A DNA stretch of 63,639 nt from an uncultured Candidatus Saccharibacteria bacterium (GTDB lineage: Bacteria; Patescibacteriota; Doudnabacteria; UBA920; 2-01-FULL-46-14), in NCBI GenBank assembly GCA_964396685.1, contig CAYNFS010000004.1, positions 1-63,639 of the forward strand, given 5' to 3'. Below, piece after piece: positions 1-63,639 of this stretch. Below the pieces are notes generated by a model. That model was not told the origin of the DNA. It searched no databases and saw only the letters and a list, made by a program, of their open reading frames with translations. Made by a program: the position numbers and the translations under genes. How positions within the stretch are numbered: the stretch's first letter is position 1; each line of letters begins with the position of its first letter.

Positions 1-9
1 GCAATAATC

Positions 10-300
10 TTATCCGAAGTGAAAATCAATTTTATTGATCTCGGATAACAGCTTTAGAGTTTCCTTTACTGATATGTTTTCAGTATTCAAAAAGATTACT
101 CTGTTTTTCGTGTTTCTGACCAAATTTACCAAAACCTCGTCTCCCCAGGACGGGGAAAAAGTGTTGACACCGCTAAAATCTATCATAACGTCCTCACCTT
201 CCCTTAAGTCCTTAAGCAATGGTTCAATAACTTTGAAGGCTTCCCGTCCGCTGTCTCTGGAGGTCAAAGTTGTGCCAAATTTTTTTAGTTCGATTTTCAT
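10..300 (-). CDS. STAS-like domain protein (DUF4325 family)
   Basis: 96 aa; 'SRDSGRE...V.IDFSGV...SPSWGDE' pattern typical of DUF4325; directly downstream of HTH-HATPase gene. Confidence 0.75.
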   Translation of the reverse strand: MKIELKKFGTTLTSRDSGREAFKVIEPLLKDLREGEDVMIDFSGVNTFSPSWGDEVLVNLVRNTKNRVIFLNTENISVKETLKLLSEINKIDFHFG

Positions 301-304
301 ATAT

Positions 305-1045
305 TTATAAATTTTTATAATCCAATATTGCGAAACAACCCCTTAAATTCTGCTTTACATCTGCAACAGAAAGCCTTTTATCTATTATAGCAACATCTTT
401 ACCTGACTGAAACCATAATTTCATCGAGTATTCGGTAACAATTCTCTTTACATATTTCAGGCCGTTACCTCTGGTCTCGGTAGGTCTGCCAGATATTATT
501 TCTGTGAAGGCCAGTATCAAAGCGTCTTTGTCGTTGGATAAATTTTTTCTAACTTTCTTCAATGTCGTCAAAACGCCCTGACCTCTGTCTGCCAATATTA
601 TCATTTTTTCCGGCAAATTGATACCAAAAAATATTCCCGGAATGTCCGGCCAATTTCCGATATTGTGGTCAAAAGAATTATTGCCGATTTCTCCGGCCAC
701 TGACGTTACAAGGGAGAACATCTCTTTCAGCTTCGGATCGTCCTGCAACAATTTTTCCAGCTTGCTTAAACGGGCGCGGAATATTGAAGAGTCTGCACAG
801 TAAAATCTTTGGGGAATACTCTTAATCTCATCTTCTTTGGAAAACGACCATTTAACCGCAACCTTATGGAGATACTTATAATTCTTCGTGAGAAAATCTT
901 CAATATCATCCTCAAAATAATACCTATGAGACGCGGAGCTTTGACGTTTAGCCTGAAGCGTCCCGTCAGCGTCCCATCTGCGCAGAGTAGTCGTGGTTAC
1001 GCCCAACATCTCGGCCACCTGTTTTATATCCAGTTTATTGTTCAA
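305..1045 (-). CDS. MerR-type HTH fused to histidine-kinase-like ATPase (RsbW-like)
   Basis: N-terminal 'IKQVAEMLGVTTTTLRRWD...HRYY' MerR HTH; GHKL motifs 'EIGNNSFDH', 'DRGQG', 'RGNGL'. Confidence 0.75.
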   Translation of the reverse strand: MNNKLDIKQVAEMLGVTTTTLRRWDADGTLQAKRQSSASHRYYFEDDIEDFLTKNYKYLHKVAVKWSFSKEDEIKSIPQRFYCADSSIFRARLSKLEKLLQDDPKLKEMFSLVTSVAGEIGNNSFDHNIGNWPDIPGIFFGINLPEKMIILADRGQGVLTTLKKVRKNLSNDKDALILAFTEIISGRPTETRGNGLKYVKRIVTEYSMKLWFQSGKDVAIIDKRLSVADVKQNLRGCFAILDYKNL

Positions 1046-1245
1046 GTAGTTTCAGCTTACTTGTTAAATCAACCCTATGCTAAATTATACATAATCACAT
1101 AATTTTCTGTCAAGCTAAACTATACATTTTTTTAACGTAAAACGTCTATTTTAGGCATTTTTATACAGTAAATTATACATTTTATATGAGCTAAAAATAG
1201 TTAATAATTATACAAAAACGATTTGAAATCAAAGCCCACGCCGTT

Positions 1246-1605
1246 TTAGTGTTGTTTTTGCTTGTCTGCCAAGCAGCTGTAGTCGAGCTTGGTCAGGTCA
1301 ACGTCGCCTTCGGGCTTGTCTTTCTTGACCTTCCAGCCCTGCGGAACAAGGCCGGTGTCTTTGGCGGCGATGGGCGTAACGATGCCCAGCAACTTTTTTG
1401 CATAGCTGTGGACGAAGGCTGTGAAGCTGGCTGCGAGGTCGTGCTTATAAGGCGCGGCATTGGCGTGGACGACCTGCAGCTCGTCGTGGGAGAAGCCCTC
1501 GTTGTTATCGAGGACTTTCTCGATTGCCTCCATGCTCAGGGCCCGAACCCGTCGGGCTTGATCTTTGGAAGCTGGCTTTTTGGATGTGAGCGATGATGTA
1601 GACAT
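1246..1605 (-). CDS. hypothetical protein, possibly 3'-truncated
   Basis: 119 aa ORF in a GC-rich patch that ends abruptly at an AT-rich junction near 1250. Confidence 0.45.
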   Translation of the reverse strand: MSTSSLTSKKPASKDQARRVRALSMEAIEKVLDNNEGFSHDELQVVHANAAPYKHDLAASFTAFVHSYAKKLLGIVTPIAAKDTGLVPQGWKVKKDKPEGDVDLTKLDYSCLADKQKQH

Positions 1606-1680
1606 ATCGTCAGCATCCTCCTTTTTTTCAGTTTGGAATTACTCAATCTCGGAATTGAGACGAGCAATTTAACTATCAAC

Positions 1681-1695
1681 TCCGCCAGAGGCGGA
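1681..1695. repeat. CCGCCAGAGGCGG-type palindromic element inside a longer imperfect inverted repeat (~1656-1735)
   Basis: TCCGCCAGAGGCGGA identical to half of the element at 45179; flanked by GCAATTTAA...TTAAATTGC. Confidence 0.65.
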
Positions 1696-1783
1696 CAGGC
1701 AAAACGCTTTGATGATTAAATTGCCAATCTCAATACAATAACGATATAATAGGTTAGCATATTTTAATGTTTATGGCAACCCA

Positions 1784-2872
1784 ATGTCTTTCTCTGTCGG
1801 CATAGTTGGACTTCCGAATGTTGGCAAATCAACCCTATTTAACGCCCTCACCAATCTGCGGGCCCTCGCGGCCAATTATCCTTTCGCCACGATTGACCCG
1901 AATGTGGGCGTGGTGGCCGTGCCTGATGAGCGCCTCGCGGCTCTGGCAAAACTGGAAAACTCCGCCAAGGTAATCCCGACTACCATCGAATTCAAAGACA
2001 TCGCCGGCCTGGTCAAAGAAGCTCACAAGGGCGCGGGGCTTGGCAATCAGTTTTTGTCGCACATCCGGGAGGTGGACGCGATTGTTGAAGTCGTGCGGTT
2101 TTTTGAGGACAAAAACGTGATCCATGTGGAAGGGACCGTGGATCCCAAGAGAGACATGGAGACAATCGAAACGGAACTGATTCTTGCCGACCTCCAGCTG
2201 ATTGAAAAAAAACTCGAAAATTTGAAATCCGCGGCCAAAAGCGGAAAAAAAGAAGACATACTCAAAGCCGACCTCGCGCAAAAGTATTTTGAAGCTTTGG
2301 GAGCGGGCAAACCGTCAAGCGAAGTAAATCCCGCCCCGGAAGAAAAACAATATTTGCACGAGTTTCCCCTGCTGACCAGAAAACCGACACTCTTTGTTGC
2401 AAATACAAAGCAAGGTGTCGCCCCCGCGCAGGCGGGGGCCCATTCCCTGGATCCCCGCTTTCGCGGGGATGACAATCTCGTTATACTCGACTGCCAGCTC
2501 GAGTCCGAAATCTCCGAACTGCCCGAAGAAGAAAGGAAAAACTATCTCAAAGAGCTGGGACTCACAGAATCTGGTCTAAATAAACTCATCAAGGCATCTT
2601 ACAAAATCTTAAATCTTGTCACTTTCTTTACGCGGCAATCGGGAATCGTCCAAGCTTGGACCTGCGAGCTCGGCACCAAAGCGCCCGCCGCTGCCGGAAT
2701 CATTCACACGGATTTTGAAAAAGGCTTCATCAAAGCCGAAGTCATAAATTGGGAAAAACTCGCCAAGGCTGGCTCCTGGCAGCAAGCTCACGAGCTGGGT
2801 CAAATCCAAACCGCAGGCAAAGGCTATGAGATCGCCGACGGCGATGTGGTGCATTTTAGGTTCAACGCATAA
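1784..2872 (+). CDS. ychF: redox-regulated ATPase YchF
   Basis: [32 protein letters not shown]; C-terminal TGS domain. Confidence 0.97.
2417..2473. repeat. REP-like double hairpin (GTC...GAC family) in frame within ychF
   Basis: GTCGCCCCCGCGCAGGCGGGGGC...GGATCCCCGCTTTCGCGGGGATGAC; encodes [19 protein letters not shown]; homologous to 6132-6201. Confidence 0.85.
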
Positions 2873-2914
2873 ATGTTATACTAATCCTGCTCTGGCAAAT
2901 CTTCCGCGAGTTCA

Positions 2915-3337
2915 ATGGGCTCGCAACAGACAACCTTGGGTTTTTGGCTCATGCTTAGTACGCAAATGTCTCAAGAGGTGAAACGCTCGGCCTTAAGGGA
3001 GGGAAGGAAACCAAGCAACCAAATCCGGTTCTTGCTGGAGCTCATGCTTGAAATCTCTCAGCTAGAACCGCGATTTCACATCATCCCACAGACATTTGAG
3101 ACTTTGTCTGGGCTCTCGGTGAACTTTCGGGTGACCCTAGAGAGGAGATACGCCGAGTATCTCCAAGAATTAGCTGTCCGGTCTGAATTGCCTATGGCCG
3201 GGTTAGCCAGGCGGTTAGTACAAGCAGGGATCGAGCTGATAAATCAATGCTCGGTCCCGCAAAAGGTATTAAGAAAGGAGGAATTAAAAAAGCGGTTCTG
3301 GATGGAGCTAATGTGGCGCTGGTCTAGAATCAACTAA
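2915..3337 (+). CDS. hypothetical protein, possible tandem ribbon-helix-helix
   Basis: 140 aa with two strand-helix-helix-like segments; own downstream terminator. Confidence 0.5.
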   Translation: MGSQQTTLGFWLMLSTQMSQEVKRSALREGRKPSNQIRFLLELMLEISQLEPRFHIIPQTFETLSGLSVNFRVTLERRYAEYLQELAVRSELPMAGLARRLVQAGIELINQCSVPQKVLRKEELKKRFWMELMWRWSRIN

Positions 3338-3363
3338 GGCGGTCCTTGGGAGCAACCGCCTTT
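3336..3363 (+). terminator. intrinsic terminator
   Basis: AAGGCGGT...ACCGCCTT stem followed by T-rich tract. Confidence 0.6.
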
Positions 3364-3421
3364 CTGCTTTCCTTAGATGCTTGACTGCGGGCATTTGGCC
3401 TTGATATACTTTGGAAACAGC

Positions 3422-3871
3422 ATGCCAAAATATGAATTAATGTATATTATCGGCAGTCAAATTTCTGACAATGATATTCCGGAAGTGACTGGAGAAGTGA
3501 AAAAATATATTGAGGGCAAGGGCGGAATTATCGAGAAAGAGGAAGAATTGGGGAAAAAGAAATTGGCTTATCCGATAAAGCATCAAAAAATCGGCCATTA
3601 TGTGGCAGTGAACTTTGATGCACCGTCAGATGCGCTGGCCGAGATCGAGCACCGGATCCGCACCAATCAAGGCATCATCCGGCACCTCATAATAAACCTG
3701 GAAGAAGCCCTTGTCCGCATGGAAAAGGACCGCAAAGCCCAAGCCAAATTAAAACTGGTAAGGCCCAAAATAGAAGAAGTAAGAGCCGCACCGGCCAGAG
3801 CCGGGAGAAAAATTGAGATTGATCTGGATGCCGAAATCGAAAAAGCCTTGGAATCAGAAGACCTTAAATAA
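3422..3871 (+). CDS. rpsF: 30S ribosomal protein S6
   Basis: MPKYELMYII...GKKKLAYPI; start moved to ATG 3422. Confidence 0.95.
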   Translation: MPKYELMYIIGSQISDNDIPEVTGEVKKYIEGKGGIIEKEEELGKKKLAYPIKHQKIGHYVAVNFDAPSDALAEIEHRIRTNQGIIRHLIINLEEALVRMEKDRKAQAKLKLVRPKIEEVRAAPARAGRKIEIDLDAEIEKALESEDLK

Positions 3872-3872
3872 T

Positions 3873-3962
3873 TAAAATTCTAAATCTTAAATACTAAATC
3901 CTAAACAATTTCTAAATCACAAATTCTAAACTTTTAGAATTTAGAGATTCGAATTTAGGATT
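3873..3962. repeat. degenerate heptamer tandem repeat (CTAAATx) arranged as an inverted repeat
   Basis: AAATTCTAAATCTTAAATACTAAATCCTAAA...TTTTAGAATTTAGAGATTCGAATTTAGGATTT. Confidence 0.7.
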
Positions 3963-3971
3963 TACAAATAC

Positions 3972-4436
3972 ATGGACCTAAATCGTGCAACCATTGTCGG
4001 CCGTTTAACCCGGGACCCCGAAGCCCGCACCACGCCTTCGGGTATTAACGTAACTTCTTTCGGGGTCGCCACAAATTTCGTCTGGACCGATCCTTCTGGC
4101 GTGAAAAAAGAATCAGTGGAATACCACAATGTGGTCGCCTGGCGCAAGCTTGGGGAAATCGTCGCCCAGTATTTGCGCAAAGGTTCTCGCATTTTGGTGG
4201 AAGGAAGGCTGCAGACTAGAACCTGGGACGGGCAGGACGGCACAAAGAAGAACCGGACGGAAATTGTGGCGGACAACCTCATCATGCTGGACAGCAAGGG
4301 TGCCGCGTCCACCGCCCCCCCCGCAAACCGCGAAGAAGCGGTGATTGAAGAGCCTGCTCCGGCCGCCGAACCGCAAACTGCCCCAAAACCCCCTGCTGGC
4401 GAGGAAGAAATAACCGTTGAGGATATCCCCTTTTGA
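3972..4436 (+). CDS. ssb: single-stranded DNA-binding protein
   Basis: MDLNRATIVGRLTRDPE...; acidic C-terminal 'EDIPF'. Confidence 0.97.
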   Translation: MDLNRATIVGRLTRDPEARTTPSGINVTSFGVATNFVWTDPSGVKKESVEYHNVVAWRKLGEIVAQYLRKGSRILVEGRLQTRTWDGQDGTKKNRTEIVADNLIMLDSKGAASTAPPANREEAVIEEPAPAAEPQTAPKPPAGEEEITVEDIPF

Positions 4437-4439
4437 TCT

Positions 4440-4658
4440 ATGAACAATAATTTGGAAAAACCCTGTTATTTTTGCCAAAACAAAATATCGCATATAGACT
4501 ACAAGGACATCCAGTTTTTGCGCCGGTTTATGTCACCACACGCCAAAATTTTGGGCCGCAAACGCACCGGCTCCTGCCAAACGCATCAGAAACTTGTCAC
4601 CAAAGCACTCAAACGCGCGCGCCACATGGCCCTTCTTCCGTTTGTGCCAACAACCTAA
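4440..4658 (+). CDS. rpsR: 30S ribosomal protein S18
   Basis: CYFC...IDYKD...RRFMS...RTGSC..HQ...ALKRARHMALLPF. Confidence 0.96.
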   Translation: MNNNLEKPCYFCQNKISHIDYKDIQFLRRFMSPHAKILGRKRTGSCQTHQKLVTKALKRARHMALLPFVPTT

Positions 4659-4685
4659 AATGGCAACCCTCGGTTTTTCTGATCC

Positions 4686-4736
4686 ACCCCCCTCTTCATC
4701 TCCCCCTTATCAGGGGGGGAGAAACAAAGGGGGGGT
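4686..4736. repeat. C-rich/G-rich hairpin repeat (DUF559-flank family), intergenic
   Basis: CCCCCCTCTTCATCTCCCCCTTATCAGGGGGGGAGAAACAAAGGGGGGG; closely similar to 42181-42225. Confidence 0.8.
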
Positions 4737-4747
4737 TCTAAAAAATT

Positions 4748-5311
4748 ATGCAATTAGAATTTTCAGAATTAAAAAAAGGAACCGTCATCCTCTACAACCG
4801 GGAACCGCATGAAATCATGTGGTCAAATTTTATGCGCATGCAGCAGCGCAAACCGGTCATGCAGATGAAACTCCGCAATCTGATCACCGGCAAAGTCGTG
4901 GAGTATTCGGTAAAATCCGGAGAACGGGTGGAGGTCGCGGAAATCACCAAACAAAAAGCGCAATATCTTTACGCTGACCCCCAGGGAGCGCATTTCATGG
5001 ACAGCAAAACTTTTGAGAGCTTCGTCATTCCCAAAGACGTAGCCCAGGATAAGGTCGGCTATCTTAAGGAAGGCGAAGAGATTGCGATTGAATTTTTTGA
5101 CGACAAACCGATCAGCATCGAACTGCCGGTCAAAGTGGATTTGAAAGTCGTAAACACGCCTCCGGGAATCAAAGGCGATACCGCAACCGGCGGCAGCAAG
5201 CCGGCCACACTGGAAACGGGGATTACTGTTGACGTGCCTTTATTTGTCAAAGAAGGCGATAATGTCAGAATCAACACGGAAACGGGAGAATATGTTGAGA
5301 GAGCAAATTAG
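4748..5311 (+). CDS. efp: elongation factor P
   Basis: LKKGTVI...; 'PGIKGDTATGGSKPATLETG..V.VPLFV..GD...INTETGEYVERA'. Confidence 0.95.
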   Translation: MQLEFSELKKGTVILYNREPHEIMWSNFMRMQQRKPVMQMKLRNLITGKVVEYSVKSGERVEVAEITKQKAQYLYADPQGAHFMDSKTFESFVIPKDVAQDKVGYLKEGEEIAIEFFDDKPISIELPVKVDLKVVNTPPGIKGDTATGGSKPATLETGITVDVPLFVKEGDNVRINTETGEYVERAN

Positions 5312-5420
5312 GCGACTAACGCAAAACCAGGCTGTAAAACAGATACACGATAAAAACGATAATCAAAACTATAAAGATGTAAAGCCCGAGAGGATGTTTT
5401 TGATTCTGGTCTGGCATTTA

Positions 5421-6065
5421 TTAAAACCGCGCTTCTAAAAATTCAATTATTTTGCCCATGAGATCGGGGTGGCTTTGAAAAAGATTAGTGCCGTGCCCCC
5501 CGCGCTCGTAGCAAATCTTTGGCGGATTTCCCAAAGCTTTTGAAAGCTCCTCGCAACTTCCGCCCATCGTACCGCTGTCATCTTCTGCGCCGACAAATAA
5601 TATCTTATTTTTTTCTGCGATTTTTTCTGCCAGAGGCTGAATTTCAATTCCCCGATAATCAATGCCCGGCGAGAGCAGGATTGCGACTTTGGTTTCTGGC
5701 TTTTCTGCCAGGTATTGCAAAGACAAATTCGCGCCGATGCTGGCGCCGGCAAACCCGATTTGGGTAATCTTCTTTTCTATAAAAAAATCGGCCGCCGCTT
5801 CCAAATCCAAAATTGAAGCCTGGTGTTCTTTGTCGGAAAAATTCCTATAATCTCCCCCGCCTGAATCCCCATGCCCGCGCAAATCGATTGCCAAGACGTG
5901 ATGGTCTGCCGCTTGAAGCTTGCTTGCAAACTCTGCCCACGATTTTCTGGTCGCCGGCATCATGTGAACTAACACCACCCCCTTACTGCTCGCCTTTTCA
6001 GGCTCGTAGTGGTCCCCGACTATATCCACACCATCTTTGGATTTAAATTCGATTCGTACCGCCAT
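5421..6065 (-). CDS. alpha/beta hydrolase
   Basis: DLRGHGDS, GASIGAN nucleophile elbow, C-terminal GHG. Confidence 0.85.
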   Translation of the reverse strand: MAVRIEFKSKDGVDIVGDHYEPEKASSKGVVLVHMMPATRKSWAEFASKLQAADHHVLAIDLRGHGDSGGGDYRNFSDKEHQASILDLEAAADFFIEKKITQIGFAGASIGANLSLQYLAEKPETKVAILLSPGIDYRGIEIQPLAEKIAEKNKILFVGAEDDSGTMGGSCEELSKALGNPPKICYERGGHGTNLFQSHPDLMGKIIEFLEARF

Positions 6066-6131
6066 ATCTGTAAATTTCTAATTAACCTAATTGACCTGAA
6101 CTCATCTCAAAATGATTTTTCCCCGCTTTCC

Positions 6132-6201
6132 GTCATTCCCGCGAAAGCGGGAATCCAGTAAATAAGCCAAAATCTGGATTCCGGATCAAGCCCGGAATGA
6201 C
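6132..6201. repeat. REP-like double hairpin (GTCATT...AATGAC family)
   Basis: GTCATTCCCGCGAAAGCGGGAATCCAG...CTGGATTCCGGATCAAGCCCGGAATGAC. Confidence 0.85.
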
Positions 6202-6254
6202 AGAAAACTAATTTTGAGATAGGCTCTAGTCAATTAGACATTAGAATAATTAGG

Positions 6255-7184
6255 TTAATTTTCATCTTGCTCCACGAGCCACCTCTCTGCGTCCATTGCC
6301 GCTTTGCAGCCGGCTCCGGCGGCGGTGATAGCTTGACGATAAATGTGATCATGAACGTCGCCCGCGACAAATACTCCTTCGATATTGGTCCGGCTGCCGT
6401 CATAAATTTTAATATAGCCTTTCTGGTCCATGTCCAGGCCGGAGCCGGCCAAAAACTTGGTGTTCGGCTCGTGCCCGACGGCCACAAACATGCCATCCAC
6501 CTGTAAGTCCTGTTCCTGGCCGGTTTTGAGGTTTTTAATTTTTACCCCTTCCACTTTCTCTTGACCCAAAACCTCAACTATTTGCGTGTCCCAAATAAAC
6601 TTGATTTTGGGATTGTCAAAAGCCCTGCGCTGCATAATTTTGCTGGCGCGCAACGTATCCCGGCGGTGAATCACGGTAACTTCTGACGCAAACTTGGTCA
6701 AAACCAAAGCTTCTTCCATAGCGCTGTCCCCGCCGCCCACCACTATGACTTTTTTGTTTCTAAAAAAGAAAGCATCGCATGGAGCACAACTGGAAACCCC
6801 GCGGCCGATCAATCTTTTCTCCGAGGGAAGTCCGAGCCATCTGGCATTGGCGCCGGCGGCGATTATCACCGACTTGGCATGATACTCCCCGTCACTCGTT
6901 AAGACCCGAAACGGCCCCCTCGAAAAATCCACTCTTGTCGCATCTTCAAATTTGATTTTCGCGCCAAACCGCTTGGCCTGCTCGAGCATTTGGTTTATGA
7001 GCTCCGGGCCTAAGATGTCTTTGGCAAACCCGGGATAATTCCCCACGTCAGTCGTCAGCATCAGCTGGCCGCCGTAAATGGAGCCTGCCAGAAGCAGGGG
7101 TTTCAGCTCGGCGCGAGCAGTATAAATTGCGGCCGTAAGTCCTGCCGGGCCTGACCCGATTATTATGACTTTATACGAGCTCAT
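6255..7184 (-). CDS. trxB: thioredoxin-disulfide reductase
   Basis: GSGPAGLTAA, CAPCD active site, GGGDSAMEEA, AGDV..HIYRQA. Confidence 0.96.
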   Translation of the reverse strand: MSSYKVIIIGSGPAGLTAAIYTARAELKPLLLAGSIYGGQLMLTTDVGNYPGFAKDILGPELINQMLEQAKRFGAKIKFEDATRVDFSRGPFRVLTSDGEYHAKSVIIAAGANARWLGLPSEKRLIGRGVSSCAPCDAFFFRNKKVIVVGGGDSAMEEALVLTKFASEVTVIHRRDTLRASKIMQRRAFDNPKIKFIWDTQIVEVLGQEKVEGVKIKNLKTGQEQDLQVDGMFVAVGHEPNTKFLAGSGLDMDQKGYIKIYDGSRTNIEGVFVAGDVHDHIYRQAITAAGAGCKAAMDAERWLVEQDEN

Positions 7185-7785
7185 ATCGTCTTAATTCCTT
7201 TTGGAACTGACGGGCGTTTCGGTAAAGAATCGCATTCATGCCGGCTTTTTCGGCGCCTTTGATATTTACCAAACGATCATCAACCATCACAGCTTCTTTA
7301 GGCTTAATTTTTAATTTTTCCAGCACAAAACTATAAGCCGCAACATCCGGTTTGACAAGATGCATCTGTGTAGAAAGAAAAACTTTTCGGAAAAGCTTTT
7401 TGGTGGGGATTTTTTTGATGCGCATCACTTCCAAAGCCATACTGCCTATGGAATTGGTAAACATCGCCACCCGCTTTCTTCCCAGCTTTTTAATAACCTT
7501 CAGAAGCGCCTCATCCCTTTTCGCCCGCTCCACAATAACCTTGTGCATTTGCTGGGGGGTTAGATGCACGCCGAAAACATTGCGCAGCGTCTGGTAAAAC
7601 TCCCGCTCGCTGATATGGCCGAGGTTTACCTGCCGCTCCAGCTCCAAAATTTTCCGCTGTCCCACTGCAGTCAAACAAGCCATGCAATAATGGTTGATGA
7701 ACTCCAGGTAACTGCCGTGCACCACGACTCCGCCGAGGTCAAAAATTATAACTTTGATTTTGGGTTTTCTTTTCGGCTGCGCCAT
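7171..7785 (-). CDS. HAD-family phosphatase
   Basis: IIFDLGGV motif I, KPD, VDD; start moved to MAQPK (7785). Confidence 0.85.
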   Translation of the reverse strand: MAQPKRKPKIKVIIFDLGGVVVHGSYLEFINHYCMACLTAVGQRKILELERQVNLGHISEREFYQTLRNVFGVHLTPQQMHKVIVERAKRDEALLKVIKKLGRKRVAMFTNSIGSMALEVMRIKKIPTKKLFRKVFLSTQMHLVKPDVAAYSFVLEKLKIKPKEAVMVDDRLVNIKGAEKAGMNAILYRNARQFQKELRRYELV

Positions 7786-7802
7786 TCTTAGATTATACCA
7801 CA

Positions 7803-8036
7803 CTAGCCCTTGAGGACGGATTCAATCGCTTCTTTTTGGAATCCGACAATGATTTTGCCGCCGATATCAATCACCGGCACGGCCAACTGCCCTGATTTTT
7901 GGATCATTTCCTCCTGAAGCTTGGGGTCGTGCGTCACGTCTTTCTCCTCGTACTCAACGGCTTTTTCTTTGAAATATGCCTTGGCCATTTTGCAGAAAGG
8001 ACAGGTAATCGTAGTGTAGATAATTGGTTTGAGCAT
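7803..8036 (-). CDS. glutaredoxin-like protein (NrdH/YruB type)
   Basis: CPFC; SGQLAVPVI...IVGF. Confidence 0.9.
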   Translation of the reverse strand: MLKPIIYTTITCPFCKMAKAYFKEKAVEYEEKDVTHDPKLQEEMIQKSGQLAVPVIDIGGKIIVGFQKEAIESVLKG

Positions 8037-8055
8037 GATTTTAATTGCTGATCAG

Positions 8056-8814
8056 TTATAAATAATCCAAGAGCCGGTCATAATCAATAAAATTAAAAAG
8101 CCGATAAGCGTAAGCAAGCCAAAAGCCAAATTTGTCGGTAACGAGCAAAATCCCCAGGAAAAGAAGAAACAAACCGCCTATTACATTGAGGTAGGGGCTT
8201 GCTTTCGCAAGCCAAATACCAACCGACCCGATTCCTGCGGCAATCAGCAGGAAGGGTGTGGCGAGCCCCAGGGAAAACACCGCCAGCAGCAAAGCCCCGG
8301 TTGCCGCCGTGGCCGAGGCGGAAGCCAGAAGCAAAATTGATCCCAGCACCGGCCCCACGCACGGGGTCCAGCCAAAAGCAAAAGCCGAACCAAACAGGAA
8401 TGAACTCGCCGGTCTGCGGGGTTTAAGCCAAGAGCTTACCAAGCTTTTTTCAGTCTGCAAAAAATTCAAAAAGCGAAACTTGAGGACTCCCAGCATGTAA
8501 AGGCCGAAAAATACCACAAAAGCTCCGCCGACTCGAGACAGCCAAAAGCGATATTTGACCAAAGCCGTTCCGCCTAAACCAAAAAGACTGCCCAATAGGA
8601 TAAAAACCGCGCTGAAGCCGATGACATACAGCAGGCCGTTGTAGAAAACTTTGCGGCGGGCTGTTTTAGCCTTCGCCGGATCCTGGAAATCAGCAATTGA
8701 AACGCCGCTGATGAAACTCAAATATCCCGGCACGAGAGGAAGGGTGCAGGGGGCCAAAAATGTCAGGACTCCGGCGATAAATGCGGGAATTATTAAACTT
8801 GTCGGATCAATCAT
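8056..8814 (-). CDS. ccdA: cytochrome c biogenesis protein CcdA (DsbD membrane domain)
   Basis: LAPCTLPLVPGY and WTPCVGPVLG motifs; ~6 TM helices. Confidence 0.9.
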   Translation of the reverse strand: MIDPTSLIIPAFIAGVLTFLAPCTLPLVPGYLSFISGVSIADFQDPAKAKTARRKVFYNGLLYVIGFSAVFILLGSLFGLGGTALVKYRFWLSRVGGAFVVFFGLYMLGVLKFRFLNFLQTEKSLVSSWLKPRRPASSFLFGSAFAFGWTPCVGPVLGSILLLASASATAATGALLLAVFSLGLATPFLLIAAGIGSVGIWLAKASPYLNVIGGLFLLFLGILLVTDKFGFWLAYAYRLFNFIDYDRLLDYL

Positions 8815-9014
8815 ATTTTATTCTCCAGAGCATGTTTGGTTATTTCAAGGCTGCAGCCATTGTGAGCGCGGCAAAAATTTTCGCACTTTTCCGCAAGTTC
8901 CTTATTATCATAATGAAACCCGCAGACCGGACACTGGAAACTATCCGCAAATGATTTTTTTGAGTTTTCTTGTGAAGTCATTATTTTTGAGAGCATAGCA
9001 AATGTTTTGTCCAA
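8811..9014 (-). CDS. small Cys/His-rich putative metal-binding protein
   Basis: CPVCGFHY...CENFC..H..CS; start uncertain. Confidence 0.6.
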   Translation of the reverse strand: MDKTFAMLSKIMTSQENSKKSFADSFQCPVCGFHYDNKELAEKCENFCRAHNGCSLEITKHALENKI

Positions 9015-9246
9015 GCCGCCTTGTTTCCACTAGCCCGTTGTCCTTGAGAGCCTGTAGCTGGTGAGAAACGGCCGAAACCGACATATCAAGACTTGAGGCG
9101 ACGTCGCTCACGCAGGCCTCCGGGTACTGAAACAAAACGCAGAAAATCCGAATCCTCGTCGGATCCCCGGCCAAAGCCAAGAGTCTGGCTTTTCCCTCCA
9201 AATCAGGTGATAATTGAAACTTTTTCAAGGTTTGCAGCTGATACAT
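8941..9246 (-). CDS. ArsR/SmtB family transcriptional regulator
   Basis: GDPTRIRI...CVSDVA...SVSAVSHQLQAL...LVETRR.GQ; start MYQLQ. Confidence 0.9.
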   Translation of the reverse strand: MYQLQTLKKFQLSPDLEGKARLLALAGDPTRIRIFCVLFQYPEACVSDVASSLDMSVSAVSHQLQALKDNGLVETRRLGQNICYALKNNDFTRKLKKIICG

Positions 9247-9316
9247 TTTTCTATATTTGAATAATTGAGCAACTATTTGAATACTAGCTGAAAGTAAAAA
9301 TTTGTCAAGCCGAGAC

Positions 9317-9347
9317 AAAACTGCCCCCCTTGAAGAGGGGCAGTTTT
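9317..9347. terminator. bidirectional intrinsic terminator
   Basis: AAAACTGCCCC...GGGGCAGTTTT. Confidence 0.65.
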
Positions 9348-9369
9348 CAATCTTTCTTTGCGCAAGAGC

Positions 9370-10878
9370 CTAGTCTATCGGCGCGCCGCGGACATAATGG
9401 AATCTGCCGCAATCAAGTTCGGCAATATTATCCCAGGAATGGCCGCGGGACAAAAATGCTTCAGCGCTTCGGAAGGGAAACCGCGTGCTGCCAATGACTT
9501 GGAAAACCAAAGGCGAACCGCCGCATTTGAAGAGTGCCCCGCTTGGATGATCCTCGCCATCTTCTACGGGAGGACCGATGGGGATCACTGCCAAATCCTC
9601 ATCAGAAATCTGCTTGACCTGGCCGAAGCGGAAGCCCAAAGCGTGAAACTTTTCAGCCGTGCGGAAGCCGCGCCGCTTCCCCTCATCAGTTATAAACCAG
9701 ACGGTCTTGTCTTTGCCTTTGATCAATGTCCCCGAGGCCGGCAAGACCGGCTTGTCGCTAATCGTAAAGCCTTCCAGAGAATCAAGTACGATGATATTTT
9801 GGAATTTGAGGCCGCGCGCGTGAAATACCGCAGCGCCCCGGAAAGGCTTGAGCCGGCAAGCAGCCGCCAGATAAACTGTTTGATTTTCATTGCCATTAAG
9901 CTTATAAAGCCGGCCGTTGATGAGGCCGTTTCCGCAGTTGGTGGAAGAAGCCCCTTCATCCTCGCCAGGGGAGCTGAAACTTCCGGTGATTGTTTTAGAA
10001 CCGGAAGCTAAATTGCCGGCCAGATCGGTAAGAGTAGAGCCGGAAATCGTTACCGTATCACCCACTGCTACAGATGGAAGCGTATTGGTCGCGGTCGTGG
10101 AAGCGCTCAAAGTAATCGTGAGGATTGTTCCGGCCGTGTTCCAGGAAGCTCCCCCCAAATTGCCGTCCGCGTCCAGAAAGGAATGGCTGTTATTTAGGAC
10201 AAACAGGCTATTCACGTTTCCGGCATTGACCGTTGGTTTGTTTGTCGCCTCCGAAAAGGTCAAATCAATGCTGTCGCCGGCTTCTTTGGCCGCAGAGCCG
10301 CCCGTGTTTTTGGCTACTGCGCTCAAAAGCGTCGGCGCGGTGGTATCGGCGATAAGACTATTCGTGGTGACAGCGGTTGTGGTCGGCGAATTGGCAGAGG
10401 CCGTGATACCATCAGCGGGGAAAGTCACATTAACTTTATCAGGAACAGCACCGCTCCAAGTGGCCGAGGTTGCCAGGCTTACGAAAAACTTGCCGCCTGT
10501 GATGGTATTGTTGACCAAAGTCGCAATAGTGGTGGTTGAGCCCACATTCACCGTGGCTTGCGTGCCGGCCAAGAGATCAGATGTTGAATTAAAACCCCCG
10601 TCGCCCTCATCTTTATAAACCGAGACTGACGCAAAATCCGTTCCTGTCGCCGTGCTGGTTGCGACGTTATTGATTATTACTTTAATTGACGACAAAGTCT
10701 CGCCCGCGTCCTGGCTTAAGGTCAAAGAAAAAAGCCCAACTTGAGGACTAGAAGCTTTGACCAAGACCGGGTCGGGAACCAGCGAAGTTGGGCCGGCATT
10801 GACCGTTACAGTCGCTTGGACCGGCAAAAAAGAAAGAAAAATGCCAAGTATGGAAATTATGGCAATTTGTTGTTTCAT
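9370..10878 (-). CDS. secreted Ser/Thr-rich Ig-like surface protein with C-terminal repeats
   Basis: signal peptide; beta-rich T/S/A-rich body; three 'G.L.K......V..I.....R.F.....F...G' repeats. Confidence 0.75.
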   Translation of the reverse strand: MKQQIAIISILGIFLSFLPVQATVTVNAGPTSLVPDPVLVKASSPQVGLFSLTLSQDAGETLSSIKVIINNVATSTATGTDFASVSVYKDEGDGGFNSTSDLLAGTQATVNVGSTTTIATLVNNTITGGKFFVSLATSATWSGAVPDKVNVTFPADGITASANSPTTTAVTTNSLIADTTAPTLLSAVAKNTGGSAAKEAGDSIDLTFSEATNKPTVNAGNVNSLFVLNNSHSFLDADGNLGGASWNTAGTILTITLSASTTATNTLPSVAVGDTVTISGSTLTDLAGNLASGSKTITGSFSSPGEDEGASSTNCGNGLINGRLYKLNGNENQTVYLAAACRLKPFRGAAVFHARGLKFQNIIVLDSLEGFTISDKPVLPASGTLIKGKDKTVWFITDEGKRRGFRTAEKFHALGFRFGQVKQISDEDLAVIPIGPPVEDGEDHPSGALFKCGGSPLVFQVIGSTRFPFRSAEAFLSRGHSWDNIAELDCGRFHYVRGAPID

Positions 10879-11007
10879 AAGCTTATTTTATGAAATTAAG
10901 AATAAATGGAGGCTTTTTGGCCTCTTTAATTATATTGACTTAAATATACACAAAAAATTACAGCTTCGCAATTGGACAGCAAATATATCATCTGTTAACC
11001 TAATTTC

Positions 11008-13782
11008 ATGCCCACCTCCCGTCTAAAACTCTTGCTGGCCACTCTAATAATTCTGGGCGGTTTTTTGTTTATCGCCGTGGGAGAAGCTAAGGCTGATACC
11101 AGAATCAACGGCCTGCTTTACACTGATGAGACCTGGACACTTCCCGGCAGCCCCTATATCATCGAATACTCCCAATCTGCCGTGGGGCTGGTCTGCGGTG
11201 TGACTTTGATCATTGAGCCTGGGGTGGTTGTCAAGTTTGAAGACAATGCCCAGTTTGGCGGCTGCGGGAAAATCATTGCTTCCGGTACCGCCCAAGAGCC
11301 AATCATTTTTACGGCCATATCTGATGATACCGCAGGCGGGGACACTAACGAGGACGGAAATGACACGGTGCCAACTAGGGGTTCTTGGTACCGCCTTGAT
11401 CTTTCAAGCAGTGAGAGCCGCCTTGACTTTGTGGAAACCCGCTACGGCAATAGATGTGTGAGCGCCTCTGGCTCCCAATCCATCACCAACAGCAAAATCA
11501 GCCATTGCGCCTACGGAATCAGCACCGGTGTCAATTACAGCGGGGTTATTGAGAACAACCAGATCAGCGAAAATGACATCGGATTGGATATTTTGGCTTC
11601 AAACAATGCCAGCTACCAGGGCAATCAAATCTTTGCCAACACCTCCTACGGGATTCACATGGTCGCCAATCCCGGCTACCTCATCACCCTCAAAAACAAC
11701 GACATCCACGACAATCCTTATGGTGTTGTTTTAGACAGCTATCCGGATGCCCTCTTTGAGCAAAACAACATCCATAACAATCTCTACTATGGCGTGCTCA
11801 ACGAGCGTCCCTCAACGCCCTTTTACGCCCCACACAACTGGTGGGGACACTCTTCAGGCCCCACTCATTCGTCCAATCCCAATGGCCAGGGCGACCGGAT
11901 AAGCGACGGGGTCAGCTTTTATCCCTGGCTCGGGGAGAGGGTCGGGGAGGATAAGCATGATCCGGTGATAATAACTCATGGAATCCTCGGCTCACAACTC
12001 AAAAATGGGGAATACGTTATTGACCCGGTATTTCATGTTTATGACGATTTAATAGATACGTTTAAGGCCAATGGCTACCAAGAAGGGAAAAATCTTTTTG
12101 TTTTTGCCTATAACTGGCGGCAATCTAACGAGATAAGCGCTGTTCAACTCAAAATAAAAATCAGAGAGGTTCTCAATATCTGTGAATGCTCCAAAGTTGA
12201 TTTAGTGGCACATTCGATGGGGGGCCTTGTAGCAAGATCATACATCCAATCTCCAGGGTACGAAAACAACATAGATCAGATGATATTTTTAGGCACGCCA
12301 CATTTAGGGGCACCAAATGCATATCTAGGCTGGGAAGGCGGCGAAGTAGCACCAAGCATATTCGATTTTGCAGTAAAATATGTATTGAATAGGGAAGCTA
12401 GGAAACAAGGTTTTGACAATATATTCGACTATGTAAGGAATAAACCAATAAGCTCAGTACGGGAGCTATTACCCATCTATAATTATTTGAAAGAGGACAG
12501 TGCTGGAGTTGTGCGGATATATCCTGAGAATTATCCTACAAATGAATTTTTGGAGGATCTGAATAGTAGTCTATCTCGGTTATTACATTCTGGCGTGACC
12601 ATCACAAATATTGTTAGTGATTTAGGACCATCAAGTACAAGCCGTTACTTGCGGGTAGTTGATTCAACTAATCTTCCTCTCTGGGAACATGGTTACCCAG
12701 AGGGATTCTATGAAAAGCTTGGCGACAGAGGCCTAGAAAAAGGGGAGGGGGACGGTACAGTACCTTTTGGCAGTGCCAGCATTATAATTGAGGATTTAAA
12801 TGTCTTAAATGGGATAGAACATAGTGCATTACCGACAAAAGCTTCGGGTTTAATTTTTGAAAAACTGACCGGAAGAATATTAAGTGATGATGAGATTATT
12901 GATAGATTCAGATTTCCAAACATCATGCTAATTATTAAAATGTTATCTCCCGCAGATATGCTCATTATTGCCCCCGACGGCAAAAGAATCGGAAAGGATT
13001 TCCAAACAGGCGAAGAATACGACGAAATCGAAGGCGCCTTTTACTCTGGCTATCTCACCGATGACGAATTTATCACCATCCCCGATCCTCTTAATGGCGA
13101 ATACCAGATCATCACCCAAGGCACAGACAACGGCGGCGAATACACGGTTTCAGTCGGCTACATTACCGAAGACACCCTCATAGAAGAGGATTTTGTCGCT
13201 CAAACCTTGCCCGGTCTAACCGCCGAGATCAATCTGTCTGTTGATAATTCTAATCCTGATCCACTTGAATTGGCCCCAGAGGACACATCTCCTCCGGAAA
13301 TCACAATCAATTCCCCCCAATCCCAGGATTATCTGCGCTCTCAAAGTTTGCCCATTAATGTAAGTATCCAAGATACCGAAACCGGAGTTTACTCATCAGA
13401 AATGAAATTTGATGATACAATGGTAGAGAACAATGAGCTAATTGATTTGTTCTTTGAGAAACTCGGCAATCATAAGCTAAAAGTCTCTGCTTCTGACTTT
13501 GTGGGAAATTCCAGCAGTAAGGAACAAATCTTCAGAATCATCGCCACCATAGACAGCACCATTTCTGATGTCCAAAGAGCCTATGCTCTTGGCTGGATTA
13601 CGAATTCAGACGTAAAAGACAGCCTCATTGCCAAGCTACAGGTAGCCAAGCAGAAAGGCAAGCTTGATAAAACTCTTGCCAAATCATTTCTTAGCCTACT
13701 AGACGCCCAGCGCAACAAAAGTATCAATGAACAAGCTTATCAATTATTGAAAGAAGATGTTAATTGGCTATTGAATAATTAA
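11008..13782 (+). CDS. secreted multidomain protein: parallel beta-helix + lipase-like alpha/beta hydrolase + Ig-like domains
   Basis: signal peptide; Asn-rich 'I.NN.I..N..GI' repeats; HGILG oxyanion motif, AHSMGG nucleophile, GDGTVP and late H. Confidence 0.8.
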   Translation: MPTSRLKLLLATLIILGGFLFIAVGEAKADTRINGLLYTDETWTLPGSPYIIEYSQSAVGLVCGVTLIIEPGVVVKFEDNAQFGGCGKIIASGTAQEPIIFTAISDDTAGGDTNEDGNDTVPTRGSWYRLDLSSSESRLDFVETRYGNRCVSASGSQSITNSKISHCAYGISTGVNYSGVIENNQISENDIGLDILASNNASYQGNQIFANTSYGIHMVANPGYLITLKNNDIHDNPYGVVLDSYPDALFEQNNIHNNLYYGVLNERPSTPFYAPHNWWGHSSGPTHSSNPNGQGDRISDGVSFYPWLGERVGEDKHDPVIITHGILGSQLKNGEYVIDPVFHVYDDLIDTFKANGYQEGKNLFVFAYNWRQSNEISAVQLKIKIREVLNICECSKVDLVAHSMGGLVARSYIQSPGYENNIDQMIFLGTPHLGAPNAYLGWEGGEVAPSIFDFAVKYVLNREARKQGFDNIFDYVRNKPISSVRELLPIYNYLKEDSAGVVRIYPENYPTNEFLEDLNSSLSRLLHSGVTITNIVSDLGPSSTSRYLRVVDSTNLPLWEHGYPEGFYEKLGDRGLEKGEGDGTVPFGSASIIIEDLNVLNGIEHSALPTKASGLIFEKLTGRILSDDEIIDRFRFPNIMLIIKMLSPADMLIIAPDGKRIGKDFQTGEEYDEIEGAFYSGYLTDDEFITIPDPLNGEYQIITQGTDNGGEYTVSVGYITEDTLIEEDFVAQTLPGLTAEINLSVDNSNPDPLELAPEDTSPPEITINSPQSQDYLRSQSLPINVSIQDTETGVYSSEMKFDDTMVENNELIDLFFEKLGNHKLKVSASDFVGNSSSKEQIFRIIATIDSTISDVQRAYALGWITNSDVKDSLIAKLQVAKQKGKLDKTLAKSFLSLLDAQRNKSINEQAYQLLKEDVNWLLNN

Positions 13783-13797
13783 GACAAATACGAAAAT

Positions 13798-14187
13798 ATG
13801 AAATTTTTTAGAAATATTTTTATACTAATCATTATACTAATATTGTCGTACTTCTTCTCCTCCTATTTCGGTGTATTATTTGATAAATTCTATAAAATCA
13901 CAGAGGAGGGCTTTTTCTCAGTTCCTAGAGAAACAAGCATGTTGCTTATAGGATTCATTTTATCGTATATATTTTTTTCCATTCTGCTTTTCACACTTTT
14001 CGGCGGAGCAAAAAAATACTGGTGGATAGGAATTCTTTTGATCCCAGCCGCGGCTTTTGAATTATCCCTTGACGCCAAGCATATCTATTTCCCCCTCGTC
14101 CTCGCTCTCCTCGGCTGGCTGATTGGCCTCGCCATTCTAAAAATCTACCAGTTTGCCAAAAAGCGTTCATTCGTCCGAAGCCCCTGA
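13798..14187 (+). CDS. small integral membrane protein (~4 TM)
   Basis: 129 aa hydrophobic ORF 15 bp after the lipase-like gene. Confidence 0.7.
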   Translation: MKFFRNIFILIIILILSYFFSSYFGVLFDKFYKITEEGFFSVPRETSMLLIGFILSYIFFSILLFTLFGGAKKYWWIGILLIPAAAFELSLDAKHIYFPLVLALLGWLIGLAILKIYQFAKKRSFVRSP

Positions 14188-14283
14188 CTCTCCTAGCCAA
14201 AGCATTGGAGAATCCTCAATATCTTGATTCCCGTGGGGAGCCGCGGAATATCAACGCGGAGGAGAAGAAACCCAAACAAAATA
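14156..14283. repeat. 128-bp direct repeat, copy 1 (upstream of R-M cassette 1)
   Basis: matches 16323-16450 with 4 substitutions. Confidence 0.95.
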
Positions 14284-14363
14284 ATCTTTGCTCCCATTCA
14301 TGGAAGTGCTAGAATTAAGGTACACTGAGGAATATAGTTCCCCCAAGCTTACTAAAAATATAC

Positions 14364-15104
14364 ATGCTAGACAGTCTCATCTTAAATAAAAAATCAATAG
14401 AGAGTATCTATAAAACTATCCGTGAATTTCACGAAAAGTACCTTAAACGATATGGAGTAAAGTTGCCGAAACTTTATACCCCAAAAGGAAAATTCACAAA
14501 AGATGCACTCGTACTTGTATACCTTGCATACGACTACCCGAAAACAAGAAAAGTTTCTAAAGAGGAGTTAACAAAATTTGTAAGGAGTTATTATCCTGAC
14601 ACAAATGATGTTCAACAGGCCAGACATTTAGGAGCACAAGCAGGGTGGTGGATAGTTGCTGGTGGCAGAGACAACATTGTTTTAGGCATAAAACGGGGCT
14701 CATACCAACTTTACACCCTCGAGCAGCCCTATCCGGGATTCAAAAAAGGACACAGGATAACAGAGACCAAAAACTGGGAAGAAATAAAGGAAAAATATAA
14801 CTTTCGCTGTGCAACTTGTGGCTCACAAGAAGAGAGGCCGCATTTACATTGGCCAGCCACAAAAACTATTTTACAGAAAGCTCACATGGATCCAAATAAG
14901 CCATTGGTTGCTGGCAACATAATTCCTCAATGCCAAAAGTGCAACAGAGGCGATAGGAATCGATGGATTTATGATGACAAGGGCAGGGTAGTCAGACTCG
15001 CCGACCCACTGGTGATCAAAACCTGTAGCAGAGAAATAAGAAAAAGAGTTTACAGAATTTTATTCGATGAATTTGGAGGAAAGAATCCAAATTCCATAAA
15101 ATGA
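14364..15104 (+). CDS. HNH (His-Me finger) restriction endonuclease
   Basis: CATC...QKAHMDP...NIIPQCQKCNR; adjacent to a DNA methyltransferase. Confidence 0.7.
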   Translation: MLDSLILNKKSIESIYKTIREFHEKYLKRYGVKLPKLYTPKGKFTKDALVLVYLAYDYPKTRKVSKEELTKFVRSYYPDTNDVQQARHLGAQAGWWIVAGGRDNIVLGIKRGSYQLYTLEQPYPGFKKGHRITETKNWEEIKEKYNFRCATCGSQEERPHLHWPATKTILQKAHMDPNKPLVAGNIIPQCQKCNRGDRNRWIYDDKGRVVRLADPLVIKTCSREIRKRVYRILFDEFGGKNPNSIK

Positions 15105-15107
15105 TAT

Positions 15108-16091
15108 ATGAAGAATAATGAGTTTATAAATAAAATTATTTGTGACGACAGTCTTAAATTTCTTCCCAGACTGGAAGACAATTCAATTGACGTTGTCTTA
15201 ACGGATCCTCCTTATTTTTTGGATAAGCTTGATAATAACTGGGATTATGAAGAAGTTTCCAGTGATAGCAATCAGTACACAATAAAGTCTCTCCCGGCCG
15301 GAATGAAATTCGATAGAGAACAAGGAAAAAGATTTTACGATTGGTATTTTGATATTTCCAAAGAAATGTTTAGGACACTAAAGCCCGGAGGATTCTTCTT
15401 TTCTTTTTCTAGTCCCCGACTATATCACCGAATGGCTTCTGCCATAGATGACGCTGGTTTTGAAATTAGAGATGCCTTCATATGGCTCTATACCCAAAAC
15501 CAAGCCAAAGCAATGGGCATAGACCACTTTATCAGAAAAATGGAGGCAGATGAAGAAATGAAAAAGAAAATCAAGGCAAAACTTAACGGCTGGAAAACTC
15601 CACAAATTAAATCCTGTTTTGAACCGATAGCAATGGCGCAAAAACCAGCCGACAAAACTTATCTCAATAATATGTTGAAATACGGAGTTGGATTGATGAA
15701 CACAAATGTAAAAATCGGAAATAATATGTATCCGGCTAATGTGTTTACTGTAGATAACATCAATAAACTTATTGACAAAACTTTTTTATTGCCGAAACCG
15801 ACCAAAAGAGAAAAAGGAGAATACAATGACCACAAAACAGTAAAGCCATTAGCTGTTTGCGAATACTTGATCAAGTTATCTGCTTTCTCGAAAAATGCCG
15901 TTATACTTGATCCTTTTGTGGGGAGTGGAACAACGGCAGTGGCCGCAAAAAAGTTAGGAAAAAATTATATTGGAATTGATTCAAACGAAAAATACGTAAA
16001 AATTGCCGAAAGGCGACTCCAAGAATTAGAGGCAAAACCTAAATTATTTGGGGAAAAGAAAAGTGCACAATTGGAGCTGCAGGTAGTGTAG
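15108..16091 (+). CDS. beta-class N4/N6 DNA methyltransferase
   Basis: DPPY before H.T.KP and DPFVGSGTT. Confidence 0.92.
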   Translation: MKNNEFINKIICDDSLKFLPRLEDNSIDVVLTDPPYFLDKLDNNWDYEEVSSDSNQYTIKSLPAGMKFDREQGKRFYDWYFDISKEMFRTLKPGGFFFSFSSPRLYHRMASAIDDAGFEIRDAFIWLYTQNQAKAMGIDHFIRKMEADEEMKKKIKAKLNGWKTPQIKSCFEPIAMAQKPADKTYLNNMLKYGVGLMNTNVKIGNNMYPANVFTVDNINKLIDKTFLLPKPTKREKGEYNDHKTVKPLAVCEYLIKLSAFSKNAVILDPFVGSGTTAVAAKKLGKNYIGIDSNEKYVKIAERRLQELEAKPKLFGEKKSAQLELQVV

Positions 16092-16169
16092 AAACAACTT
16101 ACGACCAAAAAAATCATTATAGTCTCGCATGATCTTCCAGCACACGGCATAATAGACTATGGTTAACTA

Positions 16170-16367
16170 ATGACAATTTACCTCATTACCCACACGGAAA
16201 CCTATTACAATCGCAATCCTCGCTCTTCTCGGCTGGCTGATTGGCTGGGGGATTTTAAAGATCTACCACCCCGCCAAAAAATGAACCACCTCACAGTGAG
16301 CCGACGAAGCATCGGAGGCTTTCCAAAAAGCGTTCATTCGTCCGAAGCCCCCGACTCTCCTAGCTAA
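16170..16367 (+). pseudogene. chimeric remnant: 5' end of a histidine phosphatase gene fused to the 3' end of a membrane-protein paralog
   Basis: 16170-16214 encodes MTIYLITHTETYYNR as at 18676; from 16218 onward resembles 14100 onward. Confidence 0.85.
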
Positions 16368-16450
16368 AGCATTGGAGAATCCTCAATATCTTGATTCCCG
16401 TGGGGAGCCGCGGAATATCAATGCGGAGGAGAAGAAACCCAAACGAAATA
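16323..16450. repeat. 128-bp direct repeat, copy 2 (upstream of R-M cassette 2)
   Basis: matches 14156-14283. Confidence 0.95.
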
Positions 16451-16520
16451 GTTTGGCGGGGCGGCAATGTGGATAATCAAGATTGACAATGGGTGAACAA
16501 GCGTTTACCATAAAAGTAAT

Positions 16521-17708
16521 ATGCGAGACATGCAACTCTTGGGAATAAAAGAAAAAAAACAACAATTTGGCCAGTTTTTCACCACTAATTCTGATTATAT
16601 CCTTCAAGGCTTGGAGAAGTATGTAAGGAATAAAGATATTACTGATCCATTCGTCGGTGGGGGCGACCTTTTGGATTGGGCAAAAAGAAATGGGGCCGCG
16701 ACAATAAAGGGATATGATATTGACAGTAAATGCGTAGACAATAAAACAATTTTTTGGAACGACAGTTTGCTAAATCCAAAAAGTTATGATTTTGTTTTAA
16801 CCAACCCTCCTTATCTGAATGTTAACAAGGGTAAGGATGAAATTAAGAAAAAATATTTTCGAAAAACTGGTTTAGAAGATTTATACCAAATTTCTCTGCG
16901 GGCGATAAAAGGTAGCGAAGAAGGAATAGCAATAGTTCCGATCAATTTCCTATCGGCGCAAAATTCCGAAAAGATCAGGAGAGAATTTTTCGCAAAATTT
17001 GAGATAATCGAGATGAATTATTTCAAACAGCGGGTATTTTCCGATACGACCTACAACGTAATTGCGTTTTATTACCGAAAAAGAAAAGATCTCTTAAAAC
17101 CAGAATCTGTTTTTGTTATCAAAACCAATATTTTCCCAGACAATAAAAAAATTGATATTGAGCTTTCACAGCGTTTAGGCTGGCTTATTGGTGGGGACTT
17201 TGTATCTAAAATAGACGAACAAGACAACAGATTAAAAATCCGCAGGCTTACAGAGGAGGATATGATTGAAAACCGCGGAAATATAGAGATAGAGGCTGCC
17301 TACAATCATACTGATACAAAGAGAAGTTGGAAAATCTCAGAAGAATTTTGTGAAAAGATTAACTCTAACATTATTTTGCTCAAAGCCATAGACAGCGGTT
17401 CTGAAAGCGGAAAAATAGCACTAGAGGACATTCGTGATTATGGTGTCGGATGCCTGGTGAGTAAATCTACTTCCAGACATATGATCTATTTGATTTTTGA
17501 AAATAATATATCGGTATTTGCGCAAAAGAAGTTAATCAGACTTTTTAATGAACGAATGGAATATTTGCGTCATAAATATATGTCCTTATTTCTGACGAAT
17601 TACCGAGATAAAGACAGAAAAAGGATTTCTTTCGATTTTGCGTATAAGTTGCTTAATCACCTTTATTTTACTGAAATATCTAAAAATAAAAGCAATACTC
17701 TTTTTTGA
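16521..17708 (+). CDS. gamma-class N6-adenine DNA methyltransferase
   Basis: GQFFT, DPFVGGG (motif I), NPPY (motif IV). Confidence 0.88.
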   Translation: MRDMQLLGIKEKKQQFGQFFTTNSDYILQGLEKYVRNKDITDPFVGGGDLLDWAKRNGAATIKGYDIDSKCVDNKTIFWNDSLLNPKSYDFVLTNPPYLNVNKGKDEIKKKYFRKTGLEDLYQISLRAIKGSEEGIAIVPINFLSAQNSEKIRREFFAKFEIIEMNYFKQRVFSDTTYNVIAFYYRKRKDLLKPESVFVIKTNIFPDNKKIDIELSQRLGWLIGGDFVSKIDEQDNRLKIRRLTEEDMIENRGNIEIEAAYNHTDTKRSWKISEEFCEKINSNIILLKAIDSGSESGKIALEDIRDYGVGCLVSKSTSRHMIYLIFENNISVFAQKKLIRLFNERMEYLRHKYMSLFLTNYRDKDRKRISFDFAYKLLNHLYFTEISKNKSNTLF

Positions 17709-17713
17709 GATAA

Positions 17714-18649
17714 ATGACAAATTTAGAGTTGCTGGAATTTTGCAAAAAACACCCGGAGCCGGTTCTAGACAGGCACTATATGTTTATCGAGAAAGATAAG
17801 AACCTTAGCAAATATGTAAGTCAGACTAAGGAAATAAAAAATACCTTAATTTCCATAAAGAAAATCACTGGTAAGAGAAATGCGGGCAGAGTTTTAAATG
17901 ACCTATATGGCGATTTAGCCAGCTTACTGAACAAATATTCGATTTTTTCGGAGTTTGGCTGTTTCGTTAACGCCGCTGATTCCAGCTTAAAATATGTAAG
18001 AAGTGATCTCGAACTTTTGAAAGAAGTAACTCTTTTATATTTGTCAAAAAGAGAACTGAACGAAATCGTACCCGCAGAGTGGGTACAGGCACTGATTGAC
18101 AAAAATTCCTCTAGAAAGAAAGGTCAAGCAGGGGAAGAAAAGCTCCTTAGGGCTCTGAGCTCGTTGAAATACAAGTATACGGAAAATTATAACGAATTTA
18201 TGAGAAATAGGAGAAGTGTTTCCCGATTCAAAAGAGATTTTACTTTGAAAAAGATCGAGCAGAATTTAAAAATCTCAATCGGTAAACAAACACAAGAGAA
18301 GAAGCTTGATCTCTGTATAAAAAAAGATAAAAATATTTATTTCCTGGAAGCCAAGCATATCAGTAATAGCGGCGGCGCTCAAAACAAGCAGATGCTTGAA
18401 CTAATCGAAATTATAAGAGAGAATCCCAAATACAAGCGCTATCATTTTGTTTCTTTTTTGGACGGCGTCTATTTTAATATCCTTTGGAAACCAGAGAAAG
18501 CGAAACTGCTAGAAAAGGCTGATGAGAGATCCGTAAAGAAAACATTAAATAAAATTGAGAGCCAAACAAGGGATATTGTCCAAGCATTGAAAAATAATCC
18601 AGGCAATTATTTTATAAACACAGCCGGTTTTTCCAAGCTGTTTTCATGA
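17714..18649 (+). CDS. type II restriction endonuclease-like protein (PD-(D/E)xK)
   Basis: KKLD...LEAK...GG.QNKQ; follows a methyltransferase. Confidence 0.7.
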   Translation: MTNLELLEFCKKHPEPVLDRHYMFIEKDKNLSKYVSQTKEIKNTLISIKKITGKRNAGRVLNDLYGDLASLLNKYSIFSEFGCFVNAADSSLKYVRSDLELLKEVTLLYLSKRELNEIVPAEWVQALIDKNSSRKKGQAGEEKLLRALSSLKYKYTENYNEFMRNRRSVSRFKRDFTLKKIEQNLKISIGKQTQEKKLDLCIKKDKNIYFLEAKHISNSGGAQNKQMLELIEIIRENPKYKRYHFVSFLDGVYFNILWKPEKAKLLEKADERSVKKTLNKIESQTRDIVQALKNNPGNYFINTAGFSKLFS

Positions 18650-18675
18650 TATCTGATGAAGACAAAAATCAGGTA

Positions 18676-19230
18676 ATGACCATCTACTTAATCACCCATA
18701 CAGAAACCTATTACAATCGCCGGCGGATTTTTTGCGGGCAACGCGACTCCCGCCTCACCCCTCTAGGACATCGGCAGGCCGAAGCCATCGGCCGCAAGCT
18801 TAAAAATGAAAAAATTGATGCGGTTTTCACTTCTCCTCTTGGCCGCTGTCTTGAGACTCTAAAACATATCAAAAAGTACCATCCAGACATCAAAGTCATC
18901 AAAGACCCGAGGCTTATTGAACGCGATTATGGCAGACTCACCGGCAAAAGTAAGGTTAAATACCGCCAGCAACATCCCAAGCTTTACCAAATTTACCACC
19001 GCTCTTATGAAACTGCTCCGCCCGGCGGGGAAAGCATGATAAAAGTCTCAAAGCGGGTTTTGAGTTTTCTCAAAGACGCCCTGCGTTACCTCAAAAAAAA
19101 GAAGGCCGATGCGCTTATCATCGGCCACAACAATTCTGTCCGCCCCATCCGCCGCTACTTTGAGAAACTCTCCGTAAAACAGATGATGCAGGATGACAAC
19201 CATTTGCGGATTTTCATCTACCGCATCTAG
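18676..19230 (+). CDS. histidine phosphatase family protein
   Basis: THTET variant of RHG motif, D..LT..G..QA, SPL.R..ET, ER.YG, H.N. Confidence 0.85.
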   Translation: MTIYLITHTETYYNRRRIFCGQRDSRLTPLGHRQAEAIGRKLKNEKIDAVFTSPLGRCLETLKHIKKYHPDIKVIKDPRLIERDYGRLTGKSKVKYRQQHPKLYQIYHRSYETAPPGGESMIKVSKRVLSFLKDALRYLKKKKADALIIGHNNSVRPIRRYFEKLSVKQMMQDDNHLRIFIYRI

Positions 19231-19511
19231 TCATTTCCCGTTTTTACGATCTGAATTTCCTTGCCAAAAACAATGGCGGCGGAAACTTTTTTGTAAGCTT
19301 GCGACAAGATCCGCTGAAAAGTGCTTTGCGAGATTTTCATCTTTTCCGCCGCCTCGGTTTGGTCCAAACCTTTGATGTTTTTTAGCCGCAAAGCCTCAAG
19401 CTCGGCTTGGGTGAGTTTTACGCAATCCTGGCCGCACAAAACCCCTTCAGGCAAAAAATGCCTGTACTTCGGACAAAACGCGATTTTGTAGCGGCAACGC
19501 GGACGAACCAT
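19227..19511 (-). CDS. DUF134 family HTH protein
   Basis: MVRPR..., E.EALRL.....LDQTEAAEKM.ISQSTFQRIL. Confidence 0.85.
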   Translation of the reverse strand: MVRPRCRYKIAFCPKYRHFLPEGVLCGQDCVKLTQAELEALRLKNIKGLDQTEAAEKMKISQSTFQRILSQAYKKVSAAIVFGKEIQIVKTGND

Positions 19512-19748
19512 TTATTTCTCCTCGTCCTTTGAGGATTTGACAGATTCTTTCATGTGGCGGATCGTGGCAAGCTTGGCCTCCAGGATTTTTTCCTGTTCTT
19601 CCAAAAAAGCAATCTCGTCTTTTTTGGAAATCCCCGTTCCCCAAGGCCCGCAGTATCCGTCGCAATATCCGTGACGAAACATATTTTTATGGCCTTTTTG
19701 AATTAATTTCTTAGTTTTCGACCCATTCTGTTTTGAATATATACCCAA
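19512..19748 (-). CDS. small DUF5320-like protein
   Basis: G/C-rich N-terminus plus 'E...LEEQ...LE..L..I' coiled coil; start probably MFRHG. Confidence 0.55.
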   Translation of the reverse strand: MGIYSKQNGSKTKKLIQKGHKNMFRHGYCDGYCGPWGTGISKKDEIAFLEEQEKILEAKLATIRHMKESVKSSKDEEK

Positions 19749-19789
19749 AACACCCTCATGTCAAGAGGCCAAAAATTGGCCGTTAAACT

Positions 19790-20647
19790 TTACACCCCGC
19801 AGCTGCTGCCGGAACCGCCTGACGGAGGCGTTACTTCGCGCAAAATCCGCACATAACCCTGGCCGCTGGAGTATTCGGCTCCCAGAAGCTCTTTGGAATC
19901 GGCCGTACGAAAATCCAAGCCTTTTGTTTCAAGGTATTTGGCGATGGTGAGATAAGTATCCGGAAACCAGTAAGAATTGACCTTCAGGGCATACTTGTAC
20001 ATTTCTTTTTCAGACACGCCTTGCGCCGCCATCAGCTGCAGGAGCCCCAGCATAGCCATTCCATGATTGCAGTCGGGAAAATAAGTGGAATTGCCGCAAC
20101 AGGGCCGGTAAATATTTTTGGATACTCTTTCCACCAAGGCCTGCTGGTCAGAAGTTAATTTGACAAATTCATATTTTGAATAATGCTCCATGGCGCTGCC
20201 CTTTGCCAAAGTCCATCCGCCGGTTGAGGCGAAATTTCCCGCTCCGCCATAGCGGGCATCCTGCATCGGGCCTTTCTCCAAAATCTCATTCTTGTTGCCC
20301 AGGCCAAAAGCCCAGAGCAGATTCAAAAGTTCTCCCGCATTCTCCGACGTAATCTTGAGCTTCTCCTTGTCACTTTCGCTCAAAAGCTTTTTAAGTTCTG
20401 CCGGCATTCCGCCGCGGGAAGCATACAAAGACTCAAATTTTTCAAGGTCAATCACCCCGCTCTCAACCAGCCTTTTCCCCAAATCTCCCCAAATCACTGG
20501 AAGCACTACGCCATTTGCAGGCAGAACTTCTGCCTCAAAACTTTTTTGCGTTTTGGCTGATTCAAGCGGAACAAACGAATTCAAAATTATTAATATTGCA
20601 AAAAGCAGAATAACCGCATAAAGTTTATTTGTTTCCATACTTGTCAT
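19790..20647 (-). CDS. membrane-anchored protein with RPCC...CNHGM motif
   Basis: N-terminal TM helix; 'YRPCCGNSTYFPDCNHGMAM'; ATGA overlap with the upstream gene. Confidence 0.65.
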   Translation of the reverse strand: MTSMETNKLYAVILLFAILIILNSFVPLESAKTQKSFEAEVLPANGVVLPVIWGDLGKRLVESGVIDLEKFESLYASRGGMPAELKKLLSESDKEKLKITSENAGELLNLLWAFGLGNKNEILEKGPMQDARYGGAGNFASTGGWTLAKGSAMEHYSKYEFVKLTSDQQALVERVSKNIYRPCCGNSTYFPDCNHGMAMLGLLQLMAAQGVSEKEMYKYALKVNSYWFPDTYLTIAKYLETKGLDFRTADSKELLGAEYSSGQGYVRILREVTPPSGGSGSSCGV

Positions 20648-20925
20648 TTCCCCTGAATTTTTTTGATAAGCCAAATGATCAACAATATCCCGACGATTAG
20701 CCAAACTATGCTGGTCGCCCAGGCAAGCACTCCCCACGAGTAATTAAGGCCGCCGAGATCCCCCCATGGCATCATCCCCCAATTGCCGCTTACCCCCATC
20801 ATTCTATTCATCATGCCGTAAGGTGTCGTGCTTGAGGTCTCAAACCCCATCATGCCGTGAGCGGTAGCGATGTAAGGAAAGACTGCCAGAGCCAATATTG
20901 GCAAAATTATAAAAAATTTCTTCAT
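20644..20925 (-). CDS. small Met/Gly-rich membrane protein
   Basis: signal peptide, HGMMG...GMM, C-terminal TM helix. Confidence 0.65.
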   Translation of the reverse strand: MKKFFIILPILALAVFPYIATAHGMMGFETSSTTPYGMMNRMMGVSGNWGMMPWGDLGGLNYSWGVLAWATSIVWLIVGILLIIWLIKKIQGK

Positions 20926-20954
20926 CTTGCTTTTCCTTTCTCCATCAGAGATGG

Positions 20955-23129
20955 TTAACTTAAGTTTTTCTTTCTTAATAGTATAGCATTAAAAGCAACT
21001 ATTATGGTACTTAAAGACATAAAAAGCGCTGCCAGCGCCGGCTGCAGCAGAATTCCTTTGAAAGCAAGCACTCCGGCCGCCAAGGGCAACGCAACTACGT
21101 TGTACCCGGTTGCCCAGAACAGATTCTGAATCATCTTTGAATACGTCATCTCGGATAGCTTGATTATCTTCACGATGTCTCTAGGATCATTGCGCACAAG
21201 AATGATCCCGGCTGATTCAATGGCTACATTCGTCCCTGCGCCAATGGCAATGCCCAAATCTGCCTGGGTTAAAGCTGGCGCATCGTTTACCCCATCTCCC
21301 ACCATGGCCACTTTGAGTCCCCGGTTTTGCAATACTTTTACTTTGTCAGCTTTTTGCTCTGGCAATACCCTCGCAAAATATTCGTCAATCCCAAGTTCGG
21401 AAGCCACCCAAGCGGCTACCTCTTCCGAATCGCCGGTTATCATAGCAACTTCTAGGCCCATTTTTTTCAAACTGTTTATCGCCTCCCGCGACTCTTCGCG
21501 GATGATATCGGCAAGCGCAATTGCTCCGAGCAATTCTCCCTCGGCTATGACGTAGATTATAGTTTTTCCCCCTCTTAAGGTAAGAGGGGGCGAGGAGGCG
21601 TTATGTTGCGCGGCTTCTAATATCGCTTCTCCCCCAACCAAAATCTCTAAACCTTCCACGACGCCTCTTACCCCTTTCCCAGGAACCCTTTGAAAATCTT
21701 TAACTTCCAAAAGTGAGAGCCCTTGTTTTTTTGTTTCTTCAACCAATGCTTTGGCCACAAAATGTTCCGAAGGCGCATCCACCGATGCCGCCAATTGCAA
21801 AACTCTATCGTTTGTAATTTGTAATTTGGATTTCGGATTTAACATCACCTCGTCCACGCCATACTCTCCTTTAGTGAGCGTCCCTGTTTTGTCAAATAAA
21901 ACCACGCCAATCGTCCGGGCCGCTTCCAGGGCTAATCTTTGTTTGACCAGAAGTCCGTTTCGCGCCGCCATAGTCGTAGAAATAGAAGCAACCAGAGGAA
22001 CTGCCAGCCCCAAAGCGTGCGGACAGGCAATTACGAGAACTGCCACTAATCTTTCGGTGGCAAAGATTACGCCGGCCTTGGCCAAAAGCCAGGCGACAAA
22101 CGTGATGCTGCCAGTACCAAGGGCAACTAACGTCAGATAGAAAGCCGCCCGATCGGAAAGAATCTGCAGCTTTGACTTTGAAGCCTGCGCTTCCGCGACC
22201 AGCCTCATCACACCAGCCAAAAAAGTTTTCTCGCCAATTTTGGTTACTTGAATCTTGAGACTGCCGTCGCCGTTAATCGTGCCCGCTATTACTTCATTGC
22301 CGATTTGTTTTTTCACTGGCTTTGATTCTCCGGTAACCAAAGATTCATTAACTTCTGATTGGCCATCCACCACTTTCCCATCGGCCGCAATTTTCCCGCC
22401 AGGACGAACCAAAATCATGTCTCCGGTTTTAAGCTCGGCCAGCGGGACATTTCTTGTCTTCACTCCCTCTCCTTGTGAGGGGAGGGTTGGGGAAGGGTTA
22501 ATAATCAATTCCGCCGTATCCGGCAGCAATTTCGCAAGTTCTTTCAACGCTCCCTGCGCCCCTTGGACCGCCCGCATCTCCAGATAATGCCCCAAAAGCA
22601 TGATGGTAATTAACGTAGTCAATTCCCAAAACAGAGTATGGGGACTGCCACGCAAAGTTTCAAAAACGCTAAAAAGATATGCGGCGGTGATAGCAATCCC
22701 GATCAAAGTCATCATCCCCGGAAGGCGAGCTCGCAGTTCCCGCCATGCACCGGCCAAAAAAACCCATCCGCCATAGAAAAAAACAATTGAGCCAAAAATA
22801 AAAGATAAATATGGGGAACCAGAAAACACCGGTGCCTTCCAATCAAATAATTTTTGAGGCAGTTCCGAATAAAGCACCACCGGGATAGTCAAAACCAGAC
22901 TCACCCAGAATTTCCTAGCAAACATCGCCAGACTATGCCCCTCATGCTTGTCATGTCCCACTCCCTCCCTCTCCCCTTTGGGGAGAGGGGAGGGTGAGGG
23001 GATCAGGTTCATCCCGCACTCCGGGCACCGCCCCGGCTTATCCTGCTTGATTTCCGGATGCATCGGGCAGGAATAAATTGATCCTTTTTGTACTGGTGGA
23101 TGATTAAGCGTACTTTCGTTATGATTCAT
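20955..23129 (-). CDS. copB: copper-exporting P1B-type ATPase (CPH motif, CopB-like)
   Basis: YSCPMHP metal-binding domain, TGES, CPHALG, DKTGT, GDGVND. Confidence 0.9.
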   Translation of the reverse strand: MNHNESTLNHPPVQKGSIYSCPMHPEIKQDKPGRCPECGMNLIPSPSPLPKGEREGVGHDKHEGHSLAMFARKFWVSLVLTIPVVLYSELPQKLFDWKAPVFSGSPYLSFIFGSIVFFYGGWVFLAGAWRELRARLPGMMTLIGIAITAAYLFSVFETLRGSPHTLFWELTTLITIMLLGHYLEMRAVQGAQGALKELAKLLPDTAELIINPSPTLPSQGEGVKTRNVPLAELKTGDMILVRPGGKIAADGKVVDGQSEVNESLVTGESKPVKKQIGNEVIAGTINGDGSLKIQVTKIGEKTFLAGVMRLVAEAQASKSKLQILSDRAAFYLTLVALGTGSITFVAWLLAKAGVIFATERLVAVLVIACPHALGLAVPLVASISTTMAARNGLLVKQRLALEAARTIGVVLFDKTGTLTKGEYGVDEVMLNPKSKLQITNDRVLQLAASVDAPSEHFVAKALVEETKKQGLSLLEVKDFQRVPGKGVRGVVEGLEILVGGEAILEAAQHNASSPPLTLRGGKTIIYVIAEGELLGAIALADIIREESREAINSLKKMGLEVAMITGDSEEVAAWVASELGIDEYFARVLPEQKADKVKVLQNRGLKVAMVGDGVNDAPALTQADLGIAIGAGTNVAIESAGIILVRNDPRDIVKIIKLSEMTYSKMIQNLFWATGYNVVALPLAAGVLAFKGILLQPALAALFMSLSTIIVAFNAILLRKKNLS
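21568..21590. repeat. C/G-rich hairpin in frame in the Cu-ATPase
   Basis: CCCCCTCTTA-AGG-TAAGAGGGGG; encodes PPLTLRGG. Confidence 0.7.
22462..22499. repeat. C/G-rich hairpin in frame in the Cu-ATPase
   Basis: encodes NPSPTLPSQGEGV. Confidence 0.8.
22960..23001. repeat. C/G-rich hairpin in frame in the Cu-ATPase
   Basis: encodes PSPSPLPKGEREGV. Confidence 0.8.
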
Positions 23130-23294
23130 AGACGTAGTTTTTAAGGATTCGCCGCAAGACGCCAGTAACCAGTCAGCCGGCGACAACATGCACGGCGGAA
23201 GCCCTGATAATTATTAGAATCCGGCAATTTCATTCATCAAATTAAGTTTTGGCAGTTACCAAAGCGCCTATTATTGCATTTCTGACTGACTTCA

Positions 23295-23567
23295 TTATTG
23301 GGCTTTTTTGATCAAAGAATTGTAAATTGCCGCAAATATATAATCGGCAACCCACGCAACAATCACGATGCTGACGAGGCCAAACAGGAATGAACCGAAT
23401 GTCACATCAATACTTTTAATTTTGGCAAGATCAATCGCGTGAAACCAGGAATTTCCGAGTGAGATCAAAAAATTGGGCGCAACGATCGTAAGCCCCACGC
23501 AAATTACGTAAAATATACCGACAATCAAGGCCGAGGCATTGGCAAAAGCTTTCGCATCAAGTTTCAT
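23295..23567 (-). CDS. DUF5676-like 2-TM membrane protein
   Basis: 'Y.IC..L......SW.H.ID...I......GSFL.GL' pattern; lies in a Cu cluster. Confidence 0.7.
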   Translation of the reverse strand: MKLDAKAFANASALIVGIFYVICVGLTIVAPNFLISLGNSWFHAIDLAKIKSIDVTFGSFLFGLVSIVIVAWVADYIFAAIYNSLIKKAQ

Positions 23568-23590
23568 TATTTAGCTTCACCCCCTTTCCA

Positions 23591-23863
23591 TTACTTGGCA
23601 GATAATGCGTATATCTCAATAAGTTCCCTTATCGCTCTTTCCTCCTGGTCTTTTTGGCGCATCTGGTGCTTGACGTGAACCTTGAGATGGTTTTCCAAAA
23701 GCAGGCGATCCAGGCTTTTCAAAGAGTTTCGAATAGATAAAGAATGATTCAGCAAATCAATGCAGTATTTCTCTTCCTCTATGGCCTTAGTCAGCCCTTT
23801 TATCTGCCCTTGGAGAATCTTTACCCTATGCAACGCCCGTTTTTTCAAATTTTTCTCCATCAT
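23591..23863 (-). CDS. csoR: CsoR/RcnR family metal-sensing repressor
   Basis: R...L.GQI.GL...IEEEKYC...L...LLENHL..HV. Confidence 0.88.
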   Translation of the reverse strand: MMEKNLKKRALHRVKILQGQIKGLTKAIEEEKYCIDLLNHSLSIRNSLKSLDRLLLENHLKVHVKHQMRQKDQEERAIRELIEIYALSAK

Positions 23864-23939
23864 AGGTTTGGAATAGATTATACCCCTATACCCTATTATA
23901 ATTGTTTAATAATTTTTGTCAAATCTTGTCTGATTTGCC

Positions 23940-25004
23940 ATGATGAGAATGATGAAACTAATTATCTTAATCGTCCTCATAAGTTTGCTGGGCTGGTATG
24001 TTTTGTTGCCGGCACTGGTTGTTTTAAGTCTCATCCCTCAATTCTCCACTCCCCCAATCACTTACGTAACGCGTGATCCCAAAGTCTCCACTAGCCCAGA
24101 ATTAGATATTTACAACCCCAAATCCAAACCACGTGCAGTTTTGATAATTTTTCCGGCCGCAAATGAGCAGGGCAAGGATGATACTCGTCTCAGGAGAGTG
24201 GCGGAAATTTTTGCCAGGGCAGGGCTTAAAGTTTACGCGCCAACCCTCAAAAACCTCAACCGCCAAACTTTTCATCCGGAAGTGATGCAAGAAATGAAGC
24301 AGGTCATAAATTATGCCGCAAACAATGACCCGGAAATGCCGCTTGCCGTCTTGAGTTTTAGCATTGGGGTAGGGCCTCTGATGATCACAGCCGCTGACCC
24401 GGAAATCAAAGATAAAATTAATTTATTAGTCGGTTTCGGCGGATATTATGATTTGGCCAATGTTATCGCCTACCATACGACTGGTGAAGCCCCGGATCCC
24501 TTTGGCGCATGGCTTTTTGCCCGCTACTATGCGCAATTTTTACCGAAACCCGATGCCGAGGTTCTTTATCAGATAGCCGACCGGAAATGGCAAGACTTGG
24601 AAGCTCCGGTTGCTGATTTGGAAAAACAATTAGGACCAGACGGCCGGGTTGTCATGACGCTTTTAAACAACCGTGACCCGGAAAAAGTCCAAAGCCTGCT
24701 TGAGGCTCTGCCTCAAGAGCTCAAAAACTTTGGAGCGGCATTTGATTTGAGACCCAATCTTGAAAACTTGCAAACATCGGTTCTTTTGCTGCATAGTAAA
24801 AAAGACAGAATCATCCCGTTTGGGGAGAGTGTAAAATTAACCGAAAGCTTAAAGCAAAGCGACAAACAAGTTGCGTTTCTGCCCTTGGAAGTTTTTGACC
24901 ACGTCAATTTGATCCTGCCCCCGTTGACTGCCGAAAATTTAATCAAAATTTACCTTCCCGACCTCTGGCATCTCTACAAAGCCGCTTATAAAATAATTTA
25001 CTAA
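23940..25004 (+). CDS. membrane-anchored alpha/beta hydrolase
   Basis: N-terminal TM helix, SFSIG elbow, HS..D..IP, late H. Confidence 0.75.
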   Translation: MMRMMKLIILIVLISLLGWYVLLPALVVLSLIPQFSTPPITYVTRDPKVSTSPELDIYNPKSKPRAVLIIFPAANEQGKDDTRLRRVAEIFARAGLKVYAPTLKNLNRQTFHPEVMQEMKQVINYAANNDPEMPLAVLSFSIGVGPLMITAADPEIKDKINLLVGFGGYYDLANVIAYHTTGEAPDPFGAWLFARYYAQFLPKPDAEVLYQIADRKWQDLEAPVADLEKQLGPDGRVVMTLLNNRDPEKVQSLLEALPQELKNFGAAFDLRPNLENLQTSVLLLHSKKDRIIPFGESVKLTESLKQSDKQVAFLPLEVFDHVNLILPPLTAENLIKIYLPDLWHLYKAAYKIIY

Positions 25005-25013
25005 GCTTATCTT

Positions 25014-25076
25014 GTCATTGCGAGCGCAAGCGAAGCAATCTCACAGGACGAGCCGAATCGCACAGACAATAATGAC
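25014..25076. repeat. REP-like element (GTCATTGCGAG...GCAATC...AATGAC family)
   Basis: GTCATTGCGAGCGCAAGCGAAGCAATCTC...AATGAC; related to 53755-53840; its end supplies the ATG of the next gene. Confidence 0.7.
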
Positions 25077-25452
25077 AATCAGGCTAGCAACTAAAAAAGA
25101 TTTTTCGTCAATCAAAAAGCTCATCAGCCGCTATCCGAAACAGCTTTTTCAGAAAAATCTCCCCAAACCTTCGGAATTTTTTGTCGCGGAAGAAGCGGGC
25201 CAAATTATCGGCTGCTGTGCCCTGCAAGTTTACTCCAAAAGATTTGCGGAGATTCGAAGCCTGGCCGTGGCCAAACAATATCAAGGCCGGGGGATTGCGA
25301 CTAAACTTATCAAAGCTTGTCTCAAACTCGCCAAAAAGAAAAAAATCTACGAGGTCTTGAGTATCACAAACGCCTTGCGGCTTTTTGAGCGGTTCGGCTT
25401 CAAAACTTTCCACAAGCAAAAATACGCTTTGCTAAAAATAGTCAACCCTTGA
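25072..25452 (+). CDS. GNAT acetyltransferase (ArgA-like)
   Basis: IIGCCAL...AEIRSLAV...QGRGIA..L; start MTIRLA. Confidence 0.85.
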   Translation: MTIRLATKKDFSSIKKLISRYPKQLFQKNLPKPSEFFVAEEAGQIIGCCALQVYSKRFAEIRSLAVAKQYQGRGIATKLIKACLKLAKKKKIYEVLSITNALRLFERFGFKTFHKQKYALLKIVNP

Positions 25453-26839
25453 CGACGGCCACGGGCTTAAGCGATACAACTTTTTTGGCGATTCCGGCGC
25501 GATCCACGACATCTACCACCTCGTGGACGTCTTTGTAAGCTTGGGGCGCTTCTTCGGCAAGCCCCTTGACAGAGCCGGCTTCTATAAAAGTTCCGGATTT
25601 TTCCAGTTCGATTTTTAACTGCCTGCCGTTTATTTCCCGAATTGCGCGAGACCTAGACATCTGACGGCCTGCGCCGTGACAAGTTGAGCCGAAAGACTTC
25701 TGCATTGCGCCTTCGCTCCCGACCAAAACATAAGATGCCGTGCCCATACTGCCGGGAATAAGCACCGGCTGGCCGGGGAAAGCGCGGGTTGCGCCCTTGC
25801 GGTGAATAACCAGTTTTTTTTGAATTCCACCAATCGCATAAGTTTCTATCTTGGCAATATTGTGGGAAACATCATAAAGAATTTTTAAGCCCGCCCCAAA
25901 AACTTTTTGCCAAACCCCTCTGACCTGATGCGTAATCAACTGCCGGTTAGTCCAAGCAAAATTGGCCGCTGCACTCATCGCCGCAAAATAGGCCTGCCCC
26001 TCGGGCGAGGTAAAAGGCACACAGGAAAGCTCGCGGTCGGGAAGCACAATCTTGTAGTCGCTTAATTTATTAAGCATCTGCCTAATATAATCCGTTGCGA
26101 CCTGGTGGCCCAGGCCGCGCGAGCCGCAGTGTATTAAAATAGTAATTTGCCCCACAGAAAGACCGAATTTTTTGGCCAGCTCTTCATCAAAAATCTGCTC
26201 TACCCGCCCGACCTCCACGAAATGATTGCCTGCCCCCATGGTACCAAGCTGATCCCTCCCGCGATTTTTGGCGTGCTCGGAAACTGCCGCAGGATCGGCT
26301 TCCGCAAGTCCGCCTTGCGATTCAATTTGGGACAAATCTTCGCTCTTGGCATATCCTTTTTCCAAAGCCCATTTAACCCCGGTCTTTAGGACCCGGTCAA
26401 GTTCGGCATTGGTCAGTTTGAGCTGCCCTCCCCGTCCCACCCCCGAAGGCACTGCTTTGTATAATTCTTTGGCCAGCCTGGGCAAGGCCTCTTTGATATC
26501 ATCAAAATTAAGGTCTGAAACCAGAAGTCTGACGCCGCAGTTAATATCGTACCCGATTCCTCCGGGAGAAATCACCCCGTCCTCCACCCGCATGGCCGCC
26601 ACCCCGCCAATCGGGAAACCGTAACCCTCATGCGCATCAGGCATGGCGAGGGCGTAACCCTCAATCCCGGGCAGGCTCGCAACATTTACCAATTGCTCCA
26701 AAGACTTATCTTCCAGAAGCTTGGGTAGCATTTGCGACGTCGCATACACGCGCGCCGGCACCCGCATATCAGAGCGAAAGCTCTTTGGAATCTCCCAGAG
26801 ATAATCATTAATTTTTTTTAAATTACCCCGTGGTCTCAT
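25442..26839 (-). CDS. rtcB: RNA ligase RtcB (archaeal-type)
   Basis: MPDAHEGYGFPIGG, GYDINCG, GNHF, HCGSRG, HNIAK, HRKGA, HGAGR, EEAP.AYK. Confidence 0.96.
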   Translation of the reverse strand: MRPRGNLKKINDYLWEIPKSFRSDMRVPARVYATSQMLPKLLEDKSLEQLVNVASLPGIEGYALAMPDAHEGYGFPIGGVAAMRVEDGVISPGGIGYDINCGVRLLVSDLNFDDIKEALPRLAKELYKAVPSGVGRGGQLKLTNAELDRVLKTGVKWALEKGYAKSEDLSQIESQGGLAEADPAAVSEHAKNRGRDQLGTMGAGNHFVEVGRVEQIFDEELAKKFGLSVGQITILIHCGSRGLGHQVATDYIRQMLNKLSDYKIVLPDRELSCVPFTSPEGQAYFAAMSAAANFAWTNRQLITHQVRGVWQKVFGAGLKILYDVSHNIAKIETYAIGGIQKKLVIHRKGATRAFPGQPVLIPGSMGTASYVLVGSEGAMQKSFGSTCHGAGRQMSRSRAIREINGRQLKIELEKSGTFIEAGSVKGLAEEAPQAYKDVHEVVDVVDRAGIAKKVVSLKPVAVVKG

Positions 26840-26850
26840 ACTCTTTATTT

Positions 26851-26911
26851 GTCATTCCGGCCTCCGAGCCGGAATCCAGGATTATAGATGCTGAATCAAG
26901 TTCAGCATGAC
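26851..26911. repeat. REP-like double hairpin (GTCATT...ATGAC family)
   Basis: GTCATTCCGGCCTCCGAGCCGGAATCCAG...ATGCTGAATCAAGTTCAGCATGAC. Confidence 0.8.
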
Positions 26912-26916
26912 AATTC

Positions 26917-27339
26917 TTAAATGTCGAAGACAATCACAGTCTCATAGTTTCCTTGCTCGTTTTTGACGATGTTTGCTTCATGATATGTCACCGACTTGAT
27001 ATCCTCCTCAAATCCCTCTTCGCCCACGCTTTTGCCGAAAATCTTAGCAGTAAGCTCCTGCTCCTCGAGTTTTTCAAATTCTGCTTTGCAAAATAAAGCC
27101 CGCCGCTCATGCGTAAGAGTCAAAACCTCGGAAAGAAAATCTATCAAAAGGGCGGTTGCATCAGGCGAGGAAATTTTAATTTCGGCTTGTTCGGTCAATC
27201 CTTCGATGCTCCGGCAAAATCCCGGCTTCAAAATCTCGTTCATGCCAAAAAGCGCAGAGGTAAAAAGCTCGGCCAAACTTCCGCCATTTGCTTTCAATCT
27301 AACATCTGCCGTATGCGGCACAATCTCAAATCCATTCAT
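26917..27339 (-). CDS. archease
   Basis: FEIVPHTADV ... IKSVTYH ... VFDI. Confidence 0.93.
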   Translation of the reverse strand: MNGFEIVPHTADVRLKANGGSLAELFTSALFGMNEILKPGFCRSIEGLTEQAEIKISSPDATALLIDFLSEVLTLTHERRALFCKAEFEKLEEQELTAKIFGKSVGEEGFEEDIKSVTYHEANIVKNEQGNYETVIVFDI

Positions 27340-27419
27340 CCTAAAATTATTCTACCAGATTTAGGGCAAACTTGTCTTACTCACAAGTAAGAAACCTTCG
27401 ACTGGGATCATGGCATCGT

Positions 27420-27447
27420 GTTGAACAATTCGCGCGAATTGTTCAAC
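27420..27447. promoter_or_regulatory. perfect 28-bp palindrome, putative operator
   Basis: GTTGAACAATTCGCGCGAATTGTTCAAC upstream of archease-rtcB. Confidence 0.65.
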
Positions 27448-27465
27448 AAATTTGGGAAAAAAAAA

Positions 27466-27729
27466 CTATAAAAAAAGACTAATGGTTTCTCTTAAGTCCC
27501 TGGGCATTTTTTGGTTGAAGCTGTAATAAACATGCCCGTCCTTGCCGACATTCTCCAGTATGTCCAGATTGTGAAGCAAAATTAGATGTTTAGAAGTCCC
27601 TTTGAAAGAAATGTCAATTTCCGCGGCGATATCGGCCACCGTCATAGGAGACCGCACGGCTAAAAGTTTGACAATCTTCAATCGATTAATATTGGCCAAA
27701 GCCTTAAAGATTTGTGTCCAGCGCTTCAT
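27466..27729 (-). CDS. ArsR family transcriptional regulator
   Basis: FKALANINRLKI...TVADIA...KGTSKHL..L; start MKRW. Confidence 0.88.
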   Translation of the reverse strand: MKRWTQIFKALANINRLKIVKLLAVRSPMTVADIAAEIDISFKGTSKHLILLHNLDILENVGKDGHVYYSFNQKMPRDLRETISLFL

Positions 27730-27757
27730 ATTCCCATCATAGCATATTCCCCACGCC

Positions 27758-27783
27758 TTGTACAATTCGCGCGAATTGTACAA
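27758..27783. promoter_or_regulatory. perfect 26-bp palindrome, putative operator
   Basis: TTGTACAATTCGCGCGAATTGTACAA just upstream of a TATGAT -10 box of the ArsR gene. Confidence 0.65.
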
Positions 27784-27903
27784 CACGGTAATAGGGGCTT
27801 CTGGGGCTCAAAAAACTGGACAGCCTCCTGCGGACACATTGCGAAGGCAACCAGAAACAAGCTTAGTTAGATTCAAATCTGATATTCTTTAACGATGTTA
27901 CCC

Positions 27904-27960
27904 TTATAGCACGAGCTTTCAGGAAGTCACGTTCCAAAATAGTCCTTCGGCTATTTGACA
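27904..27960. repeat. intergenic block A (copy 1)
   Basis: similar to 29908-29965; ends in TATTTGACA. Confidence 0.85.
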
Positions 27961-28015
27961 GGCATTAATTTATTTGTTAGCATCAAGTCATACTTAGTAA
28001 TATCTATATTCCGCC

Positions 28016-28312
28016 ATGAGAACTACCCAAACCATGACTATTTCCCTCCCTCCGGGGATGGTAAAAGAATTTGAGAAAATCCGCAGAGCAGAAAATCGAA
28101 CCCGCTCCGAGCTGGTGCGGGAAGCTTTGCGCTATTATATCGAAAGACGCTACCCAATTGTGGAGCCTACCAAAGCGGAACTCAAGGCCATTCGTCGAGG
28201 ACGGGCCGAAATACAACGGGGCAATTATGTAACCCTTGAAAAACTCATAAATGACTTGGCGGCTTCAGGTCGCAAAGCGAGCGCAAAAAGCTCTCGCAAA
28301 GCTCCCCGTTAA
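28016..28312 (+). CDS. ribbon-helix-helix (CopG) antitoxin
   Basis: TMTISLP......FEKI...ENRTRSELVREALR; overlaps the toxin gene. Confidence 0.85.
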   Translation: MRTTQTMTISLPPGMVKEFEKIRRAENRTRSELVREALRYYIERRYPIVEPTKAELKAIRRGRAEIQRGNYVTLEKLINDLAASGRKASAKSSRKAPR

Positions 28313-28508
28313 AGATCGGCAAAGAATCCTCTTGGCGGTTGCCGAGATGCGCAGTAATCCTTTCTCGGGAGATATTGCTCGTCTAAAGTTCGAGCGCACC
28401 GCTTGGCGTCGCAGAGTTGGCAGCTATCGTATCTTTTTTGATGTTTACCCAGATCGCTTTATTGTTGACATTGTAGAGATCACTCGCCGCACCTCTTCAA
28501 CTTACTAA
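28251..28508 (+). CDS. RelE/ParE family toxin
   Basis: W.L....RAQK.L.KL...; WRRRVGSYRIFF. Confidence 0.88.
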   Translation: MTWRLQVAKRAQKALAKLPVKDRQRILLAVAEMRSNPFSGDIARLKFERTAWRRRVGSYRIFFDVYPDRFIVDIVEITRRTSSTY

Positions 28509-28531
28509 CTAAATCCTTCTTAAAACAGCAG

Positions 28532-28553
28532 CTGCCAAATCGGCAGTTTTTTT
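28532..28553 (+). terminator. intrinsic terminator after TA module
   Basis: CTGCC-AAATC-GGCAG followed by T7. Confidence 0.65.
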
Positions 28554-28565
28554 GCTTAACGAACA

Positions 28566-28659
28566 TATTTGACAATTTTGCCGAAATCTGCAATAATCGG
28601 GCGCTGCAACTTGATTTCAAACCCAAAATTCTGCGCCGAAATTTTGGGCTCACAAATTT
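28566..28659. repeat. intergenic block B (copy 1)
   Basis: similar to 29957-30049; starts TATTTGACAATTTTGCCGAAATCTGCAATAATCGGGCG. Confidence 0.9.
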
Positions 28660-29900
28660 ACAAACAATACATCGTAAAAGGGAATAAATTCGACCCTCGT
28701 GCCATTCAAATTTTCCCGCTTTCTTTCCCCTAAATAAACAATATAGGCTCTTGCCGGGTGATATTTAGAGATAAAATTCCGCATGGAGCGAGGAATTCCG
28801 GCTCCCCCGCGGGACTGGAATTTGACCTCAAGGGGAGTAATTTCCTTTCCTGTCTCAATCACGAAATCCACCTCCGCCCGATCTTTTGTGCGCCAGAAAT
28901 GCAAATCCGTCGCGGTATTGGCAATTTTTTGGAAAAGTACAAGAAATACGAAATTTTGAAAGAGAAACCCGGCTCGGCTGCCGGTAAGCTCCCGGCCAAA
29001 ATTGCCGGCAACATAATTGCAAAGTCCCAAATCATCAAAATAGTAAATTGGGGCGCGGGTCAATTCCTTGCGTACATTTCTGAAAAAAGGTGTTAATTTT
29101 TTCAAAATAAATGTTTTTTCCAAATACCAAAGATAATGCTTAACCGTTTTGACGCTAAGTCCTAAAGTCGCGGAAATTTCTGAAAGAGTCACCAGGTTTC
29201 CGATCTGGTCAGCCAGAATCTTCACTAAATGCGTGAAAGCTTCGGTTTTTTCTATCTTCAGTAAATACGCGATATCCTTCTCAAGATAACTTTGGTAAAT
29301 CTCGCTCATGATGTTCTGTTTTTCCCCGACCGAGTCAGCCGTGACCACCGCCGGATAGCCGCCAAATTGCAAGTACTCATCCAGTAGTTTTTTGGCTTTT
29401 GGCTCTTCTATCTGGAAAAAGCGGGGGAGGATGTTTTCGTAACGATAATTGGTTTTATAATTCACAAATTCCTGGAAAGTCAAAGTTGTGAGTTCAAAAA
29501 TTCTTTTGCGCCCGGCCAAGGACTCATGGATTTGTTCCTTGAGTTCCAAACTGCCCGAACCGGAAACAATGAACTTATACGGCAAATCAAGATCGTAGAG
29601 GCCTTTCAAAAAAATTCCGGCGTTTGGCACCCGTTGGATTTCGTCAATGAATACAAAGCCCTTGCTCCGGCCTATCTCTAATTCAATTTTCTGCAATAAA
29701 GTTTCTTGGGAAGCAAAAAACGGCAAATGGGACTGGATGTCCAGATTGAGAAAAAGAGTTTTTTTGCCCTCCTGCCGAAGCTGGTTTTCCAGCAATTTCA
29801 TCAAAGTAGTCTTGCCGGCCTGCCTGGGCCCGGTAATCAAGGTGATTTCTTTGCGGGAAAGATGGGACTGAAGCGGTTTAAACAAATGCCTTTTGATCAT
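28650..29900 (-). CDS. AAA+ ATPase (AAA_14 + DUF4143)
   Basis: GPRQAGKTT, FIDEIQ, SGS, GGYP, C-terminal EVDF...EVK. Confidence 0.9.
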   Translation of the reverse strand: MIKRHLFKPLQSHLSRKEITLITGPRQAGKTTLMKLLENQLRQEGKKTLFLNLDIQSHLPFFASQETLLQKIELEIGRSKGFVFIDEIQRVPNAGIFLKGLYDLDLPYKFIVSGSGSLELKEQIHESLAGRKRIFELTTLTFQEFVNYKTNYRYENILPRFFQIEEPKAKKLLDEYLQFGGYPAVVTADSVGEKQNIMSEIYQSYLEKDIAYLLKIEKTEAFTHLVKILADQIGNLVTLSEISATLGLSVKTVKHYLWYLEKTFILKKLTPFFRNVRKELTRAPIYYFDDLGLCNYVAGNFGRELTGSRAGFLFQNFVFLVLFQKIANTATDLHFWRTKDRAEVDFVIETGKEITPLEVKFQSRGGAGIPRSMRNFISKYHPARAYIVYLGERKRENLNGTRVEFIPFYDVLFVNL

Positions 29901-29907
29901 ATTGCCA

Positions 29908-30049
29908 TTATAGCACGAGTTTTCAGGGAGTCAAGTCCCAAAATGGTCCATTCGGCTATTTGACAATTTTGCCGAAATCTGCAATAATCGGGCGTTGCAA
30001 CTTGATTTCAAACTCAGATTTTTGCGCCGATTTTTCGGCTCAAAAATTT
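29908..30049. repeat. intact A+B intergenic block (copy 2)
   Basis: contiguous version of the blocks at 27904-27960 and 28566-28659. Confidence 0.9.
29960..29988 (+). promoter_or_regulatory. sigma70-like promoter
   Basis: TTGACA-N17-AATAAT upstream of the 30191 operon. Confidence 0.6.
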
Positions 30050-30190
30050 GGGCTGTGAGTATCTCGCAGTTCCAACGCTCTTTGGCAGTATCAAAGAGGA
30101 ATTTCAATTTCAACTAGGATCACTTGCTCCTCTTTTTGCATTGGTCACAAAAACCAGTGGAAGGAGTGGGTGGAAAGGAAAAGGTAGAAT

Positions 30191-31552
30191 ATGGCACATG
30201 AAATTAGCCTCATAGTTGACCCGCCGCAATTAGTAGCTGGCGGAAAATTCTGTGAGGTACGGCTGAAGGCAACTGTGGTGAAGAAGACCAAAAGCGGCGC
30301 AGGAGAAAAAACTGTCGCCGCCAAAGGCACTCTTCAATTCCGCAAAGACGACCAACCAATAATGGAGGGGCCAGTCGATGATAACGGAGTTTTCACTCAT
30401 CGCCTGGAAATCCCTCTCCAAAACGACCAGCAGTCAGTGCGCTTTGATGCAACTTTCCGGTCCCAAGCCGGCGAAGTTGCACACGCACCCTACCAACGCA
30501 TCACCATTCCACCCACCCATCGCGATCGCAGGGACAAAGATCGCAGGCAGGATTGGGAGAGAGTGAGCTACAAGCTCGAACTCAGACACTCTCTCAATCC
30601 GAACGGCGCTGACGAGTACACACTCACCGCAGACGTAACGCTCACTGCGCACGAGCGACGCGGCGAGAAAGACACTCGCGATGTCGCCGTCCCTGGCGCA
30701 ACCATCAAAATTTCCCTCAACGGCAAGGTAGCCAGCACCGGTATCACAGACGGCGCTGGAAAAACCCTTTTCCACTCGGTGCTCAGGGCCAGGGAGGTAG
30801 AGGAAACCTTCTTCATGGTCGCAACGGCCGAAATTGATGGTAAAACCGTTACCGCATCAAGCACCGAAACCGTGAAGGTACCGGCGAAAAGGAGAACGAA
30901 CCAAGAACACAGCTACCATAAGCTCTCCCTCCATGTAATGCGTCAACAGGCCGGCGAGAATCAGTATCGCTACCTGCTCAAAGCCACCTTCCTCAAAGTG
31001 GAGCGGAGAGGCGATGAGACGAAAGAGCATCCTGTTAGGGACACCCCTGTTGTCTTCACGGTCAACTCGCAGGAGCTCTCTTACGGCGACAAGTTGCCAA
31101 CAACCGATGCGACCGGCGAAGCTTTTCTGCAGACCGGAGTCTACGACTCGCTCGACCAGGAACAAGCGATGTATTTTCTGGCCAAGACGGTCGTGGTTGA
31201 CAAGCCGGTGGTATCGCAGACTTTTATTGACAAGCTGCCGGCCCTAGCAAAACCAGTGCCTGCAGTCGCTGCCAATCTCTGGCTCGTCTGCCGCGGCAAC
31301 GCAGCCGAAGTAACCCTCTTTGACAAAGACGGGAAACCCTGCGCCGCGCCGCTCACCATCATCCCGCACGTGACCAATGTAGCAATTCATGACAATTCTG
31401 GGAAAGAAATCACCGCCTGGCCCGTGAATGTTCCGGCCAGCGTTTCGGTGTTTTTCTTCTTCCACGAGGAGGCCAAGAGATTCTCCGCCACTTTCGCCAG
31501 CGGCGGAGCCTCAAAGACCGGGATTATCTACCCGGAGAAAAGGAGCAAGTAA
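30191..31552 (+). CDS. hypothetical protein with 3-4 tandem Ig-like beta domains
   Basis: ~110-aa beta-rich repeats each with a (T/V)D..G motif, charged linkers, no signal peptide; AAGG-type RBS. Confidence 0.7.
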   Translation: MAHEISLIVDPPQLVAGGKFCEVRLKATVVKKTKSGAGEKTVAAKGTLQFRKDDQPIMEGPVDDNGVFTHRLEIPLQNDQQSVRFDATFRSQAGEVAHAPYQRITIPPTHRDRRDKDRRQDWERVSYKLELRHSLNPNGADEYTLTADVTLTAHERRGEKDTRDVAVPGATIKISLNGKVASTGITDGAGKTLFHSVLRAREVEETFFMVATAEIDGKTVTASSTETVKVPAKRRTNQEHSYHKLSLHVMRQQAGENQYRYLLKATFLKVERRGDETKEHPVRDTPVVFTVNSQELSYGDKLPTTDATGEAFLQTGVYDSLDQEQAMYFLAKTVVVDKPVVSQTFIDKLPALAKPVPAVAANLWLVCRGNAAEVTLFDKDGKPCAAPLTIIPHVTNVAIHDNSGKEITAWPVNVPASVSVFFFFHEEAKRFSATFASGGASKTGIIYPEKRSK

Positions 31553-31553
31553 C

Positions 31554-34196
31554 ATGGCGAACGCACAAACCTCCTGGTTCCGGGAGATCCTTTCGGTGAT
31601 CCTGGGCCATCCCATTGGCCAGTTTTTGAGCAATGCGCTCAAGGATCTATTTCAAAAAGCCGGGGAACATGTGACCGAGAAGGAGATCAAGGTCATCATG
31701 ACCAAGATCTTCGGGCCGGGTACGGAGGATGAACGCCGGTTCACCCTGGCTATGAGTTTTCTTGATCCCAACGAACAAAAACGGATCTGGGAGATGCTCG
31801 GCCAGCTTGAATCGCACCAAAGTGATTACTTCCGGATCACTGTAATGCAAGAAAAACCGGAAGACATCGCCAAAGTACTGCGTGAAGTTTACGCAGTCAT
31901 GGACGATAAGGCCTGGCAAAACGCGATCCAAGTCATGAATTACGACTTGGAGCACATTCAGGACAAATGGACGAGAGTTCAGAACTGGATCGGCGCCAAC
32001 TGGCGCACTCACGTTTGGCCAGCCCTTCGCGCCTTTGGCTGGTGGCGGGCAATCGGCCTTGTCGCTCTGGTGTGGTTTCTTGACCGTACGACCCCATCGC
32101 AAATCGGCCAAGCGATTGCCACAACAGCCAAAGCGATCTGGACCCAAGTCACGGCTAGTGGTGGTGGCCTCGGCAAAGGACTGGGTTGGCTCGGAACTAA
32201 ATTCGGCGCAGGACTCAAAGCCACATTCTCCGGTCTCGGAAAGGGAATTTCGGCAACCGCCAAGGGAACAGCAGAAGCAAGCGGCTGGCTCGCTAGCATA
32301 GTGGCGTGGCTTGTCAGAAACATCCTGGCTGTGACACTGGGCCTTCTGGGTCTTGTCGCCGCTCTCGGTGTGCTTTTTCTGGCATCCCCCACATTCCGCC
32401 AGCAGGTATTCACGCTTGGCCCGTCGGTACTGGTGTGTGGTGTTATACTCACGGCAATAACCATTGCTTGGGTGACCCATCATCATTACCATGCGGGCTG
32501 GGTTGTCACCCTGCTCGGCATGTACTGGCTGATCCTACTCGGCACCCTGTGGCCCGGGTTCTTAGCGAATCTGGCCACGATCGGCTTACCCCTCTTCGCG
32601 CTCCTGGCGGCTGTTCTCCTAATCCTTTCCGGATGGATGACGACAGTTCGCTGGTGGCGCCGCATTGCCTACGCTTTGACGACTATCTTGCTCGGCGTCT
32701 TGCTCCTCCCGCCTGTTTACCGGTGGGTGGCGGGGACGAGCTTCGGGCAAATCAGCGGCCGGTATTTCAACGCCGTTGGCGGCCAGAAGTTCACCCAGTG
32801 GGTACGCGCCATCGTCCCTCGGGAGATTGATCGCGGTCTTACATTGGGTGAAGTCACCGAGGACGCCAGCCTGTACGTGCAGGAGGCCGGCAAGCTCAAG
32901 CCCAAGGTGCTTGTCGAAACTCTCGAGGTCAAAACGAAAGAGCCGATTATAATCCTTTGGGGAGTAAAGATCGGCGAAATTGAGAAGGTTGAAGAGAAGA
33001 CCATAGAGAAACGGCAGGTACTCAAGGCCGGGACGAAGGTCAAGGTCTGGCAGGCACGGCCGAACCTGGTGTTTGACGACGGCGAGAACGACGAGCCGGT
33101 CCTGAAGGTGAAAATCGCTGACGAAAGCGGCGAATTCATCACCAGCAAGGAAGAGCTCTATGTTGTCGCCCGCAAGGTTCGCCTCACAAGCCCGCTTCCT
33201 GCCAAGGCCGACATGCGGCCCACCCCGTGGTACCACCACCTCATCTATCTCTTGGCCATGATCGTCGGAATGTGGATGATCATGAACTTGCCGCCAAAGG
33301 AGAAGCTGGGACGGAGGATCACTTGGGTGGCAATGACGGTCGTCATGCTGCCAATGGCGGTCTATATGTTAATCAACATGATAGACGCCAAGGCAGCACC
33401 AATTCCAACCCGCACGACTACGGTCACCACGACCCGCATCGGCCAGCCAGTAAGCGGCGTCATCGGGCCGCCGGAGTATGTGGCTCTGGTGGACAAGTAT
33501 CTCGCCCAGTACCCGACCGTGCCGCGGAATCTGGCGCTGGCGATGATTCAGGTTGAATCTAGCTGGGATCCGCGCGCGGTCTCGCCGCGAGGGGCGCAGG
33601 GCCTCATGCAGTTGATGCCGGATACGGCTAGGCTGCTTGGGGTCAGCGACCCCTTCGACCCAGACCAGAACATCCGCGGAGGGATCCAGTACCTCGCGCA
33701 GCAGCTTGCTGATTTCTCCTCTACGGAGCTGGCGCTGGTAGCCTATCACTGGGGACCAGAGAACGTCCGGAAACACCCGGGCAAGACCTGGGAGCAAATT
33801 CTGGCAAGCTCGGACGAACCCAGACCTGGACCACTCACGATCGACTACGTCCGGGATGTAATTGCGTTGGCTCGCGGTCAAGCTCCCGGCCAACCCGGTG
33901 TGCAGATGGCCGTAACCCCCCCACCTCCTCCGCCACCCAAGGAGTTTGAGATATCCTTCGGGCTTGCGGAAGGTACCACCTACGAGACTGTGGTCGTAAC
34001 CTGCACCACGGACTCAAAGGTGGAAACGGCCGAAATGACAAAAAAACGGCCGTACTGGGGATTCAAAATCACCCCGGCCACGCGCTGTGTGGCGCAGGAT
34101 GAAGCCGGAAGGGAAATCAAGTTGGTTGACTCAAAAGGTCAATTACTTCCAACCGGATTTCAACCCAAACCCAACCTCGTGGCCTGGGTGCAATAA
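31554..34196 (+). CDS. polytopic membrane protein with C-terminal lytic transglycosylase (SLT) domain
   Basis: start MANAQ after AAGGAG; many TM helices; 'MIQVESS...AVSPRGAQGLMQLMP.TA...DP..NI.GG..YL...LALVAYHWG'. Confidence 0.85.
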   Translation: MANAQTSWFREILSVILGHPIGQFLSNALKDLFQKAGEHVTEKEIKVIMTKIFGPGTEDERRFTLAMSFLDPNEQKRIWEMLGQLESHQSDYFRITVMQEKPEDIAKVLREVYAVMDDKAWQNAIQVMNYDLEHIQDKWTRVQNWIGANWRTHVWPALRAFGWWRAIGLVALVWFLDRTTPSQIGQAIATTAKAIWTQVTASGGGLGKGLGWLGTKFGAGLKATFSGLGKGISATAKGTAEASGWLASIVAWLVRNILAVTLGLLGLVAALGVLFLASPTFRQQVFTLGPSVLVCGVILTAITIAWVTHHHYHAGWVVTLLGMYWLILLGTLWPGFLANLATIGLPLFALLAAVLLILSGWMTTVRWWRRIAYALTTILLGVLLLPPVYRWVAGTSFGQISGRYFNAVGGQKFTQWVRAIVPREIDRGLTLGEVTEDASLYVQEAGKLKPKVLVETLEVKTKEPIIILWGVKIGEIEKVEEKTIEKRQVLKAGTKVKVWQARPNLVFDDGENDEPVLKVKIADESGEFITSKEELYVVARKVRLTSPLPAKADMRPTPWYHHLIYLLAMIVGMWMIMNLPPKEKLGRRITWVAMTVVMLPMAVYMLINMIDAKAAPIPTRTTTVTTTRIGQPVSGVIGPPEYVALVDKYLAQYPTVPRNLALAMIQVESSWDPRAVSPRGAQGLMQLMPDTARLLGVSDPFDPDQNIRGGIQYLAQQLADFSSTELALVAYHWGPENVRKHPGKTWEQILASSDEPRPGPLTIDYVRDVIALARGQAPGQPGVQMAVTPPPPPPPKEFEISFGLAEGTTYETVVVTCTTDSKVETAEMTKKRPYWGFKITPATRCVAQDEAGREIKLVDSKGQLLPTGFQPKPNLVAWVQ

Positions 34197-34282
34197 AGGA
34201 GGAACGCTATTTGGCCTCAACCCGTCAAAAAACGGGTCTGGGGCAAGGCAGGGCGTCTGCCTAAAGACCCAATAAAGACGCC

Positions 34283-34314
34283 AAAAGGCTCGGATTCTTC
34301 CGAGCCTTTTTTTT
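34283..34314 (+). terminator. intrinsic terminator
   Basis: AAAAGGCTCGGA-TTCT-TCCGAGCCTTTT followed by T-run. Confidence 0.8.
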
Positions 34315-34325
34315 GCAAAAAAATT

Positions 34326-34718
34326 TTATTCCTCCTCTTTGCTTAAAGAGGAGGAGGGGAGGAGTTCCTCGATTGAGTTAACAATAGCTTTATAAACACC
34401 TTCAGAATTATATAGTACATCATTATTCCAAAAACGCAAAACTTTGATGCCAAACGAGTTTAGGTACTTTGTTCTAAGGGCGTCAGATCTTTCAACTTCG
34501 TCATCACTATGATGTCCGCCATCTATTTCTATGGCAAATTTTAGCTTAGGACAATAAAAATCTAAGATAAAATTGCCGACCCCGGATTGTCTAAGGAATT
34601 TCAGATTCCCGATCTGCCTGTTTCGAACGAGATTCCAAACAATTCTTTCCGCCTTGGTTGAGTCTCTACGAAGTTGTCGCTTGAGAGGTTTCAGCTTTAA
34701 TTTATTATAGATTCTCAC
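34326..34718 (-). CDS. DUF559 (Vsr-like) endonuclease
   Basis: LRRDST.AE...W...R......KF.RQ.......DFYC......IEIDG..H...D..RT..L...G..VLRFWN. Confidence 0.9.
   Translation of the reverse strand: MRIYNKLKLKPLKRQLRRDSTKAERIVWNLVRNRQIGNLKFLRQSGVGNFILDFYCPKLKFAIEIDGGHHSDDEVERSDALRTKYLNSFGIKVLRFWNNDVLYNSEGVYKAIVNSIEELLPSSSLSKEEE
34328..34366. repeat. C/G-rich hairpin at the 3' end of DUF559
   Basis: TTCCTCCTCTTTGCTTAAAGAGGAGGAGGGGGAGGAG; encodes LLPSSSLSKEEE. Confidence 0.75.
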
Positions 34719-34730
34719 TTTTTATTCGAA

Positions 34731-34803
34731 CTCACCCTTCCCTCTCTTTGGAAAAGAGAGGGGATTCCTCTTCTTTTTCCAAAGATGAGGTGGGGAGGAG
34801 TTC
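34731..34803. repeat. C/G-rich hairpins upstream of DUF559
   Basis: CCCTCTCTTTGGAAAAGAGAGGG...TCTTCTTTTTCCAAAGATGAGGTGGGGAGGAG. Confidence 0.7.
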
Positions 34804-34820
34804 TCCAAGATAGGGAAAAA

Positions 34821-35261
34821 TCAAGCCCCAAACGAGCCGAAAATCAAAGCATTGGTAATCACCCTGACAATCACAAAAGACAGCACGACAATCACCACCC
34901 CGATAATCGCGTGGGTCAAAGTTTTTTTGGCGGCTTCGGCTTGTTCCTCATTGCCGTGAGCCGTGACATAGCGATATCCGCCGACAATCACAAACAAAAC
35001 AGCAAGAAGCCCGACAATCCAGAGGGCGATTTGGATAAGCCCAATGATGAGACTGGTGGCCGTGCTGGCCCCGGCCGGCGCGCAAGGCCCGATCACAATC
35101 CCAAGCAAAGTGATACATGCTCCAAACTGGATGTTGCGCGGCACCGGCACCGGCTCTGTGGGATTGATTCCAATTTGCGCTAAAGCATTAAAAAAAGGCA
35201 AAATCGAAAGAGAAAGCACTAGTATCCAAAAAGCAATTTTTTTAAATCTTTTTCGAAACAT
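34821..35261 (-). CDS. TrbC/VirB2-like (T4SS_pilin) pilin 7
   Basis: GGYRYVTAHGNEEQAEAAKKTLTHAIIG flanked by TM helices. Confidence 0.85.
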   Translation of the reverse strand: MFRKRFKKIAFWILVLSLSILPFFNALAQIGINPTEPVPVPRNIQFGACITLLGIVIGPCAPAGASTATSLIIGLIQIALWIVGLLAVLFVIVGGYRYVTAHGNEEQAEAAKKTLTHAIIGVVIVVLSFVIVRVITNALIFGSFGA

Positions 35262-35270
35262 ACATAAAAA

Positions 35271-35702
35271 TCAGAAAGGCGATCCAAAAATTAAGATATT
35301 GGTGATAATCCTGATCATGGTAAAAGCCAGCACGACGACGATCAAACCGACGATGGCATTTGTGAGGGTCTTCTTGGCGGCCTCGGTTGCTTCCTCGTTG
35401 CCGCGGGCGGTGAGATACCGCAGTCCTCCCCACATCAGGAAAAGCACGGCCAGGGACCCCACTACCATAAGCGCAACATCCAAAATTATGACAATCGTAT
35501 CGCCAAAAGTTCCCCTGCTCGCAATGCCCTCATCTGCAGTATCAAACAGACAAGGAACCTTTACCAGTCCTTGCCCGCCAATTCTGCAAAAATTCTGCCC
35601 AAACGCAGCAACTGGCGCAAAAACCAAAAACAAACACAAAATGCTTAATCCCAGACTTTTTAATTTTTCGCTTTTCGCTTTTCGCTTTTCGCTTTGCGTC
35701 AT
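35271..35702 (-). CDS. TrbC/VirB2-like pilin 6
   Basis: GGLRYLTARGNEEATEAAKKTLTNAIVG. Confidence 0.85.
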   Translation of the reverse strand: MTQSEKRKAKSEKLKSLGLSILCLFLVFAPVAAFGQNFCRIGGQGLVKVPCLFDTADEGIASRGTFGDTIVIILDVALMVVGSLAVLFLMWGGLRYLTARGNEEATEAAKKTLTNAIVGLIVVVLAFTMIRIITNILIFGSPF

Positions 35703-36106
35703 ATCCCCGTTCCCGGCACTCCCTTAAGAAGCACCGCCGCAATAATGGTCACAATCGCATAAGCCATTACGATAATCACCAGCCCCCAGATGGAGCTGGT
35801 GATGGTTTTTTTGGCGGCTTCGGTCGCTTCTTCATTGCCTCTTGCGATTACATATTTGTAGCCGCCCCACATCAGGAAAATCACGGCAACGCTCGCGGCC
35901 ACAATCAGCAAGATCTGAATAATGACGGTAATGAGCTTCCCCAGATCTGTTGCTTGGGTAGGCGAATTAGGATCGCCACCAAAAATTCCCTTAAGATCTT
36001 GAAAAAGCTTGCTGTCAATCCCCGCCCCATAAGTTAATATGGGAACGAGCAGGAAAACTAGCCCGCCCAAAACCAAAAAAAACCAAAATTTTCCTTTTTG
36101 TCTCAT
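35699..36106 (-). CDS. TrbC/VirB2-like pilin 5
   Basis: GGYKYVIARGNEEATEAAKKTITSSIWG. Confidence 0.85.
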   Translation of the reverse strand: MRQKGKFWFFLVLGGLVFLLVPILTYGAGIDSKLFQDLKGIFGGDPNSPTQATDLGKLITVIIQILLIVAASVAVIFLMWGGYKYVIARGNEEATEAAKKTITSSIWGLVIIVMAYAIVTIIAAVLLKGVPGTGI

Positions 36107-36127
36107 TATTAGCCTGACTGCTCTGTC

Positions 36128-36502
36128 TTAAACGTTCTGGGAGATCAAAGCGTTGGCAATGACCCGGACTATGACAAAGGCCAAGATGATGATGACGATA
36201 CCGATAATCGCGTTGGTAATAGTCTTTTTGGCCGATTCTGCAGTTTCTTCATTGCCTCCGGCCGTAATATAGCGAAACCCGCCGACAATAAGGAATATAA
36301 CAGCAACAAGGCCGGCAATAGCCAGCAGAATTTCAACAATGCGGATAATGATTTCGGTCGCGGTATTTACACTTCCTACCGGATCCGAAGGATCGCTCGG
36401 GTTGCGAAACTGCGCTCCCGCCACAAGCGGCAGTACCAGCACCGCAAGAAGCAAAAAGATCGATACAATATTGGCTGTTTTAATGGGATTTATGTTTCTC
36501 AT
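36128..36502 (-). CDS. TrbC/VirB2-like pilin 4
   Basis: GGFRYITAGGNEETAESAKKTITNAIIG. Confidence 0.88.
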   Translation of the reverse strand: MRNINPIKTANIVSIFLLLAVLVLPLVAGAQFRNPSDPSDPVGSVNTATEIIIRIVEILLAIAGLVAVIFLIVGGFRYITAGGNEETAESAKKTITNAIIGIVIIILAFVIVRVIANALISQNV

Positions 36503-36685
36503 TTGTAATTATGCGATCCGAATGATACTAATTTTCATCCGAATGTTCCGAATATATTAGGATAATTCAGATGTCATTCGTATATTAGAATCGCTGTTTT
36601 TTAAGGAATAACTCTCGACCTCGAGTTATTTTTAATTATCAACAATACTTGCATATTATAGCATATTCCAAAAAATAATGCCAGC

Positions 36686-37306
36686 TTACGGCCCCGTGCG
36701 GACACAATCACCCACGGTAAGCCCGCCAGGGTTCTGACAAGCGCAGCCCCCCGTCCGAGTCCGCCTGCATAAAAGCCCGGTATTGCATTCCGAATCGCCG
36801 GTACAAGTGGAGCCTGCGACTCCGCCGCCACCACCTCCTCCCGAAGGATTGCTCGAACCCCCACTCCCTCCTCCTGTGGCGGGGGCGGGGGCAGTTGTCA
36901 AAATGGTATTCACAATCGCCACGATGGCAAAAGCCAAAACAATCACCACAATGCCGACTACCGCGTAAGTGATGGTTTTTTTGGCCTTTTCCGTGGCCTC
37001 TTCATTGCCTCTTGAGGCCACATACTGAAAGCCTCCGACAATCAAAAAGAGCACCGCAATCCCGCCGGCGGCGTATAAAAGCCACGTAATGAAATGCCTA
37101 AGAAGCGCTCCAAAATCCGTGAAGTTAACCAATTGGCCGGGGGCGGGGTTTCCTAATACACATTTGTTTGGCGAAATCTCACATTGACCAGCAGGGCAGC
37201 TCCCTTGGATGCACGGCCTTTCCTCTTGAGCATTTACTAGCAAAGGAGGACTAAACAAGATCAAGAAACCTAAAACCAAAAGTATTTTATAATTTTGTTT
37301 CTTCAT
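36686..37306 (-). CDS. TrbC/VirB2-like pilin 3 with Cys-rich N- and C-terminal extensions
   Basis: start MKKQNY; GGFQYVASRGNEEATEKAKKTITYAVVG; Gly/Ser linker, then a 6-Cys domain. Confidence 0.85.
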   Translation of the reverse strand: MKKQNYKILLVLGFLILFSPPLLVNAQEERPCIQGSCPAGQCEISPNKCVLGNPAPGQLVNFTDFGALLRHFITWLLYAAGGIAVLFLIVGGFQYVASRGNEEATEKAKKTITYAVVGIVVIVLAFAIVAIVNTILTTAPAPATGGGSGGSSNPSGGGGGGGVAGSTCTGDSECNTGLLCRRTRTGGCACQNPGGLTVGDCVRTGP

Positions 37307-37308
37307 TT

Positions 37309-37902
37309 TTAGGACGGCGGAGGAGAAAGTAAGATAGTGCGAATCAAATTGATTATAGTAAAAGCCAGAATTGTTACAATGAATCCGGCAATCGCCCATT
37401 TCAGCCCCTTTTTGGCGCTTTCCACCGCTTCTTCATTCCCGGCTGATGTAATGTACTTATAACCATAATATATTATCATCAAAATTGCGGCAAATCCCAA
37501 TATCCCCAGAAAATTCCGCATGACAAAATACATCACACTTACAAAACTGCCGGGTTCAGTCGGGCCGGTAATCGGATTTTGAATTTTATCAGCGCCCGGA
37601 GGGCTGGGGGTGAAGCCCAAAAACTTGGCTGTGGCCGCAATTAAAGTAAAAGACAAAAGCGAAACTATAAATCCGCCCACGGCCCAAGTCAGACTCTTCC
37701 TGGCGCTTTCTATGGCCTCTTCATTCGTGGCCAAAATCATTTTGACTCCCGAAAAAACCGTAAATGCAATGGCGATAGCCGCAATGATCGCCGCAAATCC
37801 CTGAAAAGCTCTGACCACGAGCTCCCCCGGCGTGCTCACCCCCAGCCAAGCTAAGGGATTAAATAATTCCACTGTTTGCGCTAAAAAAATAAATTTAATC
37901 AT
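37309..37902 (-). CDS. double-domain TrbC/VirB2-like pilin 2
   Basis: two motifs: ATNEEAIESARKSLTWAVGG and TSAGNEEAVESAKKGLKWAIAG. Confidence 0.85.
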   Translation of the reverse strand: MIKFIFLAQTVELFNPLAWLGVSTPGELVVRAFQGFAAIIAAIAIAFTVFSGVKMILATNEEAIESARKSLTWAVGGFIVSLLSFTLIAATAKFLGFTPSPPGADKIQNPITGPTEPGSFVSVMYFVMRNFLGILGFAAILMIIYYGYKYITSAGNEEAVESAKKGLKWAIAGFIVTILAFTIINLIRTILLSPPPS

Positions 37903-38351
37903 TGATTTATCGGATTTGAAGGATTAAAGGGGCAATCGGTTGCGCCCGGATTGTAAATGCATTGAATATCGTACCACTTACGTTCCATTTTCTCGCCTTT
38001 GCCAAAAATACCGTTGACCAGCAAATTTACGAAAACAAAAGCCAGAACGATTATGCCGAAGCCGACAATGGCGTTGGAGAGGCCCTTCCTGGCTTTTTCG
38101 ATTTTTTCGGCATTGCCGACTGAAGTAATCAGGTTAAAACCGGCCAGCAGAATGTAGTACATCGCCACAATCGCCGCGACCGTGATAAGATAATTGATGA
38201 CGCGGGTGATAAGAATAATCAAGTGCTTGAGTTGGCACGGTTCAGGGTATTCGGAAGAGCCGCACGGGACTAGGCTGAAAGCGTGGACTGAGAGAGGAGC
38301 AAATGTAACCGCCAAAGTTATGAGCGATAATATTATAATTTTTTTCTGCAC
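37899..38351 (-). CDS. TrbC/VirB2-like pilin 1
   Basis: LVPCG...PC...; AGFNLITSVGNAEKIEKARKGLSNAIVG. Confidence 0.85.
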   Translation of the reverse strand: MQKKIIILSLITLAVTFAPLSVHAFSLVPCGSSEYPEPCQLKHLIILITRVINYLITVAAIVAMYYILLAGFNLITSVGNAEKIEKARKGLSNAIVGFGIIVLAFVFVNLLVNGIFGKGEKMERKWYDIQCIYNPGATDCPFNPSNPINQ

Positions 38352-38460
38352 AACTTTTGAATTTCTAATTGCTCTAATTTCTAATTCCTAAACGATGTCT
38401 AATGACCAACTGGTCATTTGGAATTGGGACTTGATTAAGTTATTAGGTCAATTAGGTTAA

Positions 38461-39753
38461 TTAGAAATTTCTTAATAAGAGATTCATCTTCTGGCTCGCG
38501 GCGGAGACGGCTTCTTCGGGGGCAATGTTTCGCAGGATAACGTCGTCAATCATCTGCACAAAAATCGCGTCCACCGCGTTGCTGTCCGGCTTATAAACGC
38601 TTTTGGCCGAGAGCGCCGCTTCGGCAAACACGCCGATGTCGGGATCAGAAAGCTGTTGTTCTATGATGTCAATTCTCGGGGAAGCCTGCTTCTGCGTTTC
38701 GTAATACTTGGGAAGGGTTTCTTTGCTGCTGATGAATTTCAAAAACTGCCAGGCCGCCTCCTGATTTAAGCTTTGTTTGGAGACCCCCTCTGCCCAATAA
38801 TTGGCAAAATTAACCCGGTTGCCTAAAGGATCAATTTGCGGCGCCGGGGCAATCCCGTAATTTAAGAAAGGCGCTTTGTCGGCAAGGGTGGGGCGCAGAT
38901 AAGAATAGGAAAAAATCATGGCGACCTGGCCGGCGGTAAAGGCTTCTATGGAGTTGTTGGAACGGGCGTTCCAGGTGTAGGTGACCTTGGCGGGATTGGC
39001 GAATTGGGTATAAAACTCAAGAGCGGTGGAAGCGGGATTGAAAGGGACACCCTGCTCGTCCCGCAGGGTTTGGCCCAAAAGCGAGACTCGGGAGTCGGGA
39101 GAATAAAAAGTCGTCCCGTTCTGCAGCATCAAAAGTTCCAAAATATCCGGCGCGCGATTGACATTGTTAGAAGTGCCCATGGCCACGCTGCTTCTTTGGA
39201 AATTTCCAAGATTGTCTTGTCTGGTGATTTTGCGCGTTTGCGAGACCAGCTCCTCCCAAGCGGCGGGCGGGCGGGGGATGCCGCTTGAGGCCAAAATATC
39301 GCGATTGTAATAGAGGGCCAAAACGTCCACTGCCAAAGGCACGGCATAGACCAGCTCGTCCGCCACCAAATCAGAGCTTGCCACCTGTATAAAATTATCC
39401 TTGAATTCCCGCAAGCTCATAACATTGGCCGGGGCCGGAGCTAATTTGCTTTTGTGTTTGGGAAGCCAATCGTTGTGAATTGAGAAAATGTCAGGGCCGC
39501 TGCCAGAGGCCAAAGCGTCAAGAAGCTCATCCTCGTAAGTCTCGATATTTTTCTTGACGTAAGTGATGCGGATATTCGGAAACTTTTTTTGAAATTCCGC
39601 AATCAAAGGCTGGACAACTGCCAGCTCGTCAAACGGCTTCCACCATTTAAGCTCGATCTGGGGACCGCGCTGGCGCCCGCCGCCCAAGATATTGCAGGAC
39701 TGGGCCGTGAAGATTATCGCAAGGAGAAGAATTAGGAATCTTTTTTGTTTCAT
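38461..39753 (-). CDS. ABC transporter sugar-binding-like lipoprotein
   Basis: lipobox AQSC; GPDIFSIHNDW, VPLAVDVLALYYNRD, F..G.VAM. Confidence 0.85.
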   Translation of the reverse strand: MKQKRFLILLLAIIFTAQSCNILGGGRQRGPQIELKWWKPFDELAVVQPLIAEFQKKFPNIRITYVKKNIETYEDELLDALASGSGPDIFSIHNDWLPKHKSKLAPAPANVMSLREFKDNFIQVASSDLVADELVYAVPLAVDVLALYYNRDILASSGIPRPPAAWEELVSQTRKITRQDNLGNFQRSSVAMGTSNNVNRAPDILELLMLQNGTTFYSPDSRVSLLGQTLRDEQGVPFNPASTALEFYTQFANPAKVTYTWNARSNNSIEAFTAGQVAMIFSYSYLRPTLADKAPFLNYGIAPAPQIDPLGNRVNFANYWAEGVSKQSLNQEAAWQFLKFISSKETLPKYYETQKQASPRIDIIEQQLSDPDIGVFAEAALSAKSVYKPDSNAVDAIFVQMIDDVILRNIAPEEAVSAASQKMNLLLRNF

Positions 39754-39765
39754 TCTTGATACGTG

Positions 39766-40620
39766 CTAGGCAACGAAAATGTCTTTGACCTGATCTTTAT
39801 ATTCACTTCGGGAAAGAGCAAATGCCCGGACTGCCCGAAGATAAGAAACCGGGTCACCTGTAGTATACCATTCGCCTTCTTTTATTTTAACATAGAAGGC
39901 TCTTGAGCCCTTTTTGAGAAGATATTCAATCCCATCGGCAATCCAGAGCTCGCTACCCTTGCCGAGGGGAATATTTTCCAGGGCTTGAAAAATTTCCGAA
40001 GTCAAAATATAGCGCCCGAAAACCGCCAGCCTTGAAGGGGTGGATTCCGGATCAGGTTTCTCAATGATGGAGTGAATTTCATTGCTGTTTTTGTTTATCG
40101 TTTCCACAATGCCGTATTTGCTTACTTCAGCCTCGGCCACTTCTTTGACACCGACATACATCGCCGGCGCCTTTTCATATGCCTCAATCATCGTTTTGGC
40201 AAAAGGGGTTCTGGACAAAATCAGATCGTCGCTGAAGGCGTATATAAAAGGCTCGTCTCCAATCAAATGCCGGACATTGAGCACCGGCGTGCCGTTGCCG
40301 TAAGGCCCTTTTTGTCGAACATATATAAAATTGGCCAGCTCGGCAATTTTGCGAATCTGGGAAAGAGCCTGTTCTTTTTTGTTCTCTTTAAGCCAATCTT
40401 CAAGCTCGGGATGGTAATCAAAGTGGTCCTCCACTGCTCGCTTGTTTTGCCCGGTAACAAAAATAATGTCGGTGATGCCCGAAGCGACTAACTCTTCGAC
40501 CACATACTGCACCACGGGCTTGTCAACGATAGGCAGCATCTCTTTCGGCAAGGCTTTGGTCACAGGCAGAAACCTCGTGCCAAAACCCGCTACGGGAACA
40601 ACGGCCTTGGTTATTTTCAT
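39766..40620 (-). CDS. galU: UTP-glucose-1-phosphate uridylyltransferase
   Basis: KAVVPVAGFGTRFLPVTKALPKEMLPIVDKP. Confidence 0.93.
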   Translation of the reverse strand: MKITKAVVPVAGFGTRFLPVTKALPKEMLPIVDKPVVQYVVEELVASGITDIIFVTGQNKRAVEDHFDYHPELEDWLKENKKEQALSQIRKIAELANFIYVRQKGPYGNGTPVLNVRHLIGDEPFIYAFSDDLILSRTPFAKTMIEAYEKAPAMYVGVKEVAEAEVSKYGIVETINKNSNEIHSIIEKPDPESTPSRLAVFGRYILTSEIFQALENIPLGKGSELWIADGIEYLLKKGSRAFYVKIKEGEWYTTGDPVSYLRAVRAFALSRSEYKDQVKDIFVA

Positions 40621-40647
40621 AACAACTCAATTATACCACATTTGTCC

Positions 40648-42156
40648 CTAGAGCTCGGTTTTCGGCCGAAACATCAGCGCTTCGGCGATGTGATTCTGAC
40701 GAATCTGCTCGGAATCCGCCAAATCCGCGATGGTGCGGGCGAGCTTTAAGACCCTATGATATGCTCTGGCAGATAAATGCTGGGTGGCAACCGCGTTTCG
40801 CAAAAGGGTAAGCCCCGCTTCTTCGGGACGGCAATACTGCTTGATGTCGGCGATTCCCATTTCCGAATTGGTTAGGCCTGCGCGGGCGAGCTGCAGCTGG
40901 CGGGCTTTGGAAACTCTTGCTCTCACAGCCGCCGAATCTTCCTGCTCGCGAACTTCTTCAATTTTTTCAAATGACAGCCGGGGCACTTCCACATGCAAAT
41001 CAATCCTGTCCAAAAGGGGACCGGAAACTTTCTTTTGATAGCGCAAAAGCTGGGTCGGGGAGCAAACGCAAACTTTTTCAGGATCGGAAGCATAGCCGCA
41101 AGGACAGGGGTTTTGCGCCGCCACCAGCATAAACTTTGCAGGAAAAGCGACACTTCTGCTGGCTCGCGCGACATTAATAATCCCATCCTCCAGAGGCTGG
41201 CGCAGAGCCTCCAGGACATCCCGATGAAACTCCGGAAATTCGTCCAGAAACAAAACTCCGCGGTGCGCAAGCGTTATCTCGCCGGGCTTGGGATCAGAAC
41301 CCCCTCCCACGAGCGCGATGCTGGAAGCCGTATGGTGGGGAGAGCGAAACGGCCGTTCTTGGACAAGCCCGAGCTTGGAAGGAAGCAGGCCGGAAACACT
41401 GTAAATCTTTGTGGCCTCCAAGGACTCTTCGTAATTAAGTTCCGGCATAATTGTGGCAAGAGCGCGGGCCAGCAGAGTTTTACCCGAGCCGGGAGGCCCG
41501 CTCATCAGGATATTATGCCCTCCGCTTGCCGCAATTTCCAAAGCGCGCTTGGCCAGCTCCTGCCCGCGGATTAGCCTTAGGTCCCACGGCGAATCCGTAA
41601 GTTTGATTTGAGCGAATCCTTGCGGTCTTTCAAAATAAACGATCGGCGCAAACCCTGCCAGCATGCGCAAAAGCTGCTGCAAGTCACGAACCGCCACAAT
41701 TTTTACGCCTTCGATAAGAGACGCTTCCAGAGCATTTTCCTCGGGGACAAAAATGGTTTTGAAACCCCGATTTTTAGCCGCTTCCGCGATTACCAGAATC
41801 CCGGGTACCGGCCGCAAAGCTCCATCCAAGGCCAACTCCCCCACGAATAATTTCTGCTGCGGCTCAAAATCAAGCTGTTTGCTGTTGAGCAAAATGGAAA
41901 CGGCGATCGGTAAATCATAATGCGTCCCGATTTTTGGCAGGTCCGCGGGCGCTAAATTTACCGCCACCCGTGACTTGGGAAAAATGGTTCCGGCGTGTTT
42001 GACGGCAGATTTGACCCTCTCTCTTGACTCTCTGATGGCCGCGTCCGGAAGTCCCACAATAATAGTAGCCGGAAGACCGGAAGAAATATCGGTTTCTACC
42101 TCGACCAATTCGGCCTCAAGCCCGATCACTGCGGCAGAATAAATTTTTTGAAGCAT
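40648..42156 (-). CDS. comM: YifB/ComM Mg-chelatase-like AAA+ helicase
   Basis: VGLPDAAIRESRERV; GPPGSGKT; PGEITLAHRGVLFLDEF; SARAYHR. Confidence 0.95.
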   Translation of the reverse strand: MLQKIYSAAVIGLEAELVEVETDISSGLPATIIVGLPDAAIRESRERVKSAVKHAGTIFPKSRVAVNLAPADLPKIGTHYDLPIAVSILLNSKQLDFEPQQKLFVGELALDGALRPVPGILVIAEAAKNRGFKTIFVPEENALEASLIEGVKIVAVRDLQQLLRMLAGFAPIVYFERPQGFAQIKLTDSPWDLRLIRGQELAKRALEIAASGGHNILMSGPPGSGKTLLARALATIMPELNYEESLEATKIYSVSGLLPSKLGLVQERPFRSPHHTASSIALVGGGSDPKPGEITLAHRGVLFLDEFPEFHRDVLEALRQPLEDGIINVARASRSVAFPAKFMLVAAQNPCPCGYASDPEKVCVCSPTQLLRYQKKVSGPLLDRIDLHVEVPRLSFEKIEEVREQEDSAAVRARVSKARQLQLARAGLTNSEMGIADIKQYCRPEEAGLTLLRNAVATQHLSARAYHRVLKLARTIADLADSEQIRQNHIAEALMFRPKTEL

Positions 42157-42180
42157 ATTTTTACGAATTCCGAATTCCTA

Positions 42181-42225
42181 CCCCCTCTTCGTCTCCCCCT
42201 TAGCAAGGGGGAGAATAAGTGGGGG
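42181..42225. repeat. C/G-rich hairpin repeat, intergenic
   Basis: CCCCCTCTTCGTCTCCCCCTTAGCAAGGGGGAGAATAAGTGGGGG. Confidence 0.8.
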
Positions 42226-42639
42226 TTATTTTGCATTTTGATTTTTGAATTTTGCATTTAGCGCCAGCGCTGCTATTCCTGCCATTATCCCGATATCCGC
42301 CAAATTTACCGTGCTAATCCCGATATCAATGAAGTCTACCACCTTGCCGTCCCAAAGTCTATCAAAAATGTTTGCCGCAGCGCCCCCGATAATTAGGCCC
42401 AAAGCGGCTGGGGAATAATCCAGAGAAAAATACTTAAAATAAAAAAATAAAAACGCGACAGACAAAACTACTGCCACGGCCGAATTAAAAAATCCCGGCA
42501 GGTTGATTCCAAACGGGAGACCGGGATTTTGAACGATGGAATTTGTAAAAAAATCAATGCGGAGCGCCAGAAGCTTTGTCAGGAGGTCGGCTAAAAAAAT
42601 AAAAATTACTACCAGCCAAAACTTATTTACTTTCGTCAT
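42226..42639 (-). CDS. lspA: lipoprotein signal peptidase
   Basis: D..TK, N.G..FG, GGAAANIFDR...V.DF, N.AD. Confidence 0.88.
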   Translation of the reverse strand: MTKVNKFWLVVIFIFLADLLTKLLALRIDFFTNSIVQNPGLPFGINLPGFFNSAVAVVLSVAFLFFYFKYFSLDYSPAALGLIIGGAAANIFDRLWDGKVVDFIDIGISTVNLADIGIMAGIAALALNAKFKNQNAK

Positions 42640-42982
42640 GCTCTACGCAGTTTTCGGCTTCGGGGGCTACCTCCAAACGTTTAAGCGGCATTTCCTCGCC
42701 GCCTTTTGCGCAAATCCCGTAAGTTCCCTTTTCAATCCGTTTAAGCGCCTTTTCAACTTTTGTCAGTTTTTGTTCCAAATCCCATTCTTCGGCAAGGTTT
42801 GCTTCATACGCGGTAACCTCGGCCGCGTTCTCGTCTTCCTTGCTGCCAAATTCCGGATACTCCGCGCGAAAATCCCCCGCTACCTTGTCGCGTTTAGCGA
42901 TGCGCGAAAGCAAACCCAAGAGTCGGGCTTTTTCAGCAAGCAGACGCTTCTTATTTTTCTCAATCAGTTTCTGGTCTATCAT
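42623..42982 (-). CDS. TraR/DksA family protein
   Basis: coiled coil + 'AL.RIE.GTYGIC..GGE......RL...PEA..C..H'. Confidence 0.85.
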   Translation of the reverse strand: MIDQKLIEKNKKRLLAEKARLLGLLSRIAKRDKVAGDFRAEYPEFGSKEDENAAEVTAYEANLAEEWDLEQKLTKVEKALKRIEKGTYGICAKGGEEMPLKRLEVAPEAENCVEHDESK

Positions 42983-43050
42983 GCCATCATTGTACCAAAA
43001 AAATGAGCAAACTAAAAGGACCGCGTATGATAGCCTCTAAAAAATTATTG

Positions 43051-43465
43051 AGTAGGCCGAACGCGGCCCCTGCCCTTTGACAGGGTGCCTGGCCGTCCGT
43101 ATCTGAATCCTATAAACTAGGACCCAAATATGGACGGTCCGACACACTACGTCGTCAAAGAACGATTCTTGTATTATCCAACCAATTTACAAGGTACAAC
43201 TCCTGTACTGCCCTTACGGTCGGCTCTAAGGCTGACCTCAAACATTTTGGTTTATTTTGGTTTTTGTAGAAAAAAACCTAACTGCTTCCGGCTAATTTTG
43301 GCCGGAGGCGACTCATTTTTGTTTTTGTTTTTCGAAAAGGCGGGTTGGATCGCCTACGACGGACAGTAAGTCAGGAGGGAGGACCTCCTAAACCCGCTCC
43401 CCTGACTTATTTAAGGAGTCGCATGACGCAAATAAAAATCCGCTAATTTAAGCCGCGGATTATTT
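43051..43465 (+). ncRNA. candidate structured non-coding RNA of unknown class
   Basis: about ten hairpins, one long-range helix and a possible pseudoknot in an intergenic gap; G-U pairs favour the + strand. Confidence 0.4.
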
Positions 43466-43524
43466 GAAAAGAGCATACAATAAAAGTTCAACTAAAACCA
43501 ATATAGCAAAAAAAATAGAGGCTG

Positions 43525-45906
43525 TCAATCAAGCTCGCCTGTGGATAACACAAAATCAGGAACCTCTTGCAGGTATTTTATAAAAACTTGGTCATACTCG
43601 GTCAAGACGCGGGGATCCAAAATATAAATACTCTTGGACTCAACGCTTCCGGCTAAAAATCTGGCAAGCAAAGTATGGAAGATATGCACGGTACGGGGTA
43701 GGACGTAGTCAATAAATGAGGTCTTAACCCCCGGGGCCTCAAAAGGCAAACGCCAAATGACAAGGTTTCGGGCTTCAGGATAATGTTTGAAATGCCGCAA
43801 CGTCTCGTTTGTCGAAAGCAAAAGCGTGAAATCGCTGTCGACATTCTTTAACCTGCGGCTAGTGATAATTCTGTTGTTTGGCGAAGGATTCCTCCGCAAG
43901 ATGTCAGAAACCTCTGAAAGCTTTGCTTTCGATGGTAAAATCACGATTGTGCTGCCTGGCAGTGTAGACAAAAGCTTTTGAAATCCCTCTGTGGTAAAAT
44001 TTTTACTGAAAATTTTCACGGCAATTTTTTGGAACGGAACTCCAACGTTGACCTGCTCAAATCGAAAACTGGAAATTCCCAAAATCTTGTCAAAGTAACT
44101 TATTGAGGACTGAGGCAGTTGGGTATCAATGATTGTCGTGCTCGCAAATTTCTTTATAAACTCCTGCCAAACTTTTTCCAGCTTTTTTGGCATGGCGTTC
44201 AACGCCACAAACTTGGAACCAAACCGCAGCCAGTAATATTTATCGGGCTGGCCTTCCAAAAAAATCTCGTAAATTAAATTTTTGAGCGAAACAATCTTGT
44301 GGCGCAGGGCCCCTTCTTCCAGTGCTGACTCTGCGTTCAAAAAATCTTCCTGCCCTAGCAGATATTCCGCGAATGTCTCAAGCTTGCTTATTAATTTTTG
44401 CGCCGGATGAAATAATTTCTGGAAACGCTCCTGTTCTTTTTCTGTATCATCAACTACCAAACTTTCGGCAAATTCTCCTTGGCTTTTCAAATACACAAGA
44501 TGCAAAATTCCAAAAAACAAGTCAAGCTCATTGGCAACTCTTTCCGCTTCCTGCGGAAAACGCGCGTAAACGATTTCTATGGCGTTTCTGATTTTTCGCA
44601 AATCCCAACTTTCAGTCAAAGTCTCTGCCAGGCCGTCCTCAATTTTGGCGAGATCAAAAAGCAGTACCGGAAATTCAGAAAAACCAACTTGCCAATCGGA
44701 AACAAGCGTAAACAAAGATGACAATGTTAAAAAATAGGTCTGTTTTTTGTTAAATTCCAAAGACTGGAAATAAATGCAATGGTGACGGGAACAAATTTGA
44801 GGATCGACTCGTAGTAAATGCAAAAAAGCCCTTTCTTCATAAGCCCATTTGATTTGCGATAAATCCGTTGATCCTGGCTCAAATTCCCGAAGAATCGCCA
44901 GTTTTATAAGGATTTTCCAAATCTCATCCTGCTGTTTCTCTGCTCCTTTGATCCTCTCATAACGGACTGCGCAGAGGGCGTTCTTTGGATCAACAACTTG
45001 CTGATTTTGGGGAACAAGATCAAGGTCAGTCGGATGAGATACTCCCACAATTTTCGGACCGTTCTGCAAGGCCAAAAACGCCAGCAACTCCTGGTGTTTG
45101 CTGAAAGACAAAGGCAAGGTCATTATCGTTTTGTCCGGCCAAATGTTTGATAAAGAGTTGAACAACTCCTCCCCTCTTTCCGCCAGAGGCGGATCCGCCT
45201 TCGGCGGAAAGGTAAGAGAGGGTGGGGGTGAGTAATGAACATCCCCTCTCTTTCTCCCCCGGACTCCGGAGGAGATTGAAGCGGGGGCGGACAAATCCAA
45301 AATCAAATCCCTAAACTTCAAATTTGATTTCACAAGATACTCTCTAATCTCCTTCTGCAATTCTAAATCGAAACTCAAAAACTCATTTAGAATCCCGGCC
45401 AGCACTAAACCGGAATTTTTGGCATCAGTCAACGCGCGGTGCGATAGGCCTTCTTCTATCCCGAATTCTTCCGCCAAATACTCCAATGAATGAGCCGGCA
45501 GAAGAGGCAAAAAAGTCAGAGCCAGCTCCAGGGTGTCGACGTGTTGATTTTTTAAAACTAGCCCTTGATTTTTAAGATATTCGAGATCAAACAAAATATT
45601 TTGACCGAGTATGCTCTCGTTTCCGAAAAACTTCTGCAAATCTGTTTTGACATCTTTCCAAACAGGCGCAGTCTTTAATTCCTCCAGAGCAATCCCCGTC
45701 AGACTTAAAGCCGAAGCTGACGGCTCAATTTCGGGATTGACAAGCGAACTGAAAGACTTGCCAAAATGGACTTTGATCTTTTTTTCTTTCTGATCAAAAC
45801 TTAATTCAGCTTCAACTGCCCCCGCTTCCATAATCCGCCCCTCTTTCATATCAAGATGCGTGGTTTCAAGATCAAGGGCGATGAATTTTTTGGAATAACT
45901 CGACAT
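43525..45906 (-). CDS. DEDDh 3'-5' exonuclease fused to a degenerate DinG-like domain
   Basis: LDLETT, GQNILFDL, HRALTDA; C-terminal 'RLPF...LD.R'; no intact Walker A seen. Confidence 0.8.
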   Translation of the reverse strand: MSSYSKKFIALDLETTHLDMKEGRIMEAGAVEAELSFDQKEKKIKVHFGKSFSSLVNPEIEPSASALSLTGIALEELKTAPVWKDVKTDLQKFFGNESILGQNILFDLEYLKNQGLVLKNQHVDTLELALTFLPLLPAHSLEYLAEEFGIEEGLSHRALTDAKNSGLVLAGILNEFLSFDLELQKEIREYLVKSNLKFRDLILDLSAPASISSGVRGRKRGDVHYSPPPSLTFPPKADPPLAERGEELFNSLSNIWPDKTIMTLPLSFSKHQELLAFLALQNGPKIVGVSHPTDLDLVPQNQQVVDPKNALCAVRYERIKGAEKQQDEIWKILIKLAILREFEPGSTDLSQIKWAYEERAFLHLLRVDPQICSRHHCIYFQSLEFNKKQTYFLTLSSLFTLVSDWQVGFSEFPVLLFDLAKIEDGLAETLTESWDLRKIRNAIEIVYARFPQEAERVANELDLFFGILHLVYLKSQGEFAESLVVDDTEKEQERFQKLFHPAQKLISKLETFAEYLLGQEDFLNAESALEEGALRHKIVSLKNLIYEIFLEGQPDKYYWLRFGSKFVALNAMPKKLEKVWQEFIKKFASTTIIDTQLPQSSISYFDKILGISSFRFEQVNVGVPFQKIAVKIFSKNFTTEGFQKLLSTLPGSTIVILPSKAKLSEVSDILRRNPSPNNRIITSRRLKNVDSDFTLLLSTNETLRHFKHYPEARNLVIWRLPFEAPGVKTSFIDYVLPRTVHIFHTLLARFLAGSVESKSIYILDPRVLTEYDQVFIKYLQEVPDFVLSTGELD
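45165..45274. repeat. nested palindromic elements in frame in the exonuclease-DinG gene
   Basis: TCCGCCAGAGGCGGATCCGCCTTCGGCGGA (45179-45208) sits in the loop of a C/G-rich hairpin. Confidence 0.85.
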
Positions 45907-45976
45907 AATGCGTATAACGGAAGGCTCCGGCCTTCCGTTACATTCTAAAATCTGAAATCATCAATCTTAATTATAC

Positions 45977-47011
45977 TTACTCCGCCTTCTTCTCCTTCGC
46001 GGCCTTTCTTATCGCCGCGTCGATGTCTTTTGCTATTTTCGGATTTTCCCGCAAAAATTGTTTGGCGTTTTCCCGCCCCACCCCCAAACGCTCCCCGCCG
46101 AAAGTATAGCTGTTTCCGCTTTTCGCGATCACGGTATATTCCACTCCCGCGTCCAGCAGGTCCCCGGCGTAACTGATCCCTTCGTTCCACATAATGTCAA
46201 ATTCGGCGGTCCTAAAAGGCGGAGCGACTTTGTTTTTGACCACTTTGGCTTTGACCCGGTTTCCGACAATCTGCTCGCCCTGCTTGATTTGCGCGGATCT
46301 TCTGACCTCGATTCGCACGGAAGAATAAAATTTTAAAGCCTGCCCTCCGGTCGTGGTTTCGGGATTGCCAAACATTACCCCAATTTTCATCCGGATCTGA
46401 TTGATAAAAATCACGGTTGAGCGCGACTTGCTGATGATGCCGGTAAGCTTGCGCAAAGCCTGGCTCATGAGCCTCGCGTGCAGCCCCATGTGCGAATCGC
46501 CCATCTCGCCTTCTATCTCGGCTCTCGGGGTAAGCGCCGCCACCGAATCAACCACGATAATATCCACGGCATTGCTTCGCACCAAGGTTTCGACAATATC
46601 CAAGGCTTGCTCTCCGGTATCCGGCTGGGAAATCAAAACGTCATCAAGTTTTACCCCGATCTTTTCGGCATAGTCGGGATCCATGGCGTGTTCAGCGTCC
46701 ACGAACGCTGCTGTCCCGCCCCTCTTTTGCACTTCGGCGATCATATGCATCGCCAAAGTGGTTTTTCCGGAAGACTCGGGTCCAAAAATTTCTATAACCC
46801 TGCCTTTGGGGATTCCCCCAACGCCCAAGGCTAAATCCAGAGAAATTGAGCCAGTGGGCCAAGATTCGACATTAAGGGTTCGGGCATCCTTGAGCTTCAT
46901 AATGGAGCCTTCGCCGAATTTCTGACGAATCTGCTCCACCGCCCCCTCCAGAGCGTGTTTTTTATCGGAGGTTTCAGTCTTTGTTTCTTCGACTATGATA
47001 CTTTTAGGCAT
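45977..47011 (-). CDS. recA: recombinase A
   Basis: [30 protein letters not shown]. Confidence 0.98.
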
Positions 47012-47067
47012 AAATCAAGTATAACAATAGCTTAATACGGAGTAAACCCCCACACCAAAACCCTGGT

Positions 47068-48024
47068 TTATGGTGTAGGGGTAAATTCTATGTCCTTCAC
47101 CACCTCTCCCTCTTTTCCCAAAGTTCCCAAATCTTTGCCATCCAGAATCACCCGGGTATTGCCGGCATTCCCAGTGGTAAGCACAATTTTGTCTGACGCT
47201 TTGATTGTCTGCCGGGAATTCGGCAGCATGGTCCCGGAATACTTCTCGATTCCGTCTGCTTCCAAATAAATCCAGGTTGCTTGCTCGCCAATCACCACCT
47301 CTAGATTCAACCCTGCGGCAAGAGGTGACCCGACAGTAGAGCTCCCGGCAATTTCTTTTTCGTTTAGCACAATGGAACGGCTAACTGCAGATTCTTGCCC
47401 AAATTTATTGATGGCTTTAATCACTAACTGATTTGGACCGGGAGCCAAGCTTAAATTTTCCCGAAACTCTCCGTTAGCGTCCGCCACAATCGGCTGATTA
47501 TTCAAAAACACGGACGACCCGGGTTCCGTTTCGCCCTTCACCAAAAGCAGGCTTGAATTCACGGCCACGTCTCTTTCCGGCGAAAAAACTTCAAGCTTGG
47601 GCGGACGATTCAAAGAACTTATCTGAAAATACAAATAGCCCAAACTCAAAAAACCCAAAAGCGCCACAGCCGCAATCGTCAAAGTTTTGGGATTTAGCAC
47701 AAAGCGTGGAATGGTGATGGGTAATTTCGGCACAGGCTTCTTTAAGGTTTCTACATTGTGAGCGATTTCGTGCTCGGCCGCGAACTGATTAAGCAGAATG
47801 TTGACATCTATTCTATAAACGGCAGCCAAGCTTTTCAAAAAACCTTTGATATAAACAGCCGCTGGCAAATCCTGAAAACGGCCTTCTTCGAGAGCTTGTA
47901 AATATCTTGGCTGGACCTGTGAAACTTTAGAAATTTCGGAAACCGGCAAACCGGTTCGCTTCCTTAATACCTGCAGATACTCGCCTAGGCTTTCGGTTTT
48001 GACTTTTTTGGTGATAAAACTCAT
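47068..48024 (-). CDS. RodZ-like protein (HTH + TM + Ig + DUF4115)
   Basis: LGEYL...R...YLQALEEG.F..LP..VY.KGF; C-terminal 'GNAG......G..LG.LG..GEV'. Confidence 0.85.
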   Translation of the reverse strand: MSFITKKVKTESLGEYLQVLRKRTGLPVSEISKVSQVQPRYLQALEEGRFQDLPAAVYIKGFLKSLAAVYRIDVNILLNQFAAEHEIAHNVETLKKPVPKLPITIPRFVLNPKTLTIAAVALLGFLSLGYLYFQISSLNRPPKLEVFSPERDVAVNSSLLLVKGETEPGSSVFLNNQPIVADANGEFRENLSLAPGPNQLVIKAINKFGQESAVSRSIVLNEKEIAGSSTVGSPLAAGLNLEVVIGEQATWIYLEADGIEKYSGTMLPNSRQTIKASDKIVLTTGNAGNTRVILDGKDLGTLGKEGEVVKDIEFTPTP

Positions 48025-50222
48025 ATAATTTCATCATTTGTGTATCCGTGGTCAATAAAAACATCCCTCGGCTTGGCCCCGTCTGCCGGCCCGATAATCC
48101 CTTTTTCTTCCATCAGATCAAGGAGTCGCGCGGCCCGCGCGTACCCAATCCGCAATCTGCGTTGCAAAAGCGAGGCCGATGCTTTGCCAGCCTGCCGCAC
48201 CACCTCAACCGCTTGAGAAAGCATATCATCATCAACATCCTCTTCCTCAAATCCTGGCAAGACTGGCCCGACTTTTTGTTTTTCCAAAATTTCTTCCGAA
48301 TATTCAACATCTCCGGCCTGCTTGTTCACAAAATCAACTGCCACTCTCACTTCTCTTTCAGAGATATATGTGCCCTGAATGCGCTTAGGTTTGCCAAGCT
48401 CGGCTGTGACATAAAGCATGTCGCCCGCTCCCAAAAGTTTTTCCGCGCCTGCCACATCCAGGATTGTCCGGGAATCAACTTGCGAAGCCACGGCAAAAGC
48501 GATCCGCGCCGTGATGTTGGCTTTGATCAGCCCGGTGATGATGTCGACTGACGGCCGCTGGGTCGCGAGTATCAAATGCACGCCCACGGCTCTGGCCATC
48601 TGCGCCAGCCGCACCACGGCGGCTTCCACGTCTGCTTGGGCAACCGCCATGAGATCCGCCAATTCGTCGACGATAATCACGATATAGGGGAGCCTTTCGG
48701 CCGCCGCCGCGTTGTATTCGATGATATTGCGCTTTGAGGTTTGAGCCAAAAGACTATAGCGCCTGTCCATTTCTTTGACTGCCCACTTCAAAGCATTAAC
48801 CGCCTTTTCATAATCAGTTACCACGGGTGTGAGCAGGTGCGGGATGCCGTTATAGAGATTCAGTTCCACTCGTTTGGGATCTATGATAATCAAACGCAAC
48901 TCCTCCGGCGAATTTCGGTACATAAAACTTATCAAAATGGAATTTATGCAAACGCTTTTGCCCGTGCCAGTGGCGCCGGCGATCAACAGATGCGGCATCT
49001 TGGCCAGATCCGCGACTATCGCAGATCCTGAAACATCGCGCCCTAGGCCAAAGGCCAAATTGGATTTGTGATTGATAAATTCCGCGGTTGAAACAATGTC
49101 CTTAAGCCTCACGATCGCGGTGGCTTTGTTGGGGATTTCAATCCCCACGAGCGAGCGGCCCGGAATTGGGGCTTCAATGCGGATGGATGGCGCAGCCAAA
49201 GCCAAGGCCAAGTCATTTTGCAAAGTAACGATCTGGGAAAGCTTAATGCCTTGGGCCGGCCGCAGGGTGTATTGCGTGACCGTGGGGCCGACATTGACCT
49301 CGCCCATTTCCACTTCTATGCCAAAGTCAGACAAAGTTTTTTGAATAATGGCGATATTAGCCTCGATATTGCCGCTGTCCACCGTATTGTGCGAATCCTC
49401 GAGCAAATTTATCGGCGGCAGCTGCCAGGTGTCCTTGCGGTATCTGGACGAAACTTCGTAAGCCCTCCGGGGCTTGATACTTTCTTCCGCAATGCTCAAT
49501 GTTTCATCCTCTGCCATCTCTTCTTTTTCTCCACCTCCCTCGCTCTTAATTTCTCCACCAGACTGGGAGACCTTGAGAATCGAAAACTGTGTGGAGGGCA
49601 TCTGGTTGATTTTGACGTCAGAACTCAAAGGTTTTTCTTTGATACTTGGCAGAAACTCTTTGGATCGCCTGAACAGGGAAGCTAAATTCAAATTAAAAGT
49701 TACGACCAAAGAGACAAGCACAAGGCCGACAAAAATAACAAGCGCCGCCCAAAAATCCAAAAGGCTGTATAAAGGAAAAGAGGCCAGCGCCCCCAAATAG
49801 CCTCCGCCCTCGCCAGCCTTGACCAGTTCAAAAGTCAGTTCCGGTTGCCCACGGATAACAATCAGGTGAAATAAGCCGGTCAGAGAAAAAACAAACAAAA
49901 TACTGCCCAGATAAACCCGAAGATTGGAGACAGGAGGAGGCTCCTCCTGCACTTTGCGCCGACCAGCTAAAAGCAAAGCAATCGCCATCCCCAAAAAAAT
50001 CAAGGGCGAAACAATCGCGGCCCAGCCGAAAAGAAGACGCAATATCTTGGCAATGATATTTCCCAAAGCCCCCGCCGCATCAAACATCGCAAGAAAAGCC
50101 AGAATCGCCAAAAGCAAAAACCCCACGACCAAAACCCCGCGCTTGGTCTGGGGCGAAAGCTCAAGTTTGGGCAATTCCTCGGCTCCGCGATTGCAATTTT
50201 TATTTCTTCGCCTGCGGCTCAT
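48021..50222 (-). CDS. ftsK: DNA translocase FtsK/SpoIIIE
   Basis: 4TM N-terminus; AGATGTGKS, DPKRVEL, ATQRPS; gamma domain 'SASLLQRRLRIGYARAARL'. Confidence 0.96.
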   Translation of the reverse strand: MSRRRRNKNCNRGAEELPKLELSPQTKRGVLVVGFLLLAILAFLAMFDAAGALGNIIAKILRLLFGWAAIVSPLIFLGMAIALLLAGRRKVQEEPPPVSNLRVYLGSILFVFSLTGLFHLIVIRGQPELTFELVKAGEGGGYLGALASFPLYSLLDFWAALVIFVGLVLVSLVVTFNLNLASLFRRSKEFLPSIKEKPLSSDVKINQMPSTQFSILKVSQSGGEIKSEGGGEKEEMAEDETLSIAEESIKPRRAYEVSSRYRKDTWQLPPINLLEDSHNTVDSGNIEANIAIIQKTLSDFGIEVEMGEVNVGPTVTQYTLRPAQGIKLSQIVTLQNDLALALAAPSIRIEAPIPGRSLVGIEIPNKATAIVRLKDIVSTAEFINHKSNLAFGLGRDVSGSAIVADLAKMPHLLIAGATGTGKSVCINSILISFMYRNSPEELRLIIIDPKRVELNLYNGIPHLLTPVVTDYEKAVNALKWAVKEMDRRYSLLAQTSKRNIIEYNAAAAERLPYIVIIVDELADLMAVAQADVEAAVVRLAQMARAVGVHLILATQRPSVDIITGLIKANITARIAFAVASQVDSRTILDVAGAEKLLGAGDMLYVTAELGKPKRIQGTYISEREVRVAVDFVNKQAGDVEYSEEILEKQKVGPVLPGFEEEDVDDDMLSQAVEVVRQAGKASASLLQRRLRIGYARAARLLDLMEEKGIIGPADGAKPRDVFIDHGYTNDEII

Positions 50223-50507
50223 ACCTCATTATTTTAGCACCAACCCAGGACAATTCATAGGCTTGAGTGCAAAAGAATTACGATTAAAGGGTTAATCCTA
50301 TGCCGGAAACTCTAGCGACTTCATCGATGGCCCTTCTAGAATCAAATAGCTTGCAAGGATGCGTCTTCGCACTTTCGCACCCTTGCCGTTTTTTTTGAGT
50401 TCAAAAACCATCCTCAAATCAGCGCGACCGCCTTAATTTAAGGATAAGAAAAAATGCCTTTATGGCGGCACTCTTAATCCTATTTTCTAGATTCTAAATT
50501 CTATATT

Positions 50508-50930
50508 CTATTCTTCCCCTCTGACCTTGACTTTCTTGGTGCGCGATCTCGAAGCTTTTGGCAAAGTCAGAGTCAAAATCCCCTCTTTGATGTCGGCTTC
50601 GGCCTTGTCCACGTCTATTTCCACCGGCAACGTGAAAGACCGCGAAAAAGCGCCCCAGTAGCATTCCTGATAAATATAGTCTTTCTCTTTGACTTCTTCT
50701 TCCTCTTTTCTCTCCCCGTTAATTGTAACTTCGCTGCCGCTCAAAGTAATATCCAAATCTTCGGGTTTGACACCCGCGATAGTTGATTTGACATAGACAT
50801 TGTCTTTATCCTGGAAGACGTCAACCGCGAGCTGGCCTTCTTCTTCGGAAGTTTCCTGCAAACCCATATCAGCATCGGTTTCTGCGATTTCGTCTCCGCC
50901 TCTGTTAAAGACATTTTTGAGCCACGCCAT
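50508..50930 (-). CDS. Hsp20/alpha-crystallin protein
   Basis: VDVFQ...IAGVKPEDLDI...GER...GAFSRSF.LP...GILTL.LPK. Confidence 0.92.
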   Translation of the reverse strand: MAWLKNVFNRGGDEIAETDADMGLQETSEEEGQLAVDVFQDKDNVYVKSTIAGVKPEDLDITLSGSEVTINGERKEEEEVKEKDYIYQECYWGAFSRSFTLPVEIDVDKAEADIKEGILTLTLPKASRSRTKKVKVRGEE

Positions 50931-50951
50931 ATTTGTATATTAGTATCGCTC

Positions 50952-52058
50952 TTACAACATGTCAATTATGGCGCTTGCCGCTCTCTCTGCAGCATCCGGG
51001 ACGTTGATTCTTTTGAGGTTTTGCTTCAACATCTGGTAGAATTTTTTGTCCAAAAGCAGGCGCTGCATCCACATCCTGATCTCCCTGGGACTCTTGGCCG
51101 CAACCGCCACACCGGCTTTCAAAAGATAATCCTGGTTTAGCTCCTCCATGGCCGGCAAGGGATGCGCCAGAATCATGGGCAAATTTTCGGCAATCGCTTG
51201 GGAAACCGTTAGCCCTCCCGGTTTGGTGATCAAAATTCTGGCGACAGAAAAAAGCTTTGCGATATTTTCATTGGACCAGTCGCTAAAAACCTTCAAATGC
51301 TTTTCTGCCAGACTTTCCAGTTTTTTGGCCAAAACCTTGTCAGTGCCAGTCACGACCACAAGCTCCGTCTCAAGCTCGGATTTAAGAAGCTCCAAAACAT
51401 CTTCTATTCTTATCCCCCAGCCGTGGCTGCCGCCCATCATTAAAATAATCGGCCTGGTGTGAGAAAGCTTAAAGCCTCTCATAATCTCGCTTTCTTCATA
51501 ATCTTTGCGAAATTCTTCACTAACCGGCATGCCTGTTACCACAATCCGTTTCGAACTAAAGCCGTATTTCATGACTTCTTCCTTTTGAGCTTCTGTCATT
51601 ACCAGATACCGATCAACCAGAGAATAAACCCAATAAGGCTGGAAATGATAATCGCTGAATGTTGTTATCAAAAGCCCTCCAAACAAGCCTTCCTTTTTAA
51701 AGTAACTCACAAAAGCCGTCGGGGTGGGATGAGTGGTGACAATCAAATCCGGTTTTTCTTGCGAAATCTTTTGCCATAATTTCTTGGCCCTGATTCCGGC
51801 AAAAGGAACACGCAAAGGCAATGTCAACTCCAAAAAAACTCTATTGGTGTAAAAAAAACGCCATAGCGCAGGCATTTGCTTGATAATCCAAGTGTAAATT
51901 TTGGCAGAGGTCTCGGTCAAAGGCCCTTTGTACATTTCCAGAACATCCAACATCGACAGCTCGATGTCAGGATATTTCGAGAGGGCCTGGGCAATGTTTT
52001 CCGCAATCACCTTGTGTCCCAAGCCCACCGAACCAAACATAATAAGGATTTTTTTCAT
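50952..52058 (-). CDS. MGDG synthase / GT28 glycosyltransferase
   Basis: GLGH, PDLIV.THP, TGMPV, GGS.G, TKPGGLT, EE.N. Confidence 0.88.
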   Translation of the reverse strand: MKKILIMFGSVGLGHKVIAENIAQALSKYPDIELSMLDVLEMYKGPLTETSAKIYTWIIKQMPALWRFFYTNRVFLELTLPLRVPFAGIRAKKLWQKISQEKPDLIVTTHPTPTAFVSYFKKEGLFGGLLITTFSDYHFQPYWVYSLVDRYLVMTEAQKEEVMKYGFSSKRIVVTGMPVSEEFRKDYEESEIMRGFKLSHTRPIILMMGGSHGWGIRIEDVLELLKSELETELVVVTGTDKVLAKKLESLAEKHLKVFSDWSNENIAKLFSVARILITKPGGLTVSQAIAENLPMILAHPLPAMEELNQDYLLKAGVAVAAKSPREIRMWMQRLLLDKKFYQMLKQNLKRINVPDAAERAASAIIDML

Positions 52059-52065
52059 AGGTCAC

Positions 52066-53226
52066 TTAGCTTACAACTGGTTCTCGAGGTCTAAATATGA
52101 GAAACATGGTTCCCAATGCCAAACCCAAGCCTCCCAAAATCATAAATAAATTCGAAAGTCCTAGCCGATCCGTTAAAAACCCGAACAAGAAAAGGGTCAG
52201 TGCCGCCGAAACTGTCGCAACCATGCCTTGGACGGAAATGATTGTCGCGCGATGCGAGGATTCGATGTGGCGGTTGGAATAAATGCTGACCAGCAGGCGC
52301 AACATGCCCAAAAGAAAAGCGTAAAACAGTAATGGTGCAAAACTTATTTTGCCCGTCAAAATCCCGGCAACCCCGACGGATAAGCCGAAAAGCAAAAGGC
52401 CGAGATTGAAAATTCTTTGTTCGCCGACATCCTGCATCAATTTAGGAGCAAAAATCCCGCCCAAAGCTTCTCCCAAAAACAAAGCGGGCAGGATAAAGCT
52501 GAACTGCCGGATGACAAATCCTCTTTCCATCAAAAACGGCTGGTAGGAATTGGTTAAATTGTACCAGATGGCAAAAGTCAAAGCCATGACCCCAATTGAC
52601 CACACGATGTATCGATTTGACCTGACTTGTTTGAAACCAGTAGTAATTTGATTTAGGTGTTCTTTGATGGTAAAAGCCCTTTTGGGCTGGGAAGCCTCGT
52701 TGAAAAAAAGAACGCTCATACCCCCCAGCAAAAAAGGCAAGGATGAAAAAAGATAAGGATAGCGGAAATGGATTGCAAAAAGCATGGGTCCGACCACACC
52801 TGCCAGGGCCGTTCCGACTAGAAACAAAAGCCGTCCCCGGCTCAAAGTTTTGGTATAGAGTTTCTCGTCCTGAAGTCTGTCGTAAAGCATGGCTTCATCC
52901 GCGCCGGAGATAAAAGAAAAACCCAGGGCCCACAGAAAAAAGCTCAAAAACAACTGCAGGAAATTTTGGCTAAGCCCGGAAGCGACGGCTCCCAAAGTCA
53001 GCACAAAACAGCCAATGGCTACTGATTTTTTCCGCCCCACCAAATCAGCAAAAGCCCCGCTTGGCACTTCAAAAAGGATAAACATTAACATATAAACAGC
53101 ACCCAGGATAAAAACTTGAGAGTAGGAAAATCCCAAAACTCGCTCAAAAAGCACGGTTGTGCCGTTGGCTAAATAAAAACCGACAAAGAAACAAAACAAA
53201 TAGTAAATGATAATATCGCGCCTCAT
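52066..53226 (-). CDS. MFS transporter
   Basis: EVPSGAFAD..GRK, SGA.EA.LYD; ~12 TM helices. Confidence 0.9.
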   Translation of the reverse strand: MRRDIIIYYLFCFFVGFYLANGTTVLFERVLGFSYSQVFILGAVYMLMFILFEVPSGAFADLVGRKKSVAIGCFVLTLGAVASGLSQNFLQLFLSFFLWALGFSFISGADEAMLYDRLQDEKLYTKTLSRGRLLFLVGTALAGVVGPMLFAIHFRYPYLFSSLPFLLGGMSVLFFNEASQPKRAFTIKEHLNQITTGFKQVRSNRYIVWSIGVMALTFAIWYNLTNSYQPFLMERGFVIRQFSFILPALFLGEALGGIFAPKLMQDVGEQRIFNLGLLLFGLSVGVAGILTGKISFAPLLFYAFLLGMLRLLVSIYSNRHIESSHRATIISVQGMVATVSAALTLFLFGFLTDRLGLSNLFMILGGLGLALGTMFLIFRPREPVVS

Positions 53227-53298
53227 CCAAAAATCATCTCAAATATCTCACCAGCGCCCAAAGAAGCAGAATAATCACAATCCCCAAAATAATTTTTT

Positions 53299-53745
53299 TC
53301 ATAGATTCATATCCCTTTCTTTTATGAACATTTTGATTGTCTCACCTCCGTCTCGCAATAACTCCATCTGTAATGCCGCCTCTGGCGTGGCCCAACGGAA
53401 TTCCTTATGCTCTTCGGGGTTGATCCTGACTTCCGGTTTTGTCTCTAAAGGATAATAAAACTTGTGCGAAATGAAATCGTATTCCGGAAACCTGACATAA
53501 ACCGTCTTCAAGGCCCGAAGTTTGGGTAAACTGATGTCAATGGCGGTTTCCTCTTTGACCTCTCGGACAATTGCCTCAATCATAGTTTCGCCTTCGTGCA
53601 CTGTCCCTCCTGGGACACTCCATTTGTTGCCGTATGTTTCCTTGTCTTGCCTGAAAAGCAGTAATATCTCCCCGTGATACTCGCAAAAACAAATCACTAA
53701 ATCAAACTGCGGCTGAAAATCTGGCGGCGGATTTTTATAAATCAT
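53299..53745 (-). CDS. NUDIX hydrolase
   Basis: PGG.V..GE...EA..REVKEET; start MIYKN. Confidence 0.88.
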   Translation of the reverse strand: MIYKNPPPDFQPQFDLVICFCEYHGEILLLFRQDKETYGNKWSVPGGTVHEGETMIEAIVREVKEETAIDISLPKLRALKTVYVRFPEYDFISHKFYYPLETKPEVRINPEEHKEFRWATPEAALQMELLRDGGETIKMFIKERDMNL

Positions 53746-53754
53746 ATATCTCTT

Positions 53755-53840
53755 GCCATTGCAAGGAGCGAAGCGACGCGGCAATCTCTGCCGGGATTGC
53801 TTCTCCGCCTCTCGACCAGCTCGAGACGGATCGCAAGGGC
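53755..53840. repeat. REP-like element (GxCATTGC...GCAATC...GATTGC family)
   Basis: GCCATTGCAAGGAGCGAAGCGACGCGGCAATCTC...GATTGCTTC...CGCAAGGGC. Confidence 0.75.
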
Positions 53841-53845
53841 ACTTA

Positions 53846-54391
53846 CTAAATGAATAGTTTTTTCCTGAATTTCCCCAATTCCCCTTTTAATCGCATCCGC
53901 AAAATATCGCTCACAAACTCTCCGCCCCAGTATGCACTGGAAGTTATTTCTATAAATTCTTCAAAACTTACATCAAGGACTTCTATACGCTCTCCGCTCT
54001 CAAGTCGGGGCTCAGCCATCTTGCTACAATTTCTAGCAATGTAAAAATAAACTCGCCACTGCATCTTGATAACTGGTTCATAGATCTTCAACATCTCCCA
54101 ATCGCGAGAGACGAGTCCGGCTTCCTCCAAAAGTTCACGCTTAGCGCAAGCCAACGGGCCCTCTCCTTCATCTACACGACCACCCAAAAGGCCGTATTCT
54201 CTCTTATGGCCTGGCTGTTCCTCTCGAGTCATCAAAATCCTCCCGTCTCTAGTAGCAATGACCTGTATCGTGTCCGGCCGTTGAATCCTTTCAAAAGTCT
54301 TATAGCTTCCGTCAAACATCTTCTGCCGCCACTGCCAGACCTCAAAAATCTCTCCTTTGAAAACTCGCTTGGCTTTTTTGGGAATTTTCAT
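53846..54391 (-). CDS. NUDIX hydrolase (ADP-ribose pyrophosphatase-like)
   Basis: GGRVDEGE.PL..AKRELLEEAG. Confidence 0.88.
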   Translation of the reverse strand: MKIPKKAKRVFKGEIFEVWQWRQKMFDGSYKTFERIQRPDTIQVIATRDGRILMTREEQPGHKREYGLLGGRVDEGEGPLACAKRELLEEAGLVSRDWEMLKIYEPVIKMQWRVYFYIARNCSKMAEPRLESGERIEVLDVSFEEFIEITSSAYWGGEFVSDILRMRLKGELGKFRKKLFI

Positions 54392-54563
54392 AATTTTACA
54401 TTAACATAAACAAAAAGCAAAAACAATTACTTCCTCGCCCAACCTAATGAGTCCAAGCAATCAGAACAGCAGGCGATAGAGTGTATCATCGTATTAGCAT
54501 GGTAATATGCTAATACAAGAATAAAACATCCCTCCGTTATCCCCAGCTCATAAATTTACCGTT

Positions 54564-55220
54564 TCACAAAAGTTTATTTAGTTTGTCCAAAACCGCCCGC
54601 CAGTACCGGCGCATCTTCTCGCGCTTGTGGGCTGATGATAATTTCTCCTGATGAAACCGGATCATGGTTTTGTTGGGCGTATTACGGTGGCGAAAAAGAT
54701 AGATTTGAACTGTGGAGGGATTCTTAAACGATTTCGGCTACCAAGCCAGCCGCAGTTTTTCGCCAAGTTTGAATGTTCTGATCTCTCCCGTCGTTCCTTC
54801 TTTAGTTTTATACTTACGGCCTTTTTGAAAATCCATTTTCCCTATATTCTCCAGCCACAGCTTGCGGCCAGCCGGACTTGTGATCATCTGCCATGCCCGT
54901 TTTTGGGAAACGGGAAAAACTTTCTGCACGCCGATTTTAAACCCGGCTTTTTTGGTTTGTCCAACAGCCCTTCTGCCTTTCGCGTATTCATAACCCACCG
55001 TCACCGTCTGGCACCACCAGCCTTCGCTCTTCGAGCTACGGCTGGCAGGCCAGCCGTTTTTGATATGGCCTTGGTCATAAAGCAGGCGGGCAATGTCTTT
55101 GTGGAGCATTTTTGCCGCGCCTTGCACGTTCAAAAACCTGATCCACTGCTCCCAAGTCCTGCCCGTGGCTTTTTTCACCGCCCGGCTTGAAATTTTATTG
55201 ATCTTTTCGTACTTGCCCAT
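54564..55220 (-). pseudogene. SRPBCC/AHSA1-like protein interrupted by an in-frame TAG
   Basis: MGKYE...GEKLRLAW*PKSFKNPSTVQI...FHQEKL...YWRAVLDKLNKLL; frame continues to TGA at 54564. Confidence 0.75.
55017..55055. repeat. 33-nt palindromic insertion with 6-bp direct repeat (CCAGCC)
   Basis: CCAGCC-TTCGCTCTTCGAGCTACGGCTGGCAGG-CCAGCC; adds PASRSSKSEGW. Confidence 0.8.
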
Positions 55221-55290
55221 ATGCCTATGGTAATTTTGCAAAATTTTATATGCGGGGAATATCACGCGGCCGCATGCTTTTCCCCATATC

Positions 55291-55821
55291 TCATTTTAGA
55301 CCAAATATCTTTCGCAAAAAATCCTCTTCGTCTATTTCCGAAACAGTCAAATAACGAAAATATTTGCGTAAATTCCATTCTTTCAAGAGCTGGTCAAGTT
55401 CGCCGGTAACGGGATACGGTGTTATGTAGACACTTTCTTGCAAGGGGAAAAAACCCAAATTTTTTAGCTCCCGCCGCAGATATTCCCGCCATTTTTTAAG
55501 CGTTTCGGGCAAATCAAAAATTATCACCCGCCACTGCTTATCCCATTTTTTAAGTTTTAATCTCTCTAACTGCAAATATTTCAAGATGCTAAGCTTCCCT
55601 TTAGGCGCTAAATGGAAGAAGGACTGGTTATTTTTCTGCCGTTTGATTACGTATCCCCCTCTTGCCAAGTCTCGCAACTTCAAAAATACACTGCGGTAAT
55701 CCCAGGGCATTTGATCTTTCCAAGCTATTTCGAGAAATTCGCGGGATGTCAGGGCCTTGGAATCCAATAGCAATCGCAGAATCCTCGTACTGTCCTCGTT
55801 GAGTCTCCTTCCTCTTCGCAT
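55291..55821 (-). CDS. PaaX-family transcriptional regulator (wHTH + Cas2-like domain)
   Basis: wHTH...L..KG; WDKQWR.IIFD.PE....R..LR..L...GF..LQESVYI. Confidence 0.85.
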   Translation of the reverse strand: MRRGRRLNEDSTRILRLLLDSKALTSREFLEIAWKDQMPWDYRSVFLKLRDLARGGYVIKRQKNNQSFFHLAPKGKLSILKYLQLERLKLKKWDKQWRVIIFDLPETLKKWREYLRRELKNLGFFPLQESVYITPYPVTGELDQLLKEWNLRKYFRYLTVSEIDEEDFLRKIFGLK

Positions 55822-56010
55822 TTTTTGTGGTCTGGAATTTTTAAATTTCCATGTTTCCCCCCTCTAATCCCATTCTAGGCTTTTTGTGGAAAAAATCAAG
55901 CGGCCGCGCGAATTTTCCCTCTTTCCGAGCTGGAATACTGAAAAATTCAGTACGACAAGTACGACAAATATGGATAATAACTACCTTTCATGAAACATTC
56001 TCCCCAATTA

Positions 56011-56568
56011 TCAATTTATCCCATAGATCCATACCGGTGGAAAATTTCTCAAAACAAAAGAGATTTTTCGTATTGGCAAGTCTTTGTAAATTTGTTTCAT
56101 TATTGGAGGCATGTAAGTGAAAAACCTAAAAATGGCGCCGCGATTCGTATGTTGTTTAATAGAGTTGAAAAGTTCATCTTTCATCTCTTTGGGCAAGAAC
56201 GGTAAACCTGAAATAATCAAATCAGCCTTATTCATTCCATGTTTCTTCAAGATGTCGCCCAACAAATGCGCGCTTTTGTTTTCTACAATTACCCGATCGC
56301 CGTATCTGTTTTGCAAAGTTTTTGCATATGATTTTTCAATTTCGATCAGAAGGATCTTTGTGTTTGGCCGGCATCTTTTTAATATCTCTTCAGTTAATAC
56401 TCCTGTGCCAGGGCCGAGTTCTACAATCGTGTCAATATGAGAAAAATCTACGCCGTGGAGAATAGCTCGGCTGGCAAATTGCGAGCTCGGCATAATCGAG
56501 GCGTTTCTTAACGGATTCTTTAAAAAATTTAATCCGAACGAGAAAAAAGTTTTTATTTTGCTTTCCAT
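56011..56568 (-). CDS. phospholipid N-methyltransferase-like SAM methyltransferase (PmtA-like)
   Basis: SIMPSS, VELGPGTG, IISGLPF, F.Y, V.RNFPP; start MESK. Confidence 0.8.
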   Translation of the reverse strand: MESKIKTFFSFGLNFLKNPLRNASIMPSSQFASRAILHGVDFSHIDTIVELGPGTGVLTEEILKRCRPNTKILLIEIEKSYAKTLQNRYGDRVIVENKSAHLLGDILKKHGMNKADLIISGLPFLPKEMKDELFNSIKQHTNRGAIFRFFTYMPPIMKQIYKDLPIRKISFVLRNFPPVWIYGIN

Positions 56569-56669
56569 ATCCTCATCCCAATCATTTGTAGAAAAAACTA
56601 GCAGACGCGCGAATTGTCTTATAATCGTATTGTCCACGCGCTGATTCATTTTACCCGAAAAAACCGACA

Positions 56670-56699
56670 AGAGCCAGCGAATATTCGCTGGCTCTCTTT
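56670..56699. terminator. hairpin terminator downstream of glnA
   Basis: perfect palindrome AGAGCCAGCGAATATTCGCTGGCTCT. Confidence 0.6.
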
Positions 56700-56727
56700 T
56701 CAAACTTATTATACCCGGAGAGAGATG

Positions 56728-58203
56728 CTACGCGTCAAAGTACATATAGAACTCGTAAGGATGGGGGCGCAAGCGAATCTCATCCACTTCTTTCTTGCGC
56801 TTGTGAGAAATCCATATGTCAAGAAGATCCCGGGTAAATACATCCCCTTTGAGCAAGAATTCCTGATCCTTCTCAAGCGCGTCTAGGGCTTCCGCAAGGG
56901 AGCCTGGAACAGACCTGATTTTTCCCGCTTTCTCTGGCAAAAGCTCGTAGGTGTTTTCTTCCAAAGGCTCGCCCGGATCAATCCGGTTTTGGACCCCGTC
57001 CAAACCTGCCATGAGCATTGCCGCAAAAGCCAGGTAAGGATTCGCCGTGCAGTCGGGAGAACGAAACTCGATGCGCCTGGCTTTGGGATTGTCCGTGTAC
57101 ATGGGGATTCGGATGGCGGCGGAACGATTACGCGCTGAATAGACAATATTCACCGGAGCTTCGTAGCCTGGCACTAATCGCTTGTAGGAATTAGTGGTCG
57201 GCGCGCAGAAAGCCATGAGCGCGGCCGCGTGCTTGAGAATCCCGCCGATGTAGTATTTGGCAGTCTCGCTCAACAAGGCGTAGCCGCTGCGGTCGTAGAA
57301 AAGATTACTGCCGTTTTTCCAGAGAGACTGGTGTGTGTGCATGCCGGAACCATTGTCGCCAAACAGAGGCTTTGGCATAAAGGTCGCCACCAGATTATTT
57401 TTCTGGGCGATGTTTTTCACAATGTACTTGTAGGTCAAGCACTGATCGCCCATCTTCGTAAGCGGCGCGTAGCGCATGTCTATTTCGCATTGCCCGGCGC
57501 TGGCCACCTCGTGGTGATGCACTTCCACCGCCACACCCGCCTCGATCATGGCCAGAATAATCTCGCTTCTTACGTCCTGCAGTGAATCATGAGGAGGTAC
57601 GGGGAAATAGCCTTCTTTGTGCCGCAATTTGTAACCCAGGTTCGGCCCTCCGTCCCGGCCGGAATTCCAGATCCCCTCTTGGGAATCTACCGCATAGAAG
57701 CCGGCATTGGCGGATTGCCCAAACCGCACGTCATTGAAAAGGAAAAATTCCATCTCCGGCCCCCAATAACTGACGTCCGCAATGCCCGTCTTAACAAGAT
57801 AGTCTTCCGCCTTCTGGGCCACATAACGCGGGTCCCGTGAATAAGGCAGACGGGTCAGAGGATCGTAGATGTTGCAGATAATACTTAGAGTCGGCACTGT
57901 GGGCACCGGATCGACCACGGCAGTGGCGGGATCAAGCACAAGAAGCATGTCTGACTCCTGAATCTCCTGAAAGCCGCGGATGGAGGAACCGTCAAAGCCG
58001 ATTCCTTCCCGCCAGATTGTTGCGCCCGCTTCCAAAAGTTCAGCGGCCGGAATAGAAAAATGCTGCCACAGCCCGGGCAAATCGGCAAATTTTAAATCGA
58101 CGATTTTGATGTTGTGTTTTTTGACCAGAGCCGTCACCTGCTCAATTTCCGCTTTATTGCTCTCAAACAGTTCAACTTTTTTTAGGGTACTTATCAATTC
58201 CAT
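56728..58203 (-). CDS. glnA: glutamine synthetase type I
   Basis: FDGSSI, GPEMEFFLF, HHEVA, FMPKP..GDNGSGMH.H, RNRSA.IRIP, RIEFRSPD; start MELIS, 1 nt after the amtB stop. Confidence 0.97.
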   Translation of the reverse strand: MELISTLKKVELFESNKAEIEQVTALVKKHNIKIVDLKFADLPGLWQHFSIPAAELLEAGATIWREGIGFDGSSIRGFQEIQESDMLLVLDPATAVVDPVPTVPTLSIICNIYDPLTRLPYSRDPRYVAQKAEDYLVKTGIADVSYWGPEMEFFLFNDVRFGQSANAGFYAVDSQEGIWNSGRDGGPNLGYKLRHKEGYFPVPPHDSLQDVRSEIILAMIEAGVAVEVHHHEVASAGQCEIDMRYAPLTKMGDQCLTYKYIVKNIAQKNNLVATFMPKPLFGDNGSGMHTHQSLWKNGSNLFYDRSGYALLSETAKYYIGGILKHAAALMAFCAPTTNSYKRLVPGYEAPVNIVYSARNRSAAIRIPMYTDNPKARRIEFRSPDCTANPYLAFAAMLMAGLDGVQNRIDPGEPLEENTYELLPEKAGKIRSVPGSLAEALDALEKDQEFLLKGDVFTRDLLDIWISHKRKKEVDEIRLRPHPYEFYMYFDA

Positions 58204-58204
58204 G

Positions 58205-59449
58205 TTAGTTTTCTCCCACGGGAATTTCGCTGTAAGCTTTTTCGCCGTGCTGACTAATATCAAGACCGGCTTCTTCTTCCTCGCGGCTCACTCGCAAATC
58301 CATAAACAAACTCACGAGTTTCAGAAGAATATAAGAGCCGAAGAAAGCAAAAGCCGCCACAGCCACAACCGCAACCAGCTGGACAACCAACTGGCCGGGA
58401 TTGCCGTAGAAAAGACCGTTTGCCCCGGCAGGATTAATAGCGGTGCTGGCGAACAAGCCTGTGGCCAATGCGCCCCAGACACCACTTACTCCATGACAGG
58501 CAAACACGTCAAGCGAATCATCTAGACTGGTCCTCGCGCGCCAATTCGCCGCAAGATTGGAAATCACTCCAGCCACCAAACCGATGGCAATTGAAGCCGG
58601 AATACCGACATAGCCTGATGCCGGCGTAATCGCCACCAAGCCGCACACTGCGCCAATCGAAAACCCGACGGCCGAGGGTTTGCCTTTCTTGATCCAATCT
58701 ACAATCATCCAGCTGGTGGCCGCCGCGGCCGCGGCAAGATTAGTTACGACCAGAGCGCTAACCGCCAGAGCATTGGCAGCCAAACTGCTTCCGGCATTGA
58801 ATCCAAACCAGCCAAACCACAAAAGCGCCGCACCTAAAATCACAAAAGGCACGTTGTTGGGCTTAAACTCGGCGACCGGCTCTTTGCCGTTCCGGCGGCC
58901 AATTACCAAAGCCGCCGCTACTGCCGAAAGTCCGGCCGAAATGTGCACCACAGTCCCTCCGGCAAAATCCAGCGCTCCCAACTGCCGCAGCCAACCTCCC
59001 GGATTCCAGACCCAGTGGGCAATCGGCGCGTAAATCAGAGTTGCCCAAAGCACAATAAACATCAGAAGCGAACGAAACTTAATCCGCTCGGCGAAAGCGC
59101 CGATAATCAAGGCCGGAGTGATAGCCGCAAACTTCAGCTGAAAAAAGAAAAAGAGAAGCTCGGGGATAGTGCCGGCATAATCCGCGTTTGGCTCTGCCCC
59201 AACATTTTTGAGGACCACGGCAGACAGATTGCCGAAAAAGCCCTTGATGCTCGGCCCAAAGGCTATACTGTAGCTCCACAGCGCCCAAACCAGGCTGACC
59301 ACGGCAAAGATGGCAAAGCATTGGACAAGGGTCGAGATCAAATTCTTTTTGCGCACGAGTCCGGCGTAAAAAAACCCCAAAGCCGGGGTCATGAGCATCA
59401 CCAGCGCGGAAGCTGCCGAAACCCAGGCAATGTCTCCTGAATCTAGCAT
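58205..59449 (-). CDS. amtB: ammonium transporter
   Basis: FQLKFAAITPALIIGA.AER, DFAGG.VVH, WFGW.GFN.GS, DD.LDVF..HG; start MLDSG. Confidence 0.96.
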   Translation of the reverse strand: MLDSGDIAWVSAASALVMLMTPALGFFYAGLVRKKNLISTLVQCFAIFAVVSLVWALWSYSIAFGPSIKGFFGNLSAVVLKNVGAEPNADYAGTIPELLFFFFQLKFAAITPALIIGAFAERIKFRSLLMFIVLWATLIYAPIAHWVWNPGGWLRQLGALDFAGGTVVHISAGLSAVAAALVIGRRNGKEPVAEFKPNNVPFVILGAALLWFGWFGFNAGSSLAANALAVSALVVTNLAAAAAATSWMIVDWIKKGKPSAVGFSIGAVCGLVAITPASGYVGIPASIAIGLVAGVISNLAANWRARTSLDDSLDVFACHGVSGVWGALATGLFASTAINPAGANGLFYGNPGQLVVQLVAVVAVAAFAFFGSYILLKLVSLFMDLRVSREEEEAGLDISQHGEKAYSEIPVGEN

Positions 59450-59476
59450 AAATCGTGTCTCCCAAAATTTAATAAT

Positions 59477-59541
59477 AAAAAACTTCCTAACCGTCATTGG
59501 CTAAGAAGACCTCTTTGTCTTGTTTCGGCACTTCCTTGTGC
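59477..59541 (-). promoter_or_regulatory. ANTAR-binding dual-hairpin motif overlapping an intrinsic terminator
   Basis: mRNA: GCAC-AAGGAA-GUGC, 6-nt linker, AAGAC-AAAGAG-GUCUU, overlapping terminator CUUCUUAGCC-AAUGAC-GGUUAGGAAG-UUUUUU. Confidence 0.85.
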
Positions 59542-59588
59542 TTAATTTTATTTTACTAGCTTGATATGGCCCGTCAACTGGGGATAAG

Positions 59589-60311
59589 CTAGCGCGCAAT
59601 TTCCTCTGACAAAATAACCGCCTCGGCTACTTCCCGCAAAGATTTGCGGTTATCCATGCTCTTTTTATGAAGCAGTTTCTGGGCCTCGGCTTCACTTAAC
59701 CCCTGCCGTTTCATGATAATCCCCTTGGCTTTCTCCACAATTTTGCGGGTTTCCAGAGTTTGTTTCAGTACTCCGGTTTCCGTAATAAGCCTCGCGTTTT
59801 CAATGGCGCCTCCAACCTGCCGCGCAATAATTTCCAGAAATCTCACTTTTTCCCTGACAAACTTCCTCTTGCGCCGGTATTGGATATTGATTACGCCAAC
59901 CACTTTGTCTTTAAACACGATGGGCAGGGAAAGGAAAGCTTCAAATCTGTCCTCGGGCAAGGCATTAAAAAATTTGAACCTTTCATCTTCGTAGGCCTGG
60001 GACTCCAAAGCAACGGTGCGCTTATGTTCGGCTACCCAGCCGGTAATACCCTCGCCCCTTCTCAAGGTGATTTTTCCCAACATCTCCCGGTGCGGATTTT
60101 GCGAAGCCGCAAGGACTACGTGGTCGTCTTCGACCAAATAAATAAAACAGGAATCAGATTTGCTGTACCCCTGGACAACGCCGATAATGGAGGAAAGCAC
60201 TTTTTGCAAATCCCAATTATAGCTGATTGTCTCGGCGATCTCCCGCAGAATCTCAAGCTCGGTTTCTTTATTCTTAAGCTTGGCCTTGTAGTAACCAATA
60301 TCTTTTCTCAT
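59589..60311 (-). CDS. GAF-ANTAR RNA-binding antiterminator
   Basis: GAF 'GEGITGWVA...LSLPI...VVGVINIQ'; ANTAR 'LETRKIVEKAKGIIM...SE.EA...L...SMD.R.SLREVAE'; start MRKDI. Confidence 0.92.
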   Translation of the reverse strand: MRKDIGYYKAKLKNKETELEILREIAETISYNWDLQKVLSSIIGVVQGYSKSDSCFIYLVEDDHVVLAASQNPHREMLGKITLRRGEGITGWVAEHKRTVALESQAYEDERFKFFNALPEDRFEAFLSLPIVFKDKVVGVINIQYRRKRKFVREKVRFLEIIARQVGGAIENARLITETGVLKQTLETRKIVEKAKGIIMKRQGLSEAEAQKLLHKKSMDNRKSLREVAEAVILSEEIAR

Positions 60312-60318
60312 ATCAATA

Positions 60319-60405
60319 CGGTGGGGGTGGGATTTGAACCCACGGTACTCTTGCGAGCACACCTGATTTCGAGTCAGGCCGATTAAACCACTCTCGCACC
60401 CCACC
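60319..60405 (-). tRNA. tRNA-Ser(CGA)
   Basis: cloverleaf with long variable arm; anticodon arm CCTGA-CT CGA AA-TCAGG; CCA not encoded. Confidence 0.95.
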
Positions 60406-61051
60406 TCTCATTCATTATATCTTTTACTGTTTGATAAGTCATCCGGTGGATTTCGCAAGGGCCGTATCGCAATAAATTTTTTCTGTGAAAATCCGTATCA
60501 TAACCTTTGTGTTTTTCAAATCCATATGCAGGAAATTTCTGCGCATAATTTTTCATCAAATCATCGCGGTATACTTTAGCCAAAATTGAAGCTGCCGCGA
60601 TTGAAAGCACCAGAGCGTCCCCGTCAACAATTGTCACTTGCCTGATCTTAAATCTCAAATCATAAATCTTAAATCTCCCATCTATCAAAGCAACCTCTGG
60701 GATTATTTTCATATTCTCCACGGCTCGCCGCATCGCGAGCAAAGTCGCCTCGCGGATATTCAGCTCATCAATTTCTTTATGGCTAGCAAGCCCAATCCCG
60801 TAATCATCCGCATTTTGCTTTATGAAATCAATCATGGATTCCCGCTTTCGCGCGGACAAGATTTTGGAATCTCTTACCCCATACCACCACTTGGTCTTGC
60901 TCCTGTAGCGGCCAATTTTTTCTGGATTTAAAATCACCGCCGCCGAGACCACAGGACCAGCCAGGGGTGCCACTCCCACTTCGTCAATTCCGGCAATCAG
61001 GCGGTAGTTTGGCAAAAGTTTGGTTTCAAACGTGTAGGTTGGGGTGATCAT
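60383..61051 (-). CDS. rnhB: ribonuclease HII
   Basis: GIDEVG..PLAGPV, DSK, DG, SIAAASILAKV.RD, KGY, HR.TY. Confidence 0.95.
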   Translation of the reverse strand: MITPTYTFETKLLPNYRLIAGIDEVGVAPLAGPVVSAAVILNPEKIGRYRSKTKWWYGVRDSKILSARKRESMIDFIKQNADDYGIGLASHKEIDELNIREATLLAMRRAVENMKIIPEVALIDGRFKIYDLRFKIRQVTIVDGDALVLSIAAASILAKVYRDDLMKNYAQKFPAYGFEKHKGYDTDFHRKNLLRYGPCEIHRMTYQTVKDIMNERWGARVV

Positions 61052-61184
61052 GGCTACTTAATTATACGCTTTGCCACCTTTTGACGGAAACTAGAGCTCT
61101 TGACTGATTTATAGCACCATGTAGAATAATGTGTGCTTAGCAAGTTTGGTGGGAAGAAACAAACAAAGCCTAAAGGAGGGGCTT

Positions 61185-61448
61185 ATGGCAACTATGTTGA
61201 TACCTAAGCAGGGGGTCGGGGCCCTCACTCTGGAAGAAAGAATCCAGCAGTTTCGAAGAGATGTTGGACAGGGTCTGACCCCTGAACAAAAAATCCCTCA
61301 AGCAGAAGAACTGCTTCACGATCTGCGTGCCGATTACAAAGGCTTACGAACTATCTCTGCTCAAAGGAGCCGAGACCACAGGAAATACATCAAGTTCGTT
61401 CTGGCCAGGGCTCGTGAGGCCCAAAACATCCGCTCTAGCAGACGGTAA
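61185..61448 (+). CDS. hypothetical helical protein
   Basis: AAGGAGG RBS before ATG 61185. Confidence 0.55.
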   Translation: MATMLIPKQGVGALTLEERIQQFRRDVGQGLTPEQKIPQAEELLHDLRADYKGLRTISAQRSRDHRKYIKFVLARAREAQNIRSSRR

Positions 61449-61573
61449 TCACACAAAGGTCAAGTGGGAACGCATTTATACGTATAATCGTTCATTCATA
61501 TTTTCATCTCTCACTTGGCCTTTTCATTTTGCTCAAAAAATATTATATTATTGAAGCAGCAAGTATTGGCTGC

Positions 61574-61647
<74 letters not shown>

Positions 61648-61653
61648 TTTTAT

Positions 61654-61725
61654 GCCCCCGTAGTTCAATGGACAGAACAAGAGACTCCTAAGCTCTGGAT
61701 GGCCGTTCGATTCGGCCCGGGGGTA
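61654..61725 (+). tRNA. tRNA-Arg(CCT)
   Basis: acceptor GCCCCCG/CGGGGGT; loop CT CCT AA; TTCGATT T-loop. Confidence 0.9.
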
Positions 61726-61728
61726 AAA

Positions 61729-61766
61729 CGGGGATTGGCGCGCGGTAGCGCGTTTATCCTGCCCCG
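61729..61766 (+). pseudogene. internally deleted tRNA-Pro-like remnant
   Basis: CGGGG...GGCGC..GGTAGCGCG...ATCCTG-CCCCG; anticodon arm and T-loop missing. Confidence 0.55.
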
Positions 61767-61819
61767 TTAGATATTATTGCGCTGGAATGTTGCTATTATA
61801 TAGTGTCTTTCGTTTTAGT

Positions 61820-61865
61820 CGGGGTATTGTAGTATACCGGCAGTACGCGCGTTCATCCCGCACGA
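61820..61865 (+). pseudogene. internally deleted tRNA-Pro-like remnant
   Basis: shares TAGTATACCGG.AGTACGC.CG with the tRNA-Pro at 61894. Confidence 0.6.
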
Positions 61866-61893
61866 ATTTCAAAATGATTCATACCATGCTTCC

Positions 61894-61964
61894 CGGGGCA
61901 TAGTATACCGGAAGTACGCACGCTTCGGGTGCGTGAAGACTGGGTTCAATTCCCAGTGCCCCGA
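61894..61964 (+). tRNA. tRNA-Pro(CGG)
   Basis: anticodon arm CACGC-TT CGG GT-GCGTG; acceptor CGGGGCA/TGCCCCG. Confidence 0.92.
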
Positions 61965-62001
61965 TTGACAATCAAATAGAACATTGCTAAAAGAAAATAA
62001 T

Positions 62002-62078
62002 GCCGCGGTAGCTCAGTGGTTTAGAGCGCTGCCCTGAAGAGGCAGGCGTCGGGTGTTCGATTCACCCCCGCGGCACCA
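62002..62078 (+). tRNA. tRNA-Phe(GAA)
   Basis: anticodon arm CTGCC-CT GAA GA-GGCAG; CCA encoded. Confidence 0.95.
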
Positions 62079-62079
62079 T

Positions 62080-62151
62080 GCGGGTGTCGTATAACGGCTA
62101 TTATGCAACCTTGCCAAGGTTGAGAAGGGGGTTCGACTCCCCTCACCCGCT
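62080..62151 (+). tRNA. tRNA-Gly(GCC)
   Basis: anticodon arm CAACC-TT GCC AA-GGTTG; U discriminator. Confidence 0.95.
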
Positions 62152-62240
62152 TTCTTGGGAAACGGAAGACGGGTGAACAACGCCCACACAACATAGAGGG
62201 CGAGTGGCGGAACTAGGGATATTTACCCCGCATAGTTGAT

Positions 62241-62327
62241 GCCCGGGTGGCGGAATCGGTATACGCAACGGACTTAAAATCCGTGACCCGAAAGGGTTTG
62301 TGGGTTCGAGTCCCACCCCGGGCACCA
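62241..62327 (+). tRNA. tRNA-Leu(TAA)
   Basis: anticodon arm ACGGA-CT TAA AA-TCCGT; long variable arm; CCA encoded. Confidence 0.95.
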
Positions 62328-63639
62328 CGTAGGAAAAGTCAATGCCTCGCGGCGCGTTCCGCGCCGCTCGGCGACCAAATTGTACGGAGTTTTCAGGGCA
62401 AAAAGAAATTCCCGATTCCGTAAAATATGGTTCGAGCCGATGTTTTTCAGAAATGTTGGCAATTCAGAAAGATTATCTGTCTGTATGAGATTTGCGGCTT
62501 GATTAAGGGATAAAACGAACTCGCGAGCCGGTTCGAGCCAAGACAACCCTTTTGTCTCGAAGTCGGTGATTTTCTCATTCAACGACATTTTTTGAGACAA
62601 CAAACTCTGTTTTTTGGCGGCGTATTCCTCTGTGGATAAAGCGTCTGCTAAATAGACATCGAGTAGTTTTGATAACTTTGTTTCCACGCTCGCTAATTGC
62701 TCTTTGAAATTTACCACCTCACTTTGCGCTTGTTGTTTTGCTTGCGTTTCTTCCGTATCCAACGCCGCCAAAACCTTCTCGGTGTCTTGGCTCGATAAAG
62801 AAACTTTTTGAAGAAAACTTTTTATTTGCTCTGCTAATGCTTCTTCTCTTAAATAGTGCTTTTCTTGGCATAAACCTTTTTTCTTGGTGCAACGATAATA
62901 GTTATGTCCTTTTTGTTGTTCTCCGGTAATGGAGCAACCACATGAGGCACATTTAAGTAAGCCAAGAAAAGCAAAATAATGTTTTCTTACTTCCTGAACT
63001 TTGCCGCGTTTCACCATAACCTCTTGGCATTTATCAAAAAGTTTCTTTGAGATTAACGGCTCGTGCCGTCCATCAAAAATTTCCCCCTTCCATTTCATCA
63101 GACCCAAGTAGAAAATATTTTGTAGATTTTTTTGTATGTTGGCGATAACCAATGGCTTACCGAGATTGCCGACCAAACCATTTTCCTTACACCAATTTGC
63201 GAGAGAATGAAGCGTATATGCTCCGGTGGCATACATTTCAAACATTTTGCGAACTTTCGGTGCTTTCTCGCTATCAACATCAATCCCGCGTGTCTTGGCG
63301 TTATTTAGATAGCCAACTGGAGCCCAGCCGGGCCAAGTGCCGTTGCGTATTTTTTGGCGTAGTCCACGCTTCACATTCTCACGTAAATTATCTACAAAAT
63401 ATTTGCTCTGCCCGAAAGCAATGTTCAGCATAAACAAACCTTGCGGTGTCGCTTCAAACCAAAAGGTGGGAAATTTAAGGGACTTAATCAAGCCACGATC
63501 AACAAAATAGATAATCTTTCCGCCGTCTACAGAGTTTCTAGCCAATCTATCGGGGTGCCATGAGATTATTCCATCTGCCTTTCCCGATTCGAGAATTGCC
63601 AACATTTCTGCGAATTTAATTCGGCCAGGTTCTTTGGCA
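62274..63639 (-). mobile_element. large serine recombinase (5' end outside the window), boundary of an element integrated at tRNA-Leu
   Basis: 'W..DRLARN' resolvase motif, recombinase domain, C..CG...YY.C zinc ribbon, coiled coil; C-terminus reads antisense into the tRNA. Confidence 0.88.

Follow-up and report, generated by a model that had tools for sequence, protein, structure and literature searches.

The window, that is the whole stretch of 63.6 kb of DNA that was analysed, contains a gene for an exonuclease/DinG-like protein that is interrupted in frame by a 30-nt element, TCCGCCAGAGGCGGA|TCCGCCTTCGGCGGA (45179-45208), itself lying near the tip of another hairpin. The nested insert is confirmed, and the 30 nt are very probably an inserted member of a mobile mini-repeat family. 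The 30-mer is one member of a large family of 15-nt hairpin modules arranged in pairs, with the consensus TCCGCC-NNN-GGCGGA, which appears not to have been described before. The positions of the element, of its host gene and of the related repeats are given in Table 1.

Table 1. Features of the window that bear on the 30-nt element
Feature	Position	Strand	Description
Host gene, RNase_T exonuclease and DinG-like protein	43525..45906	-	793 aa; Pfam, profile, AlphaFold2
Hairpin module 1	45179..45193	+	TCCGCC-AGA-GGCGGA = TCCGCCAGAGGCGGA; 6-bp stem, 3-nt loop; direct reading, covariance model match
Hairpin module 2	45194..45208	+	TCCGCC-TTC-GGCGGA = TCCGCCTTCGGCGGA; directly abuts module 1
Insertion junctions TT|element|AA	45177..45210		Flanking bases are the target's own; no target-site duplication
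Outer CT/GA hairpin, second repeat family	45165..45229	-	P-L-T-L-R-G if uninterrupted; split here by the 30-nt element; inverted repeat I4
Further 9-bp perfect hairpin sharing the CT/GA motif	45214..45252		AAGAGAGGG / CCCTCTCTT; inverted repeat I5, fold
Uninterrupted outer-hairpin paralogue	21570..21588	-	CCCTCTTA-CCT-TAAGAGGG in P-type heavy-metal ATPase gene; peptide PPLTLRGG
Related CT/GA hairpin	22967..22989	-	Same P-type ATPase, variable linker after the metal-binding domain
Solitary module 1, exact 15-mer copy	1681..1695	+	Divergent intergenic region; covariance model 21.3 bits
26-nt imperfect inverted repeat, 81% complementary	1654..1734 (1654-1679 / 1709-1734)		29-nt loop contains the solitary module

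A sequence-only reading of this DNA had described a 30-nt double palindrome encoding PPKADPPLAE in the linker between the exonuclease and DinG domains, with the frame preserved. Both points are borne out by the coding strand, which reads TT|T CCG CCG AAG GCG GAT CCG CCT CTG GCG GA|A (F-PPKADPPLA-E) and which, after removal of the 30 nt in silico, reads ACC TTA AGA GGG GAG (T L R G E). The family covariance model matches the element with 58.9 bits (E = 6e-12), the region 45150-45290 folds with z = -5.3, and the pattern CCGCC-N3/4-GGCGG is found three times in the window against 0.17 expected. As the same model finds just one doublet and one singlet in the 63.6 kb, the source genome is not heavily colonised.

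The N-terminal domain of the host protein is an RNase_T exonuclease according to Pfam, and the family profile matches the PDB entry '3'-5' exonuclease DinG' (8zef). The element codes for residues 233-243 and is placed in a disordered linker between the two domains; in the AlphaFold2 model (mean pLDDT 85.6) residues 209-245, with values below 50, are the sole long stretch of low confidence. Among 39 orthologues this linker varies in length and its peptide is otherwise unalignable. Since the element is 30 nt long and has no stop codon in any of the six frames, translation continues through it and adds ten residues, which are probably tolerated by the protein rather than useful to it. An internal translation start after the GA-rich arm was considered and rejected, the start codon not being conserved among the orthologues.

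On the gene strand the outer hairpin reads CCCTCTCTTACCTT[30 nt]AAGAGGGG. In the nearest orthologue (L002, 59% amino acid identity) the hairpin is present without the 30 nt, as CCCCTCTTA-TCT-T|AAGAGGGG, which identifies the 30-mer as the inserted element; the empty site is CTT|AAG, with no duplication in comparison to the window copy. Moreover, the junction rebuilt by removing the 30 nt, CTCTTACCTTAAGAGGG, has an exact match on the minus strand at 21570-21586, against 0.01 expected. The uninterrupted hairpin in L002 together with this empty copy makes the locus a repeat nested in a repeat within a gene, as the sequence-only reading had proposed. Its description of the element as sitting in the loop of a C/G-rich hairpin stood in part: the hairpin does enclose the insert at its tip, but the arms are CT/GA-rich and the insert lies at the junction of the loop and the 3' arm, not strictly within the loop. 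The copy thus entered an older CT/GA hairpin close to its tip, at TT|AA, precisely and with no target duplication. In a more distant orthologue (L124, 46% identical) the equivalent hairpin of the linker has at its tip a single, independent TCCGCCTTAGGCGGA, which speaks for the targeting of loops. Half of the element had also been claimed to lie in the loop of another inverted repeat at 1681, and it does so, in the 29-nt loop; the DNA fold at this site has z = -5.3.

Copies elsewhere argue for mobility. Among the matches listed long open frames hold about 18 of the 44 doublets, and the frames of the essential proteins ValRS, AspRS, PheT, TopA, RNR and Mfd were confirmed as real genes, with in-frame copies in TopA, class II RNR, AspRS, Mfd and PheT (twice). 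Depending on the frame, the ten residues read SAEGGSASGG or PPKADPPLAE. In ValRS the site GYF|NPD is a recurrent hot spot; 116 of 120 relatives have it empty. It is also empty in L129, which is 79% identical to the filled L112; L112 and L127, mutually only 56% identical, carry the identical 30-mer there, a variant doublet fills the site in a member of the Saccharibacteria (L089), and in L128 it is filled in the opposite orientation with a 1-nt offset. These alleles show that the ValRS site was hit repeatedly and that empty and filled orthologous sites exist. No target duplication was seen in the empty/filled pairs L002/window and L129/L112 or in tRNA genes restored by excision.

In GTDB genomes a second hairpin directly follows the 15-mer in 47 of the 131 matches listed and precedes it in only 6, where about 4 are expected by chance; these family statistics are biased, since the exact-15-mer search favours one loop variant. 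Both sides of the second stem were changed in 5 of 6 pairs, that is in a compensatory manner, among copies chosen for pairing, the unbiased figure being the 47 downstream versus 6 upstream. All 43 aligned copies start with TCCG and end with CGGA. Among the matches listed about 75% of copies have T at positions -1 and -2, and 70% have A at +2; insertion is precise, usually at TT|RAA, and a junction of T-rich and A-rich sequence is common to most sites. The hosts, among the matches listed, belong to about ten phyla, and approximately half are Patescibacteria (CPR); the others include Omnitrophota (one single-cell genome), Verrucomicrobiota, Ignavibacteria, Dehalococcoidia, Zixibacteria and one closed long-read chromosome. 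In each of four groundwater runs 190-490 different contigs match the element, with a summed depth of 7,000-65,000 versus 3-19 for the flanks. Heptamer repeats surround copies in L021, L042, L047, L059, L061, L063, L083 and L100, and modules within modules occur in L070 and L117. A phage vector was considered and rejected: a 21-mer of the element matches just 2 IMG/VR contigs, and no full match was found in INPHARED phages or PLSDB plasmids.

Small genes of about 80 codons, whose products carry a GIY-YIG catalytic domain (PF01541, E = 1e-12 to 1e-13) and bear a weak likeness, below the cut-off, to the N-terminus of group I intron endonucleases (TIGR01453), were found 24-200 nt from the 15-mer in 7 of 118 loci selected for the 15-mer alone, among the matches listed. 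In a protein-first sample of 80 metagenome loci the 100 nt upstream of the GIY-YIG gene held 4.4 hairpins per kb and the 100 nt downstream 2.6 per kb, against 0.15-0.19 per kb beyond 500 nt, so that the modules are concentrated about 20-fold beside such genes, which are embedded in tRNA clusters. In L177 a doublet lies on either side of the gene, and tRNA-Lys copies have doublets in their anticodon and T-loops. This concentration suggests a mobilising enzyme. Nevertheless the association could be indirect, with the cassettes giving rise to tRNA copies that are dispensable and rich in hairpins, where any element that seeks loops would accumulate. By tblastn there is no GIY-YIG homologue in the 63.6-kb window, and to our knowledge no biochemical activity has been described for GIY-YIG proteins of about 80 aa. 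An all-against-all comparison of the open reading frames within 3 kb of doublets, made in search of a master element, gave no family common to more than 2 loci; it missed the GIY-YIG genes because most are smaller than 80 aa or lie beside single modules.

Of 16 doublets beside GIY-YIG genes, at least 13 occupy the D-, anticodon or T-loops of tRNA gene copies, and excision of the doublet restores tRNA-Lys and tRNA-Pro according to ARAGORN. Automatic removal of modules brought back tRNA-Pro in L117 and tRNA-Lys in L146 and L149; after manual removal of the inserts from L008, L034, L038 and L117 no tRNA was called by ARAGORN, these copies being truncated or carrying further insertions. The tRNA-Lys anticodon arm reads CTCCCTTTT|AAGGAG. 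The earlier proposal that the element targets hairpin loops holds in the window and for the copies in tRNA genes, but such targeting is undetectable in most other copies and as a general rule is only partly supported. A stem of at least 6 bp spans 4 of 41 doublets among the matches listed (10%) versus 4.0% of 8048 control TT|RA sites (p = 0.08), the stem surrounding copies in protein genes is 4 bp or less in most cases, and flank complementarity beyond TT/AA was not above that of re-paired controls.

On balance we favour as the best explanation a dispersed, non-autonomous mini-element of two adjacent 15-nt hairpin modules, with mobilisation by a GIY-YIG nuclease as its inferred means of movement. 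A small nuclease of this kind, encoded by a tRNA-associated cassette at another place in the genome and acting in trans, would make a break at unstacked or single-stranded sites such as hairpin loops or T-run|A-run junctions, for example the TTTT|AA of the tRNA-Lys anticodon loop, and short-homology repair or template switching would then bring in the module pair, with another copy as template. The nuclease step of this scheme is tentative. It is possible, if somewhat doubtful, that modules and doublets are the non-autonomous partners of undescribed mobile cassettes driven by stand-alone GIY-YIG nucleases of about 80 aa, the cassettes homing into tRNA-gene loops and the doublets spilling into TT|AA or loop-like sites, essential genes included, in about ten phyla.

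The modules might instead be moved by a Y1 HUH transposase (RAYT or IS200/IS605-like), as is the case for REP/REPIN sequences. Such transposases recognise hairpins in single-stranded DNA and insert without target duplication, and the present elements are likewise hairpin-based, very small and free of target duplications. In addition, in L121 and L124, the latter being the orthologue with a single module in its linker, the exonuclease/DinG-like gene has a PF01797 (Y1_Tnp) gene directly upstream. However, a search for Y1_Tnp homologues was negative for the window and for the 118 element-bearing loci among the matches listed, and guide sequences have no room beside the hairpins. Palindrome-associated elements derived from IS200/IS605 insert 3' of a fixed tetra- or pentanucleotide; the 5' flank here is T-rich, but both flanks are constrained (TT and RAA), the 3' one equally, whereas IS200/IS605 elements constrain the 5' flank only. 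Moreover the GTAG or CGTC tag which REPs carry and which defines their super-families is absent (PMC3733652), and we regard this route as unlikely.

It is also improbable that the double hairpin is useful to the host and kept by selection as an RNA or DNA signal, for example an interdomain translation pause, a protein-binding site or an mRNA stabiliser. The compensatory changes that maintain the second stem, the strong fold of 45150-45290 and the CT/GA hairpin present at the same linker position in all orthologues examined (five to six), despite the unalignable peptide, would agree with such a role. Against it, the same 30-mer occurs in unrelated genes, 5' leaders, intergenic DNA, heptamer repeats and tRNA pseudogenes, and is missing from the nearest orthologues both here and at the ValRS site. 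Furthermore no Rfam family comes near its threshold (the best, BjrC80, gives 26.6 bits versus a gathering threshold of 80), and the element is not terminator-like, since a T-run precedes it, and an A-run follows it, on both strands.

Formation of the palindromes in situ, by template switching or hairpin-primed synthesis in a repetitive linker, is hardly credible. The linker is indeed full of CT/GA inverted repeats and quasi-palindrome correction is an established mutational route, but the insert shares no sequence with these repeats, and the distribution of the family, with identical or near-identical 30-mers in dozens of unrelated genomes and hundreds of contigs, already contradicts this origin. 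An artefact of assembly or sequencing (adapter sequence, or a chimera formed at a shared repeat) has a negligible chance of being the explanation: the Logan contigs of the host do end within the element, as the 30-mer is of high copy number, but the same insert is found in a second assembly (GCA_016205105.1, 99.985% identical), both junctions are covered in the four groundwater runs by left and right contigs that overlap within the element, reading frame and homology run across it, and copies come from many laboratories, a single-cell genome and long-read closed chromosomes, with covarying variants. No empty allele of the linker site was seen in the contigs (as opposed to reads) of these four runs, and the similarity of foreign contigs mostly begins at 45177 and stops at 45210.

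The mobile mini-element favoured here resembles several known systems. The SDR1-8 repeats of Nostoc and its relatives are reportedly 21-27 nt long, with compensatory hairpins, nested copies and heptamer-embedded copies. SDRs are not known to us from tRNA loops or from the neighbourhood of a nuclease gene, nor as in-frame inserts in essential genes. Compared by description only, the two have in common a very small size, a compensatory hairpin, nested copies, embedding in heptamers and precise insertion in a short palindrome, SDR5 being inserted between nucleotides 3 and 4 of the HIP1 palindrome (PMC4390886). SDRs, however, are reported in a cyanobacterial subgroup only, whereas the module family extends over about ten phyla and is commonest in CPR. 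Rickettsia palindromic elements, which measure about 100-150 bp, occur in Rickettsia alone, and their conserved peptide has about 30-50 aa. They too are palindromic repeats inserted in frame in unrelated housekeeping genes and translated as an extra peptide (PMC10969869). The 30-nt element differs in encoding 10 aa and in crossing phyla; neither its length nor a conserved peptide is like theirs.

The GC clusters of yeast mitochondria and the double-hairpin DHEs of Allomyces are also GC-rich palindromic modules in AT-rich surroundings, with two hairpins, merging and shuffling, and locations within genes and rRNA/tRNA regions; for yeast GC42 clusters and the DHEs mobility was inferred from presence/absence, and the yeast clusters have AG or ACT direct repeats at their flanks that resemble target duplications (PMC4478555). 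They are organellar and of another sequence, whereas the module family lacks flanking duplications. REP/REPIN sequences share short GC-rich hairpins, often paired, and are non-autonomous, their enzyme being provided in trans from a single-copy RAYT gene (PMC3116915). In contrast to the extragenic and tagged REPs, the 30-nt element is untagged, often genic and associated with GIY-YIG rather than Y1. MITEs have terminal inverted repeats, a target-site duplication and a size of 50-500 bp, whereas the element has no such duplication and only 30 nt, and unlike an intrinsic terminator, in which a T-run follows the GC-rich hairpin on the transcribed strand, it has its 5' T-run and 3' A-run on both strands and lies inside an open reading frame. 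tRNA genes are a classic homing target. The catalytic domain and the tRNA-gene location are shared with GIY-YIG homing endonucleases, but here the proteins have about 80 aa, with no DNA-binding domain and no intron, and are flanked by broken tRNA copies and modules.

If mobile, the 30-nt doublets and 15-nt modules would be among the smallest mobile DNA elements of any genome, and would thrive in CPR, the most streamlined bacteria known, where purging of selfish DNA is expected. Should the cassette reading be true, no smaller mobile elements with an identifiable enzyme would be known, and the doublets would be a source of recurrent 10-aa insertions in CPR housekeeping proteins. The in-frame copies explain why CPR protein alignments contain a class of short insertions rich in Gly/Ser/Ala or in Pro, and the elements break short-read assemblies. 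In addition, the GIY-YIG/tRNA-loop link makes the movement of tiny palindromic repeats testable, a long-standing question for SDRs, mitochondrial GC clusters and DHEs. The orientation of the copies showed no link to the GC skew or to the coding strand of the locus; among genic copies 14 are in one orientation and 4 in the other, and L058 and L128 show that both are tolerated.

The linker of the gene for an RNase_T exonuclease/DinG-like protein is interrupted by 30 nt that were inserted there and belong to a widespread family of two-hairpin repeats. The insert entered precisely and without loss of frame, at the tip of an older repeat within a disordered linker. The exonuclease domain forms the N-terminal part of the host protein, and a profile of 39 relatives matched PDB 8zef ('3'-5' exonuclease DinG') in two stretches. 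Read along the coding strand, the insert interrupts a TTA codon and gives F-PPKADPPLA-E, and its deletion leaves T-L-R-G-E; the double palindrome and preserved frame described in the sequence-only reading are borne out. The element is not a chance occurrence, since CCGCC-N3/4-GGCGG was observed three times in the window (0.17 expected), the exact first 15-mer is present twice, and the fold of 45150-45290 is far better than that of shuffled sequence (z = -5.3). The insert is also present in an independent assembly (99.985% identical) and both junctions are covered by contigs from four groundwater runs. In the AlphaFold2 model (mean pLDDT 85.6) the only long low-confidence stretch comprises residues 209-245 and includes the residues encoded by the element (233-243). 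In an alignment of 39 orthologues the linker length ranges from 65 to 97 residues. In one orthologue (P0014) a linker segment of about 26 residues (KKFQKPIDWPDRAILSLPLSFNKQQE) is duplicated in tandem.

Features of the element, its host gene and the CT/GA hairpins in the window
Feature	Position	Sequence	Strand	Remark
Module 1	45179-45193	TCCGCCAGAGGCGGA		read from sequence
Module 2	45194-45208	TCCGCCTTCGGCGGA		directly abuts module 1
Host ORF	43525..45906		minus	793 aa
CT/GA hairpin	21570-21588		minus	ATPase gene 20955-23210
CT/GA hairpin	22967-22989		minus	ATPase gene 20955-23210
CT/GA hairpin	34740-34762

The enclosing hairpin had been described as C/G-rich, which needs correction: its gene-strand sequence is CCCTCTCTTACCTT-30 nt-AAGAGGGG, one arm being CT-rich and the other GA-rich. 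The nearest orthologue (L002, 59% identical) has CCCCTCTTA-TCT-TAAGAGGGG at the equivalent site, without insert and with flanks aligning base for base, and a CT/GA hairpin occupies the equivalent position in four further orthologues, with differing loops. One of these four (L124, 46% identical) has a single TCCGCCTTAGGCGGA at the hairpin tip. Removal of the 30 nt rebuilds the junction CTCTTACCTTAAGAGGG, which is matched exactly once elsewhere in the window (21570-21586, minus strand; 0.01 expected), in the gene of a P-type heavy-metal ATPase, with PPLTLRGG as the encoded peptide. The outer hairpin is therefore a small coding-sequence repeat in its own right, and the description of one repeat nested in another within a gene holds. 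Of about 26 ATPase orthologues listed, a single one (P0187, PSLTLRGS) has the same peptide at that site. This second small-hairpin family, CCCTCT...AGAGGG, has three matches in the window against 0.06 expected; its copies fall in the variable linkers of coding sequences and give peptides of the P-L-T-L-R-G type, also found in P0187 and in the DinG-like protein of L002. Window positions 30001-34000 have a raised G+C content of 0.53-0.59, the remainder being at about 0.45.

The exact first 15-mer was present in at least 118 loci when one genome per GTDB species was scanned. Among the matches listed, a second 15-nt hairpin directly follows the 15-mer in 47 of 131 occurrences, and a hairpin directly precedes it in only 6 of 131 (about 4 expected by chance). 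The second stem shows two-sided changes at five of its six pairs (e.g. TCAGCC/GGCTGA, TCTGCC/GGCAGA, TGAGCC/GGCTCA and TCCCCC/GGGGGA), in an alignment of copies selected for pairing, the measure without this bias being the excess of following over preceding hairpins (47 versus 6). This covariation favours two separate hairpins over one long hairpin. A covariance model hit only the doublet (58.9 bits) and a solitary module (21.3 bits) in the window. About half of the hosts among the matches listed are Patescibacteria of many classes, the others including Omnitrophota (one single-cell genome), Kiritimatiellae/Verrucomicrobiota, Ignavibacteria, Dehalococcoidia, Zixibacteria, Binatia, a Desulfotomaculaceae MAG and a closed 1.77-Mb long-read chromosome. 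In each of the four groundwater metagenomes containing the window, 45173-45214 is matched at 90% or more by 190-490 distinct contigs, with a summed depth of 7,000-65,000 for the element versus 3-19 for its flanks, and the host's own Logan contigs end inside the element.

The family shows structure-preserving variation, and it also has empty and filled orthologous sites and recurrent hot spots. Among the matches listed, T stands at -1 and -2 of the 5' flank in about 75% of copies, and on the 3' side A or G stands at +1, with A at +2 in 70% and at +3 in 55%; empty sites show that these bases belong to the target and that there is no duplication. All six frames of the element are open and about 18 of the 44 doublets among the matches listed lie in long open frames, real host genes including those for topoisomerase I, class II ribonucleotide reductase, AspRS, Mfd, a FemAB-like protein, ValRS and PheT. 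In most genic copies the peptide is S-A-E/K/Q-G-G-S-A-S-G-G, with Phe (TTT) before it and Asn, Lys or Glu after it, and one PheT gene of a Campbellbacteria MAG (L058 4441-6930) holds two doublets, SARGGSAFGG near the N-terminus and SAGGGSASGG in mid-protein. The clearest case of movement is the ValRS site, SG[YF]F|NPD, which is conserved among 120 relatives. It is empty (GGT TAC TTT|AAT CCT) in the closest relatives of L112, including one of 79% identity (L129). L112 and L127, mutually only 56% identical, share one identical 30-mer there. A variant fills the site in a Saccharibacteria genome (L089), and in L128 the element lies in the opposite orientation, one base further left, giving APEAHPPWTD. 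Together these states call for no fewer than two separate insertions at this position, with three or more probable. Doublets also occur directly after ruvB in one Patescibacteria and one Ignavibacteria locus (L026 5339 and L109 3400), and beside a TsaD-like ORF in two unrelated loci (L021 903, L059 6149); these may be further hot spots.

A strong association links the repeat family to small GIY-YIG genes and to tRNA loops. Among the matches listed, 7 of the 118 loci, fetched solely for holding the 15-mer, have a stand-alone GIY-YIG nuclease gene (PF01541, E = 1e-12 to 1e-13; about 75-130 aa) 24-200 nt from the hairpin. From the protein side, 80 metagenome loci encoding relatives of this nuclease, 147 kb in total, contain 35 CCGCC-N3-GGCGG hairpins. 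The density of GC-rich hairpins of 6-bp stem and 3-nt loop is 4.4 per kb in the 100 nt upstream of the nuclease gene and 2.6 per kb in the 100 nt downstream, versus 0.15-0.19 per kb beyond 500 nt. A tRNA lies within 300 nt of the nuclease gene in 61 of the 80 loci, the usual order being a broken tRNA copy with modules, the nuclease gene, the intact tRNA and a second broken copy. Identical doublets flank the nuclease gene in L177 (1-460), and in L025 (1776-2517) the nuclease/tRNA unit is in tandem with a period of 363 nt. In these two loci, and likewise in L146 (800-1500), L149 and L191 (640-1160), the GIY-YIG genes sit within tRNA clusters, with broken copies of the neighbouring tRNA on their flanks that have doublets in the anticodon loop and T-loop.

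At least 13 of the 16 doublets beside GIY-YIG genes, assigned by reading, lie in loops of tRNA gene copies. Some interrupt the tRNA-Lys(UUU) anticodon loop precisely at CTCCCTTTT|AAGGAG, and others are in the T-loop (GGTTC|GATTCC) or D-loop (AGCT|CAGT, AGCTC|AGTGG). Module removal restores an ARAGORN tRNA-Lys in L146 and L149 (insertion points at positions 36 and 56) and a tRNA-Pro in L117 (positions 13 and 18). The window target, in which TT|AA lies between a CT-rich and a GA-rich arm, resembles the tRNA-Lys anticodon arm, and by reading the ValRS site can also form a 4-bp stem around a loop with TTT|AAT. Hairpin-loop targeting, as the sequence-only reading had suggested, is plausible on the evidence of the tRNA copies and the window, for which alone it is proven. 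It did not hold for the copies found through the 15-mer: among the matches listed, flank complementarity beyond TT/AA showed no excess (2.17 versus 2.32 pairs in re-paired controls), and stems of at least 6 bp surround 4 of 41 sites versus 4.0% of 8048 control TT|RA sites (p = 0.08), short stems being indistinguishable from chance in these data. In tRNA-Arg-like copies (GCTCAGCTGGATAGAG...AACCAGAAGGTCGGGA; L148 1270 and 1341, L151 1264, L169 1264, L194 942, L209 1270 and 1591) a single TCCGCC-NNN-GGCGGA hairpin with variable loop replaces the end of the D-stem, the 5' anticodon stem and the anticodon, the right-hand junction again lying before the AA of the anticodon loop.

The GIY-YIG nuclease might supply a break at unstacked sites, namely loops and T-run|A-run junctions, into which the doublet would be copied by short-homology repair. 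The nuclease association could also be indirect, the cassettes making dispensable, hairpin-rich tRNA copies where a loop-seeking element accumulates. A Y1 transposase is another possible mover of the modules, as a PF01797 Y1_Tnp (RAYT/IS200-like) gene lies directly upstream of the exonuclease/DinG-like orthologue in L121 (2-244) and L124 (1-413), the two copies being 82% identical and the position being held by recA in the window; no homologue of either the GIY-YIG nuclease or the Y1 transposase was found in the 63.6-kb window.

The closest known systems are the SDR elements of Nostoc, Rickettsia palindromic elements (RPEs), and mitochondrial GC clusters and double-hairpin elements, which the family resembles in behaviour. 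The features that define REPs, MITEs and RPEs are lacking, and host range and the nuclease/tRNA association set the family apart from all of these systems. The element motif was not found in the searchable literature, nor any paper that connects GIY-YIG genes with bacterial tRNA genes and palindromic repeats. Many 15-mer copies lie within short tandem heptamer-like repeats (GAATTAA, CAGTTGT, TGCAAAA, TCAATTA, CGTCACT, AGGATTT; L021, L042, L047, L059, L061, L063, L083, L100), a likeness to cyanobacterial SDR elements, which are reportedly embedded in heptamer repeats.

The solitary module (1681-1695) does lie, as had been noticed, in the loop of an inverted repeat, of 26 nt and 81% complementary. 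It is directly followed by CAGGCAAAACGC (1696-1708), and in a Woesebacteria locus (L010, 2088-2100) the same module is followed by CAGGCAAAATGC. Module 1 (H1) followed by CAGG occurs in 6 of about 85 solitary copies among the matches listed, and this recurrence suggests another module combination. Modules also nest in modules: in L070 (4463-4490) a further hairpin sits in the loop of the second hairpin (TCCGCC-TATAAAGTATAGGT-GGCGGA), and in L117 (2903-2952) two modules, 5 nt and an inverted module all lie within the D-loop of the tRNA-Pro.

Follow-up and report, generated by a model that had tools for sequence, protein, structure and literature searches.

The locus described here raises the question of how bacteria of the CPR, most of them uncultured and equipped with few regulators, adjust their ammonium assimilation. 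In the window, i.e., the whole stretch of 63,639 nucleotides that was analyzed, a gene for a GAF-ANTAR protein precedes amtB and glnA, and a short leader with two hairpins and an intrinsic terminator lies in between (Table 1). A sequence-only reading had taken this arrangement for a switch in which a GAF-ANTAR protein controls a dual-hexaloop antiterminator competing with a terminator and thereby gates amtB-glnA. This core reading is supported by the available in-silico tests, and we consider it likely that the locus works as a one-component switch by which ANTAR antitermination controls the ammonium-assimilation operon amtB-glnA. This view rests in silico on the presence and arrangement of the parts, on how they are conserved and covary, on the linkage to amtB and glnA and on the affinities of both protein domains.

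Table 1. Features of the regulator gene, the leader and the amtB-glnA operon (positions in the window).
Feature	Position	Strand	Evidence or remark
GAF-ANTAR regulator gene, 240 aa	60311..59589	minus	stop codon TAG 59591..59589
GAF domain of the regulator, residues 34-171	60212..59799	minus	Pfam GAF_2, 7e-19
ANTAR domain of the regulator, residues 182-233	59768..59613	minus	Pfam ANTAR, 3e-20
Sigma70-like promoter, TTGACG-16 nt-TAAAAT	-35 59577..59572; -10 59555..59550	minus	scan, 10/12 match
P1 hairpin, GCAC[AAGGAA]GUGC, 4 bp	59541..59528	minus	sequence and fold
Linker CGAAAC between P1 and P2, 6 nt	59527..59522	minus	sequence
P2 hairpin, AAGAC[AAAGAG]GUCUU, 5 bp, antiterminator element	59521..59506	minus	sequence
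Intrinsic terminator, CUUCUUAGCC[AAUGAC]GGUUAGGAAG, 10 bp including two G-U	59508..59483	minus	terminator scan
U6 tract of the leader terminator	59482..59477	minus	sequence and terminator scan
Shine-Dalgarno sequence GGGAG	59463..59459	minus	sequence; 9 nt upstream of the amtB start codon
amtB, 414 aa, first regulated gene	59449..58205	minus	Pfam Ammonium_transp, 6e-126; NCBIfam TIGR00836 above cutoff
glnA, 491 aa, type I glutamine synthetase	58203..56728	minus	Pfam Gln-synt_N, Gln-synt_C; TIGR00653, 658 bits, above cutoff
Strong terminator closing the amtB-glnA unit, 12 bp, 7 G-C	56696..56669	minus	terminator scan

The leader RNA and its operon

The elements of the leader were all found as they had been described. 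P1, the 6-nt linker and P2 follow each other on the minus strand, both loops are hexamers carrying A1 and G4 and closed by a C-G pair, and the 10-bp terminator, which shares CUU with P2 and is followed by U6, was located at 59508..59477. The shared nucleotides C59508, U59507 and U59506 are the last three of the P2 3' arm and at the same time the first three of the terminator. Transcription is predicted to start at about 59544-59542, directly 5' of P1. The definition of such elements given by Ramesh et al. (2012) comprises tandem hexaloop stem-loops, A1 and G4 in the loops, an overlap of P2 with a terminator and an ANTAR gene in the genome, all of which are present here. It further asks for binding of the RNA by the protein with subsequent read-through, which is predicted for this locus.

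The leader folds more stably than its own shuffles (z = -2.9), and the terminator stem alone reaches -12.6 kcal/mol. The fold of P1, P2 and a 7-bp terminator stem (-16.5 kcal/mol) is nearly isoenergetic with that of P1 and the full terminator (-17.4 kcal/mol), and with an overlap of 3 nt the mutual exclusion of P2 and terminator is only partial energetically. As a general rule, the stem of an effective terminator must abut the U tract. Since the two folds are nearly isoenergetic and the overlap comprises 3 nt, antitermination would rest on protein binding together with this rule.

The U tract and the amtB ATG are only 27 nt apart, with the ribosome-binding site in between, and the glnA ATG at 58203 follows the amtB stop codon by 1 nt. 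For amtB, the mechanically assigned ORF start, an ATG at 59497 inside the terminator loop, was rejected, and the ATG at 59449 with its GGGAG ribosome-binding site was preferred; for glnA, a TTG at 58263 overlapping amtB was rejected in favor of the ATG at 58203. The top matches of the GlnA protein are to Omnitrophica, Elusimicrobia and others (73%), so that GlnA does not reveal the taxonomic position of the window; FtsK assigns it to Candidatus Doudnabacteria. A tRNA-Ser directly upstream of the regulator gene was considered as part of the system and rejected, because a tRNA adjoins the regulator in none of 33 related loci.

Chance expectation and conservation of the leader

Pairs of A1/G4 hexaloop hairpins alone are not uncommon, as three occur in the window with 4.4 +/- 2.2 expected from 200 dinucleotide shuffles. 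The combination of dual hairpins with an overlapping terminator is expected 0.04 times per window and was present in 8 of the 200 shuffles. Moreover, a covariance model trained without the window, exclusively on 17 leaders from other genomes, returned the leader as its sole match in the window (40.6 bits, E~6e-8). The leader motif is not due to chance.

A search of the whole window against Rfam at gathering thresholds yielded tRNAs only, and a permissive search added only a sub-threshold narK RNA and a spurious lncRNA match; no glutamine riboswitch family gave a match between 59300 and 59700 even at E<=10. A weak alignment to the narK RNA motif (RF03032) extends over the leader, and its 3' end coincides with the P2 sequence GACAAAGAnGUC. 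With 12.4 bits (E = 8) it stays below the gathering score of 43.2, and the leader is therefore no member of the narK RNA family.

The loci used for comparison were gathered via the regulator gene, and their leaders are related by descent. In a MAFFT alignment of all 31 leaders (A2), P1 was misaligned in about 10 rows; therefore, 18 well-aligned leaders (A3) were taken as covariance seed and the remainder was aligned by the model (A4). In a search of the window together with 544 kb of CPR-type loci, model R1 gave 47 matches, of which 46 fell outside the window; with a single exception, they lie on the strand of the regulator. In 734 kb of Acidobacteriota-type loci, which served as negative control, it found two weak matches only, none of them significant.

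Conservation in orthologous leaders had been named beforehand as a point on which the reading could fail, and the layout of promoter, dual hexaloops and overlapping terminator was found in 37 leaders. In 34 of these the leader sits 13-438 nt upstream of amtB or glnA, and L166 and L169 have the order regulator-amtB-glnA seen in the window. P1 shows compensatory changes in five of its six pairs among 40 distinct leaders, with 88% of cells paired, a value reached by 0/500 shuffles, compared to 33-44% paired in slid controls. Its loop carries A1 in 34/35 and G4 in 35/35 leaders and is always closed by C-G (35/35). The core GAC/GUC of P2 does not vary among the aligned leaders (39-40 of 40), and the P2 loop retains G4 in 35/35, A1 in 32/35 and A5 in 30/35 leaders, with an invariant C-G closing pair. 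The linker varies from 0 to 17 nt, with a single case of 35 nt. A hairpin with U-run overlaps P2 in 35/37 leaders, by at least 2 nt in 34 and most commonly by 5 nt. A promoter matching at least 9/12 positions lies within 75 nt upstream of the motif in 28/37 leaders, compared to 11.5% of random windows; in the leaders with such a promoter, the -10 element mostly ends 4-10 nt before the motif.

These data bear on the question whether the hairpins are incidental, i.e., whether 59508..59477 merely terminates transcription of the regulator gene, with expression of amtB-glnA being independent of it. The terminator is indeed located downstream of the regulator gene, and dual A1/G4 hexaloops by themselves occur about four times per window by chance. 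This explanation is largely refuted by the comparative data and is highly improbable: conservation, covariation and the match of a model trained without the window all speak against it, the conserved promoter lies upstream of P1 and not downstream of the terminator, and the short stretch between the U tract and the amtB ATG contains the ribosome-binding site. Furthermore, the linkage of leader and target holds without an adjacent regulator, as the element stays with glnA in three loci in which the regulator is encoded elsewhere (L003, L005, L174).

It is also very unlikely that the ANTAR protein works on translation or RNA stability, as described for mycobacterial ANTAR RNAs, and not on termination. 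Translational repression by complexes of ANTAR proteins with RNA is reported for actinobacteria in a preprint (bioRxiv 10.1101/660928). Here, it is the terminator that overlaps with P2; the ribosome-binding site lies outside this overlap, at a distance of about 43 nt in the downstream direction from P2. The P2-overlapping hairpin with its U-run is kept in nearly all leaders.

The loop of the terminator, AAUGAC, had been noted to fit A1/G4 as well. This is true for the window, but since such a loop occurs in only 3/35 related terminators the fit is probably incidental, and the A1/G4 hexaloop on the terminator was rejected as a conserved feature. It could be taken to mean that the protein promotes termination by binding P1 and the terminator's own hexaloop and thereby stabilizing the terminator, and three of the seven hexaloop terminators among related leaders have a loop of this kind. 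Their rarity contrasts with the invariant G4 and closing pair of P2, and the characterized ANTAR proteins all antiterminate (PMC3369931, PMC8934654), which leaves termination-promoting binding with a very small probability.

The regulator and its candidate ligand

The gene directly upstream of the leader encodes a GAF and an ANTAR domain, as the sequence-only reading had stated, and in the Pfam profile search the protein scores 72 bits against PF03861 (gathering score 27.3). It has 4554 homologues at E<=1e-10; among the best 120 of these, the named homologues of about 240 aa are from Patescibacteria. In the AF2 model (pLDDT 87.5) a single long helix (residues 153-203) connects the GAF domain with the three-helix ANTAR bundle, and two more helices span residues 207-221 and 225-239. 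The ANTAR domain matches Rv1626, EutV and NasR in the PDB and can be aligned to all three. The comparison covered seven RNA-contact positions of EutV, Lys143, Tyr164, Arg168, Met172, Asn173, Arg175 and Arg177 (PMC8934654). The alignment shows that the loop-plug methionine of EutV is retained (M219), as are K190 and R222, and that four of the seven contact positions are changed (Tyr164 to Gln, Arg168 to His, Asn173 to Asp and Arg177 to Ser), corresponding to Q211, H215, D220 and S224 of the regulator, to which the conserved K216, K217 and K223 adjoin.

The GAF domain is nearest in sequence and fold to the GAF domains of PtsP (EI-Ntr, a glutamine sensor) and NifA. A phmmer search of the PDB gave 3e0y as top match, followed by PtsP 3ci6 (2e-18) and 3trc (2.6e-14), and the top NCBIfam matches were PtsP (4.9e-21) and NifA (5e-15), covering the N-terminal GAF part only. 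Foldseek likewise returned the PtsP GAF 3ci6 first (TM 0.88, rmsd 1.9 A); among its fold matches there was no liganded PtsP GAF structure for a comparison of the pockets. The alignments show the motifs DxCxIYL, EG(L/I)xGxV, (E/D)RF and GV(I/L)xxQ in common with the PtsP and NifA domains, at an overall identity of only 26-34%. Unlike the regulator, whose output is an RNA-binding ANTAR domain, PtsP and NifA act through a PEP-phosphotransferase or a sigma54 AAA+ activator.

The GAF domain of NifA is responsive to 2-oxoglutarate. That of EI-Ntr binds glutamine (PMC4848567). Given that its GAF domain belongs with those of PtsP(EI-Ntr) and NifA, the signal perceived by the regulator is likely nitrogen status, and the homology supports glutamine or 2-oxoglutarate as candidate ligand. 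GAF domains as a class bind many different ligands, and the further fold matches of this domain include the cAMP-bound Lcd1 GAF, PDE GAFs and fRMsr. With the same RNA mechanism, the domain might thus sense a signal unrelated to nitrogen, such as a cyclic nucleotide, redox or another metabolite, or it might serve dimerization only, with the signal arriving via a partner such as PII. This we regard as rather unlikely, given that the top matches in both sequence and fold are specifically the GAF domains of PtsP and NifA, both of which are nitrogen-status sensors. The genes found under the leader (amtB, glnA, glnK and an amino-acid permease) and the target genes of relatives (GOGAT-linked genes and glutamine-dependent NAD synthase) also speak for a nitrogen signal.

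PII and the spread of the system

The sequence-only reading had further proposed that the switch replaces PII/Ntr control. The window contains no PII-like sequence at E<=10 and no glnK beside amtB, and the operons of L166 and L169 also lack a PII gene. The proposal is nevertheless not supported, because a relative with a 62% identical regulator (L172/L173) runs an amtB-glnK(PII) operon from the same type of leader. Since this close relative carries the PII gene within the operon under control, an interaction of PII with the regulator is conceivable; the operons without a PII gene speak against it.

The switch system is also found outside the CPR and is thus not specific for it. On a contig with an Elusimicrobia-named regulator, GAF-GAF-ANTAR relatives are accompanied by the same P2-type element beside glutamate-synthase genes. 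Acidobacteriota regulators are 40-47% identical; in none of about 100 of their loci does glnA follow immediately downstream, and amtB or PII occurs within 5 kb in a few. It is conceivable, as a tentative generalization, that PtsP-type GAF-ANTAR or GAF-GAF-ANTAR proteins with a C-[AANGNN]-G / GAC-hexaloop-GUC leader represent a widespread one-component sensor that reads glutamine and/or 2-oxoglutarate directly and switches amtB, glnA, glnK, GOGAT-linked and amino-acid permease genes by antitermination. It might be present in the CPR; individual loci or the names of proteins also hint at genomes of the Elusimicrobia, Latescibacteria and possibly Omnitrophica type. In reduced CPR genomes such as that of the Doudnabacteria bacterium described here, nitrogen control at the transcriptional level might depend on it mainly or exclusively.

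Proposed mechanism

We infer as follows that the regulator binds the RNA and causes read-through, which ligand it senses and in which direction it responds. Transcription would start at the constitutive-looking sigma70-type promoter just past the regulator gene, and the first ~65 nt of the RNA would present P1, then P2 and then the terminator. By default, the 10-bp terminator stem would form directly against U6 and RNA polymerase would halt before amtB. Active GAF-ANTAR protein, probably as a dimer, would bind the A1/G4 hexaloops with its ANTAR domains, P1 first and then P2. Closed P2 would deprive the terminator of its three lowest base pairs, leaving a 7-bp stem and three unpaired nucleotides before the U tract, and polymerase would read into amtB-glnA because a 7-bp stem set off by 3 nt is a poor terminator. 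The nitrogen input might be provided by glutamine turning RNA binding off and/or by 2-oxoglutarate turning it on.

With a 240-aa protein, a leader of ~65 nt and an obvious physiological output, the locus is a complete and very small test case, and it offers a testable picture of how ammonium assimilation may be adjusted in CPR bacteria. The candidate ligands are specific and follow from the similarity of the GAF domain to those of PtsP and NifA. If the ligand prediction is true, regulator and leader could be used as a compact expression switch responsive to glutamine or 2-oxoglutarate.

Comparison with known systems

In the ANTAR literature consulted (PMC3369931, PMC7496416), there was no GAF-ANTAR protein to which a ligand, an RNA target or a regulon had been assigned, and the literature search yielded no paper that links ANTAR to Patescibacteria/CPR. 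The closest RNA parallel are the eut leaders of Enterococcus faecalis with EutV/EutW (PMC3369931, PMC8934654), which also have two A1/G4 hexaloop hairpins and a P2 whose 3' arm overlaps the 5' arm of an intrinsic terminator. Both proteins carry a three-helix ANTAR domain behind a long helix and share the loop-plug methionine, whereas several RNA-contact residues differ. Moreover, EutV is a REC-ANTAR response regulator phosphorylated by a kinase and acts on ethanolamine genes, while in the protein described here a GAF domain is fused directly and the targets are amtB-glnA. In the EutV structure, the protein touches the stem through its backbone only (PMC8934654), whereas the P2 core GAC/GUC is sequence-invariant in the leaders analyzed here.

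In its genetic arrangement, the system resembles NasR (NIT-ANTAR) and the nasF leader of Klebsiella oxytoca. NasR is a one-component antiterminator encoded just upstream of its nitrogen-assimilation operon, and its ligand-sensing domain gates RNA binding by the ANTAR domain, as is proposed here. It differs in using a NIT domain that binds nitrate/nitrite and not a GAF domain, and in its target, nitrate assimilation.

Regarding the target genes, NitR of Clostridium saccharobutylicum (glnA-nitR-gltAB) is an ANTAR-family antiterminator that induces GS/GOGAT under nitrogen limitation (PMC6316151), and the ANTAR antiterminator GnfR of Geobacter sulfurreducens (nif, glnK-amtB) induces glnK-amtB under nitrogen limitation (PMC2995071). 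Experimentally, glnA and amtB are therefore already known as targets of ANTAR control. Unlike the regulator described here, GnfR is the response regulator of a two-component system (PMC2995071), and a NitR-like protein of Clostridium thermocellum is annotated with receiver and ANTAR domains; NitR and GnfR depend on phosphorylation or another input and not on a fused GAF domain, and their hosts also possess PII/Ntr-type layers. ANTAR elements upstream of genes for ammonium transporters, PII and glutamine synthetase were predicted already in 2012 (PMC3369931), and a paper from 2020 names only NasR and PAL among one-component ANTAR proteins (PMC7496416). ANTAR control of nitrogen genes is thus already known, and what is new is its one-component GAF-ANTAR variant.

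Organization of the operon and its leader

All relevant genes are located on the minus strand of the window, and the amtB stop codon is separated from the glnA start codon by 1 nt. The sequence-only reading had described, downstream of a GAF-ANTAR gene, two tandem hairpins (P1 and P2) joined by a 6-nt linker and carrying hexaloops with A at position 1 and G at position 4 (A1/G4), as well as a terminator sharing CUU with P2 and followed by U6; this anatomy is correct in the sequence throughout. In the regulator, residues 34–171 form the GAF and residues 182–233 the ANTAR domain (Pfam). The spacing between the promoter -10 and P1 is 8 nt. FtsK encoded in the window is identical to a protein with the NCBI name Candidatus Doudnabacteria, which upholds the assignment to CPR.

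Table. Features of the amtB-glnA region in the window and of P2-type elements in two loci of other phyla
Feature	Position	Strand	Remark
tRNA-Ser(CGA)	60405..60319	minus	
GAF-ANTAR ORF	ATG 60311 to TAG 59589	minus	240 aa
Intergenic region, regulator gene to amtB		minus	139 nt
Promoter TTGACG-16 nt-TAAAAT	59577..59550	minus	sigma70-like
P1 GCAC[AAGGAA]GUGC	59541..59528	minus	
Linker CGAAAC		minus	between P1 and P2
P2 AAGAC[AAAGAG]GUCUU	59521..59506	minus	
Terminator hairpin CUUCUUAGCC[AAUGAC]GGUUAGGAAG	59508..59483	minus	10 bp
U6 tract	59482..59477	minus	
GGGAG		minus	9 nt ahead of amtB ATG
amtB	ATG 59449 to 58205	minus	Pfam Ammonium_transp; NCBIfam amt-family transporter
glnA	ATG 58203 to 56728	minus	Pfam Gln-synt_N/C; NCBIfam type I glutamine synthetase
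Strong terminator after glnA	56696..56669	minus	
P2-type elements, L175 (regulator named Elusimicrobia)	1590-1655, 4843-4925, 6390-6436		
P2-type element, L176 (regulator named Latescibacteria)	6265-6460		

The 3' end of tRNA-Ser(CGA) lies 7 nt before the regulator ATG with no Shine-Dalgarno sequence in between, and a promoter-like ATGACT-17-TATAAT is found just upstream of the tRNA gene (60414-60442). The regulator gene may share a transcript with the tRNA, its translation then starting on a processed mRNA almost without a leader; a tRNA adjoining the regulator gene was found in 0 of 33 related loci. Further out, six tRNA genes cluster on the plus strand (61574-62327), and a minus-strand ORF encoding a large serine recombinase (62274-63605; Resolvase, Recombinase and Zn_ribbon_recom) extends with its 3' end over tRNA-Leu(UAA). 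The window edge may carry an integrated element here.

Conservation of the RNA element

Pairs of A1/G4 hexaloop hairpins by themselves are common, the window having three compared to 4.4 ± 2.2 in 200 dinucleotide shuffles, and in the shuffles only 0.04 pairs per window have a terminator overlapping the second hairpin. The comparative test, computational like all evidence given here, is the stronger one. For this, 177 loci were fetched through relatives of the regulator, and the element was found first by a simple pattern scan and then by a covariance model, R1, seeded with 18 well-aligned leaders. Run on the window and 544 kb of CPR-type loci, R1 gave 47 matches, 46 of them outside the window and all but one on the strand of the regulator, the co-occurrence of RNA and protein not being an independent observation since the loci were gathered through the regulator gene. 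Only two matches, both weak, were obtained in 734 kb of Acidobacteriota-type loci, whose regulators are 40–47% identical to that of the window. A second model, R2, trained on 17 leaders with the window excluded, locates 59544..59505 at 40.6 bits (E about 6e-8, a rough value due to short calibration) and no other window match above 8 bits.

Over 40 distinct leaders, P1 shows compensatory changes at five of six modelled pairs, pair 6-25 being A-U 28 times, G-C eight times and U-A once. Standard pairs occupy 88% of the pair cells, dropping to 33–44% if the partners are slid by 1–3 columns. None of 500 shuffles attains the observed pairing; the leaders share ancestry, which inflates such shuffle-based statistics, but the slid-partner controls retain the relatedness and still fail. 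The inner three pairs of P2, GAC/GUC, do not vary. Counted over 35 leaders, the closing pair is C-G in all for both hairpins, G4 is present in 35/35 in each loop and A1 in 34/35 (loop 1) and 32/35 (loop 2), the consensus being A-A-N-G-R-N and A-A-W-G-A-N, respectively. A hairpin with U-run whose 5' arm starts within P2 follows in 35 of 37 leaders, with an overlap of 1–10 nt, most often 5 and in the window 3. The terminator loop AAUGAC, which had also been noted to fit A1/G4, does so in the window and is not a family feature, as only 3/35 related terminators have a loop of the A1/G4 kind.

Moreover, in 28/37 leaders the 75 nt ahead of the motif contain a sigma70-like promoter (at least 9 of 12 positions), compared to 11.5% of random windows; its -10 mostly ends 4–10 nt ahead of the motif, even where the -35 thereby falls within the last part of the regulator gene. 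This arrangement indicates that the leader is a transcription unit of its own, beginning essentially at P1.

One sub-class of leaders (L002, L004, L008, L010, L085, L087, L170) has the P2 loop AAAGAC, with the variants AAAGGC in L170 and GAAGAC in L002. In most of these, the P2 loop and 3' arm (AAAGACGUC) pair with a terminator 3' arm that reads GACGCC and runs into U's, the overlap being 6–8 nt compared to 3–5 nt in the GUCUUC...GAAGA type, to which the window belongs.

Gene neighborhoods and distribution

The regulator family comprises 4554 proteins at E<=1e-10, and the named relatives of about 240 aa among the top 120 matches listed derive from Paceibacterota, Uhrbacteria, Moranbacteria and 'Patescibacteria group'. 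In CPR-type loci, glnA or amtB is nearly always the next gene after the regulator, with the order of the window, regulator-amtB-glnA, in L166 and L169. Conservation in orthologous leaders had been named beforehand as the refuting test, and the idea stood up to it; in addition to the covariation, 34 of 37 elements were found 13–438 nt upstream of amtB (7) or glnA (27). Where the regulator is away from glnA, the element remains beside glnA: in L174 a TPR gene intervenes, in L005 glnA is 2.3 kb from the regulator and in L003 it is ahead of it.

Other arrangements were observed as well. In L162 (4744-6454) and L163 the place of amtB/glnA behind a 59%-identical regulator is taken by an amino-acid permease gene; the motif match is weaker (E 0.17), and a clear terminator was not found there by the overlap procedure. 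L009 (4635-5669) has motif and terminator (AGGAC[AAAGAC]GUCUU...) upstream of a 77-aa ORF and then the regulator gene, an arrangement that looks autoregulated. L013 (4255-5660) has a tandem pair of GAF-ANTAR paralogues, with 46% and 49% identity to the protein of the window, followed by just one leader and glnA.

The proposal that the switch replaces PII/Ntr control is unsupported: no PII-like sequence occurs in the window and amtB is followed by glnA, not glnK, a scope of 63.6 kb only, and in L172 (4281-6514) and L173 amtB and P-II (glnK) stand behind the same leader and a regulator of 62% identity, showing that the switch coexists with PII in a relative. Similarly, a restriction of the system to CPR is not supported, as 410-aa GAF-GAF-ANTAR relatives adjoin nitrogen genes in other phyla. 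In L175, next to Glu_synthase and NADH-oxidoreductase genes, AAGAC[AUUGAU]GUCUUC with an overlapping terminator lies just upstream of the regulator, with two further matches; in L176, a glutamine-dependent NAD synthase gene follows the regulator and amtB is about 4 kb away.

GlnA of the window is 73% identical to its best relatives, the named ones coming from Omnitrophica, Elusimicrobia, Firestonebacteria, Syntrophales and even archaeal bins. The data suggest that several of these share contigs with GAF-(GAF-)ANTAR relatives, hinting at regulator and glnA travelling together between phyla. The C-terminal region of GlnA (about 56880-56900) has NTYELLPE, which appears to resemble NLYDLPPE, the motif at the adenylylation site of glutamine synthetase in E. 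coli; the window shows no glnE.

The regulator protein

In the AlphaFold model (pLDDT 87.5), an N-terminal helix precedes the GAF fold, from which an unbroken helix 153-203 runs into the ANTAR bundle, the kind of signalling helix by which EutV dimerises. The GAF domain is not of a generic type. Among solved structures, a Geobacter GAF (3e0y, 3.5e-24) ranks first by sequence, followed by the GAF domains of PtsP/EI-Ntr (3ci6, 2e-18; 3trc, 2.6e-14) and by NifA-like Nlh1; in NCBIfam the domain matches best the GAF regions at the N-termini of PtsP and NifA, and the best fold match of the model is the PtsP GAF (TM 0.88, rmsd 1.9 Å). The GAF domain of NifA responds to 2-oxoglutarate. In E. coli, S. 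meliloti and C. crescentus, binding of glutamine to the EI-Ntr GAF inhibits autophosphorylation (PMC4848567).

The ANTAR domain can be aligned to those of Rv1626, EutV and NasR. For EutV, the RNA-contact residues and a hexaloop-plugging methionine were defined structurally (PMC8934654). This methionine (M219), Lys143 (K190) and Arg175 (R222) are kept, M219 and R222 being invariant in a 20-sequence alignment; Tyr164, Arg168, Asn173 and Arg177 are changed to Q, H, D and S, with the conserved lysines K216, K217 and K223 beside the changed positions.

Proposed mechanism of the switch

RNA polymerase would start at about 59543, so that P1 and P2 emerge first. With the regulator inactive, the full terminator would form (P1 plus terminator, computed energy -17.4 kcal/mol) and transcription would stop at U6, 27 nt before the amtB ATG. 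With the regulator active, its ANTAR domains would bind first the loop of P1 and then that of P2, as successive binding was proposed for EutV (PMC8934654). The closed P2 would take away the three terminator base pairs abutting the U tract. The resulting alternative, P1, P2 and a 7-bp stem, comes close in stability (-16.5 kcal/mol) but leaves 3 unpaired nt between this stem and the U tract. A stem set off from its U tract should terminate poorly by the rules for intrinsic terminators, and poor termination is therefore expected here. By analogy with EI-Ntr, glutamine would turn RNA binding off and/or 2-oxoglutarate would turn it on, so that amtB-glnA would be made under nitrogen limitation; the chances that ligand and sign of the response are as proposed appear about evenly balanced.

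Comparison with known ANTAR systems

The window RNA has every sequence-level feature of the eut-defined ANTAR target, and ANTAR elements were already predicted upstream of PII, ammonium transporters and glutamine synthetase (PMC3369931). Furthermore, the REC-ANTAR protein GnfR controls Geobacter glnK-amtB and nif genes (PMC2995071) and NitR controls Clostridium GS/GOGAT genes (PMC6316151). Because of these precedents, ANTAR antitermination of nitrogen genes is of a known kind. As of the earlier survey no PAS- or GAF-ANTAR protein was characterised (PMC3369931), and the characterised one-component ANTAR proteins in a 2020 paper are only NasR and PAL (PMC7496416). The literature search gave no paper linking ANTAR to Patescibacteria/CPR, the co-mentions being microbiome studies with titles unrelated to ANTAR regulators. 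The new elements are the fused PtsP-type GAF sensor, the defined leader family with its invariant GAC/GUC P2 core and the presence of the system in CPR.
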